Part shown: piece after piece, positions 1 to 64,000 of the stretch
Numbering within the stretch: position 1 is the stretch's first letter
Layout: each line of letters begins with the position of its first letter
From: Acidobacteriota bacterium
Lineage (GTDB): Bacteria; Acidobacteriota; UBA6911; RPQK01; JAJDTT01
Reading direction: 5' to 3'
NCBI GenBank assembly: GCA_965209055.1
Contig: OZ242374.1
Span: 1,760,001-1,824,000 of the forward strand
DNA: 64,000 nucleotides
Made by a program: the position numbers and the translations under genes
Notes under the pieces: model-generated
Told to the model about the DNA's origin: nothing
Seen by the model: the letters and a program-made list of their open reading frames with translations, nothing else
The model's database searches: none

Positions 1-2
1 TT

Positions 3-2327
3 TCCCAGGGCGGCGGCAACAACTTCGGGCTGGAGGTGGACGGCGACGGCCGGCTCTTCACCGGGCACAACGGCGGCCAGACCCGAGGCTGGCATTTCGT
101 GCAGGGCGGCATGCACCTGATGCAGGGCACGACCCCCAACAAGTTCGGTCCGCCCCGCAATCCCTTCAGCTTCGGGGACCTGCCCAAGATGGTCAGCGAA
201 CAGGACATCCGCCGTTTCACCCACTTCGGCGCCGTGGTGGAGGCCACGGCCATTCCCGGCAAGTACCAGGACTCGCTCTTCAGCGTGGACCCGCTTCACA
301 ACTTCGTCGTGGCCAGCCGGCGGATTCGCAATGGCGCCACCTTCAGGACCAGCGATCTGGACAAGGTGCTGACCTCCGGCGACTTCGCCTTCCGCCCGGT
401 GTTCATCGGCAATGCACCCGAAGGCTCGATCCTGATCGCCGACTTCTACAACCACTACATCGCCCATGGTCAGCACTACCAGAGCCAGATCGATCCCGGT
501 ACGGGGCGGATCTTCCGGCTCCGGGGCAAGCGGGAACCGCTGGAGCGGGACCTGAACCTGCAGGCCAAGTCCACCGATCGACTGTTGGAGCTGCTGAGCC
601 ACCCCAACCGCTGGCACCGGCACACCGCCGTCCGGTTGCTGGGGGAGCGCAAGGACCCCGGCTCGGCCGTCCGGTTGCGGCAACTGGTGGGGAGCGGCTC
701 GGACCTCCAGTCGCTCTCCGCGCTCTGGGCCCTGTACCAGGCCTTCGGCTTGGATCAGGCGACGGCCCTGGCCGCACTGCGGCACGGACACCCCATGGTC
801 CGCTACTGGGCCGTCCGCCTGATCTGCGACGACGTGGGCTTCGCCAATCGGCGCACCACCGTGGGTCTCGCCGACAGCCTGGGGGAATTGAAGGATGGAC
901 CCACCCGGGTTCCCCGCCGTCTCTTCCAGGCCATCCTGGAGGGCGCAGCCGGCGAGAGGGACGCCGAGGTGCGGTCCCAGATGGCCGCATCGGCCCGGCG
1001 GCTGCCCGTGGATCAGGCCCTTCCCCTCGTGACGGCCCTGCTGCGGCACGGCGAGGACGTCGACGACCCGTACCTGCCGCTGCTCGCGTGGTGGGTCCTG
1101 GAAACCAATCTGGATCCCCAGCGGGAAGCCGTCCTGGAGCTGTTCGAAAGTTCGGAGTTCCGCCGCCAGCCGATGGTGAGACGGCACATTCTGGAACGGG
1201 TGATGCGGGCCCTGGCCCTGAAGGGGAAGAGCGGCGACCTGGAAGACTGCGCGCGGCTGCTGGAACTGGCGGCAGATGGAGAGGAAGAAGACTCGTTGCT
1301 CAAAGGGTTCGAGCTGGCCTACGCCGGCCGGCGGATCGGCGGCTTGCCGGATCGCCTGGTCCGCGGTCTGGTGGCAAGCGGACGCTCCTCCCTGGAGCTG
1401 CGGGTTCGATTGGGGACCGCCGATGCGTCCCGGGCCGCAGTCGAGCTGCTCCTGAATCCTGAAGCCCCCCTCGAGGAACGGACGGCGGTGGCCCGGACGC
1501 TGGGCGAGGTGAGGTCCGAAGCCAGTGTCGAGCCGCTGATCCGGGTCGCGACCGCACCCGAGCCGCCGCTCCAGCGGGCGGCGCTGGCGGCCCTCTCGTC
1601 CTTCAACGATCCTGAGATCGGCAACCAGGCGCTGGCGCGGTTCTCGAGATACCCGGAGGAAGCCAGACCGGCCTTCTTCGACCTGATGCTGAGCCGGCCG
1701 GTCTGGACGCGGCAGTTGATCCAGGCCGTCTCCAGGGGCGGGTTGGCGCCGGAGCTGGTGCCGGACGGCGTCGCCGAGCGGCTGAGAGGGGATCGGGACC
1801 GGGAGATCGCCGGCCTGGCCCGGGAACACCTGGGCGGCGGGGAGGACCGGGGCCGGGAGTACTTCCGGCGACGGATCGCCGGACTCCGATCGATTCTGGC
1901 GGACGGGACCGGGAATCCGTACGCCGGCGAGGCCGCCTACGCGCGGCGGTGCGGCTCCTGCCACAAGCTGTTTCACAAGGGGGGCGACAGTGGACCCGAT
2001 TTGACCGCTTACCAGCGGGGCGACCTGGGGGCGCTGCTCATCGGCATCGTCGATCCCGACGCGGAGATTCGCGAGGGCTTCGAGTACGTGACGCTGGTCA
2101 CCCGGGAAGGACGAACCTTGAGCGGCTTCCTGACCGACCAGGACACGCAGGTCGTCGTCTTGCGGGGAATGTCGGGAGAGGACATTCGAGTCGAGCGCCG
2201 GCAGGTCGAGTCCATCGAACCCATGGGACGCAGCTTCATGCCCGCCCGGCTGCTGGAAGGACTGAGCGACCAGGAACTCCGGGATTTCTTCGCCTACCTG
2301 AGAATCTCTCAGCCCATCAGCCGGTAG
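3..2327 (+). CDS. PVC-type heme-binding CxxCH membrane-bound dehydrogenase-domain protein (5' end outside window)
   Basis: Frame is open from position 3. Propeller-like N-terminus (FRPVFIGNAPEGSILIADFY), HEAT-like repeats, C-terminal cytochrome c with CGSCH and SFMPARLLEGL. Confidence 0.85.
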   Translation, partial: SQGGGNNFGLEVDGDGRLFTGHNGGQTRGWHFVQGGMHLMQGTTPNKFGPPRNPFSFGDLPKMVSEQDIRRFTHFGAVVEATAIPGKYQDSLFSVDPLHNFVVASRRIRNGATFRTSDLDKVLTSGDFAFRPVFIGNAPEGSILIADFYNHYIAHGQHYQSQIDPGTGRIFRLRGKREPLERDLNLQAKSTDRLLELLSHPNRWHRHTAVRLLGERKDPGSAVRLRQLVGSGSDLQSLSALWALYQAFGLDQATALAALRHGHPMVRYWAVRLICDDVGFANRRTTVGLADSLGELKDGPTRVPRRLFQAILEGAAGERDAEVRSQMAASARRLPVDQALPLVTALLRHGEDVDDPYLPLLAWWVLETNLDPQREAVLELFESSEFRRQPMVRRHILERVMRALALKGKSGDLEDCARLLELAADGEEEDSLLKGFELAYAGRRIGGLPDRLVRGLVASGRSSLELRVRLGTADASRAAVELLLNPEAPLEERTAVARTLGEVRSEASVEPLIRVATAPEPPLQRAALAALSSFNDPEIGNQALARFSRYPEEARPAFFDLMLSRPVWTRQLIQAVSRGGLAPELVPDGVAERLRGDRDREIAGLAREHLGGGEDRGREYFRRRIAGLRSILADGTGNPYAGEAAYARRCGSCHKLFHKGGDSGPDLTAYQRGDLGALLIGIVDPDAEIREGFEYVTLVTREGRTLSGFLTDQDTQVVVLRGMSGEDIRVERRQVESIEPMGRSFMPARLLEGLSDQELRDFFAYLRISQPISR

Positions 2328-3010
2328 GCGCAGGCGGCGGCAAAACGGGGTTCGCCCAGATCCTCCAGCCAGAACGGTTCCGACGGCAGGTGCGGGAAGC
2401 GAAACACCGCCGACCGCTCGCCCTCGATCATCGTGCGCGGCACCTCGAAACGGGATGGACTCAGCGAGAATCCGGTTCCCAGGGCCTTGATCAGCGCCTC
2501 CTTCAGGCTCTAGAGCCGGTAGAAAAGATCCGCCTTCCCGCGCCCGGCGGCCGCGGACAGCGCGAGTCGTTCCCGCGGACCGTAGACCCTGCCCCCGATC
2601 CCGTCGAAATCCCTGCCGGGTGTGCGCACCTCCAGATCCACCCCGAGTCCTTCCCGATTCGCGAACCCGATCAATCCGTGCCGTCCGCTGTGGCTCACAT
2701 TGAAGTTGGACTCCGACGCCACCCCGTTCACCTTCGCGAACGGCTTGCCGTGCTCGAGATAGCCGAAGGACAGTTCCCGGTTGGAACACCCCAGCCGATG
2801 GCAGAGGTTGATCCGGAGCGCCGCCCGGCAGAGCGCGTACTGGCGCCGGGCGCCCTTGACCACGAACCGGTTCCACCGCGCCTGCTCGCCTTCGTCGAGT
2901 ACCGCGAAGGCCCGTGCTTCGCGATCGGGATCGGGCTGGAGGTCGACGTGAAGGATGACGGACCCTTGGTCCTCGCGCCACGGAGTCCACCAGGCGCCGG
3001 AGGCGGTCAT
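2309..3010 (-). pseudogene. Sfp-type 4'-phosphopantetheinyl transferase with in-frame TAG at 2510-2512
   Basis: Motifs GKP, FNVSHS, LGVDLE, then FYRL*SLKEALIKALGTG. The same frame continues to TGA at 2309-2311. ATGA overlap with the upstream gene. Confidence 0.85.
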
Positions 3011-3876
3011 GGGACGGCCGCTTTCCGGGGAGCCAGGGTCACCTCCCGCAGGTACGCGCCGATTCCCCGGCGCCGGTTCCACTGCCGCGGATACCCCAGG
3101 GACACCTCCCGGAATGGCACGCCGTCAAGCCACTGTGTGCCCCGGATGTGGAGATGGCCGTACACCACGGCGCAGGCGTTGAAGCGGCGGTGCCAACCCC
3201 GGGTCCGGCGGGTTCCGCACCAGGGAGTGAATCGGGGCACCCGCGGCAGCACGGCGTGCTCTTCTTCAAGCGGAAAGTGATTGATCAGGACCTTGCGAAG
3301 ATTCGCAGGATACGCCGCGAGCCGGGAGGCGGCGTCCTCGCAGCGGGCGGCGCACCACGACTCTCGATCCGGATACGGGTCCGGACGCAGCATCATTTCG
3401 TCGGCGCAGGCGGAGCCGGTTTCCCGGGCCCACCGAACCACCTGGTCGCGGCGGACGTGCGGGGGCCGAAAGCTGTAGTCGTAGAGCAGGAACAGCGGCA
3501 CGATGAGAACCGGACCCTCCCGAAGTTCAACCACCGGGTAAGGATCTTCCGGGGTGAGAACTCCGTGGCGGCGGGCAATCCGGACCATCCGGTCGTAGAG
3601 CGCGACGCCGCCAAGCCGGGGAAGCGCGTTGGGAAGGGTCCAGAGCTCGTGATTTCCGGGAACCCAGACGATCTGGCGGAACTTGGGAGTCAGCCGCCGA
3701 AAGCACCAGTCGAGCCGCCGCGCGCCGTGGGTCACGTCCCCCGCCAGGATCAGCCAGTCGCCGGGAAAGGCCGGAAGACTTTCCAGCGCTCGCCGGTTTT
3801 CCGGATGGGAAAGGTGCAGGTCGGACAGCGCCCACAAACGCAAGGGACGGCCGTTCGGGACATTCGAGGTTGGCAT
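3007..3876 (-). CDS. Calcineurin-like metallophosphoesterase, PptH/Rv2795c-like phosphopantetheinyl hydrolase
   Basis: LWALSDLH, AGDV, WVPGNHELWT, PLFLLYDYSF, NHFPL, WCGT, YGHLH and EVSLGYPRQW match my recollection of mycobacterial PptH. Translationally coupled to a PPTase. Confidence 0.8.
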   Translation of the reverse strand: MPTSNVPNGRPLRLWALSDLHLSHPENRRALESLPAFPGDWLILAGDVTHGARRLDWCFRRLTPKFRQIVWVPGNHELWTLPNALPRLGGVALYDRMVRIARRHGVLTPEDPYPVVELREGPVLIVPLFLLYDYSFRPPHVRRDQVVRWARETGSACADEMMLRPDPYPDRESWCAARCEDAASRLAAYPANLRKVLINHFPLEEEHAVLPRVPRFTPWCGTRRTRGWHRRFNACAVVYGHLHIRGTQWLDGVPFREVSLGYPRQWNRRRGIGAYLREVTLAPRKAAVP

Positions 3877-3900
3877 CGGGGCGGACCTCGGGGGGGAGAT

Positions 3901-3952
3901 CGGCGGTTGGGAGATCGGCGCTCCTGTTCGGCGGTTGGAAACCGCCGCCCCC
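3901..3952. repeat. REP-like GC-rich palindromes
   Basis: CGGCGGTTGGAAACCGCCG hairpin plus a degenerate neighbour; similar to elements at 35437-35549. Confidence 0.5.
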
Positions 3953-3954
3953 CC

Positions 3955-5280
3955 CTAGATTTTCTCCGGAATCACCCACGGCTTCCGGTAGGTGCGCTTG
4001 AGATAGACGTCGGCCTCCGGAAAACCGGTGAAGGTCTCGGTCTTGGGGTCCAGGACCAGGCGCCGGTTGCCCACCCGGAAGGAGATGTTGGCCAGGTGGC
4101 AGAGCAGGGCGGACTGATGGCCCGTCTCGGCGTCGGCAACGGGCTTGCGCCGGGTCCGGATGCAGTCCACGAAATCGTCCTGGTGTTCCCGGTTCCCCTG
4201 GCGCCCGTATTCGGACCGCACCAGCTCCCCGTCGGCGTCGTAAGCCTGCCAGCCGCCGCCGTGACGGCCGAAATACAGGTACCCGTCCGTGCCCAGGATC
4301 TCCACCTTGGTGCTGCTGAAGGGCCAGTCGGGGAAGCGGTCGGTGTTGCGGACGATCCCGGGCGTCTTTTTCATGTAGGGCGTCCAGAGGGTCGACTGCA
4401 TGGTCAAGGTGAGCCCATCGTATTCGTACAGGGCCATCTGGGTATCGGGGGTGTCGCGCCCGTCCTTCAAGGAGTAGATGGCTCCCTGGTGGGAGGCCGC
4501 CATGGGAGCGGGTGGATCGCCGATCAGATAGCGGGCCAGATCCAGTTGGTGAACCAGGTCGCCGGCGATGGGGCCGCAACTGTACTCCCAGTGGTTCAAC
4601 CAGTACAGGCCCGGATTGTACGGCCGCTTGGCCGCGGGACCGCACCAGAGGTCCCAATCCAGGCCGTCGGGCACCGGGCCGTCGGGCACCGGTTCCCGTT
4701 TGGGATGCTGCATCATGTTGTAGACCCGGACCAGGTGCACGTCTCCCAGGTTGCCGGCGCGGATGTATTCCCGGGCCCGGCGGACGTAGGGGGCGCTGCG
4801 CGACTGCATTCCGACCTGGACGACGCGGCCGTACTTGCTCTCCGCCTCCACCATTTTCCGGCCCTCCCAGATGGAGTGGACCATGGGCTTCTCCACGAAG
4901 ACGTCCTTTCCCGCCTGGCAGGCCAGGATGCTCCCCAGGGCGTGCCAGTGGTCCGGCGTGGCGTTGACCAGGGCGTCCACGCTGCCGTCGTCCAGGATCC
5001 TCCGGAAGTCCTGCACCAACTTGGGGCGGGAGCGTTGGGCCGCTTCCACCGCCTTGCGGGCCCGGCCGAATCGCCGGGTGTCGACGTCGCAAAGGTAGGC
5101 GACCTCCACGTCCGGGCGCTGGGCGAAGTTCTCGGCCAGCCGGGTCCCGCGCCCGCCCAAGCCCATGATTCCCACCACGACACGTTCGTTGGCCCCGCGG
5201 ACCGGGCCCCTGGACGCCATGGCCAGGGAGGCGGCTCCCAGTGAGCCGGCCATGAATTTTCTACGGTCTAGCGATCGCAT
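3955..5280 (-). CDS. Tat-exported Gfo/Idh/MocA family oxidoreductase
   Basis: DRRKFM Tat motif, GLGGRG, ATPDHWH, VEKP, DWDLWCGPA. Confidence 0.9.
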   Translation of the reverse strand: MRSLDRRKFMAGSLGAASLAMASRGPVRGANERVVVGIMGLGGRGTRLAENFAQRPDVEVAYLCDVDTRRFGRARKAVEAAQRSRPKLVQDFRRILDDGSVDALVNATPDHWHALGSILACQAGKDVFVEKPMVHSIWEGRKMVEAESKYGRVVQVGMQSRSAPYVRRAREYIRAGNLGDVHLVRVYNMMQHPKREPVPDGPVPDGLDWDLWCGPAAKRPYNPGLYWLNHWEYSCGPIAGDLVHQLDLARYLIGDPPAPMAASHQGAIYSLKDGRDTPDTQMALYEYDGLTLTMQSTLWTPYMKKTPGIVRNTDRFPDWPFSSTKVEILGTDGYLYFGRHGGGWQAYDADGELVRSEYGRQGNREHQDDFVDCIRTRRKPVADAETGHQSALLCHLANISFRVGNRRLVLDPKTETFTGFPEADVYLKRTYRKPWVIPEKI

Positions 5281-5351
5281 CGGACACCTCCAATCATTGC
5301 AATGAGCTTGCCGTTCCCCACGGCCGGCATCGCTTCCTCCTCACGAATCTG

Positions 5352-8300
5352 TCACATCGGACCCGGCGTGCTCAACCGCTGGAGGTATTCCAGCAGGTCG
5401 GCCATGGCGGCGGGATCGATTTCATCCTCCAGTCCCTCGGGCATGGTGGAGACGCCGGAAACCCGCAGCGCCGCGATATTGCTCCGGAGCAGCGTCTCCT
5501 CCTCACCTTCCTCGCGCCGCAGCGTGATGGAGGTGGGACTCTCCCGGGCGACGACCCCGGTCACCGTGGCGCCGCTTCGAGTCTCGATGACATAGGTTTC
5601 GTAGCCCGGCGCAATATTGAGGTTGGGATCCAGGATCTTGGCCAGGAAGAACTTCTTGGGCCGCCGGACCGCGTCCATGAGATCGGGACCGACTTGGCTT
5701 CCCATGCCGTCCAGAACGTGGCACCGGCTGCAGGTCTCGCGGAAGATCTCTTTCCCCCTGGCAACCTGCCCTCCGGCCGAAAGGGCGGACCGGTACCGTT
5801 CGATCAGGTCCTCGCGGCCCTGGGACAGATCGCCGAACAACCCCTCGGCCCGCCGGCGAACCTCCTCATCCGGCGATTCCAGGAGCTGATTGATCCGCGT
5901 CCGGCCCAGGGTCCAGGCCTCGACTTCCATTTCCCGGATGCCGTCCAGGAGTGCGTTCACGAGTTCCTTGCGGGCCAGGAGGCCGTCCCAGGCCGCCCTG
6001 CGGACCGGCTCGGTGAAGCTTCCCCAATTGAGGAGCAGGAACGGCACGACCTCCGTGCTCCCCGCCCTGAGGAGGGAACGGGCGGCCGTGACCTGGACCT
6101 GGGGAGCCTCCCGCGGCGTCATCAGCTCCTCCAGCGCGCGAGTCGCCGCTCCGGCCGGGTCCAGTCCCAGGATCCGGACCGCGATCACCCGGGCCGCCTC
6201 GTCCGTCCGGCCCCTCGCGTTGTCCAGAGCCTTCTCGACGAGCCGGCGCAACCGGGGAGAATCCGAAAGCATGACGCGGTCTGCGAGATCCAGGGCGGCC
6301 GCCGCCACCGCCGGCGACGGCGAGCGCATCAGCCGGAACAGAAGGCGCTCGCCGCTTCGATTCAGGCGGACCCGGGCTTCGGCGCCCTGGCTCAGACCCC
6401 GGCCCAATCCGGACAGCAGGGCACGCTTCCACCATTCGCCTCCGGCATTCGCACCGCCCGCCGCCAGGCGGAGCACTTCCGAAATCCCGGATCCGACCTG
6501 GCGAGCGCCCAGGATCGCGGCGATCCTCTCCAGGAATGCCTCCTTCCCCTGGGTTTCCGACGCCAGAAAGGCGCCGTTTCCGGTGACGGTCCGGAGCCAG
6601 CGGCCGGCGTTTTCCGACGCCGAAGTCAGGACGGCGATCTGTAGCCAGCGGTCTTCCGGGCGCCGCTTCAGGAGCCGGCTCAGAGGACCGAAGGACTGCG
6701 ATTCGGGCAGCAGGCCCAGGGTGCAGGCAAGCTGAAACTGGACGCGATGGTCGGGATCCGTGACCAGGGCCAACAGCCTCTTCGCCAGGCGCGGCGAAGC
6801 GAACTGCTCGGAGAGCCGGATCGCATGTTCCCGAACCCTCGCGTCCGGGTCGCCGAGCGCCTCCGAGATCAGATCCGAATCGAGACCTCCCAACCCGTCC
6901 AGCGTCCGGAGCGCATGAATTCGGGATTCCGGCCGGCCGGCGGAAACCGCCAGCTCCCGAAGGGCGGGAACGGCCGCCCGCTCCTGCCGCTCGACCAGAA
7001 GACGCTGGGCCGTGATGCGCCACCACATGTTGGCATGGGACAGCGCCTCCACCAGGCGGCCGGTGCCGGCGTCCTGAAGGCCGGGCGTCCCGTCCGCGCC
7101 GCCGTCCTTGTGGACCACTCTGTAGATGCGCCCCAGACGCGCGCCGGCCCGCAGGTCGAATTCCCCTTCCAGATCTTCCGGGACGTAGTCCGGATGCTCG
7201 ACGTACTTCCGGTAGTAGTCGACCACGTAGAGCGCTCCGTCGGGACCGACGGTGGTGAACACCGGCTTGAACCAGGCATCGGTGGAGGCCAGGAACTCCC
7301 GTTCCTCGAAGGCCCGGCGGGCGGAGAAGGTCGCCCCCGAAGGTGAGAGCAGGTCGCAGTGCACCAGGTTGTGCAACGGGTCGCAGACGAAATACGCGCC
7401 CCTGAACCTCTCGGGAAACCGGGCGGCGGTGTAGACGGAGTTCCCGCAACTGGAGGTGAATACGCCCACCTGGGATTCGTGGATGTAGATGGGGGTTCGC
7501 GTAATGGGATAGACGATGGACTGGTTTTCGTGATCGGAGGGGAACTCCATGGAGGAGGAGACCTGCAGGTAGGGATTCCGCGACAGGTAGCGGTGTGCGA
7601 TGACGGGATGGCGGATGTGATTGTTGTTCCACAGGCCGAAGCGGTTGCCGGCGGCGTCGAAGGCGTTGCCGTATTGGGAGTTCCCGGCCACCGGCTCCAG
7701 TTGCAACCGGTCCGGCCGGAAGCGGAAGTCGGTGCCCAGAGCCGAGATGTCGACGGGCGCGGCTTCCGGATGGCCGGGAAAGCGCAAGGGGCCTCCCGTC
7801 AGTCCGAACTGTTCGGGGTTGCGCCGGGAGGGACCCACCTTGGGGTAGGCTCCGTAGATCCAGTTGTCGATGCCGTACAGGAGTCCGTTGACTCGAAGCT
7901 GGGGATTGTAGCGGTTGAATCCGGTGAGGATCACTTGCCTGTCGTCGGCCCGCAGGTCGCCGTCCCGGTCGGGAAGATAGAGGATGTCCGGAGCGGCGGC
8001 CACCAGCACCCCCTCCTTCCACGGCATCAGTCCGGTGGGAAAGGCCAGCTTTTCGGCAAAGACGTGGCTGCGGTCGAACTTTCCACCGCCGGAATCCTCC
8101 AGGACCACGACCCGGCCCTGGGGTTCCGATTGCATGGGATAGTCGCCCATCTCCAGGACGAAGAGGCGTCCGCGGCCGTCGAAGGCGGCGGCCACCGGAT
8201 CCGCGACCAGGGGCTCGGCCGCCACCAGCTCGATCTCGAACCCCGGCGGCAATCGGAAGGTTTCCAGCGCCTGCCGCGCCGGAAACGGCGGCGTTTCGCG

Positions 8301-8393
8301 GCTCCCGCAGCTCCCGAGGAGAACGGAAACCGAGGCGCTCAGGAGCGCTCGCCCGACGATTCCGGGAGCCCTGGAGTTGAGGAATCGGATCAT
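5352..8393 (-). CDS. PVC-type heme-binding CxxCH membrane-bound dehydrogenase-domain lipoprotein
   Basis: Lipobox LLGSC, FRLPPGFEIELVAAEPLVADPV, HEAT-like repeats, CSRCH, STMPEGLE. Confidence 0.88.
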   Translation of the reverse strand: MIRFLNSRAPGIVGRALLSASVSVLLGSCGSRETPPFPARQALETFRLPPGFEIELVAAEPLVADPVAAAFDGRGRLFVLEMGDYPMQSEPQGRVVVLEDSGGGKFDRSHVFAEKLAFPTGLMPWKEGVLVAAAPDILYLPDRDGDLRADDRQVILTGFNRYNPQLRVNGLLYGIDNWIYGAYPKVGPSRRNPEQFGLTGGPLRFPGHPEAAPVDISALGTDFRFRPDRLQLEPVAGNSQYGNAFDAAGNRFGLWNNNHIRHPVIAHRYLSRNPYLQVSSSMEFPSDHENQSIVYPITRTPIYIHESQVGVFTSSCGNSVYTAARFPERFRGAYFVCDPLHNLVHCDLLSPSGATFSARRAFEEREFLASTDAWFKPVFTTVGPDGALYVVDYYRKYVEHPDYVPEDLEGEFDLRAGARLGRIYRVVHKDGGADGTPGLQDAGTGRLVEALSHANMWWRITAQRLLVERQERAAVPALRELAVSAGRPESRIHALRTLDGLGGLDSDLISEALGDPDARVREHAIRLSEQFASPRLAKRLLALVTDPDHRVQFQLACTLGLLPESQSFGPLSRLLKRRPEDRWLQIAVLTSASENAGRWLRTVTGNGAFLASETQGKEAFLERIAAILGARQVGSGISEVLRLAAGGANAGGEWWKRALLSGLGRGLSQGAEARVRLNRSGERLLFRLMRSPSPAVAAAALDLADRVMLSDSPRLRRLVEKALDNARGRTDEAARVIAVRILGLDPAGAATRALEELMTPREAPQVQVTAARSLLRAGSTEVVPFLLLNWGSFTEPVRRAAWDGLLARKELVNALLDGIREMEVEAWTLGRTRINQLLESPDEEVRRRAEGLFGDLSQGREDLIERYRSALSAGGQVARGKEIFRETCSRCHVLDGMGSQVGPDLMDAVRRPKKFFLAKILDPNLNIAPGYETYVIETRSGATVTGVVARESPTSITLRREEGEEETLLRSNIAALRVSGVSTMPEGLEDEIDPAAMADLLEYLQRLSTPGPM

Positions 8394-8409
8394 GTCGTGA
8401 ATAACCGCT

Positions 8410-9522
8410 TTACGCCGGGTCCTCCGGCCCCAATGCCGACCCCGGAACCTTCTTCCGCTCCACCGTCGCGCCGTCGAAATGGTGCCCTTCGGCGGAGCGG
8501 GGCAACGGCAACTCCACCGCGGCGCCGGTCCGGTGAGAGAGGTGGGTGGCCTCGATCATCTGGATGGCGGCGCGGCCGTCTTCACCCGACACTGCGGGCG
8601 GGCGGCCGTAGCGCAGGGAGTCGACAAAATCCTGGGTTTGCACGAAGAAGGCCTCCAGGCGCTTGGGCTCGAAGGGATCGCCGAGAAAATCGATCTCCGG
8701 CATCTCCCAGATGTCCCGCCAATCTCCATCCGACGCCAGCCGGAGCTTTCCGAAGTGCTCGGCTTCGATCATTCCCTTCTCGCCCCAGACCCGGACGAAG
8801 TCCTTCATGCGCGGGAATCCGGGCTCGGGCAGCTCATGGCTCATCCAGACCTGGGCGCTGGCGCCACGGGAGAAACGGATCTGCGCCATGGCGTTCCGGG
8901 CCTGCCAGTTCGGGGCCGAATAGGCGTTGACCGTGCCGAAGAGCCGGACCGGTTCGTCGCCGATGAGGAAGCGAAGCATGTCGAAGCTGTGGGAACAGCG
9001 GTCCAGAATGTCCCCTCCGTTGTCGAAGTCCCGGAGCCAGGGCTTGCCGGGATCACCGAGCGGCCACAGCGTGTTCATCTGCACCATCCGCACTTGGCCG
9101 ATGCGGCCCCCTTCGATCAGCTTTCGGGCGCGGGCGAAGACGCCGCGATAACGCAGCGTGTGAATGACGCTGAGGGTCACTCCGGCCTCCCGGCAGGCGG
9201 CGATCATGGCGTCGCAGTCGGCCACGTTGGTCATCATCGGCTTCTCCACCAGGACGTGCTTGCCGTAGCCGGCGGCGGCCAGTGTCTGCTCCGCGTGCAG
9301 CTTGTGGATCGTGGCCAGGAGCACGGCGTCGACCTGCTCGCTGCGAAGCATGTCCTCGTAGCCGGGGAAATGCTCGACGCCGAAATCCGCCGCCAGCCGG
9401 GGCGCCCGGCTTCCCTGAGTGACCCCCGCCAACTCGACCCCCTCATTGTGGTCCCTCACACAGTGGGCATAGGTCCGGCCCATATACCCCGATCCCACGA
9501 TGCCCAACCGGACGACGTCCAT
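8410..9522 (-). CDS. Gfo/Idh/MocA family oxidoreductase
   Basis: GIVGSGYMG, HVLVEKPM, GGDILDRCSHSFD. Confidence 0.9.
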   Translation of the reverse strand: MDVVRLGIVGSGYMGRTYAHCVRDHNEGVELAGVTQGSRAPRLAADFGVEHFPGYEDMLRSEQVDAVLLATIHKLHAEQTLAAAGYGKHVLVEKPMMTNVADCDAMIAACREAGVTLSVIHTLRYRGVFARARKLIEGGRIGQVRMVQMNTLWPLGDPGKPWLRDFDNGGDILDRCSHSFDMLRFLIGDEPVRLFGTVNAYSAPNWQARNAMAQIRFSRGASAQVWMSHELPEPGFPRMKDFVRVWGEKGMIEAEHFGKLRLASDGDWRDIWEMPEIDFLGDPFEPKRLEAFFVQTQDFVDSLRYGRPPAVSGEDGRAAIQMIEATHLSHRTGAAVELPLPRSAEGHHFDGATVERKKVPGSALGPEDPA

Positions 9523-9735
9523 GGCGCGCTCCCCCGTTCGCTTTCCCGTCCCCGAAGGAATGAAACCGAATCAACAGGATTCTACACTGGCGCCTGCCCG
9601 GAGTTTGCCCGCCCGAAAATGGGGTGTCCGTGGAAATGGCGCTCGGGTCCGGCGGCTGGTAGTTTCGGGGGTGAGCGTCCGAACGGAAGCCGAAGAATAT
9701 CGGCGGCTCGGAAACGTTCTCCAACGGAGTCGAAC

Positions 9736-10854
9736 ATGACCACCATCGAAATCCTTGACCACCACGTCGTCTACGAGAATCCACAACCCTTCAATCGATC
9801 CCGTCATGGATACTTTCCCGGCCTGGTGAAACTGGCCTCGGGTGAGCTCCTGGGACTCTTCGTCCTGGGCGAGGCCTTCGAAGCGACCGACGTGACGACG
9901 TTCGTGACCCGTTCCCGGGACCAGGGGCGCACGTGGAGCCTCCAGGGTCCGCTGCACCGCAGGGAAGAGGCGTATCGCCACAACTCCGACTATCTGAAGC
10001 CGACCCTCCTGGACGACGGCAGGCTGATGGCCCTGGGCTATCGTTTCCACCGCACCGATCCGGATCAGACCATCGCCAACCCCGACCCCGCCGTGGACGG
10101 GATCCGGGGAGGCGACAACCTGGTTTCCTTCTCCGAAGACGACGGCCTCACCTGGTCGCATCCCAGGATCGTCCCGCGGTCGCGCCCGGAACTGATCGAA
10201 CAGTCCGGCCCGGCGATCCAACTCCGCAACGGAGTGATTCTGGGCGCCGGATCGCTCTTCCCCAGGTGGGACGGGAGCAATCCCAGCGGCTGCGTGGGAG
10301 CCCTGCTGCGCAGCGGCGACGGAGGCGAAACCTGGGATGACCGAACCGATTTCTTCCGGGACCCGGCCGGACGCTATGCGCCTTCGGAACCGAGACTGTG
10401 CGAGATGCAGGAGGACCGGATCGTCTCCCTGAACTGGATGATGGACCATATCCAGGGCACCAACACCACCAATCACGTCACGGTGTCGCACGATGGCGGA
10501 GCGGCCTGGTCGGACCCCATCGACACCGGTATCCGGGGACAGGCGTCGAACTTGATGCACTGGGGCGGCGACCTCCTGTTGACGGTCCACTGCCATCGCG
10601 AAGGAGAGGACATCGGCGTGTTCGTGAGGGTCGTCGATTTCTCGCGCGACCGCTGGCGGACGGTCGAAACGGCCAAGGTCTGGGGCAACGCCCCCTCCAT
10701 GAGGATCGCCGTCTACTCCGACATGGGCCGGGACCTGAAGTTCGGGCAAGCCTCGCTGCTGCGACTGGGGGACGGCGAGGTGCTCGTGACCCACTGGGCC
10801 ATCGAAGAGGGACAGGGAAGGATCCGCACCCACCGGATCCGCGTCCGGATCTGA
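9736..10854 (+). CDS. Sialidase-fold (BNR/Asp-box) beta-propeller protein
   Basis: Four Asp boxes ([32 protein letters not shown]). ATG at 9736 follows GGAG; the upstream part of the 8479 ORF is antisense shadow. Confidence 0.8.
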
Positions 10855-10898
10855 TCTTCACCCTCGATGCTCCTCTCGTTTCTCACCGGTTGTCGGCG

Positions 10899-10928
10899 TT
10901 GACCGCCCGCGGACCGATCTCATATCAT
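10899..10928 (+). promoter_or_regulatory. Putative sigma70 promoter giving leaderless guaB mRNA
   Basis: TTGACC-N18-TATCAT, then 6 nt to ATG 10935; no SD sequence. Confidence 0.5.
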
Positions 10929-10934
10929 TCTTCG

Positions 10935-12395
<1,461 letters not shown>

Positions 12396-12416
12396 CGACT
12401 CCAAGCCGTCAGCGGC

Positions 12417-13445
12417 TCAAGCCAGCGTCGGTTCGGCGATATTCTTGCCCACGGCCCGGGCGATGCGGCGCATTTCGTCCATGAGGCTGGCGAACTGGCT
12501 CACGAACAACGACTGGGCTCCGTCGCAAAGCGCGTTTTCCGGATCCTGGTGCACCTCGATGAGGAGGCCGTCCGCACCGACCGCCACGGCGGCCCGGGAC
12601 AGCGGACCCACCCGGTTCCGGATTGCCACGGCATGGCTCGGGTCCACCACGATGGGCAGATGGCTGATCTGCTTGACCACCGGAACGGCGGAGAGATCCA
12701 GCGTGTTCCGGGTCAGGTTCTCGAAGGTCCGGATCCCTCTCTCGCAGAGGAGGACGTTGTGGTTTCCCTCGGCCATGATGTATTCGGCCGCCAGCAGCAG
12801 ATCGGTGATGGTGGCGCTCATGCCGCGCTTCAGAAGCGCCGGAATGCCGCTCTTCCCGATGTCCCGCAACAGATTGTAGTTCTGCATGTTCCGGGTTCCG
12901 ATCTGAATGATGTCGATGTAGTCGTGGGCCAGGGGAATCTGGGCCGATTCCATGACTTCCGAGATCACCAGCATGCCGTGACGGTCCGCCGCCTTGCGGA
13001 TGATCTGCAGTCCCTTTTCTCCGTGCCCCTGGAAGGAGTAGGGGGAGGTCCTGGGCTTGAAGGCGCCGCCCCGCATGACCCGGGCCCCGGCTTCCGCGAC
13101 CCCGGCCGCGACCTCTTCGCACTGGGCCTCGCTTTCGATGGTGCACGGCCCGGCCATGATCACCACCTCTTCCCCGCCGAACTCGACGTCCCCGATCCGA
13201 ACCCGGCTGCCCTTCGGGTGAAACGCCTTTGAGGCCAGCTTGTAGGGCTCGCTGATGCGGTGGACCTCCCGGACGCCGTCCATGCCCTCGTAATCCCGCG
13301 TGTTCACGTTCTTGGCTCCGACGGCTCCCAGCACCGTATAGTCCACGCCTGTCGACCGATGCACGTCGAAACCGTTAGCGACGAGCTTGTCGATCACGTG
13401 TTCCACCTGTTCCGAAGTTGCGTTGTGTTCCATGACGATGACCAT
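12417..13445 (-). CDS. aroF: DAHP synthase type I-beta with N-terminal regulatory domain
   Basis: IMAGPCTIES, RGGAFKPRTSPYSFQG, LLKRG, CERGIRTFE, DPSH. Confidence 0.95.
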   Translation of the reverse strand: MVIVMEHNATSEQVEHVIDKLVANGFDVHRSTGVDYTVLGAVGAKNVNTRDYEGMDGVREVHRISEPYKLASKAFHPKGSRVRIGDVEFGGEEVVIMAGPCTIESEAQCEEVAAGVAEAGARVMRGGAFKPRTSPYSFQGHGEKGLQIIRKAADRHGMLVISEVMESAQIPLAHDYIDIIQIGTRNMQNYNLLRDIGKSGIPALLKRGMSATITDLLLAAEYIMAEGNHNVLLCERGIRTFENLTRNTLDLSAVPVVKQISHLPIVVDPSHAVAIRNRVGPLSRAAVAVGADGLLIEVHQDPENALCDGAQSLFVSQFASLMDEMRRIARAVGKNIAEPTLA

Positions 13446-13477
13446 GATGGATTCCTTTCTCTCGGTTCACCTCGGAC

Positions 13478-13753
13478 CTAACCGCTGTTGCGGTGCTCCC
13501 GCTCCACCCGTCGGGATTCGTCGATGATCCTTTCGAACAGACGCTTGATGGCGGCTTTGGACAAGGGCCCGCGTGCGGCCTCCTGAACCAGCCGAATGAC
13601 CTCTTTCTCGCGTTCCGGGTCATAGACACCCAAGTTCGACTTGTGCTTGAGCTTGACGATTTCGATCGCGCACCGGCTGCGGCGGTCGAGCAACTCCACC
13701 AATTGGAGATCGATCCGGTCGATTTCGCTCCGCCAGTGGTCGATGTCAGTCAC
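13478..13753 (-). CDS. Chorismate mutase (AroQ type)
   Basis: WRSEIDRIDLQLVELLDRR, YDPEREKEV, LFERIIDESRR; GTG start after GGGG. Confidence 0.9.
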   Translation of the reverse strand: MTDIDHWRSEIDRIDLQLVELLDRRSRCAIEIVKLKHKSNLGVYDPEREKEVIRLVQEAARGPLSKAAIKRLFERIIDESRRVEREHRNSG

Positions 13754-13783
13754 TCTCGATGCCCCTTTTCGGATTCACCGGGC

Positions 13784-13817
13784 AAAAAAAAACCGTGGGC
13801 TTCTGGGTTGCCCACGG
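13784..13817 (-). terminator. Intrinsic terminator of the Phe/Tyr attenuator
   Basis: Minus strand CCGTGGGC-aacccagaa-GCCCACGG followed by T9. Confidence 0.85.
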
Positions 13818-13848
13818 CTTCAAGGTCGCCTGCAATGGCAGGCCGACC

Positions 13849-13893
13849 TCAGCCGTTTCTAAAAAAGTAATAGAAGCTCCGCAGACTCGCCAT
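13849..13893 (-). CDS. Phe/Tyr-rich leader peptide MASLRSFYYFFRNG
   Basis: ATG GCG AGT CTG CGG AGC TTC TAT TAC TTT TTT AGA AAC GGC TGA, with AAGGA SD; lies just upstream of the terminator and chorismate mutase. Confidence 0.85.
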   Translation of the reverse strand: MASLRSFYYFFRNG

Positions 13894-13918
13894 AGCCGTC
13901 CTTTGAACGTAGACAGGC

Positions 13919-13947
13919 ACAATACCCCAGAATTAACCGGGAATCAA
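13919..13947 (-). promoter_or_regulatory. Putative internal sigma70 promoter for the chorismate mutase-aroF unit
   Basis: TTGATT-N17-TATTGT overlapping the trpA stop. Confidence 0.5.
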
Positions 13948-14692
13948 GTGATCCCGGGCGAAGCGGCCGACTTGCCGGGGCAGGTCGGCCGTATGCCGGT
14001 GCTCGTCCACGAACCGGACCAGGGCGGTTCCGATCACCGCGGCGTCGGCGTACCGCCAGACCCGCCGGACGTCCTGCGCCGAAGTGATCCCGAATCCCAC
14101 CGCGATGGGAAGGGAGGAGTACTTGCGCAGCCGGCGGATGGTCGCCGGCACCTGCGACTCGACGTCGGACCTCCTTCCGGTGACGCCGGTTCGGGCAACG
14201 AGATAGACGAAGCCCCCGCTGGCCCGGCTCACCTTCTCGAGCCGCTCGTCCGACGACGTCGGCGCCGCCAGGAAGATGATGTCGAGTCCCCGGACGCAGT
14301 GCCCGGGGTCGCCCAGCTTCCGGAACCGGTTGTGCTCCTCGGGGGTCAGGTCCGAGATGATGATGCCGTCCAGACCGGCCTCGACGGCTTCGCGCGCCAA
14401 CCGTCCCGGGCCGTAGCTCCAGACCGGGTTCATGTAGGTCATGAATACCAGGCCGGCGTCCACCCTGGCCCGCAGCCTCCGAACCAGTTCGATGTAGTCT
14501 GCAATGCCGTAACCGTGCCTGAGAGCACGGAAAGAGGAGGTCTGGATCACGGGCCCGTCCGCGATGGGGTCGGAGAACGGGATTCCGATCTCCACGATAT
14601 GGGAACCGGCCTTCACCAGCTCGACAACGATCCGCTCGGTGGCTTCCAGATCCGGGTGCCCCGCCGTCACGAAGGGGACGAAGCACTTCGGG

Positions 14693-15888
<1,196 letters not shown>

Positions 15889-15892
<4 letters not shown>

Positions 15893-16476
15893 TGTTTGTC
15901 GTCTCCGACTTGGGCGGCGTGCTCCCGAGCCACCTTCAGAAAGGCCCTCAATTTGTCCCGGTCCTTGATTCCCGGAGCACTCTCCACGCCGGAACAGACG
16001 TCCACGCCCAGTGGCTCGAGACGGCCCAGGGCTTCACCCAGATTCTGAGGCGTCAGGCCGCCGGAGAGGAGAAACGGACGATTCAGCGATTCCAGCGCGT
16101 TCCAGTCGGCGAGCGTTCCGGTGCCCCAGGAAGTGTCGATGATGACTTCGTGCCCGGGGAAGCGCCGGGCGCCGGCGGGACTGGTGGCGATCCAGACGCG
16201 CTTGTCCGTATCGGGGACCTGGCAGGGGTCCTCGACCCCGTGCAACTGGATGACGTCGAAGGGAAGCCGCATCCACGAGTCCTCGCCGTGCCTTGCCACT
16301 GCGATGGCCACCGGAAAAACCTCCGGCGGAAGCTCATCGGCCAGGGCTTGAGCCTGGTCCGGCTCCAGGTAGCGCGGGCTCGGCGGGTAGAAGTTGAAAC
16401 CCAGGGCATTGGCTCCGTACCGGACCGAATCCAACGCGTCGCGGCGGCGGGTGATTCCACACACCTTGATGATCAT
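15889..16476 (-). CDS. trpF: Phosphoribosylanthranilate isomerase
   Basis: [43 protein letters not shown]; ATGA overlap with trpC. Confidence 0.93.
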
Positions 16477-17297
16477 CTCCGGAGGCTCCCGCGCAGCTCT
16501 TCCTCCGGCTCGCGGGCCGCGCCGGTTTGCAGCAATTCCCTCAATCCGGCCCCGGGGTCGTCGGAGTCCATCAGCAGCGAGCCGACCAGGAAGGCATGGA
16601 ATCCGGCATCGCGCAGCTCGAGCAGTTGGATATGTTCCCGGATTCCCGACTCGGACACCAGCACGAACCCGGTCTCCCCCTCCAGCAGCCGGGCCAGTTG
16701 GAAGGAGGTGTTCAGGTCCACGTTGAAGGTTCTCAGGTCCCGGTTGTTGACCCCGATGATGCGGGCCCCGCTCTCCACCGCCGTCTCCAGCTCGAACGCA
16801 TCGTGGACCTCCACCAGCGCGTCGAGCCGGAAGTCGCGCCCGTCCCGAATCAGTTCCTTGAGCCGTTCCGGCGAGAGGCACGCGGCGATCAACAGACAGG
16901 CGGACGCGCCGTGCGCCCGCGCTTCCGCCAGTTGGTAGGCGTCGAAGATGAAGTCCTTCCGCAACAGGGGCAATCCCGTCTCCTGATCCCGGACGGTGCG
17001 GATGAATTCCAGGTCGCCGTGGAAGTAATGCCTTTCCGTCAGCACCGAGATGGCCGCCGCTCCGTTTTCCAGGTAAAGCTGTCCGATCTCTTGGGGAGGC
17101 CGCCGGCAGGTGAATGCCCCCCGGCTGGGGCTCTGGTACTTGATCTCGGCGATGACGTTGACTTGGGGCCGGGTCAGCGCCGCCTCGAAGGAAGGGGCGT
17201 CCGGACCTGGATCGGCCTCCAGCAACCCGGCCAGGGGAACCCTGGCCCGAGCCTCCTCCAGATCCTGTTTCTTCCGGGCCAGGATCCTATCCAGCAT
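16473..17297 (-). CDS. trpC: Indole-3-glycerol phosphate synthase
   Basis: IAEIKYQSPSRG, ISVLTE, LRKDFI, GVNNRDL, VSESGI. Confidence 0.96.
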   Translation of the reverse strand: MLDRILARKKQDLEEARARVPLAGLLEADPGPDAPSFEAALTRPQVNVIAEIKYQSPSRGAFTCRRPPQEIGQLYLENGAAAISVLTERHYFHGDLEFIRTVRDQETGLPLLRKDFIFDAYQLAEARAHGASACLLIAACLSPERLKELIRDGRDFRLDALVEVHDAFELETAVESGARIIGVNNRDLRTFNVDLNTSFQLARLLEGETGFVLVSESGIREHIQLLELRDAGFHAFLVGSLLMDSDDPGAGLRELLQTGAAREPEEELRGSLRR

Positions 17298-18294
17298 AGG
17301 CTTCGACCAACTGATCCAGTTTCCGGACCGCGCTTCCCGAGTCGATGGATTCGCCCGCGCGATCCAAGGCGACTCGGAAATCCGCCTCTCCCGCCAGGCG
17401 AAGGGCCGCCGCCGCGTTCAGGACCACCAGGTCCCGCGCCGGGCCCTGGCGCTCCCCTTCGAGGACTCTCCGGATCAGCCGGGCGTTGTCTTCCGGACTG
17501 CCGCCGGCGACGGCCCGAGGATCCCAAGGAGCGAACCCGTATTCCGCCGGGTCGAATTCGAAGCTGCGGTCCCGGTTCCCCTCCACCTCGGTCACCCAAC
17601 TCGGCGCCGCAGTGGAGAGCTCGTCCAACCCGTCGCGGCTGTGGACCACCCAGGCCCGCCGGCAGCCCAGCGCGGCCAGGGCCTGTCCCAGTTTCCGAGT
17701 CAGTTCCGGTGCCCAGACGCCGATGATCTGGTACGGGGCGCCCGCCGGATTCGTGAGGGGACCCAACAGGTTGAAGATGGTGCGATGCGGCAACTGCCGC
17801 CGGACCTGCACCACTCTCTTCATGGCCGGATGGAACAGGGGAGCGAAGAGAAAGGCGATCCCCACCTCGTCGAGGCTCTGCCGGGCAACCTCGGCGGAGC
17901 GGGCGACCTGAACCCCCAGCGCCTGAAGAGCGTCCGCGCTGCCGCTCCGGGAAGTGGCGGCGCGGTTGCCGTGCTTGGCCACTGCAAGCCCGGCTCCGGC
18001 GATGACGAACGCCGCGGCGGTGGAGACGTTGAAGGTGTCGGCTCCTCCTCCGGTTCCGGCCGTGTCGATGAATCTGTCGTGCCGGCACTGCAGCCTCACG
18101 GCGTGCCGCCTCATGATCCGGGCGAAGCCGGCGATCTCCGCGGGGGTCTCTCCCTTGGAATACAACGCGCTCAGGAAAGCCATGATCTCCCGGTCCGGCG
18201 TTCCTTCCGCCAGGATCAGCTCCAGGGCTTGGGCGGCCGACTCCTGCGGGAGGTCCCGGGACGCCTCCAACTCTCGGGTCAGCTCTTGCAACAT
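17287..18294 (-). CDS. trpD: Anthranilate phosphoribosyltransferase
   Basis: DTAGTGG, FNVST, KHGNRAATSRSGSAD, RTIFNLLGPLTNP. Confidence 0.96.
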   Translation of the reverse strand: MLQELTRELEASRDLPQESAAQALELILAEGTPDREIMAFLSALYSKGETPAEIAGFARIMRRHAVRLQCRHDRFIDTAGTGGGADTFNVSTAAAFVIAGAGLAVAKHGNRAATSRSGSADALQALGVQVARSAEVARQSLDEVGIAFLFAPLFHPAMKRVVQVRRQLPHRTIFNLLGPLTNPAGAPYQIIGVWAPELTRKLGQALAALGCRRAWVVHSRDGLDELSTAAPSWVTEVEGNRDRSFEFDPAEYGFAPWDPRAVAGGSPEDNARLIRRVLEGERQGPARDLVVLNAAAALRLAGEADFRVALDRAGESIDSGSAVRKLDQLVEAYAG

Positions 18295-18851
18295 AGGAAG
18301 TTCTCCAGGATGGCCTTGCCCGGGTCGGTCAGCACCGATTCGGGATGGAATTGAACGCCGAAGATATCATGTTCCCGATGCCTCAATCCCATGATGAGCC
18401 CGTTGCCGGTCCAGGCGTTCACGACCAGGCATTCGGGAAGATGGTCCGGGCTGACCACCAGGGAATGATAGCGAGTGGCTTCGAAGGGATTGGGAATGCC
18501 GGAGAGGATGCTGTCCCCCTGATGATGGATCGTGGAGGTCTTCCCGTGCATCAGCTCCGGCGCCCGGATCACCAGGCCTCCATAGGCCGATGCGATGGCC
18601 TGGTGTCCGAGGCAGACTCCCAGAACCGGCACCCGGCCCGCCAACCGGCGGATCGCCTCGATGGAGATTCCGGCGTCTTCGGGCGTTCCCGGACCCGGTG
18701 AGATCACCAGCCGCTGGGGCGCCCGGTCCAGAATCTCGTCCGTCGTGATCCGGTCGTTGCGGTAGACCTCCAGGTCGCACCCCAACTCTCCCAGGTACTG
18801 GACCAGGTTGTAGGTGAAGCTGTCGTAATTGTCGATCATGAAGACGTTCAT
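18279..18851 (-). CDS. trpG: Anthranilate synthase component II (glutamine amidotransferase)
   Basis: MIDNYDSFTYNLVQY, ISPGPG, GVCLGHQ, GVQFHPES; ATGA overlap with trpE. Confidence 0.95.
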   Translation of the reverse strand: MNVFMIDNYDSFTYNLVQYLGELGCDLEVYRNDRITTDEILDRAPQRLVISPGPGTPEDAGISIEAIRRLAGRVPVLGVCLGHQAIASAYGGLVIRAPELMHGKTSTIHHQGDSILSGIPNPFEATRYHSLVVSPDHLPECLVVNAWTGNGLIMGLRHREHDIFGVQFHPESVLTDPGKAILENFLCCKS

Positions 18852-20224
18852 GATTGGATACCTGTCGAGCGGGCGGAGGTTCGCGGTTCCAGAGCCGAGG
18901 CCAATTCCAGAGCCCGAAACAGGGCACGCGCCTTGTTGCGGCACTCCTTGTGCTCGAGTTTCGGGACCGAATCGGCGACGATGCCGGCGCCTGCCTGAAG
19001 ATAGGCCTTGCCGTTCTTGATGGCGATGGTTCTGATTCCGATGCAGGAGTCCAGATTTCCCGCGAAGTCCAGATAGCCGACGGCTCCGGCGTAGACCCCT
19101 CGCCGGCACGGCTCCAGCTCCTCGATGATCTCCATGGCCCTGACCTTGGGAGCCCCGGTCACGGTTCCCGCGGGAAAACAGGCGGCCAGGGCGTCGAAGC
19201 GGTCCAGCTCGGGGCGCAGCCGGCCCCGGAGCGAACTGGTGATGTGCATGACGTGGGAGTACTTCTCCAGGAACATCAGGTCGGACACATGGACCGATCC
19301 GTAGGTGCTGACCCGTCCCAGATCGTTCCGGCCCAGGTCCACCAGCATCAGGTGCTCCGCCCGTTCCTTCTCGTCCCCCAGCAGCTCCTCTTCGAAGTGC
19401 TTCTCCTCCTCCGGGTTCCGGCCCCGGCGCCGGGTGCCGGCAATGGGACGGTATTCCAGATCCCGTCCCTGCACCCGGACCAGCATCTCGGGAGAGGAAC
19501 CGGCCAGATGCAGGTCTCCCATCCTGAGGTAGAACAGGTACGGCGAGGGATTGACGTAGCGAAGAGCCCGGTAGACGTTGAAGGGGTCTCCCGGATAGTC
19601 CGCCTCGAAGCGCTGGGACAGGACCACCTGGAAGATGTCGCCGGCCCGAATGTACTCCTTGGAGGTTTCCACCGCTGCGCAGAAATCCTCTTTCCGGAAG
19701 TTGGAGCGGGCGCAGGCCAGCGCAGGGAGGGCCTGGTCGGGATCGATGAGGGAAACCGCGGGCGGAGTGCGTCGAAGCCGGTGCTCCAGCTCCCGGACCC
19801 GGTCCCGGCTCTCGTGGGACATGATGATGATCTGGTGCTTGACGTGGTCGAAAGCCACGACCGTGGCGTAGAAATCCATGAGCACCGTGGTGGCCGGGTC
19901 GAGGTGCCCACCCTGCCGGATCAGGTTGGGTAGACGCTCCAGCTCCCGGACCATCTCGTAGGCGAAGATCCCGATGGCGCCTCCGGTGAAGGGAGGCAGG
20001 TCCGGAGCGGCCGTCTCCCTCAGCGAAGGAAACTGGCGGCGAAATCCCTCGAATTGCCCTTCGAAGACCTGGTAGGGGTCCACTCCCAGGAAGGAGTACC
20101 GTCCGATGTTCTCCCCTCCCTCGACGGACTCCAGGAGAAACCCTCTCCGGGCAGAGGACCCCAGGTTGAGAAAGGCAGTGACAGGGTTCAGAAGGTCGGC
20201 CCAAAAGGCCTTGGTGTAAAGCAT
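18848..20224 (-). CDS. trpE: Anthranilate synthase component I
   Basis: LLESVEGG, GDIFQVVLSQRF, NPSPY, SSPEML, PIAGT, EHLMLVDLGRND, PAGTVTGAPK. Confidence 0.96.
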   Translation of the reverse strand: MLYTKAFWADLLNPVTAFLNLGSSARRGFLLESVEGGENIGRYSFLGVDPYQVFEGQFEGFRRQFPSLRETAAPDLPPFTGGAIGIFAYEMVRELERLPNLIRQGGHLDPATTVLMDFYATVVAFDHVKHQIIIMSHESRDRVRELEHRLRRTPPAVSLIDPDQALPALACARSNFRKEDFCAAVETSKEYIRAGDIFQVVLSQRFEADYPGDPFNVYRALRYVNPSPYLFYLRMGDLHLAGSSPEMLVRVQGRDLEYRPIAGTRRRGRNPEEEKHFEEELLGDEKERAEHLMLVDLGRNDLGRVSTYGSVHVSDLMFLEKYSHVMHITSSLRGRLRPELDRFDALAACFPAGTVTGAPKVRAMEIIEELEPCRRGVYAGAVGYLDFAGNLDSCIGIRTIAIKNGKAYLQAGAGIVADSVPKLEHKECRNKARALFRALELASALEPRTSARSTGIQS

Positions 20225-20242
20225 GGTTCAGAGACTTCGTCC

Positions 20243-20287
20243 AAAAAAAGAAAGGCCGTGGAGAACTCTCTCCACGGCCTTTCTTCT
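20243..20287 (-). terminator. Intrinsic terminator of the trp attenuator
   Basis: Minus strand AGAAAGGCCGTGGAGA-gagt-TCTCCACGGCCTTTCT then a T-run, ending 18 nt before the trpE ATG. Confidence 0.88.
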
Positions 20288-20339
20288 GATCTCTATCTTG
20301 GCCCGTTGACGATGGACAGTTCTCCGATAACGATTTGTG

Positions 20340-20381
20340 CTAGAAGCGCCAGCCGTATCGGAGAAAACTGAAAATCGCCAT
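20340..20381 (-). CDS. trpL: trp leader peptide [13 protein letters not shown]
   Basis: 13-codon uORF with a single TGG, GAAGG SD; its coding sequence forms segment 1 of a 1:2/2:3/3:4 structure. Confidence 0.78.
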
Positions 20382-20400
20382 GTCCAAATTGCCTTCTGTG

Positions 20401-20429
20401 AAGATACAGAGTCGGCGCCCGGCAGTCAA
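20401..20429 (-). promoter_or_regulatory. Putative sigma70 promoter of the trp operon
   Basis: TTGACT-N17-TATCTT directly upstream of the leader SD. Confidence 0.6.
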
Positions 20430-20482
20430 CTCGAAATTGGCTGGACGCTCTCCGTTTCCGCTGCCGCTTCGCAGGGGAGCCC

Positions 20483-21778
20483 CTACCCGCCCGACATGGA
20501 GCGGAGGAAGGTGGCGTTGTCGCGAGTCTTGCTCAGCTTGTCCAGCAGGAGTTCCATGGACTCGGTGACGGAGAGGGGATTGAGGACCTTGCGCAAGATC
20601 CAGACTCGATTCAGATCTTCGCGCTTCAGCAGGAGCTCTTCCTTGCGGGTGCCGGACCGGTTGATGTCTATGGAGGGGAAGATCCGCTTGTCGACCAGGC
20701 GCCGGTCCAATCCCAGCTCCATGTTTCCGGTTCCCTTGAATTCCTCGAAGATGACGTCGTCCATCCGGCTGCCGGTATCGATCAGGGCAGTGGCGATAAT
20801 GGTGAGGCTCCCGCCTTCCTCGATGTTCCTGGCCGCCCCGAAGAAACGCTTGGGCCGCTGCAGCGCGTTGGAGTCCACGCCACCCGACAGGACCTTGCCG
20901 GAGGGCGGGACCACGGAATTGTAGGCCCGGGCCAGACGGGTGATGGAATCCAGCAGGATCACCACGTCCTTGCCATGCTCCACCAGCCTCTTGGCCTTTT
21001 CCAAAACCATTTCGGCCACCTGGATGTGGCGGGAGGCCGGCTCGTCGAAGGTGGAGCTGATCACCTCGCCTCGCACCGAGTGCTGCATGTCGGTCACTTC
21101 TTCCGGGCGCTCGTCGATGAGGAGGACGATCAGGATGATCTCCGTGTGGTTGAGGGCGATGGAATGCGCGATGCTCTGCAGGATCATGGTCTTGCCGGCC
21201 CGGGGCGGAGAAACGATCAAACCCCGCTGCCCCTTGCCGATGGGTGTGAGCAGGTCCATGACCCGTCCCGTCAGGTTGGTTTGGTTCGTTTCCTGATTGA
21301 CGCGCTCGTCAGGATAGATGGGTGTCAGATTCTCGAAGAAGGTTCGGTCGCGAGCCACGTCCGGGTGCTCGAAATTGATGGCCTCCACCTTGATCAGGGC
21401 GAAGTAGCGTTCTCCCTCCTTGGGCGGCCGGACCTGTCCGGAGACGGTATCGCCGGTGCGGAGGTCGAAGCGCCGGATCTGCGACGGGGAGACGTAAATG
21501 TCGTCGGGACCGGGCAGATAGTTGTACTCGGGTGCCCGCAGGAAACCGAACCCGTCGGGAAGCGTCTCCAGAACTCCTTCCGAGAAAATCAGTCCGCTGC
21601 GCTCCGTTTGGGCCTTCAGGATCTGGAAGATCAACTCCTGCTTGCGCATCCCGGCGGCTCCGGAAATGGCCAGGCGCTTGGCGATCTGATTGAGAGCGTT
21701 GATGGTCAGCTCCTTCAATTCCTGAATATTGAGGGGCTTGCCGGTCTCCCGGAAGGTGGGCGTACTTGCTTCAGACAT
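20483..21778 (-). CDS. rho: Transcription termination factor Rho
   Basis: [55 protein letters not shown]. Confidence 0.98.
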
Positions 21779-21939
21779 TTTTCGATGGCCTTTCCAAATT
21801 GATCGCCACGGATTCTTTCACACCAGCCGTCTGTGGCGGGATGGCCGGCAGTCTCAGAGGGTGATCACTCCCCAGAGACTGAAAATCTCAAACCTGATGG
21901 TAGTCTTCCGGATGGACTCGCTGGAACAAGCACGTCCTC

Positions 21940-24372
21940 TCAGTGGACGCCGGCTTGGTCTCCCCCCTCCAATTGAGGCGGCTGCGGTTCGTTCATGTAT
22001 TCATCCCGCTGCTGCCGACTCTTTCGATTGATGGGCGTTTCAAGTGCGATGTCAAGAACCTCGTCCATGGTATCGACGAGGACAATCTTGACCTTGTCCA
22101 GAACAGTGTCGGGGATCTCCTTCAGATCCTTCTTATTGTCTTTGGCCAGAATGACGGTTTCGATCCCGGCCCGGTGAGCCGCAAGAATCTTCTCCTTGAC
22201 GCCGCCGATGGGAAGCACCTTGCCCCGCAGGGTGATCTCCCCGGTCATGGCCACGTCGCGGCGCACCGCGATTCCCGTCAGGGCGGAGACGATGGTGGTG
22301 GCCATGGTGATGCCGGCCGAAGGGCCGTCCTTGGGGATGGCTCCTTCGGGCACATGGACATGCATGTCCAGAATCTTGTGAAAATCCTTGAGCAGGCTGT
22401 AGTCCGAACTTCGGGAACGAATAAAGGAAAGGGCCGCTTTCGCCGATTCCTGCATGACCTCGCCCAGCTTTCCGGTCAAGAGCAGATCGCCCTTGCCCTT
22501 CATGGTGGTGGCCTCGGTCAGGAGCACTTCCCCACCCACTTCGGTCCAGGCGAGACCTGTGGCCAGTCCGACTTCATTCGATTCCGCCGCCAGTTGGTTG
22601 CGGAACTTGTGAGGACCCAGGTAATCCCGGACCGTGCCGGGAGAAATGTCGAAGACCTGATCCTCCAGTTTGATCTTCTTCCGGGATAGAACCACCTTGT
22701 GCGCCACCTTGCGGCAGATGCTTCCGATCTCCCGTTCCAGGTTGCGAACCCCGGATTCGCGAGTGTAGAAGCGAATCAGCTCCAGGATCGCGTCATCTTC
22801 AAACCGGAGCGGCCTCCTTTTCAGGCCGTTCCGATCCAACTGCTTGGGTAACAGGTACTGGCGGCCGATCTTGAGCTTCTCCCATTCCGTGTAGCCGGAA
22901 ATCTCGATGATCTCCATGCGATCCTGCAACGGTCTGGGAATGCTGTGACGAACGTTTCCGGTGCAGATGAAGAGGACGTCGGAGAGATCGTATTCCGTAT
23001 CCAGGTAGTGGTCCACGAAGCTGTTGTTGTGCTCCGGGTCCAGGACCTCCATGAGGGCGGCTGACGGGTCGCCCCGGAAGTCCATGCTCATCTTGTCGAT
23101 CTCGTCCAGAAGCAACAGGGGATTCCGGGTGCCCGCCTTCTTCATCATCTGGATGATCTGTCCGGGCAGAGCTCCGATGTAGGTTCGCCGGTGTCCGCGA
23201 ATCTCCGCTTCGTCACGGACTCCGCCCAGCGAGAGGCGGACGAATTTCCTTCCCGTCGCCCGCGCGATGGACCGGCCCAGGGAGGTCTTTCCCACGCCGG
23301 GCGGGCCGATGAAACAGAGTATCGACCCGTTAGATCTCTTGCGGGAGAGCTGCCGGACGGCGAGATATTCCAAGATCCGCTGCTTGACTTTTTCCAGACC
23401 GTAATGGTCCGCTTCGAGCACTTTCTCGGCCCGCGAAATCTCGCGGATCTCACGGCTCCGCTTCTTCCACGGCATGGCGACGAGCCACTCGACATAGGTC
23501 CGGCTGACCGTGCTCTCGGCGCTCATGGGCGGCATGTGCTGAAGCCGCCGGATCTCGTTCATCGCCTTTTCTTTGGCGTCCTTGGGCATGGAGGCTTCTT
23601 CGATCTTCTTCTTCAGTTCCTCCAGTTCGTCCTTGTCCCCGCGCCCCAACTCTTCCTGAATGGCCTTGACCTTCTCGTTCAGGTAGTACTCCCGCTGCGC
23701 CTTCTCCATCTGCCGGCGCACGCGGCCCTGTACCGACCGGTCCATCTTGATCTTCTCGATCTCGATCTCGATGGACTCGCAGATCTTCGTCATCCGTTCC
23801 GCCGGGTCCACGATCTCCAGCAGAACCTGCTTGTCCTCGACCACGATGGGAAGGTTGGCGGCGACCGTGTCCGCGAGCCGCTCGGGCGTGGTCTTCCGAG
23901 TCGACTGCACGATGGTCTCGTAGCTGACGTTGGGATTCAGCTTGGCGAATTCCTCGAACAGCAGGTTCAGGCGCTTTGTGAGCAGGCTCATCTTGGCGCG
24001 GGAGACCACCGGAACCGGCTCCACTTCGACCTCGGCCCGAAAATAACCTGAGGCGCCGGACACGCGAACGGTCCGTGCGCGCTGGACCCCTTCCACCAGC
24101 ACTTTGATGTTTCCGTCGGGAAGCTTGAGGCTCTGGACGATGTTGGAAACGGTTCCGACCTCGTAGATGTCCGCGGAGGACGGACTGTCCTGCGACGCGT
24201 CCTTCTGGGTGGCCAGGTAGATCTTCTTGTCCGCCTTCAACGCCACTTCCAACGCCTTGACCGAGGAATCCCGCCCGATTACGAATGGGACCATCATCGC
24301 CGGGAAGACGACGACGTCGCGAATGGGAACCATGGGGTAACTCGCGGTGCGCCTGTCTTGGATTTCCGCCAT
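21940..24372 (-). CDS. lon: ATP-dependent protease La
   Basis: [43 protein letters not shown]. Confidence 0.98.
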
Positions 24373-24507
24373 ATTCGTATCGTGTCGCAAGCTAAAAGGT
24401 ACGGCCGCTTCTCATTGTAAGATGCAGCACTGCAGGATTCGTTTCAACAGCCGGCTTGCGGCCGGCCGAACCGGCAGGGCCGGCGAAAGAAATCCCCTTC
24501 AAATCCA

Positions 24508-25749
24508 CTATCCCGCCTTCTCGAGAACCCGAAACACCATTTCGCGGTTCTCCACCATCTCCTTGGTCACCACCAACTCCTCCGTCGTCTTGTTGGAGGG
24601 AAGTTCGTACATGAGGTCCAACATAAGATCCTCTACTACCAACCGCAAGCCGCGGGCTCCGATCTTGCTCTTCAATGCCAGGTCCGCAATGGCCCGCAGC
24701 GAGCCTTCGGTGAACCTCAGAGAGACGCCCTCGAACTCGAACATTCTCTGATATTGCTTCACCAGGGCGTTGCTGGGCCGGGTCAGGATCTCGACCAACG
24801 CTTCGCGGTCCAGATCGTGCAGCGTACAGACGATGGGGAGGCGTCCCACGAACTCGGGAATCAGGCCGAATTTGATCAGGTCCTCAGGCAGATTCTGGTT
24901 CAGGACTTCAGCAGCGCTTTCCTTCTTCCACCGATTGTCGCCGAGCGAGGATCGGAACCCCATGCCGCTCCGGCCCAGACGGCTTCGAATCAACTTCTCG
25001 AGACCGACGAAGGCGCCGCCGCAGAGAAACAGAATGTTCGTGGTGTCCACCTGAACGAATTCCTGGTGAGGGTGTTTGCGGCCTCCCTGAGGAGGGACGT
25101 TGGCCACGGTCCCTTCCAATATCTTGAGCAGGGCCTGTTGGACTCCCTCGCCCGACACGTCCCGCGTAATGGAGGGGTTCTCATCCTTGCGGGAGATCTT
25201 GTCGATCTCGTCGATGTAGATGATCCCCTGCATGCAACGCTCCCGGTCTCCCCCGGCGGCCTGCAGCAGGCGAAGAAGGATGTTCTCCACATCCTCCCCC
25301 ACGTAGCCGGCCTCGGTGAGCGTGGTGGCGTCGACAATGGCGAAGGGAACCGAGAGCATGCGGGCCAGCGTCTGCGCCAGGAGCGTCTTGCCCGTCCCGG
25401 TGGGACCGATGAGCAGCACGTTGCTCTTGGAAAGCTCCACGTTCTGGCGCCGCCGCCTGCCCAATTTGATCCGCTTGTAATGATTGTAGACGGCCACGGC
25501 CAACTTCTTCTTGGGGATCTCCTGACCTACGACGTACTGGTCCAGGAACTCCTTGATCTCCACCGGCTTGGGCAGGTTCTCCTTGATCGATGCCGCCTCT
25601 GCGGTCAGTTCATCGGCGATGATCTCGTTGCAGATGTCGACACACTCGTCGCAAATGAAGACTGACGGACCTGCGATCAGCTTCTTGACGTGTTTTTGGC
25701 TCTTGTTACAGAACGAGCACTGGAAAATGTCTTCCACATTCTTCTTCAC
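24508..25749 (-). CDS. clpX: ATP-dependent Clp protease ATP-binding subunit
   Basis: [14 protein letters not shown] zinc finger, [28 protein letters not shown]; GTG start after GGAG. Confidence 0.98.
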
Positions 25750-25847
25750 TTGAGCTCCCCTGTTGACCACGAGCACCCGGGAACACCGGCCGGAGGGGTG
25801 GGTCCCGGCGAACGATTGTCAAAGCTGTCTGGGATGACCGATGTCCG

Positions 25848-26435
25848 TCAAGTGTGCTTCTCGATGGTCATGTCGATAATACCATACTCCTTGGCTTCCG
25901 GAGTCGCCATGATGAAGTCCCGGTCCACGTCCTTGGCGATCCGGCGCAGGGTCTGCTTGGTGTGCTTGGCCAGGATCCGGTTGGTGGTATCCCGCATTCT
26001 CAGGATCTCCCGGGCATGGATGTCGATGTCGGTCGCCTGACCCGACAGCCCCGACATGGTGGGCTGGTGGATCAGGATCCGGCTGTGCGGCAGAGCGAAC
26101 CGCTTGCCCGGGGCGCCGGCGGCCAGCAACAACGCCGCCATGGACGCCGCCTGCCCGATGCAGATGGTGGTCACATCGTTCTTGACGAACTGCATGGTGT
26201 CGTAAATGGCCAGACCCGCAGTAATCGAGCCTCCCGGGGAATTGATGTAGAGGGAGATGTCCTTGTCGGGTCCCTCGGCTTCCAGAAAGAGCAGTTGGGC
26301 GGTGACCAGGTTGGCCACGTTGTCATCGATGGGCGTGCCGACGAAGATGATGTTGTCCTTCAAGAGACGGGAATAGATGTCGTAGGCGCGCTCGCCGCGA
26401 TTGCTCTGCTCGACCACCATGGGGATCAAAGGCAT
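25848..26435 (-). CDS. clpP: ATP-dependent Clp protease proteolytic subunit
   Basis: [26 protein letters not shown]. Confidence 0.98.
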
Positions 26436-26558
26436 CCTGGATCTCCTCTCGTCGCTGCCCGCGTCCGGGGCCGTCGCGTCACCTCGTGAGAAAAGCGGTC
26501 AGGACGTCCGTCCGGACCCGCCCCGCGGGGGAAACCGCAATTGTTCGCTCTGCGCTCC

Positions 26559-27848
26559 TCATGCTTCGCTGACCGCCGAGTGCTCAACCAGCAGTTCCAG
26601 TGCCTTGCGGCGGAGGATTCGAGTCTCCAGATCCGCTTTCGACTCCCGGTCGTGGAACCTCTGCCGAATCTTCTCCAGCGGCTGGTTCAGGGCATCCGCC
26701 GTCTGCCTGAGTTCCGCCTCGAACTCCGCCGGCTCGACCTCCAGATTCTCATTCTCCGCAATCTCCGAAAGGATCAAGGCCGCCCGGGCCTCCTGCTCGG
26801 CGTCTTGGCGAAGGTCCTCGCGGATGCGATTCCAGTCCAGATTCGACTTGGAGGGATCCACTCCCTGCCGAGCCAAATTGTAGGCGACGTCACGAATCTT
26901 GTTGTCGATCCGGTCTTCCACCAGGACATCCGGCACCTGAAAGGGGCAGACTTCGGAAAGTCTCTGAACCAGTTGGCGCCGGATGTCGGAATTTCGCGCC
27001 TGTTGCCATTGGCTCGCGAGTCCTTGCCGGATCTGCTCCTTGAGTTGATCCAGATCGTCGAAGTCTCCCAGATCCTTGGCGAATTCGTCGTTCAGGTCCG
27101 GCGGGTCCTTGACCTTGATGTCGTTGAGTTGCAGGTTGAAGCGGACCCGGCGGCCGGCCAGCTTCTCCTCCGGATAGTCTTGGGGGTAGTCCACGACGAA
27201 GGTCTTCTCCTCACCGGCTTCCATTCCCAGCAGGGCCTGATTGAAATCGCGCTGGGTGCGCTCGTCTCCCACGCGAATGGTCGTGTTCTCCTGCCGAATG
27301 GCCTCATCTTCGCCGGGAACGTACCTGCCCAGCAGATCCACCACGGCGTAGTCCCCATCGCGGACCGAGTCCCGGTCCGGCGCCGAAATCAGGGGCGCAT
27401 GCCGGTCCCGGAGCTGCTCCAACTCCTGGTTCACCGATTCCTCGTCCGGAGCCTTCTTCTCCAGACGGACTTCCAACCCCCTGTATTCCGGAATCCGGAA
27501 TTCGGGCAGGGTCTCCACCAAAGCCTCGTACACCAGAGGCTCCCCCTCGTTCAGCTCCACTTGTTCCAGTTGCAACTGGCCGAGGGGCCGGATTTTCCTT
27601 TCCCGGATGGACTGGTCGTAGGACTCGGGGATCAACTTTCGCAGGACCTCCTGGCGGATGTCCTTCTGATACCGCCGTTTGACCAGCGCCACCGGAGCCT
27701 TTCCAGGACGGAACCCGGCTATCCTGGAGTGCCTCCGATAGGTCGTGGCCACCCGGTTGAACTCGGCGAGCACCGTTTCCACCGGCACTTCGACCCGCAA
27801 CTTCTTCTTGACCGGGCTGATCTCTTCCAGTTCCGTGCGGACGTTCAT
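26559..27848 (-). CDS. tig: Trigger factor
   Basis: GFRPGKAP ribosome-binding loop, FKBP-like middle domain, tig-clpP-clpX-lon synteny. Confidence 0.95.
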   Translation of the reverse strand: MNVRTELEEISPVKKKLRVEVPVETVLAEFNRVATTYRRHSRIAGFRPGKAPVALVKRRYQKDIRQEVLRKLIPESYDQSIRERKIRPLGQLQLEQVELNEGEPLVYEALVETLPEFRIPEYRGLEVRLEKKAPDEESVNQELEQLRDRHAPLISAPDRDSVRDGDYAVVDLLGRYVPGEDEAIRQENTTIRVGDERTQRDFNQALLGMEAGEEKTFVVDYPQDYPEEKLAGRRVRFNLQLNDIKVKDPPDLNDEFAKDLGDFDDLDQLKEQIRQGLASQWQQARNSDIRRQLVQRLSEVCPFQVPDVLVEDRIDNKIRDVAYNLARQGVDPSKSNLDWNRIREDLRQDAEQEARAALILSEIAENENLEVEPAEFEAELRQTADALNQPLEKIRQRFHDRESKADLETRILRRKALELLVEHSAVSEA

Positions 27849-27970
27849 GATCCAATGCCGACGCCCCGTTCAAGACGGGCTGCCAGGGCGGCACACATTC
27901 TAACAGCCCTCGGCAAACGCCGTGGCGATCGTGAAACAATGAAAGGGCACCCGCAAGGAGCCCCGACGCT

Positions 27971-28150
27971 ATGGCCGCCGATCGTGAGAGAGAACTCCTG
28001 GAAAAGAAGGCCGAGGCGCTGGACCGCATCCTGAACCTCTACCTGGAGCTGCAGCACTCGGCCTTCTACAGCCGCAACTGGGTCGAGCTGGCCGAGTTGA
28101 TGGAGGAGGAAGCCGCTCGGCTCGCCCAGGCTGAAGCGGGCGACGAATGA
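27971..28150 (+). CDS. Small hypothetical helical protein (59 aa, MAADRERELLEKKAEALDRILNLYLELQH...)
   Basis: AAGGAG SD, host-like GC3-rich codons, fills the gap between tig and the next gene; below the ORF-track cutoff. Confidence 0.65.
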   Translation: MAADRERELLEKKAEALDRILNLYLELQHSAFYSRNWVELAELMEEEAARLAQAEAGDE

Positions 28151-28162
28151 AGACCCGGCCGC

Positions 28163-29431
28163 TTAGGCGCTGACGATCCCTCCGATGTCGATGAGGTGCA
28201 TCTGCCGGCCCTCGCCGGTATGAGGCGAGTCGATGACGATCCTGTTCCCGTCGGGGCTGAAACGGGGATGCGTGTCCACTCGTCCCTCGCGGACGTACTC
28301 CGGCGGCGAGTAGAACCGGCCCAGCGGGACCCGCCTGCGCGTGGCCACGTGGTACAGATACACGTGCTGCATCCTTTGCGCGTCCGGATAGGTGTCGTTC
28401 AGGATCCACTCGCCTCCCGGCAGATAGGTGCAGTGCCCGTTGCCGGTCATGACACCCTCTCCCACCGTCTCGACCGCGCCTCCCGTCGCGTCTTCGAAAA
28501 GATAGAACCCCCACGGCCTTGATTCGGGCCGGGTCCAGGCAAGGATCGACTCCGGGTCCCTCCAGATGAAGTGCGACGTCAGGCCGGAGGCGTCGACGAT
28601 CCGGAGATCCGAGCCGTCGCGGCCGGCGGTGAACATTCTCGTGGCGCCGACGAACTTGGGAAATCCCCAGCGGTGAAGAAATATGAAACGGGCGCCGTCG
28701 GGACTGATCAAAAGGTGGTTGAAGTAGCTCTTGGCCTTGGCCAGATCGACGCCCGGCATCGGGATCCTGACGACTTGATCCACCGAGACCAGCAGTTCCC
28801 GGCGTCCGGTGTCCAGGTCGACACGGAAGATACCTGAGTCCCCGGGCGCCCCGACATTGCGGTAGGGGTCCTCCGGACCGGGATAGCCATAGGCGGGCCG
28901 CATGTCGCTGAGGCGGCGAAAGTCGGGTGTCACGGCCCAGCGCCCGTCCGGGCTGACCGTATAGACCGGATGAGGAACGGTTCGCAGTTGGCGCGTCTCG
29001 ATATCCAGGATGCGGCACACGAAGCGGTCCCGCTGCCGATCGTTCCAGAGGACTTCAGTCCTGGAGCCGGGCCGCCACTGGAGCATGCATCCCTGCTGCC
29101 AGCACCAGGCGCGGCTCTCTCCCAGTTCGATCCACCGGTCGCCGTCCTGCAGGTCGACCATGCCGATCCGGATCACGTCGGCGGGCGTGGGCGAGCGGTG
29201 TTCGAAATCGACTTCCATCCCCAGCACGAAACGCCCGGTGGGGTCGAACTCCAGTTTGTCGTAGTACCCGAACCAGTGATGCCTGGGACCGCGCGTGATG
29301 GCTCTCACCGGGGGCAGTTTGCGTCCGGCACCCGCCAATTCGGGCCGAGGGGAGGAGGCAAGCGCCAACAGGGCGGGAGCGGCGGATCTGAGCAGGTCGC
29401 GCCGGGTCAAGCTTGGTTTCGGCTCAGGCAT
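28163..29431 (-). CDS. Tat-exported TolB-like/oligogalacturonate-lyase-like beta-propeller protein
   Basis: TRRDLL Tat motif, FGYYDK, WCWQQGCMLQW, SPDG repeats, DTHPRFSPDG. Confidence 0.7.
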   Translation of the reverse strand: MPEPKPSLTRRDLLRSAAPALLALASSPRPELAGAGRKLPPVRAITRGPRHHWFGYYDKLEFDPTGRFVLGMEVDFEHRSPTPADVIRIGMVDLQDGDRWIELGESRAWCWQQGCMLQWRPGSRTEVLWNDRQRDRFVCRILDIETRQLRTVPHPVYTVSPDGRWAVTPDFRRLSDMRPAYGYPGPEDPYRNVGAPGDSGIFRVDLDTGRRELLVSVDQVVRIPMPGVDLAKAKSYFNHLLISPDGARFIFLHRWGFPKFVGATRMFTAGRDGSDLRIVDASGLTSHFIWRDPESILAWTRPESRPWGFYLFEDATGGAVETVGEGVMTGNGHCTYLPGGEWILNDTYPDAQRMQHVYLYHVATRRRVPLGRFYSPPEYVREGRVDTHPRFSPDGNRIVIDSPHTGEGRQMHLIDIGGIVSA

Positions 29432-29510
29432 GAGACGGCCCTTGACGCTGCAATCGAGATTGACTGCCCATGCACAGCCAGGGGTCCGCAAGAGTCGGCA
29501 ATCGAAAAAT

Positions 29511-29587
<77 letters not shown>

Positions 29588-29636
29588 AAGCTACCCCAGA
29601 AAGAAGCTCAGTTTAACAGACCGCCGCGCGCCGCGC

Positions 29637-30512
29637 CTACGCGGAGCCGGCGGCGGAAATGGCTTCGGCAACCACGTCCAGACACTCGAGCATGGCGGGG
29701 ACGGGATCTTCCTTGTCCCCTTCGAACTCCAGCGAGACGGGACCGAGAAACCCCAGTTTCCGAAAGGTCTGGAAGGCCTTGGCCACATCCAGCCTGCCCC
29801 GGCCCAGGACCACGTCATTCTCGTCCGCATCGAAGTCCTTGAGGTGAACGCCCAGGACCCGGCTTCCAAGGATCTCCAGAGCCGTCACCGGATCGACTCC
29901 GGCGCGGATGAAGTGCCCCAGGTCGGCACAAGCGCCGATGCGGGGGTCGAGGCCGTCGACCGCCTCCATGATCCATTCGGGACGCCGCCAGCGCTCGTCC
30001 TCGGGACCGTGATTGTGGATGGCGATCCGGATGTCGTATTGATCCACCAGCTTCTCCAGGCTGCTGAAGGCCCTTTTGGAAGGGTTCGCGCTGAGGACAC
30101 GGACGCCGAGATTCCGGGCCAGTCCAAAGATCGCCTCGTTTTTCTCGTGTTCGTCGGTGAAGCGCTCCACCCCGAACGCGTTCACGGTGATTCCCGCCTC
30201 CCGCAGCCGATCTCGAAAGCGGGCGATCTCCGCCTCGCCGGCGTTCTCCGGAAGGTGGCCTCTCCAGATCTCCACGTAGGGCAGATTCAACCGTTTCGCC
30301 TGTCCGAGAAAGTCCCCGATGGGCACGAAATGCCGAAGCGAATAGCTCTGGAACCCCATTTCGTAGTTCCCGTATTCGTGATCCGGTTCCGGCTGTTCCG
30401 GGGAGTCCGCCGGCGGCGAAGAGCAGCCCGAAAAGCCGGTGGCCAGGCCGGCTCCGGCAACGCCCAGGGACAAGTGCATCCAATCTCTCCGGTTCAACTG
30501 TTCCGTTAGCAT
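29637..30512 (-). CDS. Sugar phosphate isomerase/epimerase (xylose isomerase-like TIM barrel), Tat lipoprotein
   Basis: NRRDWM and FSGC lipobox, QSYSLR, IAIHNHGP, DLGH, VHLKD, SLEFE. Confidence 0.85.
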   Translation of the reverse strand: MLTEQLNRRDWMHLSLGVAGAGLATGFSGCSSPPADSPEQPEPDHEYGNYEMGFQSYSLRHFVPIGDFLGQAKRLNLPYVEIWRGHLPENAGEAEIARFRDRLREAGITVNAFGVERFTDEHEKNEAIFGLARNLGVRVLSANPSKRAFSSLEKLVDQYDIRIAIHNHGPEDERWRRPEWIMEAVDGLDPRIGACADLGHFIRAGVDPVTALEILGSRVLGVHLKDFDADENDVVLGRGRLDVAKAFQTFRKLGFLGPVSLEFEGDKEDPVPAMLECLDVVAEAISAAGSA

Positions 30513-30757
30513 CAGCGATCTCTCCTCCTCCGGGCGACGGCCTGTTTCGATGCCAGTCTACTACGAGAAGAGGAGAGTGTCGCAGCCTGTGAGACCGGCC
30601 GAATCGGCCTGGCCGGGGAAATTCGGTTCTCCCGGGGCCGTCGGCCCCGGGACCGGGAACGCCGCGTCTTGATCTCGTCCTGAATTTCCGGTTACCTTGT
30701 CTGGCGCCAGGGACCCCAGCGGGAAAACCATCCCCCTGAGTTCGAGGAAACCGGAAC

Positions 30758-31825
30758 ATGGCGACTCCCGGAACCCGCCGGAGAGATCTGCTCCATCCCC
30801 AACGCATGGCGGCTGTGGCCGCCGCAGCCCTGCCGCGTGTCCCTGCGGAAATCGAAGCCGTCCCGGATGAGCTGATCCGGGCCGGACGGCCGGCCATGGC
30901 CTGCCAATTCGAGATCTTCCTGTCGGCCCGGGACCGGGCTCGCATCATGACGGTCCACCGGGCCCTGGATCTGATCCAGGAGCTGGAAGGCCGGATGACC
31001 GTCTTTCGGGACGACAGCGAGATCTCCCGCCTGAACCGCCGCGCCTTCGAAGGCCCGGTCACCCTCGAGACCGGCCTCCTCGAGCTGCTGACCCTGGGAC
31101 GGAGGATTTCCAGCGAGACGGGAGGAGCCTTCGACATGACGGCCGGTCCCCTCTGGAAGGTCTGGGGTTTCTCCCGGCGCCGCGGCACCCTTCCCGATCC
31201 GGAGGCGGTCGAGAAGGCTCGAAGCCAGGTGGGCTACCGTTTCCTGGAATTGGACGCGTCGGCCGGGACCGTTCGCTTCCGGCGCCGCGGCCTTGAGCTG
31301 AATCTGGGAGCAATCGGAAAGGGGTACGCACTGGACCGCGCCGGCCGGCTGCTGCAGCGGGAAGGCATGGGCCGCGCTCTGCTCCACGCCGGTTACAGCA
31401 GCATTCTGGCGCTGGGAGAGGGCCCCGGAAAGGAACCGTCTCCGGGATGGAAGGTCAGCATCCGGGATCCGTTGGGACGGACCGGGCCGCTGGCAGCCGT
31501 GCAGCTTCGAAATCGGGCCCTCTCCACTTCGGGCGTGAGGGAGCAGTTCTTTCGGGCCGGGAATCGACGCTATGGCCATGTTCTGGACCCTCGGACCGGC
31601 CATCCGGTGGAGAAGAATCTTGCCGCCACGGCCCTGGCTCCCACGGCGGCGGAGGCGGACGCCCTTTCCACGGCTTTTCTGGTCATGGACCTGGACGATA
31701 TTTTGTCGTACTGTCGTCGGCGCCGGGGCATAGGAGCCGTCGTGGTCGCCGCTGATCCCCGGGATGGAGCCGTTCAGGTCCATCACTGGGGCCTGGACGC
31801 CGATCATCTGGAGGTCTTCCGTTGA
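30758..31825 (+). CDS. apbE: FAD:protein FMN transferase (ApbE family)
   Basis: AMAC, SEISRLN, GAFDMTAGPL, LNLGAIGKGYALD, STSG, GHVLDPRTG, ADALSTA. Confidence 0.92.
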   Translation: MATPGTRRRDLLHPQRMAAVAAAALPRVPAEIEAVPDELIRAGRPAMACQFEIFLSARDRARIMTVHRALDLIQELEGRMTVFRDDSEISRLNRRAFEGPVTLETGLLELLTLGRRISSETGGAFDMTAGPLWKVWGFSRRRGTLPDPEAVEKARSQVGYRFLELDASAGTVRFRRRGLELNLGAIGKGYALDRAGRLLQREGMGRALLHAGYSSILALGEGPGKEPSPGWKVSIRDPLGRTGPLAAVQLRNRALSTSGVREQFFRAGNRRYGHVLDPRTGHPVEKNLAATALAPTAAEADALSTAFLVMDLDDILSYCRRRRGIGAVVVAADPRDGAVQVHHWGLDADHLEVFR

Positions 31826-32322
31826 ATCGATTCAATCCACTCTCTCCGATCCACAAGTTCCTGCTGCTGGTGCTGCGTTTCTGCATCGGATGGCACCTTT
31901 TCTACCAGGGCGTGGGGAAGATCCTGGCTGTGAATTGGACCTCCCGCGGCTATCTGGAAAACTCCACGGGGCCTTTCTCCGGAATCTTTCACTGGATCGT
32001 GGAGAATCCTTCAATGCTGGCCCTGGCCGACGTCGGCACCAAGTGGGGACTCGTCATCTTGGGTCTGGGACTGATGTTGGGATTGTTCACCCGCCTGTCC
32101 GCCTTCGGGGGATTCGCGCTGCTCATGTTGTTCTACCTGGCTTCGCCGGCGCTGGTGTCGGACGGCTTCCTGGTCCAGTCGGCCGAAGGGACCGAGCTCT
32201 ACGTCACCAAGACGTTGATCGAGGCCTTGGCCCTGTCGCTGATTCTGGTCTTCCCCACCGGTCAGATCGCCGGTCTGGACATATTGGTCCGTCACTGGAC
32301 GACCAACCGGTTCAACAGGTAG
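31822..32322 (+). CDS. DoxX/DoxD-like membrane protein
   Basis: LRFCIGWHLFYQGVGK, GLGLMLGLFTR, four hydrophobic helices, GLD; TTGA overlap with apbE. Confidence 0.82.
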   Translation: MNRFNPLSPIHKFLLLVLRFCIGWHLFYQGVGKILAVNWTSRGYLENSTGPFSGIFHWIVENPSMLALADVGTKWGLVILGLGLMLGLFTRLSAFGGFALLMLFYLASPALVSDGFLVQSAEGTELYVTKTLIEALALSLILVFPTGQIAGLDILVRHWTTNRFNR

Positions 32323-32429
32323 CGGCCGGGCAGATCAAGGTTTTCCGGGTGGAGCAAGCGGGGACAAACCGCCGGCCTGATTGATAATATGGCAAGACCC
32401 GATCCGATCCGATCTCCATGGAGGTGGGT

Positions 32430-33704
32430 ATGTTGAGCGACGAACAGAGAACACTGGGACGCAGGAATTTCCTCAAGGCCGTGGCCACGGTTCCGCCCAC
32501 CGGAGCACTGCTCTGGAAGACTGCCTCCATATGGCCGGTGAAGGCCGGCATCATCGGCATCGGAGGTCAGGGCGGCGTGTTGATGGAGAACGCCCCGCCC
32601 AGCCACATGAAGATCGCGGCGGTCTGCGACATCTTTCCCCCCAACCGGGAGAAAGCCCTCAAGATCGCCCAGGAACGGTTCGACCCGAACGCCGTAGCCT
32701 ACTCGGATCATCGCGAACTGTTGAAACGCGGTGATATCGAGGCCGTCCTCATCGCGGCGCCCCTCTGGATGCACGAGGCTCTCGCCATCGACGCACTGAA
32801 CGCGGGAAAGCACGTCTTCACCGAAAAGGCAATGGCCCACAGCATCGACGGTTGCCGACGCATGATCCAGGCGGCCGATTCCGCCGGCAAGCATCTCCAG
32901 GTGGGTCACCAGCGCAACTACAACCCCTTGTACCAAGAGGCCTACCAGCTCATCCGCGAGGGTGTCATCGGCGACGTCTACCACGTCCGCAGCCTCTGGC
33001 ATCGGAACAAGAGCTGGAGGCGCCCGGTGCCCGAAACCGACTTCGACCCTTCACCCTGGGGTTACCCGGACATGGAGCACCTGAGGAACTGGAGGCTCTA
33101 CCGGAAGTACTCGTTCGGGCTCAATGCCGAATTGGGCAGCCACCATCTGCAGGTGGTCAACTGGTTCACCGGCAAGCTGCCCAAGGCCGTCTACGGTTCA
33201 GGCGGGATCTACGCCTACGACGACGGCCGCGAGGTGGAGGATCACATCTACGTCACCTACGAGTATCCGGGAGGCCTGACCTACACGTTCTCGTCCATTC
33301 AGACCAACGCCTTCGACCACTTCTACGAGCAGTTCATGGGCACCGAGGGCACCATCATCCTCACCCGGGAGCGGGAAGCCATGCTCTTCTCGGAGGGTGG
33401 GAAGGCGGCGGCGACCGAGCTCAAGACCCAGGCCATGGGAGACGCTCCTCTGCTGGAGGCTTCGGAAAGCCGGGTCCGGGATGCCGCCGGGTCCCAGGTC
33501 ACGGGTGGAGGCAAGAGCGCGGCCTCGGCTCTGAGGGGGTATTCCAAGGAATTGGAAGGATTCTGCCGGACCATCCGCTACGGGACCGAGAATCTTTGTG
33601 ACGGGCCGTCGGCCATGAACGTGTGCGTGCCCATGATCAAGGCCGGCGAGTCCATGGATTCCCGGCAGAAGGTGGAAATCCCCCAGAATCTCTACTGGAC
33701 CTGA
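32430..33704 (+). CDS. Tat-exported Gfo/Idh/MocA family oxidoreductase
   Basis: GRRNFLK, GIGGQG, FTEKAMA, LQVGHQR, NWRLYRKYSFGLNAELGSH. Confidence 0.9.
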   Translation: MLSDEQRTLGRRNFLKAVATVPPTGALLWKTASIWPVKAGIIGIGGQGGVLMENAPPSHMKIAAVCDIFPPNREKALKIAQERFDPNAVAYSDHRELLKRGDIEAVLIAAPLWMHEALAIDALNAGKHVFTEKAMAHSIDGCRRMIQAADSAGKHLQVGHQRNYNPLYQEAYQLIREGVIGDVYHVRSLWHRNKSWRRPVPETDFDPSPWGYPDMEHLRNWRLYRKYSFGLNAELGSHHLQVVNWFTGKLPKAVYGSGGIYAYDDGREVEDHIYVTYEYPGGLTYTFSSIQTNAFDHFYEQFMGTEGTIILTREREAMLFSEGGKAAATELKTQAMGDAPLLEASESRVRDAAGSQVTGGGKSAASALRGYSKELEGFCRTIRYGTENLCDGPSAMNVCVPMIKAGESMDSRQKVEIPQNLYWT

Positions 33705-33741
33705 TCCACCGACCGGTGTCCCCGGCTTGATGGAAGGCCGG

Positions 33742-34911
33742 TCAGCCGGAATCCGGCGGCAACACGGGAATATCGACCCAGGAACGGCTCAGCCAGGACT
33801 CGCGGGCGCACTCGGCCAACTGAACCCCCTTGGCTCCCTCCAGCATGTTCCAGGGGAACGGTTCGTCGGCAAGAACATGGCGCAGGAACAGTTCCCACTG
33901 CGTCCGGAAGGGACCGGACGCCGGCGCGGGACCGGGTGCGGGCGACCACGATTCCAGCCAGGCGTGCGACTGCTCCAGATCCGGATTCCAGGTCACCCGG
34001 GGGGTGGAGCGGGCGAGTTGCACCCAACAATGGTTCAAGCCGCAGACGGCCGATCCCAGAGTTCCGTCGACTTGAAGGGTGAAGAGGTCGTCCCGGCGCA
34101 CTCGAACCGCCCAGGAACTGTTGAAGTGGGCGACCACGTCTCCTTCGAGTAGAAACGTGGCGTAGGCCGAATCGTCGGCGGTGACCGCGTACTCCCGGCC
34201 TTTTTCGTTCCATCGCCGGCGAACGTGGGTGGCTCCCAGGCAGGAGACGGCCCGCAGGCGGCCGAAGAGGTTTTCCAGCAGATACCTCCAGTGGGGAAAC
34301 ATGTCCAGAATGATGCTGCCGCCCTCTTCCCTGCGATAGTTCCACGACGGCCGCTGCAAGGGGGCATCCCGCCCGTCGAAGACCCAGTAGCCGAACTCTC
34401 CCCGGACCGAAAGGATCCGCCCCAGGCTTCCGTCTCGCAACAACCGTTTCAAGCGAACGATCCCGGGCACCCAGAGCTTGTCCTGGACCACGCCGTGCTT
34501 GAGTCCCCTCCCTTGGGCCATCCGGTAGAGCCGATGCGCCTCGGCGCTGGTGGCGGCGGCCGGTTTCTCGCAGTAGACGTGCCGGCCCGCCTCCAGGGCC
34601 CGTTCCATCGCCGCAGCCCGCAGCGGAGTGGTCTGAGCGTCGAAGTAGATCCGGTTGGCGGGGTCTTCCAGGGCCCGTTCCAACCGGTCGGTCCAGGTTT
34701 CGACGCCGGTCTCGCGGGACAGCCGCTCCAGCTTGACCGGGTTCCGCCCCACCAGAACCGGCTCGGGAAGGATCCGGCCGATGCCGGGGATCTCCATTCC
34801 TCCGTCCCGGCGGATGCTCAGGATGGACCGGCGCAGATGCTGATTGGTCCCCATGCGGCCGGTGACCCCGTTCATGATGACGCCGATGCGGAGGGGGGAG
34901 TCTGCGGACAT
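33742..34911 (-). CDS. Gfo/Idh/MocA family oxidoreductase
   Basis: MNGVTGRMG, YCEKP, GVVQDKL, QRPSWNYR, LDMFPHW. Confidence 0.9.
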   Translation of the reverse strand: MSADSPLRIGVIMNGVTGRMGTNQHLRRSILSIRRDGGMEIPGIGRILPEPVLVGRNPVKLERLSRETGVETWTDRLERALEDPANRIYFDAQTTPLRAAAMERALEAGRHVYCEKPAAATSAEAHRLYRMAQGRGLKHGVVQDKLWVPGIVRLKRLLRDGSLGRILSVRGEFGYWVFDGRDAPLQRPSWNYRREEGGSIILDMFPHWRYLLENLFGRLRAVSCLGATHVRRRWNEKGREYAVTADDSAYATFLLEGDVVAHFNSSWAVRVRRDDLFTLQVDGTLGSAVCGLNHCWVQLARSTPRVTWNPDLEQSHAWLESWSPAPGPAPASGPFRTQWELFLRHVLADEPFPWNMLEGAKGVQLAECARESWLSRSWVDIPVLPPDSG

Positions 34912-34920
34912 GTTTCAGCT

Positions 34921-35355
34921 TCAAACGTGTTGGGAGCGGGCCCCCTCCGGCAGGGAGGGCGCCTCGCGGCCGGCGCGGGGAAGGATGCCCGTGAGTTCCT
35001 GGCGCCAGTGGGCCACGTCTCCGGCGGGACCGTAGCAATAGATGAAGGTCAAGGGTTTCTTTCCCAGGTTGGTGAGCTGATGGTAAACGCCCGGCGGAAT
35101 ATAGACGACGTCCCCGGAGCTCAAGGTTCTCCGCTCCCGGCCCAGGCACATCTCTCCGGTCCCCTCCACGACGTAGTAGATCTCCTCCTGCTCCTGATTG
35201 TGCCAGGGGACCTGGCCTCCGTCCGGGTCCAGGACCACGGACCCCATGCAGAAGCTGGCGGCTTGAATGGGCGATGGGCCTCCCACCAGGTTCCTCGACT
35301 CGCGGCCGGCCGGGAATCGGCGGGAACTCAACCGGTTGAGACTGGCAACGATCAT
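34921..35355 (-). CDS. Cupin domain protein
   Basis: VPWHNQEQEEIYYVVEGTG and GDVVYIPPGVYHQLTN cupin motifs. Confidence 0.85.
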   Translation of the reverse strand: MIVASLNRLSSRRFPAGRESRNLVGGPSPIQAASFCMGSVVLDPDGGQVPWHNQEQEEIYYVVEGTGEMCLGRERRTLSSGDVVYIPPGVYHQLTNLGKKPLTFIYCYGPAGDVAHWRQELTGILPRAGREAPSLPEGARSQHV

Positions 35356-35436
35356 CTGCTCCGTCCTCCACGATGTTCGGCGGCTACCCGGCCGATCTTC
35401 TCCGAAACCGGGGCAAGAGGAAAGAGCAAAGCTCCC

Positions 35437-35549
35437 GGAGCGGCGGTTTCCTGACCGCCGATTCCCGAGCAGCAAGAGAATAGGAGCCGTGGCGGGCGAT
35501 TGGGAATTCGCCCTTCCAAACACCGGAACGGTTTCCTAACCGCCGCTCC
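35437..35549. repeat. Cluster of three REP-like palindromes
   Basis: GGAGCGGCGGTTTCCTGACCGCCG (35437-35460), GGGCGATTGGGAATTCGCCCTTCC (35494-35517), CGGTTTCCTAACCGCCGCTCC (35529-35549). Confidence 0.55.
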
Positions 35550-37092
35550 GGGTCTTTTTCCAGAAACTCCGGTCCAGGGACCGGTACTGGATGGCCTCGG
35601 AGACATGGGAGGTGGTCAGTCCGGACGACCCGTCGAGATCGGCGATGGTGCGCGCCATCTTGAGGATGCGGTCGTAGGCTCGAGCCGAGAATCCCAACCT
35701 GGGAAGGGCGTCGTCGAACAACCGCCTGACCGTGGGACTCAGGGTGCAGAACCGCTGGATCTCCTGACCCCCCATCTGAGCGTTGCAGAAGATGGGCGTT
35801 CCCGAGAAGCGGTCCCGCTGGACGTCCCGCGCCCGGGCGACCCGCTTGGCGATGGAGCGTGACGGCTCTCCCGAAGGCTGGGCCGCCAGGTCGCGATACG
35901 GCACCTCGGGGACCTCGACCTGCAGGTCCATCCGATCCAGGAAGGGTCCCGAAATCCGCGTCAGATAGCGGTGGATCGCCAGCGGAGAACAGACGCACTC
36001 CCGGTGAAGACTGGTGGCATAGCCGCAGGGACAAGGGTTCATGGCGGCCACCAGCATGAAACGGGAGGGAAAGGTCAAGCTGCGGGCGGCCCGGCTGATG
36101 GTGACTTCTCCGGCCTCGCAGGGTTGGCGAAGCGTTTCCAGCACCCGCCGGTGGAACTCGGGCAGCTCATCCAGAAAGAGGACTCCATTGTGGGCCAGGG
36201 AGATTTCGCCCGGCCGGGGCGGCGACCCCCCGCCCACCAGGCCGGCTCCGCTGATGCTGTGGTGGGGAGACCGGAAGGGGCGCCTCGCCAGGATGGAGCG
36301 GCCCTTGCCCAGCAATCCGCAAACGCTGTGGACCGCCGTCGTCTCCAGGGATTCGGAGAAGTTCATGGAGGGTAAAATGGAGGGGATTCGCCGGGCCAGC
36401 ATGGTCTTCCCGGCGCCGGGCGGGCCCATCAGGAGCAGGTTGTGTCCCCCGCCGCAAGCCACCTCCATGGCCCGCTTGGCCGCCTGTTGCGCCTTGACGT
36501 GAGAAAAATCGGGCAGGCGGCATTCCGATGCCGATTCTCCTGCCTCCGGATCGATGGTGAGGGGACCCTCGCTCCGGTTGCCGTTGAGCAGGTCCAGGAC
36601 CTGGGGCAGACTGACCCCGCTATAGACCTCGATTTCCCGGACGGCCGCCGCCTCCCGGGCGTTGCCGGCCGGGAGCAGGAGCCGCTCGAACTTCCGCTTG
36701 ACGGCTCCCAGGGCCACCGGCAGCGCGCCTCGAATGGAACGCACCATTCCATCCAGCGACAATTCGCCGAGGATCAGCCACTTCCGCAGTTCCCGGTTCT
36801 CCAGCTTACCGGTCAAACCCAGGATCCCCAATGCGATGGGCAGGTCGTAGCAACTGCCTTCCTTCTTGAATCCCGCGGGGGCCAGGTTGACGATGATGGT
36901 CCCTTGGCCGGGAAACTTGAAGCCGCAATTGCGGATGGCGGCCCGCACCCTCTCGCCGCTCTCCTTGACCGCCCTGTCGGGCAAGCCGACCACGTGGTAC
37001 CGGAAATACATGCTCTGGGTGAAATTGACCTCCACGTCGACGATTTCGGCCTGGATGCCCAACACGGAGGCACTGTGGACTTTGAGCAGCAT
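35536..37092 (-). CDS. comM: YifB/ComM family Mg-chelatase-like AAA+ ATPase
   Basis: VGLPDRAVKES, NLAPA, GPPGAGKTMLA, RPFRSPHH, GEISLAHNGVLFLDELPEF, AAMNPCPCG. Confidence 0.92.
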   Translation of the reverse strand: MLLKVHSASVLGIQAEIVDVEVNFTQSMYFRYHVVGLPDRAVKESGERVRAAIRNCGFKFPGQGTIIVNLAPAGFKKEGSCYDLPIALGILGLTGKLENRELRKWLILGELSLDGMVRSIRGALPVALGAVKRKFERLLLPAGNAREAAAVREIEVYSGVSLPQVLDLLNGNRSEGPLTIDPEAGESASECRLPDFSHVKAQQAAKRAMEVACGGGHNLLLMGPPGAGKTMLARRIPSILPSMNFSESLETTAVHSVCGLLGKGRSILARRPFRSPHHSISGAGLVGGGSPPRPGEISLAHNGVLFLDELPEFHRRVLETLRQPCEAGEVTISRAARSLTFPSRFMLVAAMNPCPCGYATSLHRECVCSPLAIHRYLTRISGPFLDRMDLQVEVPEVPYRDLAAQPSGEPSRSIAKRVARARDVQRDRFSGTPIFCNAQMGGQEIQRFCTLSPTVRRLFDDALPRLGFSARAYDRILKMARTIADLDGSSGLTTSHVSEAIQYRSLDRSFWKKTRSGG

Positions 37093-37377
37093 GGCCCGGA
37101 ACACCCCTGAATTCACACGACCGCCGCCCGGTGCGGCAGATCCTCTCACCATCGCCCGCCCGGCGCCGAGCCGAGCACGCTATGGTGCGCTTCAACCGCT
37201 TGTTAACGTCCCGGGCAGGCAAAATGCGAAGCGGCAGGCCGGTTCCAACGTGCCTTGGGAGGGAGCCGGAGGCCGGAGCCGGGTGGAGTTCAAGGTTCCG
37301 GGGTATACTCTCTAGTCTTTCCGGAGCGTACGGAGCAAACCGGCGGGAACTCCGGACCAGCGACTGGGAACGAATCA

Positions 37378-38424
37378 ATGACGGATAGGAACCATCGACG
37401 GGAGGGACGCTTCCTGCGGGCTTGCCGGCTCCGGAAGGTGGATTGCACTCCCGTCTGGGTGATGCGCCAGGCGGGCCGCTACCTGCCTGAATACCGGCGG
37501 TTGAGGGAGCGTTACACCCTCTTGCAAATCTGTGGAAACCCGGAGTTGGCGGCTGAGGTGACCCTGCAGCCCATCCGGCGTTTCGATCTGGACGCGGCCA
37601 TTATTTTCGCGGACATCCTCCTGCCGCTGAAGGGAATGGGCCTGGATTTCCGGTTCGCCGCCGGAGAGGGTCCCGTCATTTCCCGGCCGGTCAGGAGCCC
37701 CGAAGCGGTCCGGGCGCTCCACACCATGGATCCCTGGGAGCACCTGTCCCACGTGATGGAGGCGCTCCGGCTGGTGCGGCAGGAGTTGGACCCGGGGCGG
37801 GCCTTGATCGGATTCTGCGGCGCTCCCTTCACTCTCGCCAGCTACATGATCGAAGGGGGCAAGTCCAAGAACTTCCAGGAGACCAAGAAGTTCATGTACA
37901 CCCATCCGGACGCCTGGAAGGAGTTGATGGGAAAGCTGGTGGAAGTGCAGGTCTCCTATCTGAATGCGCAGGTCGATGCGGGAGCCCAGGCGGTTCAGCT
38001 CTTCGACAGTTGGGTCGGCAGCCTGGGCCGGGCCGACTACCGGGAGTATGTCCTTCCCTTTTCCCGGGCCCTGTTCCAAGGGCTCAAACATCGGGGGGTC
38101 CCCCTGATCCATTTCGGAACCGGAACCGGAGCTCTTCTGGAAGACATGCAGGAAGCGGACGGGACGGTGCTGGGTGTCGATTGGCGGGTCGACCTGGACC
38201 AGGTCTGGGAACGGCTGGGTTCGGGTCAAGCCATCCAGGGGAACCTCGACCCGCTTGCCCTGATGGCCCCCCGGCCGGTCCTGAAGCGGAAGGTGCGCGA
38301 GGTTCTGGCCCAGGCCCGGGGACGCCGGGGACACATCTTCAACCTGGGTCACGGCGTTTTGCCGCCCACCGATCCGGACGCCGTCGCGGCCATGGTCGAT
38401 TGGGTTCGAGAGGAGTCAAAGTGA
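37378..38424 (+). CDS. hemE: Uroporphyrinogen decarboxylase
   Basis: PVWVMRQAGRYLPEY, GFCGAPFTLASY, QLFDSW, IQGNLDP, FNLGHG. Confidence 0.97.
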   Translation: MTDRNHRREGRFLRACRLRKVDCTPVWVMRQAGRYLPEYRRLRERYTLLQICGNPELAAEVTLQPIRRFDLDAAIIFADILLPLKGMGLDFRFAAGEGPVISRPVRSPEAVRALHTMDPWEHLSHVMEALRLVRQELDPGRALIGFCGAPFTLASYMIEGGKSKNFQETKKFMYTHPDAWKELMGKLVEVQVSYLNAQVDAGAQAVQLFDSWVGSLGRADYREYVLPFSRALFQGLKHRGVPLIHFGTGTGALLEDMQEADGTVLGVDWRVDLDQVWERLGSGQAIQGNLDPLALMAPRPVLKRKVREVLAQARGRRGHIFNLGHGVLPPTDPDAVAAMVDWVREESK

Positions 38425-39071
38425 TCGTTTTCGCCAGGGATTCCATCAAGATAGGAATGGGCGTCCACCGGAAGATCATGTGCGCCGTTCCCCGATTTCG
38501 ATTCGGATGCACCATCCTGTTCCCGTTCCTGTTCCTTTTCGGCGGGACGGAGCCGGTTGCAGCCAGCCCGGACTGCGAATCGATCCTCCCCGGCCTGAAG
38601 GTCCCGGCCAAGCTCAAGACCCGGGGAAAGCCGAAACGGGGACGTTGGGAGAACGTGGACAAGGTCGTCACCCGGGTGCGGGAGGCCGTCGAGGAAACGG
38701 AATGTTCGTTGACGCTGGCGCAGTTGTTCCGGGTCCGCCGCCAGGAGATCTTCTTTCCCTTGACCAACAACCTGCTCAGGACGATCCCGGAGGAATCCCT
38801 GGAGGGCGTTTCCGTCTACTCCAGCGACGGCGAGCGGCTGGGAGAATTTTCCAACATCGTTCCGTATCACCGCAGCGGAGGACTTTACGCCGCCAAGGGG
38901 TACACGCTGCACTATTTCCAATACAAGGATGAGGAGGGCGGCCTCCACTCCAGCGGCACCGATCTACTGTTGGACAACTTTCTGCTAAAGTGGAACGACA
39001 TCAAGGATCGCGTCTTGATCTCCACTCCACGCCAGACCGAAGGGGATCTGCAATTCAGACAACGGCAATGA
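38421..39071 (+). CDS. Hypothetical exported protein (start uncertain)
   Basis: Overlaps the hemE stop and the next ATG; hydrophobic signal-like stretch; host-like codon usage. Confidence 0.6.
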   Translation: MIVFARDSIKIGMGVHRKIMCAVPRFRFGCTILFPFLFLFGGTEPVAASPDCESILPGLKVPAKLKTRGKPKRGRWENVDKVVTRVREAVEETECSLTLAQLFRVRRQEIFFPLTNNLLRTIPEESLEGVSVYSSDGERLGEFSNIVPYHRSGGLYAAKGYTLHYFQYKDEEGGLHSSGTDLLLDNFLLKWNDIKDRVLISTPRQTEGDLQFRQRQ

Positions 39072-40102
39072 CGAGACCGGTGCATCGATTTCCCGGCAAT
39101 CCGGCAGGAAGGCTTCTCCTGGTCCTGGTCCTGCTCTGCCCCCAGGTCTGGACCTCAAACCTGTTGGGGCAGGACGGTTCATCCGATACCTACAGGACCG
39201 CGTATGGCCGCGGTTACGAGGACGGACAACGGTCGGGAGAAAGTGATCGGGCGGCGCGCCATTACTACGACATGGCCAACAAGCGGGAATATCAGCGGTT
39301 GGATCCCGGGTTCGATCCGGACCGGGACGACCCCGAAATCTATCGAAACGGCTATCGCCGGGGTTTCGAAGCCGGCTATGACGACGGGTTCTATCCTGAC
39401 CGGCCGGGCTCCCGGCGGCGTGCCCCGGCACCGGAACCGGATGGTCCGGAGGCCCGATCTCCGGCCGCAGCGGACTCGGAATCAAAGCTCCGGATCCCGG
39501 CCGGGACCGAGATTCGCGTTCGAATGAAGGAACCGCTCACCACCAGAACCCACAAAGTCGGAGACACTTTCTCAGCCCGGGTGATTCAGAGTATCGATGC
39601 GGGGAGGGCAAGGGCCATACCCAAGGGCGTCGAGGTTCGCGGCTCCATCTCCCAGTTGGTGAGGGCCGGCCGGATCCGGGGCCGGGCCCGCATGAACCTG
39701 CACTTCAAGGAACTGCGCTTCAGAGACGGACGAGTGGTCCCCATGGATGCCCAGATGGCTTCCCTGGTGGAGCCGCGCAAGAGGAGCGTCTCCGACGAAG
39801 AAGGCACGCTGAAGGAACCTGGGGAAAAGGCCGGGGATGCCGGCAAGATCGGGGCCTCATCCGCCATCGGTGCGCTGATCGGCCTGATCGGCGGCGGTAA
39901 GGAAGGGGTCGCCGTGGGGGCGGCCGCCGGGGCCGCTGTGGGAGCGGCCGGGATTCTGGTGACCCGGGGGAGGGACATCGTAATTCCAGCCGGGACTGAA
40001 ATCGTCATTCGACTGAGCAAGGATCTCGACCTCCCCGCATCGCACCGGTCCACTCCTCATCGCCGCGAGGAAGATTTCCTTACCACCGGCGACGCGTTGT
40101 AA
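39068..40102 (+). CDS. Exported protein with GY-rich helical repeats, TrbI/VirB10-like beta domain and glycine zipper
   Basis: Signal peptide, YGRGYEDG/GYRRGFEAGY, IPAGTEIRVR..VGDTFSARV, GALIGLIGGGKEGVAVGAAAGAAVG. Confidence 0.65.
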   Translation: MTRPVHRFPGNPAGRLLLVLVLLCPQVWTSNLLGQDGSSDTYRTAYGRGYEDGQRSGESDRAARHYYDMANKREYQRLDPGFDPDRDDPEIYRNGYRRGFEAGYDDGFYPDRPGSRRRAPAPEPDGPEARSPAAADSESKLRIPAGTEIRVRMKEPLTTRTHKVGDTFSARVIQSIDAGRARAIPKGVEVRGSISQLVRAGRIRGRARMNLHFKELRFRDGRVVPMDAQMASLVEPRKRSVSDEEGTLKEPGEKAGDAGKIGASSAIGALIGLIGGGKEGVAVGAAAGAAVGAAGILVTRGRDIVIPAGTEIVIRLSKDLDLPASHRSTPHRREEDFLTTGDAL

Positions 40103-40181
40103 CTGCTGAAGCACCGGTTGATCTTCGGTCCCGGGAAAGCTGCCGGGGCGGTTCCCGGTTTCTCCTTCTCCTTTTTCCGGA

Positions 40182-42077
40182 TCAGGCCGCGTGTTCGGCC
40201 AGGAATTCCTGCAACGCCTCCAGGTAGGTCTCGATCGTCTGCGACTTCTTCCAGCCGTGTCCTTCACCCGGGAACCGATGGTAGATATGGGGGACTCCCC
40301 GCCCCGCCAGAACTTCGGCGATCCGGTCCGATTGGCTGGGGGGAACGACTTCGTCGTCTTCGCCCTGAAAGAGTGCGACCGGATCCCGGATCGACCCGGC
40401 CCGCCCCAAAGGCGAGCGGTCCCGGTAGCGGGACTCGTCCCGGGGCAGGAGGCCCACCAGCGAGTCCAGGTAATGCGCTTCGAACTTGTGCGTCTCCCGG
40501 GCCAGGGCAAGTAGATCGGAGACTCCGTAGAGGCAGACTCCGGCTCGAAACAGGCCCGGATAACGGATCAGGCACAACAGTACGGTGAACCCCCCGGCGC
40601 TGCCTCCCAGGACGAAGAGGCGATCGGGACGGGCTCGTCCGCTGGAGACCAGGGTTTCGGCGGCGGACCGGGTGTCCTCGACGTCGGCCACTCCCCATTG
40701 ACCCTTCAGGGCATCCCGGTAAGCGCGGCCGTAACCGGAGCTGCCCCGGTAGTTGAGATCCAGCACGGCGAATCCCCGGCTGGTCAGGAAAGGGATTTCG
40801 AAACGGTATTCGACCAGGGCCTGAGAGGTGGGACCGCCATGGACCCGAATGACCGCAGGGGGCGGAGCCGTTGGCCGGTGCGCGGGATTTCTGGGACGGT
40901 AGTACAAGCCATGACAGGCCAGGGGTTCCGGAAGATCGGCCTCGGACCGCACCCGCCAGGAAAGGGGACGGGGATGGCCCAGGTAGGCTGCTTCCGGCGG
41001 ATCGGGAGTCACCTGGGACCAGGTCTCCACCGCGCCATGAGCTGAAACGGTGAGGACCCGGCGCGGAAGCAGCGGGGAGGAGCCGACGAGTGCGACCCGC
41101 TCGCCTTCGGGCGCCGGAGAGAGCTGGCTCAACGCCGAATAGCGGGAGAGGCCGCCGCCGACCGGTTGGGGTCGCCGTTCCTCCAGGTCCACCCGCACCA
41201 GCGCCGCACGGCCCCGAGTCAGCCGAATCGCGTAGACCGCGTCGCCCGACGGGGTCCAGGCGTGGGATCTGAGCCCCTGGATCCAAGCCGGCCCCGCGTA
41301 CTCGCAAGGTTCGCGCACCAACGGCTGCAGCGATCCGTCCGCCAGGTCGTAAAGCCAGAGGTTGAACCAGCCTCCCCGATCGGAGACGAAGCTCAGGTAG
41401 CGGCCGTCCGGGGAAAAAGCAGGTTGGAAGACCGCGACGGAACCTCCCGGATCACCGGCCACCAGCACCGGCTCCGGTCCATCTCCGGCCCCTGTCCGGC
41501 AGCCGGCCTCGCCCAGGTAGAGGCCGCTTCCGTCCCAAGGCATGTTGGGGTGGTCCCACGCGACCCAGGCGACCCGGCGGCCGTCCGGGTGCCAGGCCGG
41601 CTGCATGTAGAAGTCGCGTCCGGACGCCAATTGGACCGGCCAGCCGGAGCCGTCCGTCCGCGCCAGACCGAGGCAGTCCACACCCTCGGAGGAATGGACA
41701 TAGACCAGCCGGCGGCCGTCCGGAGACGCCGACGGCGCCGCCGCCTTGCCCCACGGCGGGGTCACGGGCGCGGATTCCGAGTCCTCCAATCCCCGGCGAA
41801 AGATCCTCCCCCCGGAGACGAAATAAACCTGGTCGCCGGACACCGAAAAGTCGCCGCCGCCGTATCCCACCCGGGCTCGAACGGAACGCCCGGAGACCAG
41901 GTCCCGGGGCGGACCGTCGAGGGATTCGCGAACCACCAGGACCCCTGTCGCGGAACGATCTTCCCGCCAGACCAGAGCTCCCGATGCCGTCCATTGGACG
42001 TCGCTCGGCCGGACCCGCGCCGCCCCTTGGCCGGGCGCCAAGGGACTCTCCCAGAGTCGGCCCGCCGCGCTGTTCAT
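40182..42077 (-). CDS. S9 family peptidase (prolyl oligopeptidase/acylaminoacyl peptidase)
   Basis: VGYGGG, WDHPNMPWD, HGGPT, NYRGSSGYGR, GGSAGG, QGEDDEVVP, EGHG. Confidence 0.93.
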   Translation of the reverse strand: MNSAAGRLWESPLAPGQGAARVRPSDVQWTASGALVWREDRSATGVLVVRESLDGPPRDLVSGRSVRARVGYGGGDFSVSGDQVYFVSGGRIFRRGLEDSESAPVTPPWGKAAAPSASPDGRRLVYVHSSEGVDCLGLARTDGSGWPVQLASGRDFYMQPAWHPDGRRVAWVAWDHPNMPWDGSGLYLGEAGCRTGAGDGPEPVLVAGDPGGSVAVFQPAFSPDGRYLSFVSDRGGWFNLWLYDLADGSLQPLVREPCEYAGPAWIQGLRSHAWTPSGDAVYAIRLTRGRAALVRVDLEERRPQPVGGGLSRYSALSQLSPAPEGERVALVGSSPLLPRRVLTVSAHGAVETWSQVTPDPPEAAYLGHPRPLSWRVRSEADLPEPLACHGLYYRPRNPAHRPTAPPPAVIRVHGGPTSQALVEYRFEIPFLTSRGFAVLDLNYRGSSGYGRAYRDALKGQWGVADVEDTRSAAETLVSSGRARPDRLFVLGGSAGGFTVLLCLIRYPGLFRAGVCLYGVSDLLALARETHKFEAHYLDSLVGLLPRDESRYRDRSPLGRAGSIRDPVALFQGEDDEVVPPSQSDRIAEVLAGRGVPHIYHRFPGEGHGWKKSQTIETYLEALQEFLAEHAA

Positions 42078-42161
42078 TCCGGCTCGCTTTTCGGTTCCTC
42101 TTTCCCGATCTCTAGGGCACCGTCTTGAACTGTGCCCATTGTATGGTGTTTCATAGCGGCG

Positions 42162-43346
42162 ATGAAAATTCACGAGTTCCAGGCCAAGGAGATTCTGGCC
42201 CGGTACGGAGTCAGGATTCCCCGGGGAAAGGTCACCCAGAGTCCCGCCGAAGCTTTCGAGATCGCACGGTCCCTGGGAGGGATCGTGGCGGTCAAGGCCC
42301 AGGTCCATGCCGGGGGCCGCGGCAAGGGGGGAGGCGTCAGGATCGTCCGCTCTCCGGAAGAGGCGGAGCGGAGCACCCGGGCGATGCTGGGGACCCGGCT
42401 CGTGACTCCGCAGACCGGCCCGGAGGGGACCCTGGTGCGCCAGGTCTTGATCGAGGAGGGTTTGGACATCCGGCGGGAGTTCTACCTGGGCATGGTCATC
42501 GACCGGAGCCGGGAGCGTGCGGTGCTCATGGCCAGCACCGAAGGGGGCATGGAAATCGAGGAGGTGGCCCAGACGACTCCCGAACTGATCCTGAAGGAGC
42601 GGGTGGACCCGGCCTTGGGACTCCAGGGTTTCCAGGGAAGGAATCTGGCCTACGGTCTCGGTCTGGAGAAGAAGGCCGTGGGCCGGGCCGCCGGGTTCAT
42701 GAAGGCACTCTCCGAGGCCTTTGCCGCGACCGACGCCTCGCTGGTGGAGATCAACCCGCTGGTGCTGACCGGTGACGGCGAGTTCTACGCTCTGGACGCC
42801 AAGATGAACTTCGACGGCAACGCCCTCTACCGGCATCCGGAGCTGCGGGAGCTGCGCGACTATCACGAAGAGGAACCGCTGGAGATCCTGGCCAACCGTT
42901 CCGGCCTGAACTACATCAAGCTGGACGGGAACGTGGGCTGCATGGTCAACGGCGCCGGTCTGGCCATGGCCACCATGGACATCATCAAGTTGGCCGGCGG
43001 CAACCCGGCCAACTTTCTGGACGTGGGGGGCGGAGCCAGCGTGCAGCAGGTGAAGACGGCGTTCGAGATCCTGATTTCCGACCCCAGCGTCCGCTCCGTG
43101 CTGATCAACATTTTCGGTGGAATCATGCGCTGCGACACGCTGGCCGAGGGCGTGGTCCAAGCTGCGCGGGAAGTGGGTGTCGGCGTTCCGGTGGTGGTGC
43201 GGCTGGAGGGGACCAACGTCGAGCGAGGCCGGGAAATCCTCCGCGACTCGGGTCTGGATTTCGAAGTCGCGTATGGAATGCAGGATGCAGCCGAGAAGGT
43301 CTGTCGCCTGGCCGGCGAGGCTGCCCCGTCAACGGAGAATAATTGA
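42162..43346 (+). CDS. sucC: Succinyl-CoA ligase beta subunit
   Basis: [46 protein letters not shown]. Confidence 0.98.
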
Positions 43347-44216
43347 GTGTCAATCTGGGTGGATTCGACGACGCGAGTCGTGGTTCAGGGCATCACGGGC
43401 CGTGAGGGCAGCTTTCACGCGGCCCAGTGCCGCAGCTACGGCACCCAGGTGGTCGCCGGCGTCACTCCCGGCAAGGGAGGATCCCGGCACGACGGCCTTC
43501 CCGTCTACAACACGGTCCGGGAAGCCGCCGCCCGGGAGGAAGCCGACGCCAGCGTGATCTTCGTGCCGCCCCCCTTTGCCGCCGACGCCATTCTGGAGGC
43601 GGCCGACGCCGGCCTGGAACTGGTGGTCTGCATCACCGAGGGGATCCCGGCGCGGGACATGCTGCAGGTCTGCAACTTCCTCAGGGGCCGAAAGACGCGC
43701 CTCATCGGTCCCAACTGTCCCGGCATCATCTCTCCCGGCCAGTGCAAGATCGGGATCATGCCGGGGCACATCCACCGTCCCGGAAGGGTGGGATGCATTT
43801 CCCGGAGCGGCACCCTGACCTATGAGGCGGTGGACCAGCTCACCTCCCGGGGCATCGGGCAGAGCACCTGCATCGGGATCGGAGGCGATCCTCTCATCGG
43901 GACCGGGTTCATCGACGCCCTGGAAGCCTTCGGAAAGGATCCGGATACGGACGCGGTGGTCCTGATCGGAGAAATCGGCGGCAGCGCGGAAGAAGAGGCG
44001 GCGGAGTACATCCGGGACCACTTCCGGAAACCGGTGGTCGGTTTCATCGCCGGTCAGACGGCGCCCCCGGGCCGCCGCATGGGCCACGCCGGCGCCATCA
44101 TCTCCCAGGGCAAGGGAACGGCGGCGGAAAAGATGGAGACGATGCGGCGGTGCGGCGTTCGCGTGTTGGAGAGTCCGGCCCGGATCGGCGCCGCCATGGA
44201 GGAAGCCCTGGGATGA
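43347..44216 (+). CDS. sucD: Succinyl-CoA ligase alpha subunit
   Basis: [29 protein letters not shown]. Confidence 0.98.
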
Positions 44217-44632
44217 ACCAGTCCACTCTGGGCATCGTCAAGCCGGACGCGGTGAAGACCGGGTCGCTGGGCGCCATTCTGAAACGGCTCGAGGCGGACG
44301 GCCTGACCGTCGCTGGCTTGAAGATGGTGCACCTGACCCGGGAGCTGGCTCAGGGATTCTACGCGGTGCACCGCAGCCGCCCCTTCTTCGACAGTTTGAC
44401 GGACTTCATGTCCGAGGGGCCGTGCGTGGTCATGGTTCTCAGGGGGGAAAACGCCATCGATCGCTGGCGGGCCCTGATGGGCGCCACCGACCCGGGCCAG
44501 GCCGGCGAGGGGACGATCCGCAAGGACTTCGGCCAGAACATCGAGCGCAACGCCGTTCACGGCTCCGACAGTCCCGATTCGGCGAACTTCGAGATCGCTT
44601 ACTTCTTCAACGCTCTGGAACTCTCCGGGTAG
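44213..44632 (+). CDS. ndk: Nucleoside diphosphate kinase
   Basis: [27 protein letters not shown]. Confidence 0.97.
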
Positions 44633-44639
44633 GCCCCCC

Positions 44640-44861
44640 ATGTTCCAAGACCTGGGAAAAGTCCTGATCTTCCTGGGACTGGCCCTGGCGGCGGCCGGAT
44701 TGTTGCTGACCTGGATGCCGTCGCTGAGGCTGGGACGCCTTCCGGGGGACTTGCACATCCGGCGGGAAAACTGGAGCCTGCACTTTCCCGTCGTCACCTG
44801 CCTGCTGGTCAGCGTCGCCCTGACTCTCGCCTACTGGCTGATCCAGTGGTTCCGGCGTTAG
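44640..44861 (+). CDS. DUF2905 family small membrane protein
   Basis: LGRLPGDLHIRRENWSLHFPVVTCLLVS. Confidence 0.85.
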   Translation: MFQDLGKVLIFLGLALAAAGLLLTWMPSLRLGRLPGDLHIRRENWSLHFPVVTCLLVSVALTLAYWLIQWFRR

Positions 44862-44866
44862 CCCGC

Positions 44867-45886
44867 ATGTCTTCCGGCGAAACCATGACCTTCGCCCGGT
44901 TCATGGAGCTCTGCCTCTATGAACCGGAAACAGGCTATTACCGGCGCGGGGCCAAGGTCTTCGGTCCCCGCGGAGACTTCTACACGTCTCCCTATACCCA
45001 TCCCCTGTTCGCCCGGATCCTGGGAGACGCCCTGGCCGGGTATCTGTCCCGCCTGGACGGGGATGGGCCCTTGGACCTCGTCGAGCTGGGCGCCGGCGAG
45101 GGGATTCTGGGAAAGGGCGTGCTGGACCGGCTGGCGAACCGGCATCCCGGGATCTTCGCCCGCGTCCGATACCGGGGCGTGGAGTTTGGAGACGCCGGCC
45201 TGCCGGACCGAATCCACGGCGCCGTCTTCTCCAACGAACTCTTCGACGCGCTGCCGGTGCACCGGGTGCGGGTGTCCCAATCCGAATTGAAGGAGATCTT
45301 CGTCCGCCTGGGCGAGCCTGTTGCCGAGGTGGAGGGAGAACTCTCCGACCCGCGCATTCCGGAGTACATGCGGCTCGGATTCCCCCGTTGGCGCGAGGGA
45401 TACGTCTACGAGGCGAATCTCCGGATGGTGGAGGTCCTGGAAGACCTGGACCGCCGCATCCATCGGGGTTTCGTCCTCACCCTGGATTACGGATTCGAGG
45501 CGTCCGAATACGAGGCCATGGACCGGAGGGACGGCACGTTGCTCTGCTACCATCGCCACCGGGTTCATTCCGACCCCTACATCAATCTGGGCCGCCAGGA
45601 CCTGACCTCCCACGTCAATTTTCGAGTGTTCCGCAAGACGGCTGCGCGCCTGGGCTGGAACAACCGTCCGCTTCGAAGCCAGCGCCGGTTCCTGATGAAA
45701 TGGGGCCTGGAGGCCCGCTTGCTGGAAGAGGAGAGGAGGGGCATTCTGCGGGCGGAAAGAGTGGAGGATCGGCTCGGAATCAAGGCCCTCCTGGCGCCGG
45801 GGGGAATCTCCGATACACTCAAGGTGCAGGTGCAGGCGGTCCGCATCCCGGCGGCAGGCGGCAGCTTCGGAGCAAGCCGGATCTGA
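44867..45886 (+). CDS. SAM-dependent methyltransferase, MidA/NDUFAF7 family
   Basis: FARFMELCLY, GYY, GDFYTSP, ELGAGEG, SNELFDALPVH, LDYG, QDLTSHVNF. Confidence 0.9.
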   Translation: MSSGETMTFARFMELCLYEPETGYYRRGAKVFGPRGDFYTSPYTHPLFARILGDALAGYLSRLDGDGPLDLVELGAGEGILGKGVLDRLANRHPGIFARVRYRGVEFGDAGLPDRIHGAVFSNELFDALPVHRVRVSQSELKEIFVRLGEPVAEVEGELSDPRIPEYMRLGFPRWREGYVYEANLRMVEVLEDLDRRIHRGFVLTLDYGFEASEYEAMDRRDGTLLCYHRHRVHSDPYINLGRQDLTSHVNFRVFRKTAARLGWNNRPLRSQRRFLMKWGLEARLLEEERRGILRAERVEDRLGIKALLAPGGISDTLKVQVQAVRIPAAGGSFGASRI

Positions 45887-45926
45887 TACAATCCGGTTTC
45901 CGAGCCTGAGGTTGCCGGGGAGGGGA

Positions 45927-46003
45927 TGGTGGGCGATACCGGATTCGAACCAGTGACCTCCGCCGTGTGAAGACGGCGCTCTAACCAGCTGAGCTAATCG
46001 CCC
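45927..46003 (-). tRNA. tRNA-Val(CAC)
   Basis: GGGCGAT acceptor, CCGTC-TTCACAC-GGCGG, GGTTCGAATCC, CCA end. Confidence 0.96.
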
Positions 46004-46038
46004 GAAACAGGAAATTCATTCTAGAAAGTCGTGTCGAA

Positions 46039-47037
46039 GTGAGTCAACTACTGGACCTGATCATCATCGGAGCCGGACCCGCGGGTCTGGCCTGCGCCAT
46101 CGAAGCCCGGAAACGGGGTCTGGACTTCTGGGTGGTGGAGCGAGGCTGCCTCGTCAACTCCATTTACAGATATCCGGTCAACATGACCTTTTTCACCACC
46201 GCCGATCTCCTGGAAATCGGCGACGTGCCCATGATCATCTCCGCCGACAAGCCCAAGCGGGTCGACGGCCTCAAGTACTATCGCCGCGTCGTGGAGCACT
46301 ACCAGCTTCCCATTCGGGACTACGAGGAGGTTCTCACCGTCCAGGGAAGTCTGGGGAACTTCATGGTGAATACCCGGGACCGGCTGGGAAACCCGCACGA
46401 CTATCACACCCGCCGGATCGTGGTGGCCACGGGCTACTACGACAATCCCAACCTGCTGGGAATTCCCGGAGAGGACCTGCCCAAAGTCAGCCACTACTAC
46501 ACCGATCCCCACCCCTACTACGGCAAGAACGTGGCCATCATCGGGGGGAACAACTCCGCCGCCGAGGCGGCCCTGGAACTGTTCCGCAGCGGATCGAACG
46601 TGACGTTGATTCACCGGGGCGAGCGCATGGGAAGCAAGATCAAGTATTGGGTCCTTCCCGACATCGAGAACCGGATCAAGAACGGAGAGATCCCGGCCCT
46701 CCTGTCCAGCCGCGTGGTGGAGATCCGGCCCCGGAAGATCGTGGTCGAGACGCCGGGCGGAATCGTGGAGCTGGACAACGACTTCGTCCTGGCCATGACC
46801 GGCTACCACCCCGACTCCGATTTCTTGCGGCAGATGGGAATCCGGGTCGAATCCGAGACCCACATTCCCGACCACGACCCCGAGACCCTGGAAACCAACG
46901 TCGCCGGCATCTATCTGGCCGGTTCCATCTGCGCCGGCAAGATGACGAACCGCATCTTCATCGAGAACGGACGCTTCCACGGCGGCCAGATCTTCCGCCA
47001 TTGGGAGTTTCCCGCACCGGCGGCGACGGCGGACTGA
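46039..47037 (+). CDS. YpdA family putative bacillithiol disulfide reductase
   Basis: GAGPAG, GCLVNSIYRYP..MTFFTT, ATGYYDNPN, SHYY, IKYWVLPDIENRI, FIENGRFHG. Confidence 0.88.
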   Translation: MSQLLDLIIIGAGPAGLACAIEARKRGLDFWVVERGCLVNSIYRYPVNMTFFTTADLLEIGDVPMIISADKPKRVDGLKYYRRVVEHYQLPIRDYEEVLTVQGSLGNFMVNTRDRLGNPHDYHTRRIVVATGYYDNPNLLGIPGEDLPKVSHYYTDPHPYYGKNVAIIGGNNSAAEAALELFRSGSNVTLIHRGERMGSKIKYWVLPDIENRIKNGEIPALLSSRVVEIRPRKIVVETPGGIVELDNDFVLAMTGYHPDSDFLRQMGIRVESETHIPDHDPETLETNVAGIYLAGSICAGKMTNRIFIENGRFHGGQIFRHWEFPAPAATAD

Positions 47038-47068
47038 CCGCCGTCCCAACTTCACTCGACACAAGCCG

Positions 47069-48406
47069 ATGCAGCGTAGCCGTTTCCGAGTGGCCATCGT
47101 GGGGCGGCCCAACGTCGGGAAATCCACACTTTTCAATCGGCTGACCGGGACCCGCCGAGCCTTGGTGGACCGCCGTCCGGGAATGACCCGGGACCGGATC
47201 TGCGGGATGGCCGAATGGAGCGGCCGGACTTTCGAGGTCATGGACACGGGCGGCATCACGCCGGGGGACCGGGAACATATTCCCGAGCAGGTTCTCCGGC
47301 AGGTGGAGGTCGCCATCGGGGAAGCGGACCTCATCCTCCTGGTGGTCGACGTGCGCGACGGTCTGCAGCCCCTGGACGAGAGTCTGAGCTCCATGCTGAG
47401 AGCCCGTGGCCGGGAGCCGGTGCTGGTGGTGAACAAGGTGGAGACTCTCCGCATGGAAACGGAGGCGCTCCAGTTCCATTCCCTGGGACTGAGGCATCTG
47501 TTTCCGGTTTCCGCCGAGCACAACCTTCAAATGGAGCCCTTGATCGGAGAGATCCTGACCCGTCTGCCCGATGCGGCTCCCGGCGCCTCCAAAGCCGAGG
47601 AGATCCGGGTCGCCATCGTGGGGCGTCCCAACGTGGGCAAGTCTTCTCTGCTGAACCGGATCGTGGGTGAGGAACGCTCGATCGTGACTTCGATTCCGGG
47701 CACGACCCGAGACGCCGTGGACACGCTGATTCGCGTGGGGGCTCAGGCGTACCGGTTCGTGGACACCGCGGGAATTCGCAGAAAGAGCAAGACGGTGGAG
47801 ATCGCCGAAAAGCTGAGCGTGGTCATGGCTCGCAAGAACCTGGAACGGGCCGACGTGGCGCTTCTGGTGCTGGATGCCTCCGAACCTCCCACCACTCTCG
47901 ACGCAATCATCGGAAGGTACGCCCAGGACGCGGGCGCCTCCATTCTGATTGCGGTCAACAAGTCCGACCTGATGCCCTCCGATCCGGAAACTCGCGCCGG
48001 CATGACCGCGGCCTACCGGGACCGGATGCCGGCCCTGGTCTTCGCGCCGCTGGCCTTCGTGTCGGCCAAGACGGGAAGCGGCGTCTCCAGGATCTTCTCC
48101 CGGGTGGACCGGGCCTACGAGGGCCGGATGATCCGGGTCGGAACCGCCGAGCTGAACGTCTACCTGGAACGGTACGTGGCCCAGGCTCTGACCCCCGAGG
48201 GAAGCGCCCGGAAATCGCGCTTGAAGTACGCCTGTCAGGTGGCGACGGCTCCTCCCACCTTCGTCTTTTTCACGCGGGGATCCGGCAAGCTGGATCCTCC
48301 CACCCGCCGGCATCTGGCCCGGCGGCTTCGGGAGAAATACCATTTTCACGCCACGCCGATCCGGATCCTGCAACGCAGCGGAAAGAGGAGGCAGGAGCTG
48401 TCTTGA
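47069..48406 (+). CDS. der: Ribosome biogenesis GTPase Der
   Basis: Two GRPNVGKS P-loops, DTGG/DTAG, C-terminal KH-like domain. Confidence 0.96.
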   Translation: MQRSRFRVAIVGRPNVGKSTLFNRLTGTRRALVDRRPGMTRDRICGMAEWSGRTFEVMDTGGITPGDREHIPEQVLRQVEVAIGEADLILLVVDVRDGLQPLDESLSSMLRARGREPVLVVNKVETLRMETEALQFHSLGLRHLFPVSAEHNLQMEPLIGEILTRLPDAAPGASKAEEIRVAIVGRPNVGKSSLLNRIVGEERSIVTSIPGTTRDAVDTLIRVGAQAYRFVDTAGIRRKSKTVEIAEKLSVVMARKNLERADVALLVLDASEPPTTLDAIIGRYAQDAGASILIAVNKSDLMPSDPETRAGMTAAYRDRMPALVFAPLAFVSAKTGSGVSRIFSRVDRAYEGRMIRVGTAELNVYLERYVAQALTPEGSARKSRLKYACQVATAPPTFVFFTRGSGKLDPPTRRHLARRLREKYHFHATPIRILQRSGKRRQELS

Positions 48407-48472
48407 CACCCGAAAAAGGGCGTGCCTAATATGAATCGCAGCTTGTGACACCGCCTCCTGAGCAGGTATTTC

Positions 48473-48739
48473 ATGGTCAAAGCGGATCTGGCGCGCGCTG
48501 TCTACGAGACCCACGGCGGTTTGACTCATCAGGAGTCGAAGGAGGTGGTCAAGCTCATCTTCGACAGCATCAAGTCGGAACTGCTACGTGGAGAGAATGT
48601 GAAATTGTCCGGTTTCGGTTCGTTCCGCGTCATTTCACTGAAGCCTCGAATCGGCCGCAATCCCCAGACTCGAGCCCAGATGCGGCTGGGGCCGAGCCGG
48701 CGCGTGACGTTTCGCCCCTCTCGCCTGATCAACGTGTGA
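48473..48739 (+). CDS. Integration host factor alpha/HU family DNA-binding protein
   Basis: VKLSGFGSF, RIGRNPQT, RRVTFRPS; ihf-merR-tRNA-Pro synteny. Confidence 0.9.
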   Translation: MVKADLARAVYETHGGLTHQESKEVVKLIFDSIKSELLRGENVKLSGFGSFRVISLKPRIGRNPQTRAQMRLGPSRRVTFRPSRLINV

Positions 48740-48749
48740 ATCCATCCTG

Positions 48750-49172
48750 ATGGCCAGGAAAGGCAAGCTCTTCTACAAGATCGGGGAAGTCTGCAAGATC
48801 TGCGACGTTCCCGCTCACGTCCTGCGTTACTGGGAGACCGAATTCCCGCGGCTGTCCCCCAACAAGAACCGCTCCGGGCAACGCATCTTTCGGGAGAGAG
48901 ACGTGCAACTGGTGGCCGAAATCAAGCGGCTGCTGTACGAAGAGGGCTACACCATCGCCGGGGCCCGCAAGCAGCTCCGCCGAAACGGCGCCAACTTGCG
49001 GAAGACGCCGCTGTTCTCCAAGGCCGGGGCCGATTCTTCCAAGAAACTCCTGGCCCAGATCCGGGGCGAGCTTCAGGAACTGATGACGCTTCTGGACCAG
49101 GATCTTCCCTCCGCCAACAGGCGGCCGGCAAACCGGAAACAGCCCGGCGGGCGCGGCGAAAACGGCGAGTAG
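48750..49172 (+). CDS. MerR family transcriptional regulator
   Basis: YKIGEV, HVLRYWETEF, LLYEEGYTIAGAR. Confidence 0.92.
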   Translation: MARKGKLFYKIGEVCKICDVPAHVLRYWETEFPRLSPNKNRSGQRIFRERDVQLVAEIKRLLYEEGYTIAGARKQLRRNGANLRKTPLFSKAGADSSKKLLAQIRGELQELMTLLDQDLPSANRRPANRKQPGGRGENGE

Positions 49173-49263
49173 CCGGCTTTCGCGGCCGCTTGGCCCAACC
49201 GCCCGCGGCAAAAACCGTCACGGCTTTCCACACGGACTGCTATACTGGCCGTCATTCGCCGGC

Positions 49264-49340
49264 CGGGACGTGGCGCAGTCTGGTAGCGCACCTGAATGGG
49301 GTTCAGGAAGTCGGGAGTTCGAATCTCCCCGTCCCGACCA
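49264..49340 (+). tRNA. tRNA-Pro(GGG)
   Basis: CGGGACG acceptor, CCTGA-ATGGGGT-TCAGG, GAGTTCGAATCTC, CCA end. Confidence 0.96.
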
Positions 49341-49344
49341 ATAT

Positions 49345-49416
49345 TATCAACAACTTACAGCAATTCCGTTCTCTGAATTGAGGAGTTCTTTCGAAAAAGG
49401 TTCCATATGGGTTCCA
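49345..49416 (+). promoter_or_regulatory. att-site signature: IHF box and arm-like direct repeats
   Basis: TATCAACAACTTA (49345-49357) matches WATCAANNNNTTR; GGTTCCA occurs at 49399 and 49410. Confidence 0.55.
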
Positions 49417-49517
49417 AAAATACACCCGAAATTCCGAGCGGAGCGAACCGGCTCTTGAATATCGAAGGTCTCCCATTCCGATCCCACGACCTGTCGGACT
49501 GCTAGGACGGCCCGGAG

Positions 49518-49724
49518 ATGACGGAGCATGGGTTTTGAGCGACGGTGAGAACGACCCTGGATGAAGTGTTGGGATTCCGTCCCGACTTCATCCAGCACCA
49601 GTTTGCCCACGCGATGCGGGACCCCAACGGGTGGGCTTACAACCGCACGGCGTATCACCCTGAACGGCGAAAGATGATGCAGGAAGCGGACTACCTGGAT
49701 CAGTTGAAGGCTGTGAGAGAGTGA
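49518..49724 (+). pseudogene. C-terminal fragment of a P4-like tyrosine integrase
   Basis: MTEHGF*ATVRTTLDEVLGFRPDFIQHQFAHAMRDPNGWAYNRTAYHPERRKMMQEADYLDQLK; the catalytic R of HGFR is TGA. Confidence 0.85.
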
Positions 49725-49893
49725 TTCCGACTCAACCAGGCTTCTGGGCTTGAAAACTGTTTCGTAGTGCTGAGTTGGGGGGATCAAGTTGCGGGCAGGT
49801 CACCGTAGAAGATCACCTCCACGCTCAGGAGCGCCAGCTTGTAAGCCTACGCGAACGCATCGACCGCAGAGACGTCGCTTGAGAGCCTACTAG

Positions 49894-51662
49894 GAGCCTG
49901 TCCGAGAACTCAGCGTTGACCGATCCTTGTCCATAGCAATGCTCATGGGCAATGGCCCATGCTTGCGAATACCATCGAATCCTGCCCTCCAACCCCGTGG
50001 GAATCGATTTATTGGGCTATTTTCGACTCAGAAGCGGCCGATCAAGGCTGATTTTCGGCTTCACCCGCCTCACCCGCCCCTCTTTTGCGCCAACGCCGCC
50101 CGTTTTGCGTACTCCGGACACACCTCTCCCCGAACCGTCGTCAAAATGATTTTCTTGAGGTTGTGCGCGGCACACACCAGCGAGAACTCCCCGGCCACCC
50201 TCACCCTGCCACGCAGTCCGAACCCTCGGAAACTCGCGTTCTTGATCTGACCGAACACCGGCTCCACGATTACCTTGCGTCGCGCGTACAGCGCTCGGCT
50301 CTCCGGTTGCCTCATCCGCTCGTTCATGGCCCGGCGCAACCGCTCCTGACCGTTGCTCCTGATCGTGCGCGCCGCCCCCAACTTCGAACTGCAACAGCGA
50401 CGATAGTACCGACACGACACGCACACCTCGGCGTCGCCCTGATACACTCGTTGCCCCGAAGCCCGAGTCGTCTTTAGCGTCAGTAGCTGCCCCCCGGGGC
50501 AGTGGAAACCGTCCCGCTCCTCGTCGTAGCGAAAGTCCGCCTTCACCAGGCGACGGTCACTCTCCTCCAGACTCCCTTTGCCCGCCTTCTCTCCCCGGTC
50601 CGTCGCCACGTAGGCCTCGACCTCCCGTTCCGACAACTCCTGCAGGTTCTTCCCCGAATAGTAGCCGTGGTCCAGGCTCAGCTTTTCCGGCACCCGACCG
50701 GTCGCCGCCTCCACCTCATTCAGCGCCGGACTCACCTCCCGGTAATCGTTCGCCTGCTGACTCACGTGCTGCCCCACGATCACCTGCGCCTTCTCGTCCA
50801 CGCTGATCTGGGCGTTGTACGCGTACTCGAACCCCCCTTTTTGCTTCATGATCCGCGCGTCCGTGTCCGCAAAGCTGATCTGCTTCTTCTCGGCGATCCC
50901 TTCACCCGGTCTCAACTCGGCCTCGCGCCTCTGAAGCGCCCGCTTCGCCGCCTGGATCTTCTTCAATCGCGTCTTCTTGTCCCGCAAATCCTCCGGCAAC
51001 TCGTAGCCCGTGCGCTCCTGGTAGGCTCGGTCTCCTTCCTCGTCGCAACGGTCCGCCTGCGCCGTCATGGCTTCGATCTCCTCGCACAACTCCTGCTCCC
51101 ATTGCTTGAGCCGTCCGTAGCTCATCGCCTTGTGCTTCGAGCTGTTCGCCTTGAACTTGGAACCGTCCAGACTCACGTGTCCCAACCTCACCAGACCCAG
51201 CCCCATCGCCAAGGCCACCGTCTGTTTGAAGCAGGCCCGGAAAAACACCCCGTGGTCCTTCCGGAAATCGCTCAACACCCGGAAGTTCGGGCAGTTCATC
51301 CCGGCGATGTACAAGAATCCCAGATCCTCCCGGCACCGCTTCTCGATCTCCCGCGAACTGAACACCCCGTGACTGTAGGCGTAGATCAGGATCGAGACGA
51401 CCTGACCGGGAGGGTAGGCTCGCTGACCCCGGGGCTGTACTGGGCTTCCACTTCCGACGTGTCCAGTTGCCCGAACAGTTCCCGATAGAGGAAACAATCG
51501 TGATCCTCCGGCAACAGATCGAACACATTGGCCGGAAACAGCTGACTCTGGTAGTAGTCTTTCGGATAGGCTTTGAATCGCGGGGGCATCCAACACTCTC
51601 CTGATGATCAGATGCCCTGATTTTAAGGAGCTTCGGTGACAGCCCCGTTCTCGGACAGGCTC
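49894..51662 (-). mobile_element. IS1182-family insertion sequence
   Basis: Perfect 16-bp IRs GAGCCTGTCCGAGAAC / GTTCTCGGACAGGCTC, flanked on both sides by CTAG. Confidence 0.9.
50070..51589 (-). pseudogene. IS1182 transposase with frameshift near 51430
   Basis: MPPRFKAY..EAQYSP switches frame to RGQRAYPP..YAYSHGVFSSREIE, LDGSKFKANSSKH, YNAQI, VEPVFGQIK. Confidence 0.85.
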
Positions 51663-51736
51663 CTAGGAGAAATATCGAGAGAACCTGAAAATTATGCGTT
51701 CAGAGGGGATGTGTTGGATCGGCGATGCTGGACTAA

Positions 51737-53765
51737 GCGGAACTTCACTGCCCCCCAAACCCTAGCAAATCATTGAAATAGCGCCGGTTACGGTTCGCTA
51801 GACTCACTCTATAACTGGATATTTGTTTCCATGTATGGGATCGGTGTGTTTGTCAGTATTATCCTGTATCATTTGCATATCAGTGCTCATTACTGTTTCC
51901 ATGTAAGAGGTCGCCTCCCCATGTCCTACCACGTCGATGTCATCCCCAACCGCAACAGCCCCCCTGCCATCCTCTTCCGCCACGCCAAACGCGAGGGCAA
52001 ACGCATCCGCCGCACCACCCTCGCCAACCTCTCCAAGCTCCCCCCGGAGATCGTCGACGGCATCCGCGCCCTGCTCAAGGGTGGTCAAGTCTTCCACCCC
52101 CTGGACGACACCCTCTCCATTCGCCGCGCCCTGCCCCACGGCCATGTCGCTGCTCTCCTCGGCCTCGCCCGCCAACTCGGTCTGACACGCCTCCTGCACC
52201 GCAACCGCAGCCGCAACCGCGACCTCGCCCTCGCCGCCATCGTCGCCCGTGTGCTGGATCCCGCTTCCAAGCTCGCCACCGCCCGGAACCTGTCTCCCCA
52301 GACCGCCACCACCAGCCTCGGCCCGCTCCTCGGCCTCGGGCCGGTCCACGGCAACGAGATGCTCGGCATGCTCGACTGGTTGGTTCGCCGCCAAGTCTGG
52401 ATCGAGAAGAGCTTAGCGCGACGGCATCGGCCGGACCCTGCTGCTTTACGACGTCTCCTCCAGCTATCTGGAGGGACGCTCCTGTCCTCTGGCCGCGTTC
52501 GGCCATAACCGGGACGGCAAGAAAGGCAAGCCCCAGATCGTCTTCGGTCTGCTGTGCGCCGAGGACGGCTGCCCGCTGGCCGTGGAGGTCTTCTCCGGCA
52601 ACACAGGGGATCCGAAGACGGTGGCGTCGCAGGTCGAGAAGATCCAGGGGCGTTTCGGCATCGAGTCCATCGCCTTGGTCGGGGACCGCGGCATGCTCAC
52701 CACGGCGCGGCTGCGCGAGGATCTCTCACCGGCCGGACTGGCCTGGATCTCGGCCTTGAGAACCGACGCCATCCGCAAGCTGATGCGGCCGTCCAAATCG
52801 GGCACTGAAGGGGATCAGCCGGCTCCGTTGCGGCCGGGCGAGTTGGTTCCGGACCGGGTCGCGGAGATCCTCAGCCCGGAATTTCCCGGAGAACGCCTGC
52901 TGGTCTGCCTCAATCCCCGCTTGCGCCAGGACCGCGCCCGCAAGCGCGAGGAACTGCTGAAGGCGACCGAGGAGATTCTGGAGACGATCGCCAAGGCTGT
53001 GCGCTCCCCGAGATCGCAGCTGCGCGGCCAACAGGCGATCAACCGCCGGGTGGGCCGGGACGTGAACCGCAAGAAGGTCGCCAAGCACTTCCGGATCGAG
53101 GTGAGAGACGACGACATCCGCTGGTCCAGGAACCAGGAGAAGATCGACGCGGAGGCTCAACTGGATGGCATCTACATCGTGCGCACCAGCCTGGCGGCCT
53201 CCGAGATCGGGGCCTCGGAGGCGGTGGAGGCTTACAAGAGTCTCTCCCGGGTGGAACGGGCGTTTCGCTCGCTCAAGACGGCGCAGCTGGCCCTGCGCCC
53301 GGTGTACGTCTACAGCGAGGCCCATGTGCGCGGGCATGTCTTTCTGTGTCTGCTGGCGTATTACCTGGAGTGGCACCTGCGGCGAGCCCTGGCGCCGCTG
53401 CTGTTCGAGGAGGAGGATCGGGCCGGGGCGCGAGCGCTGCGGAAATCCCCGGTGGAAAAAGCGCAGGTGTCCGAGCGCACGAAGGCCAAGGCCTCGCGCA
53501 AACGGACCACTGACGGGCTCCCGGTGCAGAGCCTCCGGACGCTGCTGGCGAATCTCGGAACGCTCACCCTGAACCAGGTGGCTCTGCCGAACGCCCCGCA
53601 GCATCCGTTTGCGATGTTCGCCAAGCCGACGCCGGTGCAGGCGAAGGCTTTCGATTTGCTCGGCGTGGATCCGACCCGATTTGTTGCCAGTAAATGGCCA
53701 GGTTGATTTCTTCTATCTTCCTGATAGAGAAACAGTTAGACCGACTACCCGAAGTGAAGTTCCGA
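51737..53765 (+). mobile_element. IS1634-family insertion sequence
   Basis: Terminal IR core CGGAACTTCAC / GTGAAGTTCCG, flanked by CTAA on both sides. Confidence 0.8.
51921..53706 (+). pseudogene. IS1634 transposase with frameshift near 52430
   Basis: RTTLANLSKLP, RALPHGHVAA, SKLATAR, then shift to LYDVSSSYLEG..GHNRDGKKGKPQI, VGDRGM, VERAFRSLK. Confidence 0.85.
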
Positions 53766-54131
53766 CTAAGGGGTTGCCTGGGTTTTGGCTTCTACGCTAT
53801 CCAGGCTCTGCCGGTGTACCGCGGCGGATCAGGAATTTTTCGGAATAGACTCAACGTGATTTCCGGTCCGCGAACTCCAGACCTTGAGCGATAGGAAAAA
53901 CGCGATCCTGATTCCGGACCTCGGCCGGGGTTTCGTTTGTTTCCTGGGGGTGTGGAGACAAACGTCGTTCGCTGGTGGTGTCCTATTATGAATTTTCAGG
54001 CGGTAGCGGGGATTTTGGTACGGAGTGTGCTTGACAGGGGCTGATGAGGCCACCGCATGAACAAAATTCAAGTCTGGACGCTACTTGGTAGTGTCCGGAT
54101 ATTGGGACCGTGCAGAAAATTTGACCCCGGA

Positions 54132-54542
54132 TTACTGACTTCGCAGGTATTGCTCGGGGACAATCGGTTCTGGGAGTCGGCGCTTCTTGGACCTGGCAGC
54201 CAGTTCTTGCTGATACCCCCACCAATCTTTTTCGTTTTTAGGCCATCCAACTATGTTGGAATGCCCTGGCGGGTCATCGTCATCGTCTATGTCAAGTCCG
54301 CTTTGGCAAACGTCGGAGCGGGTCAATTCACCCCATCCATAGAGACGTTTCGCATAGCGTTGTTCCTGGACGACTCTGAGTCCCTCCTCGATGATCTCCT
54401 GGTCAGACTTGCCTTCAGTCCTGTAAACAGAGAGTTCGTGATTCTTATTTGGTTTGAACAGTCGAGGAGGGGGATGAGAGGTCCGGGACTTTATTTTGTT
54501 TCTCTCGACCGCGTATCGGGCGAGTGGAGTGTCTGATGCCAT
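54132..54542 (-). CDS. Putative ADP-ribosyltransferase-fold toxin
   Basis: LARY...FKP...ELSVYR...PPGHSNIVGWP gives an R-S-H spacing like Tse2-type ART folds; the fold call is inference. Confidence 0.55.
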   Translation of the reverse strand: MASDTPLARYAVERNKIKSRTSHPPPRLFKPNKNHELSVYRTEGKSDQEIIEEGLRVVQEQRYAKRLYGWGELTRSDVCQSGLDIDDDDDPPGHSNIVGWPKNEKDWWGYQQELAARSKKRRLPEPIVPEQYLRSQ

Positions 54543-54569
54543 TCAGATTTGCTCCGAATCCGAAACAAC

Positions 54570-55193
54570 TTATCCACACACTTTGCGGATCAAGTCCAGA
54601 ATGGACTCGGGAATCTTCTTCGTCCACGGTTCTGAGCCCTGTCCTTTTTCCCCTTGCATCCAGTAGGCGAAACCAATCTCTCCAGAGGAGAGAATACCGA
54701 TGTCCAGCATTACACGGTCTCTTGGAGTCCATTCAAACTCGATGGAGCCAAACGGGGTAGCACCGACGTAGAGATCTTCGTCGAGGGCTTCCTCGGGCAG
54801 TTGCTTGATGAACGAACGCGCAGTCTTGACTGTTTTAAGAGTAACCCGATCCGCGCCTTCTCCATCCCAGTTGTCCTCTTCACAGTTTCGTTTCAGTTGA
54901 TTGACCTCCTGGAGAATTCGTTGCCGCTGATCTGGAGGGTCGCTCACGTTGTGAGTTGGCCTGGGTGTGACGTTCGATATGGGGGACATTCCCGTGCCGC
55001 TTTCGTAATGGGGTCTTGAGAACGCGCCGGTATCAGAACTACTTGTGGGGACCTGGGCACCAGTAAGGCTGATGAAGAGCAAGGTAACCGGCACAGCTGA
55101 GGCCATCAATGGCGTGATAATGCGACGCCGGTCGGATCCAGTGTCAGTGTACTTGGACTGGTCGTTGGAGTAGATCCTCTGTGGGTCGTTCAT
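54570..55193 (-). CDS. Hypothetical protein with NWDGxGA...PxGxIxxEW domain, candidate antitoxin
   Basis: Low-complexity N-terminus with one hydrophobic stretch; C-terminal DNWDGEGAD..ATPFGSIEFEW; ATGA overlap with the upstream gene. Confidence 0.6.
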   Translation of the reverse strand: MNDPQRIYSNDQSKYTDTGSDRRRIITPLMASAVPVTLLFISLTGAQVPTSSSDTGAFSRPHYESGTGMSPISNVTPRPTHNVSDPPDQRQRILQEVNQLKRNCEEDNWDGEGADRVTLKTVKTARSFIKQLPEEALDEDLYVGATPFGSIEFEWTPRDRVMLDIGILSSGEIGFAYWMQGEKGQGSEPWTKKIPESILDLIRKVCG

Positions 55194-55558
55194 TGTATCG
55201 TGCTTCCTCCGTTGTCCTCACTGAGTTCCTTTTCCTTTTTGGCGTCAGGCATGTGTCGCTCCAGCCACGGAATAAGAGACTTCGCCACGGACGGACTGAG
55301 TATGATTTGCACTTCGGCTTCTCGAACGAACCCCTTTCTGGAGTCCCTTGAAATTTCAGGTCCGAGTTTCCCGTCAGGCCTGAGTTCGTGAACAACACGC
55401 TTGGGCATTGGTGAACGCTCGGAATAGAAAATCATTGCAATCGAGCCGCTTGGGGTTTGTCCACCCCATGCTCCATCCGCGTGAATCACACGGAAGTTGT
55501 TAGATTTGATGAAGTGGAAGTCAACTTTGTTACTCGGCAGCCGTTTACGTCGTGCCAT
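55190..55558 (-). CDS. Hypothetical DUF3467-like protein
   Basis: FRVIHADGAWGGQTPSGSIAMIFYSER..REAEVQIILSPSVAKSLIPWL; GGAGGA SD before ATG 55558. Confidence 0.65.
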   Translation of the reverse strand: MARRKRLPSNKVDFHFIKSNNFRVIHADGAWGGQTPSGSIAMIFYSERSPMPKRVVHELRPDGKLGPEISRDSRKGFVREAEVQIILSPSVAKSLIPWLERHMPDAKKEKELSEDNGGSTIQ

Positions 55559-55763
55559 TCTTTCCTCCGCGTGGGTGAGCGTTGCGCCCTTGCCCTTCAC
55601 ACTCAAGACACAAGCGATACAGTTGGTCTCTCAACGTGGATTATAAACTTGCGCTGACTTCTTCTCCAGTACGACATCCTTCATTGACGATCAATTTCAT
55701 CCCCTAGATTCTATACATCAGGATGGAATCGCGTGAAGGTAGCGGCCCGGAATCCATAGGCGA

Positions 55764-56543
55764 CTAACCCGGTAGCAACTGGTCCACCGTCCAAATCGAC
55801 CCCGCCAGTCCCGCCTCCATCGCCGGAGTGCAAGAGAGAGTTCCATGGATGCGGCCGAAGTTGTACCAGAAGAAGTGCAGAGAAAGGGACGCTCGTAGGT
55901 TCTCCAGCTTCTTCGAGAAGCACAGCGTCTTGCGATTCAGGCGGCGGACGAAGTTTCTCAGCGTCAGGTTCTGACGCTCAATCAAGCTGGTGGACACATC
56001 CATGCGTTCCATCCTGCCCATGATCGGGTAGGGCTTGATCCAGGCCGTGCCGTGGCCGAACTCCTTGGTCATTTGGGTGTAGTCCACATCGGCCCCAAAG
56101 ACTCGCTCCACGGCATCAATATAAGCATCCAGGGCGTCCGTGACAATTCTCGGCCGACCGATGATTCGCTCCTGCAACCGGTACATCAACCGATGGGCAA
56201 CCTCCGTGGTGCGTTTCCCCAGGGCGAAGGCCGGGATGAGTTTGGTGTCCCGGTCCATGGCAATGAAGATCCACTGGCTGCCGACCGTCTCCGGGTCCGT
56301 TGATGTTACATGCTTGTCCTTCTTGGCGACGAAAGACCATGCCTCATCCACTTGGACGACCGAGGGCCTGAAACCGCGAATGTGTTCTCGGGAGAGTTCG
56401 TCGCAGTGTTTTCCGGTGCGGACCATGAGCCGCATGATGGTGTCTCGGTGGTTTCCGGTCAGCCGCTCCACCGAACGGATGGAGCAGCCCTCCAGGAGCA
56501 TGTGGATGGCGGTTTTCTGCTTTTGCGGTGAGAGTCGATTCAT
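55764..56543 (-). CDS. IS1-family DDE transposase (single ORF, intact)
   Basis: N-terminal HTH (LLEGCSIRSVERLTG), VQVDEAWSFV, IVTDALDAY, STSLIERQNLTLR, FSKK, TPAMEAGL. Confidence 0.85.
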   Translation of the reverse strand: MNRLSPQKQKTAIHMLLEGCSIRSVERLTGNHRDTIMRLMVRTGKHCDELSREHIRGFRPSVVQVDEAWSFVAKKDKHVTSTDPETVGSQWIFIAMDRDTKLIPAFALGKRTTEVAHRLMYRLQERIIGRPRIVTDALDAYIDAVERVFGADVDYTQMTKEFGHGTAWIKPYPIMGRMERMDVSTSLIERQNLTLRNFVRRLNRKTLCFSKKLENLRASLSLHFFWYNFGRIHGTLSCTPAMEAGLAGSIWTVDQLLPG

Positions 56544-56636
56544 TGTGACTTGACCTGCGCCCTGGCCAAGTCGCACAATGGTGTGGATCAGACACTCAGT
56601 CGTTCAGCGCAACTGGCTTGGGTGGCTTGAGAGTGC

Positions 56637-56664
56637 AAGGCCGGGAGTTGCCGCTCCCGGCCTT
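56637..56664. promoter_or_regulatory. Perfect 11-bp stem-loop upstream of the transposase
   Basis: AAGGCCGGGAG-ttgccg-CTCCCGGCCTT. Confidence 0.6.
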
Positions 56665-56670
56665 ACTGTT

Positions 56671-57150
56671 TCAGTTAGTTTCCTCTACTCTTCTCCTTCT
56701 TCTTCTGACTCGTCGCGGTCTGTCCCAATGCGGCAACCCCCATTTGTTGTTGTGCAGGACGACCCTGGGATTCTCCTTGCTCCGCTCATTGGAGAGAGCG
56801 GTGGAGAACACTCGGCTGGGATTCGCTGACGTGGTTCGTACTCCGTCTATCAACGCCATCTGCGTCAGGTCCTGGATGGGCATCCATTGGTTGGCCGCAT
56901 CCAGCAACGCGACCAGACGGTCAATAGTGTTCTTGGTTTCGTCTGAGACCCCCTTTTCCAGAGAGAATAGGCAGGCCCGCAGTTCGCCGTCAGAATTGGT
57001 CTTGATTTCCGAAATGAGAAGGGTTACCTGGTCCCATGCGCCATCATGTTTCTCCTTGAGGTCCTTGATGAGGGCGATGTGAATCTGGATTTGCTCCCGG
57101 AGTTCCCTCACTACCTCGATTCGCTTTTGGAGTTCTTCATACTGATCCAT
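56671..57150 (-). CDS. Coiled-coil plus winged-HTH (HARE-HTH-like) protein
   Basis: GGAGGAG SD; heptad-like N-terminus; C-terminal PIQDL..NPSRVFSTALS..KWGLPHW and Arg-rich tail. Confidence 0.6.
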   Translation of the reverse strand: MDQYEELQKRIEVVRELREQIQIHIALIKDLKEKHDGAWDQVTLLISEIKTNSDGELRACLFSLEKGVSDETKNTIDRLVALLDAANQWMPIQDLTQMALIDGVRTTSANPSRVFSTALSNERSKENPRVVLHNNKWGLPHWDRPRRVRRRRRRVEETN

Positions 57151-57269
57151 GGACACACTCCTCCCGTTTGACACGGACTTCTCGGCCGGATAGGATCAGG
57201 GAACCACTTGATTCGTGACGCACAGTGGGAATCGGCTAGCAACCAATGTCCACCGTGGCGTCTGGCGTA

Positions 57270-57345
57270 TGAGGGGGGCGGCGGGTATTGACCCCGCGAC
57301 TTCCCGGTTAGCAGCCGGGTGTTCTATCCACTGAACTACGCCCCC
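57270..57345 (-). ncRNA. Non-canonical tRNA-like RNA (GCT anticodon, short variable loop)
   Basis: GGGGGCG/CGCCCCC acceptor, GTTC/GAAC D stem, CCCGG-CTGCTAA-CCGGG, AAGTC variable loop, GCGGG-GTCAATA-CCCGC, 3' C-TCA. Confidence 0.8.
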
Positions 57346-57408
57346 TTAATACTCTTCATCAATTGTTCCCAAGCGATCACCTCACCGCGGTTCCAATTGT
57401 CAGGCAGC

Positions 57409-57437
57409 ATTCTACTTTTTTTGGTGGCCTGCGTCAA
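57409..57437 (-). promoter_or_regulatory. sigma70 promoter for the tRNA-like RNA/wHTH/transposase arm
   Basis: TTGACG-N17-TAGAAT. Confidence 0.72.
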
Positions 57438-57479
57438 TGCTGCTACGAAAAAATCTGTCAGGTAGATTGTCGTGTGATT

Positions 57480-57524
57480 AGCATGGATAGCATGGTCAGC
57501 ATGGATAGCATGGTCAGAATGACT
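57480..57524. repeat. 9-bp tandem repeat between divergent promoters
   Basis: AGCATGGAT AGCATGGTC AGCATGGAT AGCATGGTC AGAATGACT. Confidence 0.8.
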
Positions 57525-57567
57525 ATCAAGAGACTAACAAATACGGTTTTCGTAGCGTGAAATCGTC

Positions 57568-57596
57568 TTGACAGTTTCACCCCGCCTTTCTACAAT
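57568..57596 (+). promoter_or_regulatory. sigma70 promoter for the structured leader/HIRAN gene
   Basis: TTGACA-N17-TACAAT. Confidence 0.75.
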
Positions 57597-57860
57597 CCTC
57601 ACCGTCGTTATCCGCAGCAGGCTCCTGTGTCGGGCCTCCTGCTGAATAGAACAGTCCATATACCCAAGGACCGGGTAGCTCCCGGCCCTTATGGACGAAC
57701 AGGCGGGTATTCCTACAGCCTTGCTGCGAGATGACGACGGGCCCGACTCCTGAACAATGGTCGGGCCGTTCGCTCTGTGTCGGCGTGTGAGTCAGCCCAG
57801 CGGTGATTTGAGGCTACTGGGAAACCTCCCTGGCGCAGGGCCCTCGACAAGGAGGTGCCT

Positions 57861-58382
57861 ATGGCCACAAAGAAATCCAAATTCATCAACACCAAGGTTG
57901 CCGGCGTCACCTTCGCCAACGACGACGGCACCCAACGCCAGGACATCATCAAGGGCCTCACCATGGGGGAGCAGGTACTCCTGGTTCGAGACCATGACAA
58001 CGAGCATGACTTCTATGCGGTCCAGGTACAGACCACGGAAAAGGAGGTCATCGGCTGGGTGCCCCGCACAAAGACTCCTCAGGTAGCAACATGGATAGAC
58101 GGTGGAAGGCTTGCGGTTGGCATGGTTGCCAGCCGGGGGAAGGCACGGGGGAAGGACCTTGTTGGTATCAACATTGATATCATGCTCGTGGAGGAGGGGG
58201 ACCGGAGATGGGTGGAGGACTTTCTTCAGACGGGTGATATTGAAGGGGCGCAGCGTCGGGAGAGAAAACGGATTCGGAGAGAGGCAGAAGCGGAAAACAG
58301 CGGCTGTCTACCAAGTCTGCTGATCGTGTGTGCCATCCTCACCCTTGCCGCGGCCTGCGGCCTCGCCATGCTCGGACGGTAA
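57861..58382 (+). CDS. HIRAN domain protein with C-terminal transmembrane helix
   Basis: KVAGVTFAN..RQDII..GEQVLLVRDHDNEHDFYAVQV..IGWVPR; C-terminal CLPSLLIVCAILTLAAACGLAML; AAGGAGG SD. Confidence 0.8.
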   Translation: MATKKSKFINTKVAGVTFANDDGTQRQDIIKGLTMGEQVLLVRDHDNEHDFYAVQVQTTEKEVIGWVPRTKTPQVATWIDGGRLAVGMVASRGKARGKDLVGINIDIMLVEEGDRRWVEDFLQTGDIEGAQRRERKRIRREAEAENSGCLPSLLIVCAILTLAAACGLAMLGR

Positions 58383-58487
58383 CCGCGCAAATTAGGACAC
58401 TACCCGTTCGCTCGATTGAATAGTACCGGCTCTCTTGACATGATACACTGACCAGTCGCGAGAGGCTACCTAGGCCGGACGTTTCGG

Positions 58488-59132
58488 ACCCAAGTGGCAA
58501 GGGCTTTGGAACGGTTGGGCATCGTGTTGATCTTAACGCACTCGCGCCAGCCGCGGGACCGTGCGCGCGGATGTTCGGGACGTGGCAGAGCCGGTTACCG
58601 CAGGAGCTGCGGCTGGGGGGATTGGAACCCTGGAGGAGGTAGACTGGTTCCCGTGGAAGGATTGAATCGGGTTTGCCGATCGGTGCTTCACGACGAAGCC
58701 GGCCGAAGCGGTAACGGCGTCTACTCCGGCTGACGGGATCGATCTGGACAGAAACCTCTCGCATCAGGAGATTCGGGTCGCGGGTGTGGTCAACACGGTG
58801 CGGTACCGGCGGGGGGTGCTGCAGATCGAATCCCTGAAGTTCCGCACCAGCCTGGCAAAGTTTCGGGCGTTGGTGTGTGAGCATCTGGATGGGAGTTTGA
58901 GCCTGTACCATGGAGTTCGCCACCTGGGACGGTAGGACCGGCAAGGATGGTTGTTGCACGAGGGGGTCGCATGAAGGAGGCGGGGTGGAGATCCGGATAA
59001 GCCCTGGGGAGCGTGTAGCTGTCCTGGCCGGAAGATCCTCTGATGGCCAAAAGGCGACGCAATTGGGGCCAGTTGTTACTGACCGGACAGATTTCGTGTC
59101 AAAAATCCGATCAACTTGACGTGCAAATGACA
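58488..59132 (+). pseudogene. Degraded ISNCY-type transposase 3' half and right end
   Basis: TQVARALERLGI..RMFGTWQSRLPQELRL..DLDR..NTVRYRRGVLQI..EHLDGSLSLYHG with stops and shifts; end-like motif ACCGGACAGATTTCGTG...TGACA. Confidence 0.7.
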
Positions 59133-59353
59133 GACTCTCTCGCTTGGTGTGGCCACAGAACCTCTTCGGTGCCACGTTCTTGTCCGGGGAACATCTGGAG
59201 TAATGACAAGAATAAGGTATCGTGTCGGTATTGGCATGGTACTATCCCAAGCGGCGCCGTGGATGCTTGCTGGTTCTGTGTGAATCAGCAAAATTCCTGA
59301 AGAATTTTTTGGGGGAATGTCGGCGTCGCTTTTAGTATTAGGAGGAAAGTCAA

Positions 59354-62300
59354 ATGCTAAGACACACGGTCAGTGGGTTCGCCTCAGTTTGCGACGTTTT
59401 CAGAAGAGATATTTTTTTCTGCATCAGGAGGGGCTTTCTCCCCCTCTTGGCGGCAATGCTGCTCGCTGCGCCGCAGTTGGCGTTCGCGAACGGTCTGTCC
59501 GTGACCGTAAATCCCGGGTCGTTGGATCTCACCGAAGGAGGAAGTACCGGTGAATACACGGTGGTTCTGGACGATGCGCCAGAGGAGGACGTTGTCATAG
59601 AGGTGGTGGGTGTCGACGAGGATGTCCTGACTGTCAGTACTGCCACGCTCACTTTTACTGCCGACGTTGGAGATACCGAAGGCTCCTGGAACACCGCCCA
59701 GACCGTTACAGTGACGACCGTCGAGGACGACGATGCTGCGGACGAAAGGATCGTCCTGACGCACACAGCGAAGATGGGACGCCGTGACGCCGTACCACTG
59801 GCGGCGGATACTTCCGTGGTTGTGAGAATCACGGACGATGACACAGCTAACAAACGCGTGATCATCTCGGAGACGGAAGCGACCGTCCCTGAGGCGGGCG
59901 TGGCCGATACCTATACAGTGACCCTGGGAACCCGGCCCACGGGGACCGTAACGGTGGACGTCGGCGGTGTAACGGGTGAGCTTTCAGTCAGCCCTTCACG
60001 TCTGGTTTTCAGACCGGGGGATTGGAGAGACGGAGCCGGGAGTGCTATTACGCCGGCCGCGAAGACGGTTTCGATCTTTGCGGGCAATGACTTCGACGCG
60101 GACGATGACAAGGCCACCCTGACACACAAGGTGAGAGGTGGGGATTACAGCAACGTACGAGCAGGGACGGTCGAGGTGACGGTTGACGACGACGACACAC
60201 GACGTATAACGGTCGTTCCAGCCTCGTTGAACGTAGCGATAGAGAAGAGTGGAACCTTCACGATCAAACTGGACACACAACCGAAGGGGACGGTGACCGT
60301 TCTGGTGGTAAAGGACCCGAGCAATACGGATGCCCAAGTCAGGGTGAGTCCCAGCAGTGTGAGATTTTCGACCGGCGACTGGAATCGACCGAAGACGGTA
60401 ACGGTCACGGCAGGGTCATCGGCTGTCGCCGGTTCCGCGACGGTGGATCTGAGTGTGGACGCATCACCGAAAAATCGGGACACGGACTACACCACTACCG
60501 AACTATCTTCTGCGACTGTCGGGGTAACTATTTCGGACGCGCTGCCCTCGGAGACCGTAACACTGACTAGTTTCCCGAGTCTCGTGGAGGAAGGGTCGAC
60601 AAAGGAGTACACCGTTAAATTGGACAGGAATCCCAGTGTGGCGACCCGGACCGTTTACGTGACCTCCTCAGATACCGCCTCCGTCACTGTGGCACCGGCC
60701 TCATTGGATTTCACCCAAGATCCTGAGGGCACAACAGACGGCACATGGAGAACGTCTCGGACTGTAACCGTCACCGGCGTACGGGATGGCGACGCGGTGG
60801 AAGAGACCGTCGTCGTGGCCCATCGGTTTACTTCAGCAACTGGACCCATTGTCAGAACCTCAACAGTGAGGGTTGACGAACTGAATACGCGCGGCGTGTC
60901 GGTCTCCAGAACCGAACTGGAGGTCAAGGAGGGTACGAGTAACACCTACACCCTCACTCTGGACTCTGACCCGGTTGGCGGGCCCGTAACGGTGACGATC
61001 ACCGCATCCTCAAACCAGGTCACCATCAGTCCCTCTCAGGTGACATTCACGAGTCAGGGGGTTTCGGAGACGGTGACGGTGACTGCTGTTGGAGACGAAG
61101 ATGCATCAGCAAACCCCTCCGTCACCTTGAGTCACAAGGTCCGTGGTGCTGTTGGGGACTACGACAACTTCTCGGTGAGTAACGTCAAGGTGACGGTCCC
61201 GGAGGCCCAAAAAACCGGCATCGAGATTATGGGCCAGCCGGCGAGCATGACTGAGGGAACCAGTGAAACGTACGAAGTTCGTTTGACGGCCCAACCAACG
61301 GGAACCGTGACGGTTCGGATACGTAGCGACTCCGATGACGTGACCCTGAGACCGTCCCAGTTGAGGTTCACGACCAGTAGTTGGAATCAATATCAGACGG
61401 TCAGGATCAGAGCCGAACATGACGCCGATGCGGACGACGACCCGGAGGTGACGTTGACGCACATCGCGAGTGGAGGCGGCTACGACCAGGTGTCGAAGGA
61501 AACCCAGCTGGACGTCATGGAAGACGATGTGTCCCAGAAGGGTGTACGCGTAAGTCCAAGTGCATTGACGATTACCGAGGGTGGATCCGAGAGAAGGTAC
61601 ACGATCAATCTCATGACCAGACCTACGGCAACCGTACGGGTACGGTTGGGAGTTGACCCGTCTGACGCGGCACCCAGAATTCAGATAAAACCGAATCAGA
61701 TGACATTCACTCCGGACAATTGGAATGTTCCGGTGACGGTGACGGTAAGTGCGCCAGAGGACCACGTTGACCAAGGTACCCACACTGACGTGGACGTAAC
61801 CCACACACTAAGCGGTGGCGGCTACGACGACCAGGCGCCTACTGTAGATGTGAGAATCAGAGACAACGACGAACGGGGTGTCACCCTGAATCCTGTGGAA
61901 TTGGAGGTCGTTCAGGGCTTTTGGCAGGAATACACCGTAAGACTGGATTCTCAGCCTGCTTCAACTACTGCCGGCGCCCCCGTTGTAACAATCAGTCCGA
62001 CAAGAGGTGTTACCGGTGTGACGGTGAGTCCGGGAACGTTGACCTTCACGGCATCAAATTGGTCCTCTCCACAGAAGGTAAGGGTCAGTGCCGGGGACGA
62101 CGCTACGCCGGGCACAGGGTCTGTGACACACACGGTTGCCGCAGCAGACACCGACTACAGTGCTGAATCGGCTGGCAGTGTGGCCCTTGACATCAAGGAC
62201 AACGCCGTGGATGGCGTCGCCGTAAGTCCAACCGTACTGGAGGTTCTGGAAGGGACCAGTGAGTCTTACACCATCGTGTTGACGCAGAAACCTGATAAGA

Positions 62301-64000
62301 ACGTCTCCATCAAGATATCTGGAGCCGCCGACGATGTCAGCGTGAGTCCCAGTTCCATGACCTTTTCAACGACGAACTGGAGCAAAGAGAGAAAAGTGAC
62401 CGTAAACGTCCGTTCGGACGACGATGGAAGCGACGACCCTCCAATAACTCTTACACACGAGGTCACCAGCGAGGACACCGAATACGATGGTTTAGTCCCA
62501 TCGCCTGTCACGGTGACACCCAAAGACGATGATCCGCTTGGGGTCACGGTGACACCCACGTCCCTGACCGTCGCGGCGGGTTCACTTGGAACCTATACCG
62601 TCAAGTTGGACACCCAGCCGTTGGATGCGGTAACCGTGGCTGTGAACGACCCCCCATTGGAATCCATAACCGTCGAAGGTGCCCCACTGGTCTTCACGAC
62701 AACCGACTGGAAAACCGCACAGACGATCACGGTAAAGGTCGACAGGGATGGTGGGGAGGACAACGAACAGACGGTCACGTTGACCCATACCGTGTACGGT
62801 GGAGACTACCCAGGGGACGGAGATGTTCCGTCCGTAACCGTGATCATCCCGGTGGAGGGGGCACCGAGTGCGCCCAGGAACCTCAGCGCGGCAGGCGGCA
62901 ACGAACGAGTCACGTTGAGTTGGGAAGCTCCTGCGAACGACGGGGGTTCCTCAATCACCGGCTATCAGGTCCGTTACCGAGTGGCCGGCACTGAAAACTA
63001 CGGTTCTTGGAGATCTGTGACTGGAACCAGTACTACCGTCACCGGGCTGGACAACGGTACGTCCTACCAGTTCCAGGTTCGAGCGGTCAATGGAACCTCG
63101 CCGGGACCACCGGCGGAGACGACCGAGACACTGGCGAATTCAGCCCCGGGAGCGCCTCCGGGATTGACGGCAACCGGTGGTGACGAGAGCGTCACGTTGA
63201 ACTGGAGTGCACCGGAAGACGGTGGCTCTCAGATTATCCGTTACGAATACCGGTACGCCGCGACGGGACAGACGTTCAGCGACTGGGAAACCGTCAGTGG
63301 TGGCGGAAACGCGACGAGCGTTTCCGTCGACAATCTGACCAATGGTACCGAATACGGATTCCAGGTCCGGGCGGTGAACCAGATCGGCGAGGGCCCGCAT
63401 GCCAGCGCCAGCGCGACGCCTGGGAGGGTGCCGAGCGCGCCGACGGGACTGACGGCGAAATCCGAAAGCGAAACGATCACCGTGATGTGGGGAGCGCCGG
63501 CCGACAACGGCGGCTCCGCAATTACCAGCTACCAGGTGCGCTACCGCATGAACGGTAGTAACTGGAGCAACTGGGCCACGGTGGCGGGCGGGGCAAATGC
63601 CACCAGCTACATCCTGACCGGACTGACCAACGGGATCGGCCATGAAATTGAGGTCAGGGCGGTGAACGCCATAGGTTTTAGCGCCGCTGCCTCAGTCGAG
63701 GCCACGCCCATGGCGGGCATCGACTTCGCCCACTTTGCCAACGGTACATCAGGTGGAGTGACCATCACCTCCGACATTGTGTTGGTGAATGTGGAGACCT
63801 CCGCAGTGACGCCGGCCATCTACTTCTACAACCAGCAGGGCGACATGATCGACGCCGATTCGGTGGTGGATGTGTCCGCAGATATGGAGGTTGCAGGCGA
63901 CGGCGCCTTGACCGTTCCCATGGGAATCCCGCGCCGAGGCGAAATGACAATTTCGACCAACGGCGACGGCGCCCTGGTGGTCGGATCGGTGAGAGTCTTC
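59354..64000 (+). CDS. Large secreted surface protein: about 10 Calx-beta/Ig-like repeats, 3 FN3 domains, further C-terminal domain (3' end outside window)
   Basis: GGAGG SD, signal ending PQLAFA, repeats of type LxVxEG..YTVxL..P..VTV..LTFT..W..QTVTV..LTH, FN3 units (APSAPRNL, APGAPPGL, VPSAPTGL); same frame at the window end and absent from the ORF track, consistent with no stop. Confidence 0.88.
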   Translation, partial: MLRHTVSGFASVCDVFRRDIFFCIRRGFLPLLAAMLLAAPQLAFANGLSVTVNPGSLDLTEGGSTGEYTVVLDDAPEEDVVIEVVGVDEDVLTVSTATLTFTADVGDTEGSWNTAQTVTVTTVEDDDAADERIVLTHTAKMGRRDAVPLAADTSVVVRITDDDTANKRVIISETEATVPEAGVADTYTVTLGTRPTGTVTVDVGGVTGELSVSPSRLVFRPGDWRDGAGSAITPAAKTVSIFAGNDFDADDDKATLTHKVRGGDYSNVRAGTVEVTVDDDDTRRITVVPASLNVAIEKSGTFTIKLDTQPKGTVTVLVVKDPSNTDAQVRVSPSSVRFSTGDWNRPKTVTVTAGSSAVAGSATVDLSVDASPKNRDTDYTTTELSSATVGVTISDALPSETVTLTSFPSLVEEGSTKEYTVKLDRNPSVATRTVYVTSSDTASVTVAPASLDFTQDPEGTTDGTWRTSRTVTVTGVRDGDAVEETVVVAHRFTSATGPIVRTSTVRVDELNTRGVSVSRTELEVKEGTSNTYTLTLDSDPVGGPVTVTITASSNQVTISPSQVTFTSQGVSETVTVTAVGDEDASANPSVTLSHKVRGAVGDYDNFSVSNVKVTVPEAQKTGIEIMGQPASMTEGTSETYEVRLTAQPTGTVTVRIRSDSDDVTLRPSQLRFTTSSWNQYQTVRIRAEHDADADDDPEVTLTHIASGGGYDQVSKETQLDVMEDDVSQKGVRVSPSALTITEGGSERRYTINLMTRPTATVRVRLGVDPSDAAPRIQIKPNQMTFTPDNWNVPVTVTVSAPEDHVDQGTHTDVDVTHTLSGGGYDDQAPTVDVRIRDNDERGVTLNPVELEVVQGFWQEYTVRLDSQPASTTAGAPVVTISPTRGVTGVTVSPGTLTFTASNWSSPQKVRVSAGDDATPGTGSVTHTVAAADTDYSAESAGSVALDIKDNAVDGVAVSPTVLEVLEGTSESYTIVLTQKPDKNVSIKISGAADDVSVSPSSMTFSTTNWSKERKVTVNVRSDDDGSDDPPITLTHEVTSEDTEYDGLVPSPVTVTPKDDDPLGVTVTPTSLTVAAGSLGTYTVKLDTQPLDAVTVAVNDPPLESITVEGAPLVFTTTDWKTAQTITVKVDRDGGEDNEQTVTLTHTVYGGDYPGDGDVPSVTVIIPVEGAPSAPRNLSAAGGNERVTLSWEAPANDGGSSITGYQVRYRVAGTENYGSWRSVTGTSTTVTGLDNGTSYQFQVRAVNGTSPGPPAETTETLANSAPGAPPGLTATGGDESVTLNWSAPEDGGSQIIRYEYRYAATGQTFSDWETVSGGGNATSVSVDNLTNGTEYGFQVRAVNQIGEGPHASASATPGRVPSAPTGLTAKSESETITVMWGAPADNGGSAITSYQVRYRMNGSNWSNWATVAGGANATSYILTGLTNGIGHEIEVRAVNAIGFSAAASVEATPMAGIDFAHFANGTSGGVTITSDIVLVNVETSAVTPAIYFYNQQGDMIDADSVVDVSADMEVAGDGALTVPMGIPRRGEMTISTNGDGALVVGSVRVF

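Follow-up and report, generated by a model that had tools for sequence, protein, structure and literature searches.

A 64,000-nucleotide stretch of an Acidobacteriota contig, which we call the window, carries a genuine tRNA gene, as judged by score, stem pairs, fold and conserved nucleotides, whose anticodon (Ser, AGY codons) does not match its body. The mismatch is specific and points toward arginine identity. We refer to this gene and its product as tRNA(GCU). The explanation that we tentatively prefer, with less than even confidence, is that this horizontally acquired, structurally intact gene, in which identity is uncoupled from anticodon, encodes an "irregular tRNA" of Arg type that can be charged and acts as a missense tRNA at AGY codons. 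tRNA(GCU) may mis-insert arginine, or it may be a tRNA-shaped regulatory RNA. The original prediction for this locus had listed a mischarged AGY reader among its options; the sequence now sharpens this option to a concrete prediction, namely charging with arginine.

The gene and its 3' flank are located as follows.

57273 to 57345, reverse strand: class-I tRNA, 73 nt, anticodon GCU, with A20, G54 and C73 (ARAGORN, Rfam, MFE fold, stem audit).
57270 to 57272, reverse strand: TCA immediately 3' of C73, CCA not encoded (sequence reading).

ARAGORN calls a tRNA-Ser(gct) with anticodon GCT at this position. The Rfam model RF00005 scores it at 65.5 bits (E 5e-12 in a search of the whole window; threshold 29), on par with the three ordinary tRNAs of the window (63.9-66 bits). 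ARAGORN and covariance scoring had been proposed as checks along with the original prediction, and both recover a tRNA. Its four stems of 7, 4, 5 and 5 bp make up a canonical 7/5 elongator cloverleaf, and the stem audit counted 21 Watson-Crick pairs out of 21, with neither a mismatch nor a G-U pair. The parts are the acceptor stem GGGGGCG/CGCCCCC, the D arm GTTC-AGTGGATA-GAAC, the anticodon arm CCCGG-CTGCTAA-CCGGG, a variable loop AAGTC of 5 nt, and the T arm GCGGG-GTCAATA-CCCGC. The MFE prediction reproduces the cloverleaf at -36.6 kcal/mol, with a share of 64% in the ensemble and a z of -2.48; a single one of 200 shuffles folded as well. With respect to tertiary structure, U8, A14, G18G19, A21, U33, A37, G53, U55, C56, A58, C61 and the G15/C48 pair are in place; among the conserved nucleotides tested, only position 54 deviates, being a G. 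T54 is nearly universal in tRNAs. All departures from a standard tRNA are confined to single-stranded positions, and none falls on the 42 stem bases. The GCT anticodon, 5-nt variable loop, T-loop GTCAATA, C73 and TCA that had been read earlier are all present in the sequence. The earlier description as a 76-nt cloverleaf with perfect stems stands as to the stems; the length is 73 nt, and 76 only when TCA is counted. CCA 3' ends occur in 35 of the 68 ARAGORN calls of this genome, which also contains a match to the CCA-adding-enzyme family (PF01743).

According to the identity elements tabulated by Giege & Eriani 2023 (PMC9976931), the bacterial arginine set consists of A20; C35, U/G36; A/G73, U73; G2-C71, C3-G70, with A20 as the main determinant. 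A20 is present in tRNA(GCU), the D loop reading G18 G19 A20 U20a A21. In this genome that series is found only in tRNA-Arg(acg, ccg, tcg) and tRNA(GCU), and the tRNA-Arg(CCT) of the phylum has the same D loop throughout. C35 and U36 are likewise present, as part of the anticodon G34 C35 U36. G2-C71 is present too, and the pair 3:70 is G3-C70, not C3-G70. C73 is the sole discriminator base that is absent from the bacterial tRNA-Arg list of the same table (PMC9976931). Given C73 and G3-C70, charging by ArgRS may therefore be poor. Nor does tRNA(GCU) read arginine codons as a tRNA-Arg does, since its anticodon reads AGC/AGU (Ser). The genome encodes a single ArgRS, at 5.84 Mb, with the D-loop-binding Arg_tRNA_synt_N domain, a catalytic domain and a DALR domain. 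HisRS is also single, and none of the three class IIb enzymes of the genome is adjacent to tRNA(GCU). No ProRSx-like synthetase paralogue was found beside the gene: there are one ArgRS and one HisRS, neither of them nearby.

Identity for serine was considered separately. The bacterial serine set comprises a long variable arm and G73. In tRNA(GCU) both are missing: its variable loop has 5 nt and its discriminator is C73. Judged from this established set, SerRS is unlikely to charge it. It is very improbable that we are dealing with an ordinary serine tRNA served by an unusual SerRS, and the same holds for a remnant att site left by an integrative element. tRNA(GCU) and the canonical tRNA-Ser(gct) of this genome do have the anticodon loop CUGCUAA in common, and one metagenomic relative (L077, see below) adjoins a tyrosine integrase. 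However, the genome already possesses that canonical long-arm tRNA-Ser(gct) (92 nt as ARAGORN prints it, including CCA), tRNA(GCU) is of full length with its own promoter, the 15 ORFs scanned between 49.3 and 64 kb include no integrase, and neither a second copy nor a partial repeat of tRNA(GCU) exists in the genome.

Further identities were tried and rejected. The acceptor stem together with C73 is one pair off the genome's own tRNA-His, but histidine identity via G-1 fails: an A occupies position -1, no register yields G-1:C73, and the Thg1 family is absent from the genome. Asn or Asp identity is ruled out by C35, which destroys the Asn/Asp anticodon. The gene is no allo-tRNA either, having a 7/5 body and a 5-nt variable loop instead of a 12-bp acceptor branch divided 8/4 or 9/3 and a long variable arm. 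On sequence comparison, tRNA(GCU) is no degenerate duplicate of a tRNA resident in this genome; the nearest one is identical at 56 of 73 positions. A tRNA-Arg(cct) is also encoded elsewhere in the genome. Within the window, ARAGORN reports no second tRNA within 7 kb, and a further tandem array of identity/anticodon-mismatched tRNAs lies elsewhere in this genome.

The surroundings of the gene are listed from its downstream to its upstream side.

55764 to 56576, reverse strand: IS1-family DDE transposase downstream of ORF1, 270 aa, single ORF with N-terminal HTH (Pfam DDE_Tnp_IS1).
56628 to 56673, reverse strand: hairpin with 20-nt arms at the end of ORF1, parting ORF1 from the IS1-family element (inverted-repeat search).
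56671 to 57150, reverse strand: ORF1, 159 aa, coiled-coil and HARE-HTH-like C-terminus (ORF list, Atlas lead).
57409 to 57437, reverse strand: sigma-70-like promoter TTGACG-N17-TAGAAT (promoter scan, 10/12 consensus).
57475 to 57519, no strand assigned: five tandem 9-bp repeats of the TGGATAGCA/TGGTCAGCA type, our reading of four overlapping 18-nt copies with 9-bp spacing returned by the repeat finder; between two divergent promoters, possible operator.
57568 to 57596, forward strand: divergent promoter-like site TTGACA-N17-TACAAT, for a HIRAN-domain gene (promoter scan, 11/12).

The promoter is the one named in the original prediction, and a transcript initiated from it would carry about 57 nt ahead of the tRNA. 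Promoter-like sites are enriched in this region, with four between 56500 and 57700 vs 0.8 expected from shuffles. The divergent site precedes the gene at 57855-58382, which gave the HIRAN Pfam match, and the 9-bp repeats between the two promoters are possible operator sites. ORF1 starts 122 nt downstream of tRNA(GCU) on the same strand, and a scan of the reverse strand from the tRNA to ORF1 revealed no terminator-like site. The hairpin at the end of ORF1 probably acts as a terminator. ORF1 itself matches nothing in Pfam, NCBIfam or PADLOC; the HARE-HTH lead comes from an Atlas cluster with PF05066 in 14% of its members, and the only homologue among 400 genomes of the phylum is one weak match. 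What had earlier been taken for a wHTH-transposase thus resolves into two separate genes, the HARE-HTH-like ORF and the IS1-family transposase, with the hairpin between them; plasmid homologues of the latter are annotated as IS1 family transposase. An ART toxin had also been assumed in the vicinity. The 15 ORFs scanned at 49.3-64 kb contain no match to an ADP-ribosyltransferase family; for the six unknown ORFs this holds for Pfam, NCBIfam and PADLOC even at E <= 5, which leaves a decoy for such a toxin unsupported. Likewise, no toxin-antitoxin, toxin or nuclease gene was recognised among the ORFs of 49.3-64 kb.

The arrangement of promoter, tRNA and ORF1 suggests an alternative that we regard as possible, if doubtful: a tRNA-shaped non-coding RNA that acts outside translation and is freed from the ORF1 transcript leader by tRNA-processing enzymes. 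Through its anticodon or D arm such an RNA could sequester ArgRS, an anticodon nuclease or a tRNA-modifying enzyme in the manner of a decoy or sponge, or pair with another RNA as its antisense partner; alternatively, it could merely set the 5' end of the ORF1 mRNA. The position between promoter and ORF1, with no terminator-like site, fits this alternative, as do G54, C73 and the absent CCA, which hit features used by the ribosome and the synthetase while all stems are kept. A 7-bp acceptor stem, G18G19/U55C56 and a U33/A37 loop, however, exceed what RNase P or an antisense function needs, and a toxin or nuclease to be bound is not recognised nearby.

tRNA(GCU) is set in a low-GC, strain-specific, IS-rich stretch. 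The segment from 53.8 to 57.6 kb has a GC content of about 53% vs 62.8% for the genome. The left border of the variable stretch is given by another tRNA gene.

49264 to 49340, forward strand: tRNA-Pro(ggg), left border of the variable, IS-rich stretch (ARAGORN).

Synteny within the genus stops at the 3' end of this tRNA-Pro(ggg). G005, a genome of the same genus, is collinear on both sides of window positions 55531-57591, which are replaced there by 510 unrelated bases. The IS1-family transposase begins about 0.7 kb downstream of tRNA(GCU). The gene had originally been placed inside the mobile element; it lies beside the IS1-family element and outside it, but within the strain-specific IS-rich stretch. 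Cargo of the IS1-family element was rejected as an explanation. The closest copies of the element are homologous over 55766-56556 only, i.e., just the transposase ORF, and none of the 29 homologous transposase loci compared across the phylum has such a tRNA. No convincing inverted repeats enclose tRNA(GCU) plus transposase. At the window locus and at 3 of the 22 distinct metagenomic tRNA loci introduced below, the tRNA is followed on its own strand by an IS1-family transposase. A transposase that needs AGY read as arginine was likewise rejected. In three transposases beside such tRNAs, compared with 31 homologues, the AGY codons align with Ser or with variable columns, and position 197 of the window transposase is Ser in 31 of 31. 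There appears to be no local gene needing AGY read as Arg.

Orthologues of tRNA(GCU) were found in 0 of 8 same-genus genomes, 0 of 60 relatives and 0 of about 400 genomes of the phylum, tallies which include the unpublished genomes G016, G083 and G202. The best BLAST matches in the 400 genomes are to tRNA-Arg(CCT), with 78-81% over positions 8-71. The D-arm pattern was counted in 341 genomes of the phylum: its GCT form is found once, in the genome studied here, and its CCT form in nine genomes. A search of plasmids for the tRNA(GCU) pattern gave no match. Phages contributed one match, a normal tRNA-Asn of Pseudomonas phage HU1, which has the same anticodon arm and the same variable loop as tRNA(GCU). 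The anticodon is one base from Arg(CCU) and one from Asn(GUU). The signature CTGCTAA-N7-GTC-N5-GTCAATA had 23 matches in genome contigs and 2 in viral contigs; none of these matches is a tRNA by ARAGORN, and we discarded them as chance.

The foreign character of the stretch also bears on the view, rather unlikely in our judgement, that tRNA(GCU) is an inert passenger which arrived with a foreign DNA fragment and has no role in this host. It might have been functional in the donor, or it might be a gene of tRNA-Arg(CCU) or tRNA-Asn(GUU) type disabled by anticodon and T-loop changes. The low GC content, the unrelated bases in G005, the near absence of ORF1 homologues, the single-base distances to Arg(CCU) and Asn(GUU) with the arm shared with phage HU1, and the single GCT form set against nine genomes with the CCT form are all compatible with such a passenger. 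So are the stem mismatches in 13 of the 22 metagenomic relatives, as sporadic decaying anticodon mutants would show them. In tRNA(GCU) itself, however, deviations are single-stranded only, and a near-consensus promoter is retained at a suitable distance; moreover, relatives recur unchanged in several metagenomes, and a third of them have a dedicated partner RNA, which is unexpected of random anticodon mutants.

These relatives, 22 distinct genes for short tRNAs with a GCU anticodon, agree with tRNA(GCU) in D arm and anticodon loop; they were identified in metagenomes by a pattern that fixed precisely these two parts, so that their Arg-like look is given by construction. Identical copies occur across metagenomes (L057 = L064 = L080; L062 = L076; L075 = L079; L066 = L078). 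Nine of the 22 have no stem mismatch, four have non-canonical T loops, and compensatory changes affect 17 of 21 stem pairs across the set. In L085 and L088 the gene belongs to tandem arrays with other identity/anticodon-mismatched tRNAs. The neighbourhoods differ from that of the window: a tblastn search of the metagenomic loci with six neighbour proteins from the window gave no match at E <= 0.1, and the IS1-family transposase is the only neighbour protein in common. Pfam matches of 90 neighbour ORFs of the metagenomic loci comprise AAA_15/AAA_21 (three), DUF5343 (two), Beta_protein (two), an IS1595-family (ISXO2-like) transposase and housekeeping genes. In three phage contigs and in L073, one tRNA-like core recurs in identical form (positions 7-64 of the Rfam model, 49.6 bits); it lacks the 5' acceptor strand and, as read by eye, has its own promoter and terminator. 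Being acceptor-less, this version cannot be charged.

Seven of the 22 relatives have, nearby, a perfect complement of 10-15 nt to tRNA positions 24-38 that ends exactly at the anticodon. It is located 20-113 nt downstream, except in L072, where it is about 78 nt upstream. The complements stand out from shuffles (p <= 0.01, z 4-13), and at z >= 4 the same test gave 0 of 68 genome tRNA calls and 1 of 50 other tRNAs of the fetched loci. Read by eye, the complementary sites lie where small transcription units, equipped with promoter and terminator, are predicted to begin; the promoter/terminator scan bore out such a unit for L072 and L083, not for L065. For the tRNA(GCU) of the window, the best exact complement has 8 nt (p 0.27). 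Its z is 0.2 downstream and 0.8 upstream, where 81 and 43 of 200 shuffles, respectively, are as good, and a genome-wide search gave chance-level matches only. The earlier proposal of an antisense or processing regulator of the downstream transcript hence finds no significant complementary target in the window.

Stem mismatches, odd T loops, the acceptor-less phage form and the anti-anticodon RNAs together point to a non-translational role for at least part of the class. For a non-coding RNA, the complements in seven relatives, rare among control tRNAs, and the acceptor-less core in viral contigs and L073 are favourable evidence, and so is the precedent of the P1 C4 and P4 CI RNAs. Weighing against it, a complementary target is undetected in the window and does not exceed chance in the genome, and, apart from the IS1-family transposase, neighbours are not shared with the metagenomic loci. 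The work of Mukai et al. 2017 (PMC5389517) offers the non-coding alternative a further parallel, as it describes irregular tRNAs that are charged by HisRS and yet unused in E. coli translation.

Going one step further, Arg-type GCU tRNAs could supply the toxic component of addiction or defence modules made of RNA alone, a speculation to which we give little weight. A short-lived small RNA would keep a stable Ser-to-Arg missense tRNA under control; the 5' end of this small RNA (AGCAG...) would pair with the anticodon loop and invade the anticodon and D stems. The acceptor-less phage copies would act as decoys for this partner RNA. In the variant encoded by the window, ORF1 (HARE-HTH-like) would instead repress the shared promoter via the five 9-bp repeats. 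Loss of the element or its repressor would then let tRNA(GCU) poison translation.

For the Arg-type missense tRNA, our preferred reading, we envisage the following course. Transcription from the sigma-70-type promoter would probably run through tRNA(GCU) into ORF1, so that the tRNA forms the 5' portion of a joint transcript. RNase P together with 3'-end processing would release the tRNA, and CCA would be added, presumably by the enzyme behind the CCA-adding-enzyme family match in the genome. The cell's only ArgRS, not SerRS, would recognise it via A20, C35 and U36, if the published arginine set applies. Arg-tRNA(GCU) would then read AGC/AGU and put Arg in place of Ser, and its activity would stay low owing to C73, the T-loop base G54 and a CCA that is not encoded.

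In favour of Arg missense reading we counted the Rfam score, the stems, A20/C35/U36, the ArgRS domains, the BLAST matches to tRNA-Arg(CCT), the metagenomic relatives and the precedent of the irregular tRNAs in PMC5389517. C73, G3-C70, G54, the non-encoded CCA, the lack of an orthologue and of a dedicated synthetase were counted against it, as were the conserved Ser at transposase AGY codons, the signs among the relatives of a role outside translation, and the HisRS-charged irregular tRNAs that PMC5389517 reports as unused in translation.

If Arg-type missense reading is true, the exchange of Ser for Arg is drastic, so the gene should be tightly limited, or a weapon, or a regulator. Natural tRNAs with anticodon and amino acid uncoupled are rare; known examples are the Pro-type tRNAs, which come with a dedicated synthetase, and the irregular tRNAs from soil bacteria. 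Arginine marks plus a serine anticodon on a canonical-looking tRNA would add a further kind, one that uses the housekeeping ArgRS and no special enzyme. Relatives with an anti-anticodon RNA or the phage acceptor-less form offer a concrete, testable system for such tRNAs.

Among the closest known systems are the irregular missense-suppressor-like tRNAs that Mukai et al. 2017 (PMC5389517; NAR 45:2776) reported from soil bacteria, where they occur in the vicinity of transposons and of toxin-antitoxin genes; roles as missense suppressor and/or regulatory RNA were proposed for them. tRNA(GCU) resembles them in its anticodon/identity mismatch and the transposable element nearby, one irregular group of that paper also has a GCU anticodon, and the tandem arrays in this genome, L085 and L088 are reminiscent of its polycistrons. 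Unlike the kinds described there, tRNA(GCU) has a canonical 7/5 body without long variable arm, extra loop or G-1, and in the window it stands alone rather than in an array. We found no Arg-type identity set described among the irregular tRNAs of Mukai et al. 2017. Our full-text literature search found no description of an Arg-type tRNA with GCU anticodon, although the supplements of that paper may list similar sequences, and no follow-up work on irregular tRNAs.

The tRNAProX/ProRSx system of Streptomyces and relatives is presented as programmed mistranslation (Schuntermann et al. 2023, PMC10404621; review PMC11415595). Like tRNAProX as portrayed there, tRNA(GCU) is a natural bacterial tRNA with another amino acid's anticodon and unusual nucleotides at conserved positions. 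tRNAProX, however, has a dedicated synthetase paralogue and A33/A34, while tRNA(GCU) faces one ArgRS and has a normal U33. Alloacceptor anticodon shifts, reported by Rogers & Griffiths-Jones 2014 (PMC3923123) for eukaryotic multigene families, likewise combine one family's body with another's anticodon, a single base change away, and in the cases reported the charged amino acid shifts too. The identity of tRNA(GCU) would not follow the codon, because C35 and U36 remain arginine determinants.

tRNA-Other of Bacillus cereus (Ataide et al. 2005, as cited by Mukai et al. 2017) is reportedly a tRNA-like small RNA with odd identity, linked to LysRS1/LysRS2. It is alike in that it may be charged and is not a standard decoder; structure and synthetase differ. 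The C4 RNA of phages P1/P7 and the CI RNA of P4 are regulators that RNase P processes and whose targets lie on the transcript to which they belong. They are not full tRNAs, in contrast to tRNA(GCU), which is full and without a complementary target in the window. What they share with it is that a cloverleaf-like RNA opens an operon transcript in mobile surroundings, and with seven of the metagenomic relatives they also share a nearby complementary site.

A 73-nt tRNA with anticodon GCT is called by ARAGORN at 57273-57345 on the minus strand. Read from the sequence, it is composed of the following parts.

within 57273-57345 (-): acceptor 5' strand GGGGGCG, followed by TA
within 57273-57345 (-): D arm GTTC-AGTGGATA-GAAC, followed by A
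within 57273-57345 (-): anticodon arm CCCGG-CTGCTAA-CCGGG
within 57273-57345 (-): variable loop AAGTC
within 57273-57345 (-): T arm GCGGG-GTCAATA-CCCGC
same strand (-): acceptor 3' strand CGCCCCC, then C73, then TCA

The Rfam tRNA model assigns it 65.5 bits (E 5e-12), the three ordinary tRNAs of the window scoring 63.9-66. Folding returns the cloverleaf as its minimum-free-energy structure (z -2.48; -36.6 kcal/mol and 64% of the ensemble), all 21 of 21 stem pairs are Watson-Crick with zero G-U, and position 54 (G for T) is the sole conserved tRNA nucleotide out of line. Upstream lies a promoter-like TTGACG-N17-TAGAAT at 57437-57409 (-), matching at 10 of 12 positions. The original prediction, a promoter-driven tRNA mimic with a Ser anticodon and mismatched identity elements, was thus accurate in every structural detail that it listed.

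Assignment as a serine tRNA is ruled out by the 5-nt variable loop together with C73; a normal long-arm tRNA-Ser(gct) is encoded at 1.44 Mb of the same genome (92 nt as printed by ARAGORN, CCA included). An ordinary tRNA-Ser or att-site remnant is a very improbable origin. The D loop reads G18 G19 A20 U20a A21, a GGAUA pattern that recurs in this genome only in three tRNA-Arg genes. The bacterial arginine set given by Giege & Eriani (2023, PMC9976931) is headed by A20, with C35 and U/G36 next and A/G73, U73, G2-C71 and C3-G70 as further elements. With A20, C35 and U36, the window tRNA bears the main bacterial arginine determinants; measured against that set, four of six elements are present, C73 and the 3:70 pair being the two that deviate. 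The acceptor stem with C73 differs by one pair from that of the genome's tRNA-His; position -1 is A, G-1:C73 was found in no register, and a search for Thg1 in the genome returned nothing. The anticodon arm and variable loop equal those of a phage tRNA-Asn except for C35. Since its parts resemble different tRNA families (Arg, His, Asn), the gene appears to be a mosaic.

Judging from sequence, no synthetase but ArgRS finds its full set of major determinants in this tRNA. The single ArgRS of this genome has an N-terminal D-loop-binding domain, a catalytic domain and a DALR anticodon-binding domain, and no spare synthetase was found near the tRNA. The genome has a match to the CCA-adding-enzyme family, and only 35 of its 68 ARAGORN tRNA calls end in CCA; the missing CCA is therefore not disqualifying. 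Because of the intact tRNA architecture, the arginine determinants, the matching ArgRS domains and the precedent of irregular (anticodon/identity-mismatched) and mistranslating tRNAs, we tentatively place first a chargeable Arg-type tRNA reading AGY, while giving it less than even odds. Once charged, such a tRNA would cause low-level Ser-to-Arg missense, which G54, C73 and the dependence on added CCA might keep in check. The two missing minor arginine elements speak against this reading, as does the finding that no local need for AGY recoding was seen.

Synteny with eight genomes of the genus breaks at window 49340, where tRNA-Pro(ggg) has its 3' end; beyond this point, IS copies are followed by DNA with only scattered matches. 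Just past tRNA-Pro(ggg) lies a repeat of about 200 bp (49515-49714) with five further copies in the genome (476856, 1244494, 1581713, 1991062 and 2525053; 80-88% identity), three of them at most about 400 bp from tRNA-Leu(taa) copies at 477237, 1991443 and 2524782 (ARAGORN). The IS elements are one at 49891-51670 with a DDE_Tnp_1_6/DUF772 transposase and one at 51739-53765 with a DDE_Tnp_1 transposase, the latter recurring five times elsewhere in the genome (98% identity) and many times in the genus. A same-genus genome, G005, is collinear with 54241-55530 and 57592-58205 and carries 510 unrelated bases in place of 55531-57591. The stretch from 53.8 to 57.6 kb, which includes this piece, has about 53% GC versus 62.8% for the genome.

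On the minus strand, the 2-kb piece 55531-57591 is ordered as promoter, window tRNA, ORF1 (159 aa, 56671-57150, 122 nt past the tRNA), hairpin and IS1-family transposase gene. Family searches gave no match for ORF1; there is one Atlas lead, to HARE-HTH, and a single weak relative among 400 genomes of the phylum. The closest IS1-family copies have only the transposase ORF in common with the window, so the tRNA and ORF1 are neighbours of the IS rather than parts of it, and the earlier placement of the tRNA inside the mobile element has to be corrected to a position adjoining it. Nor was the ART toxin proposed there recovered: family searches recognised no ADP-ribosyltransferase among 15 ORFs scanned at 49.3-64 kb. 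Upstream of the tRNA promoter, and before the divergent promoter of a HIRAN-domain gene, lies one further feature.

57475-57519: five 9-bp tandem repeats (TGGATAGCA/TGGTCAGCA), flanked by two divergent promoters, one for the tRNA-ORF1 unit and one for the HIRAN gene

A regulator, ORF1 for instance, might bind these repeats. The HIRAN-domain ORF (57855-58382, +) is kept in two same-genus genomes; in PADLOC it also has a hit to the candidate defence family PDC-M03B (E 8.7e-10). An ORF that exceeds 1548 aa and includes several fibronectin type III domains (59354-64000, +) continues past the window end.

BLAST revealed no orthologue of the tRNA among the 400 phylum genomes, the best matches being tRNA-Arg(CCT) of other classes (78-81% over positions 8-71). 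Relatives were collected with the pattern TCAGTGGATAGARC-N6-CTGCTAA (D arm and anticodon loop), which forces an Arg-like D arm, so that this feature is not independent evidence. Its GCT form occurs in one of 341 phylum genomes, the window's own, and the CCT form in nine of 341, none in the same class. Metagenomes yielded 34 matches, of which 29 are short tRNA(gct) by ARAGORN (22 distinct sequences); four of the five remaining loci have a tRNA-like Rfam match. Among the 22, the stems are free of mismatches in nine and carry one or more in 13, the T loop is non-canonical in four, and compensatory change affects 17 of 21 pairs across the set. Their neighbours are mixed: integrase, IS, defence-type ATPases, and also MetRS.

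The closest relative, locus L085, shares the D arm and T stem; its array (162-346, -) continues six bases on with a Leu-like tRNA of class II whose anticodon is UGG (Pro). In locus L088 (2868-3389, +), three irregular tRNAs form an array: one is class-II with UUC and C33, one is the GCU tRNA, and one is Arg-like with an anticodon loop of 8 nt. A DUF5343 ORF adjoins this array; in L079 such an ORF lies between the tRNA and an IS1-family transposase. The window's own genome carries a tandem of three irregular tRNAs (C1:2737867-2738174, -; L131:3870-4174) directly downstream of an IS1595-family transposase ORF: two class-II Leu-like tRNAs (A73) with anticodon AGA (55.4 and 51.3 bits, Rfam) and an odd Gly(gcc)-like one (47.8 bits), which agrees with the L088 GCU tRNA in acceptor and D arm. 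Elsewhere in this genome, ARAGORN places an 88-nt class-II-like tRNA, anticodon GAA (Phe), at C1:1718587-1718674 (+), about 1.2 kb from a fragment (1719892-1720797, -) related to the same IS1595-family transposase. In other phylum genomes, short tRNA-like genes that lack a long arm and have D stems of 3 bp, their anticodons being those of Ser (GGA, TGA) or Ala (AGC), lie each just past an IS1-family transposase gene (L100:3410-3484(-), L105:2552-2624(-), L111:2546-2618(-); 57, 49 and 32 bits, Rfam).

The foreign DNA, the lack of orthologues and the decay in many relatives would suit an inert import, but the window tRNA deviates only outside its stems and has kept a good promoter; we consider this doubtful and rank it third.

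Seven of the 22 distinct relatives (metagenome contigs L065, L068, L070, L072, L075/L079, L082 and L083) are accompanied by a stretch of 10-15 nt that is perfectly complementary to positions 24-38 of the tRNA itself (p <= 0.01, z 4-13 in shuffles). The complementarity stops exactly at the anticodon and takes in the D-stem strand, the 5' strand of the anticodon stem and the anticodon loop. Among controls, z >= 4 was reached by none of the genome's 68 tRNA calls and by one of 50 other tRNAs in fetched loci (1/118 in total). The complement lies 20-113 nt downstream of the tRNA, or about 78 nt upstream in L072. By eye, the sites stand at the predicted start of short promoter-terminator units with 5' end ..AGCAG..; a promoter/terminator scan confirmed these for L072 and L083, not for L065. 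Such units imply a putative "anti-tRNA" small RNA of 55-105 nt. Furthermore, three viral contigs and locus L073 contain one and the same tRNA-like core with GCU (49.6 bits over Rfam model positions 7-64).

L053:2402-2461 (-): acceptor-less core
L054:270-329 (+): acceptor-less core
L055:13317-13376 (+): acceptor-less core
L073:1801-1860 (+): acceptor-less core

It consists of D arm, GCU anticodon arm and T arm without a 5' acceptor strand; as read from the sequence, its start falls near tRNA position 8, immediately behind a TTGACT-N17-TATTAT promoter, and a terminator marks its end. Incapable of aminoacylation, these cores, with the anti-tRNA RNAs, point to roles of the anticodon and D arms rather than charging. 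Both features are absent from the window tRNA. It has a perfect acceptor stem, and a search for complementary sites detected none close by (z 0.2 and 0.8) or, above chance, in the rest of the genome, which leaves the antisense option of the original prediction without a partner here. Both kinds of relatives, together with the altered T loop and 3' end, nevertheless argue for a tRNA-shaped non-coding RNA freed from the ORF1 leader and acting as decoy, sponge or antisense partner; with no target found in this genome, we place this second, also at less than even odds, only slightly behind the chargeable Arg-type tRNA and ahead of the inert import.

The gene is a single copy, and the class to which it points is odd and directly testable. 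A full-text literature search found no Arg-type/GCU tRNA, though the supplements of Mukai et al. (2017, PMC5389517) may contain such sequences, and no follow-up work on irregular tRNAs. With its 7/5 structure and no long arm, the window tRNA is not an allo-tRNA. It resembles tRNAProX (PMC10404621) in principle but is without a dedicated synthetase. Mukai et al. place irregular tRNAs in soil bacteria near transposons and toxin-antitoxin genes, a phenomenon that the relatives, the arrays and the tandem of this genome match. The window tRNA is not in an array, yet it is to these irregular tRNAs that it bears the closest likeness in its proposed working.
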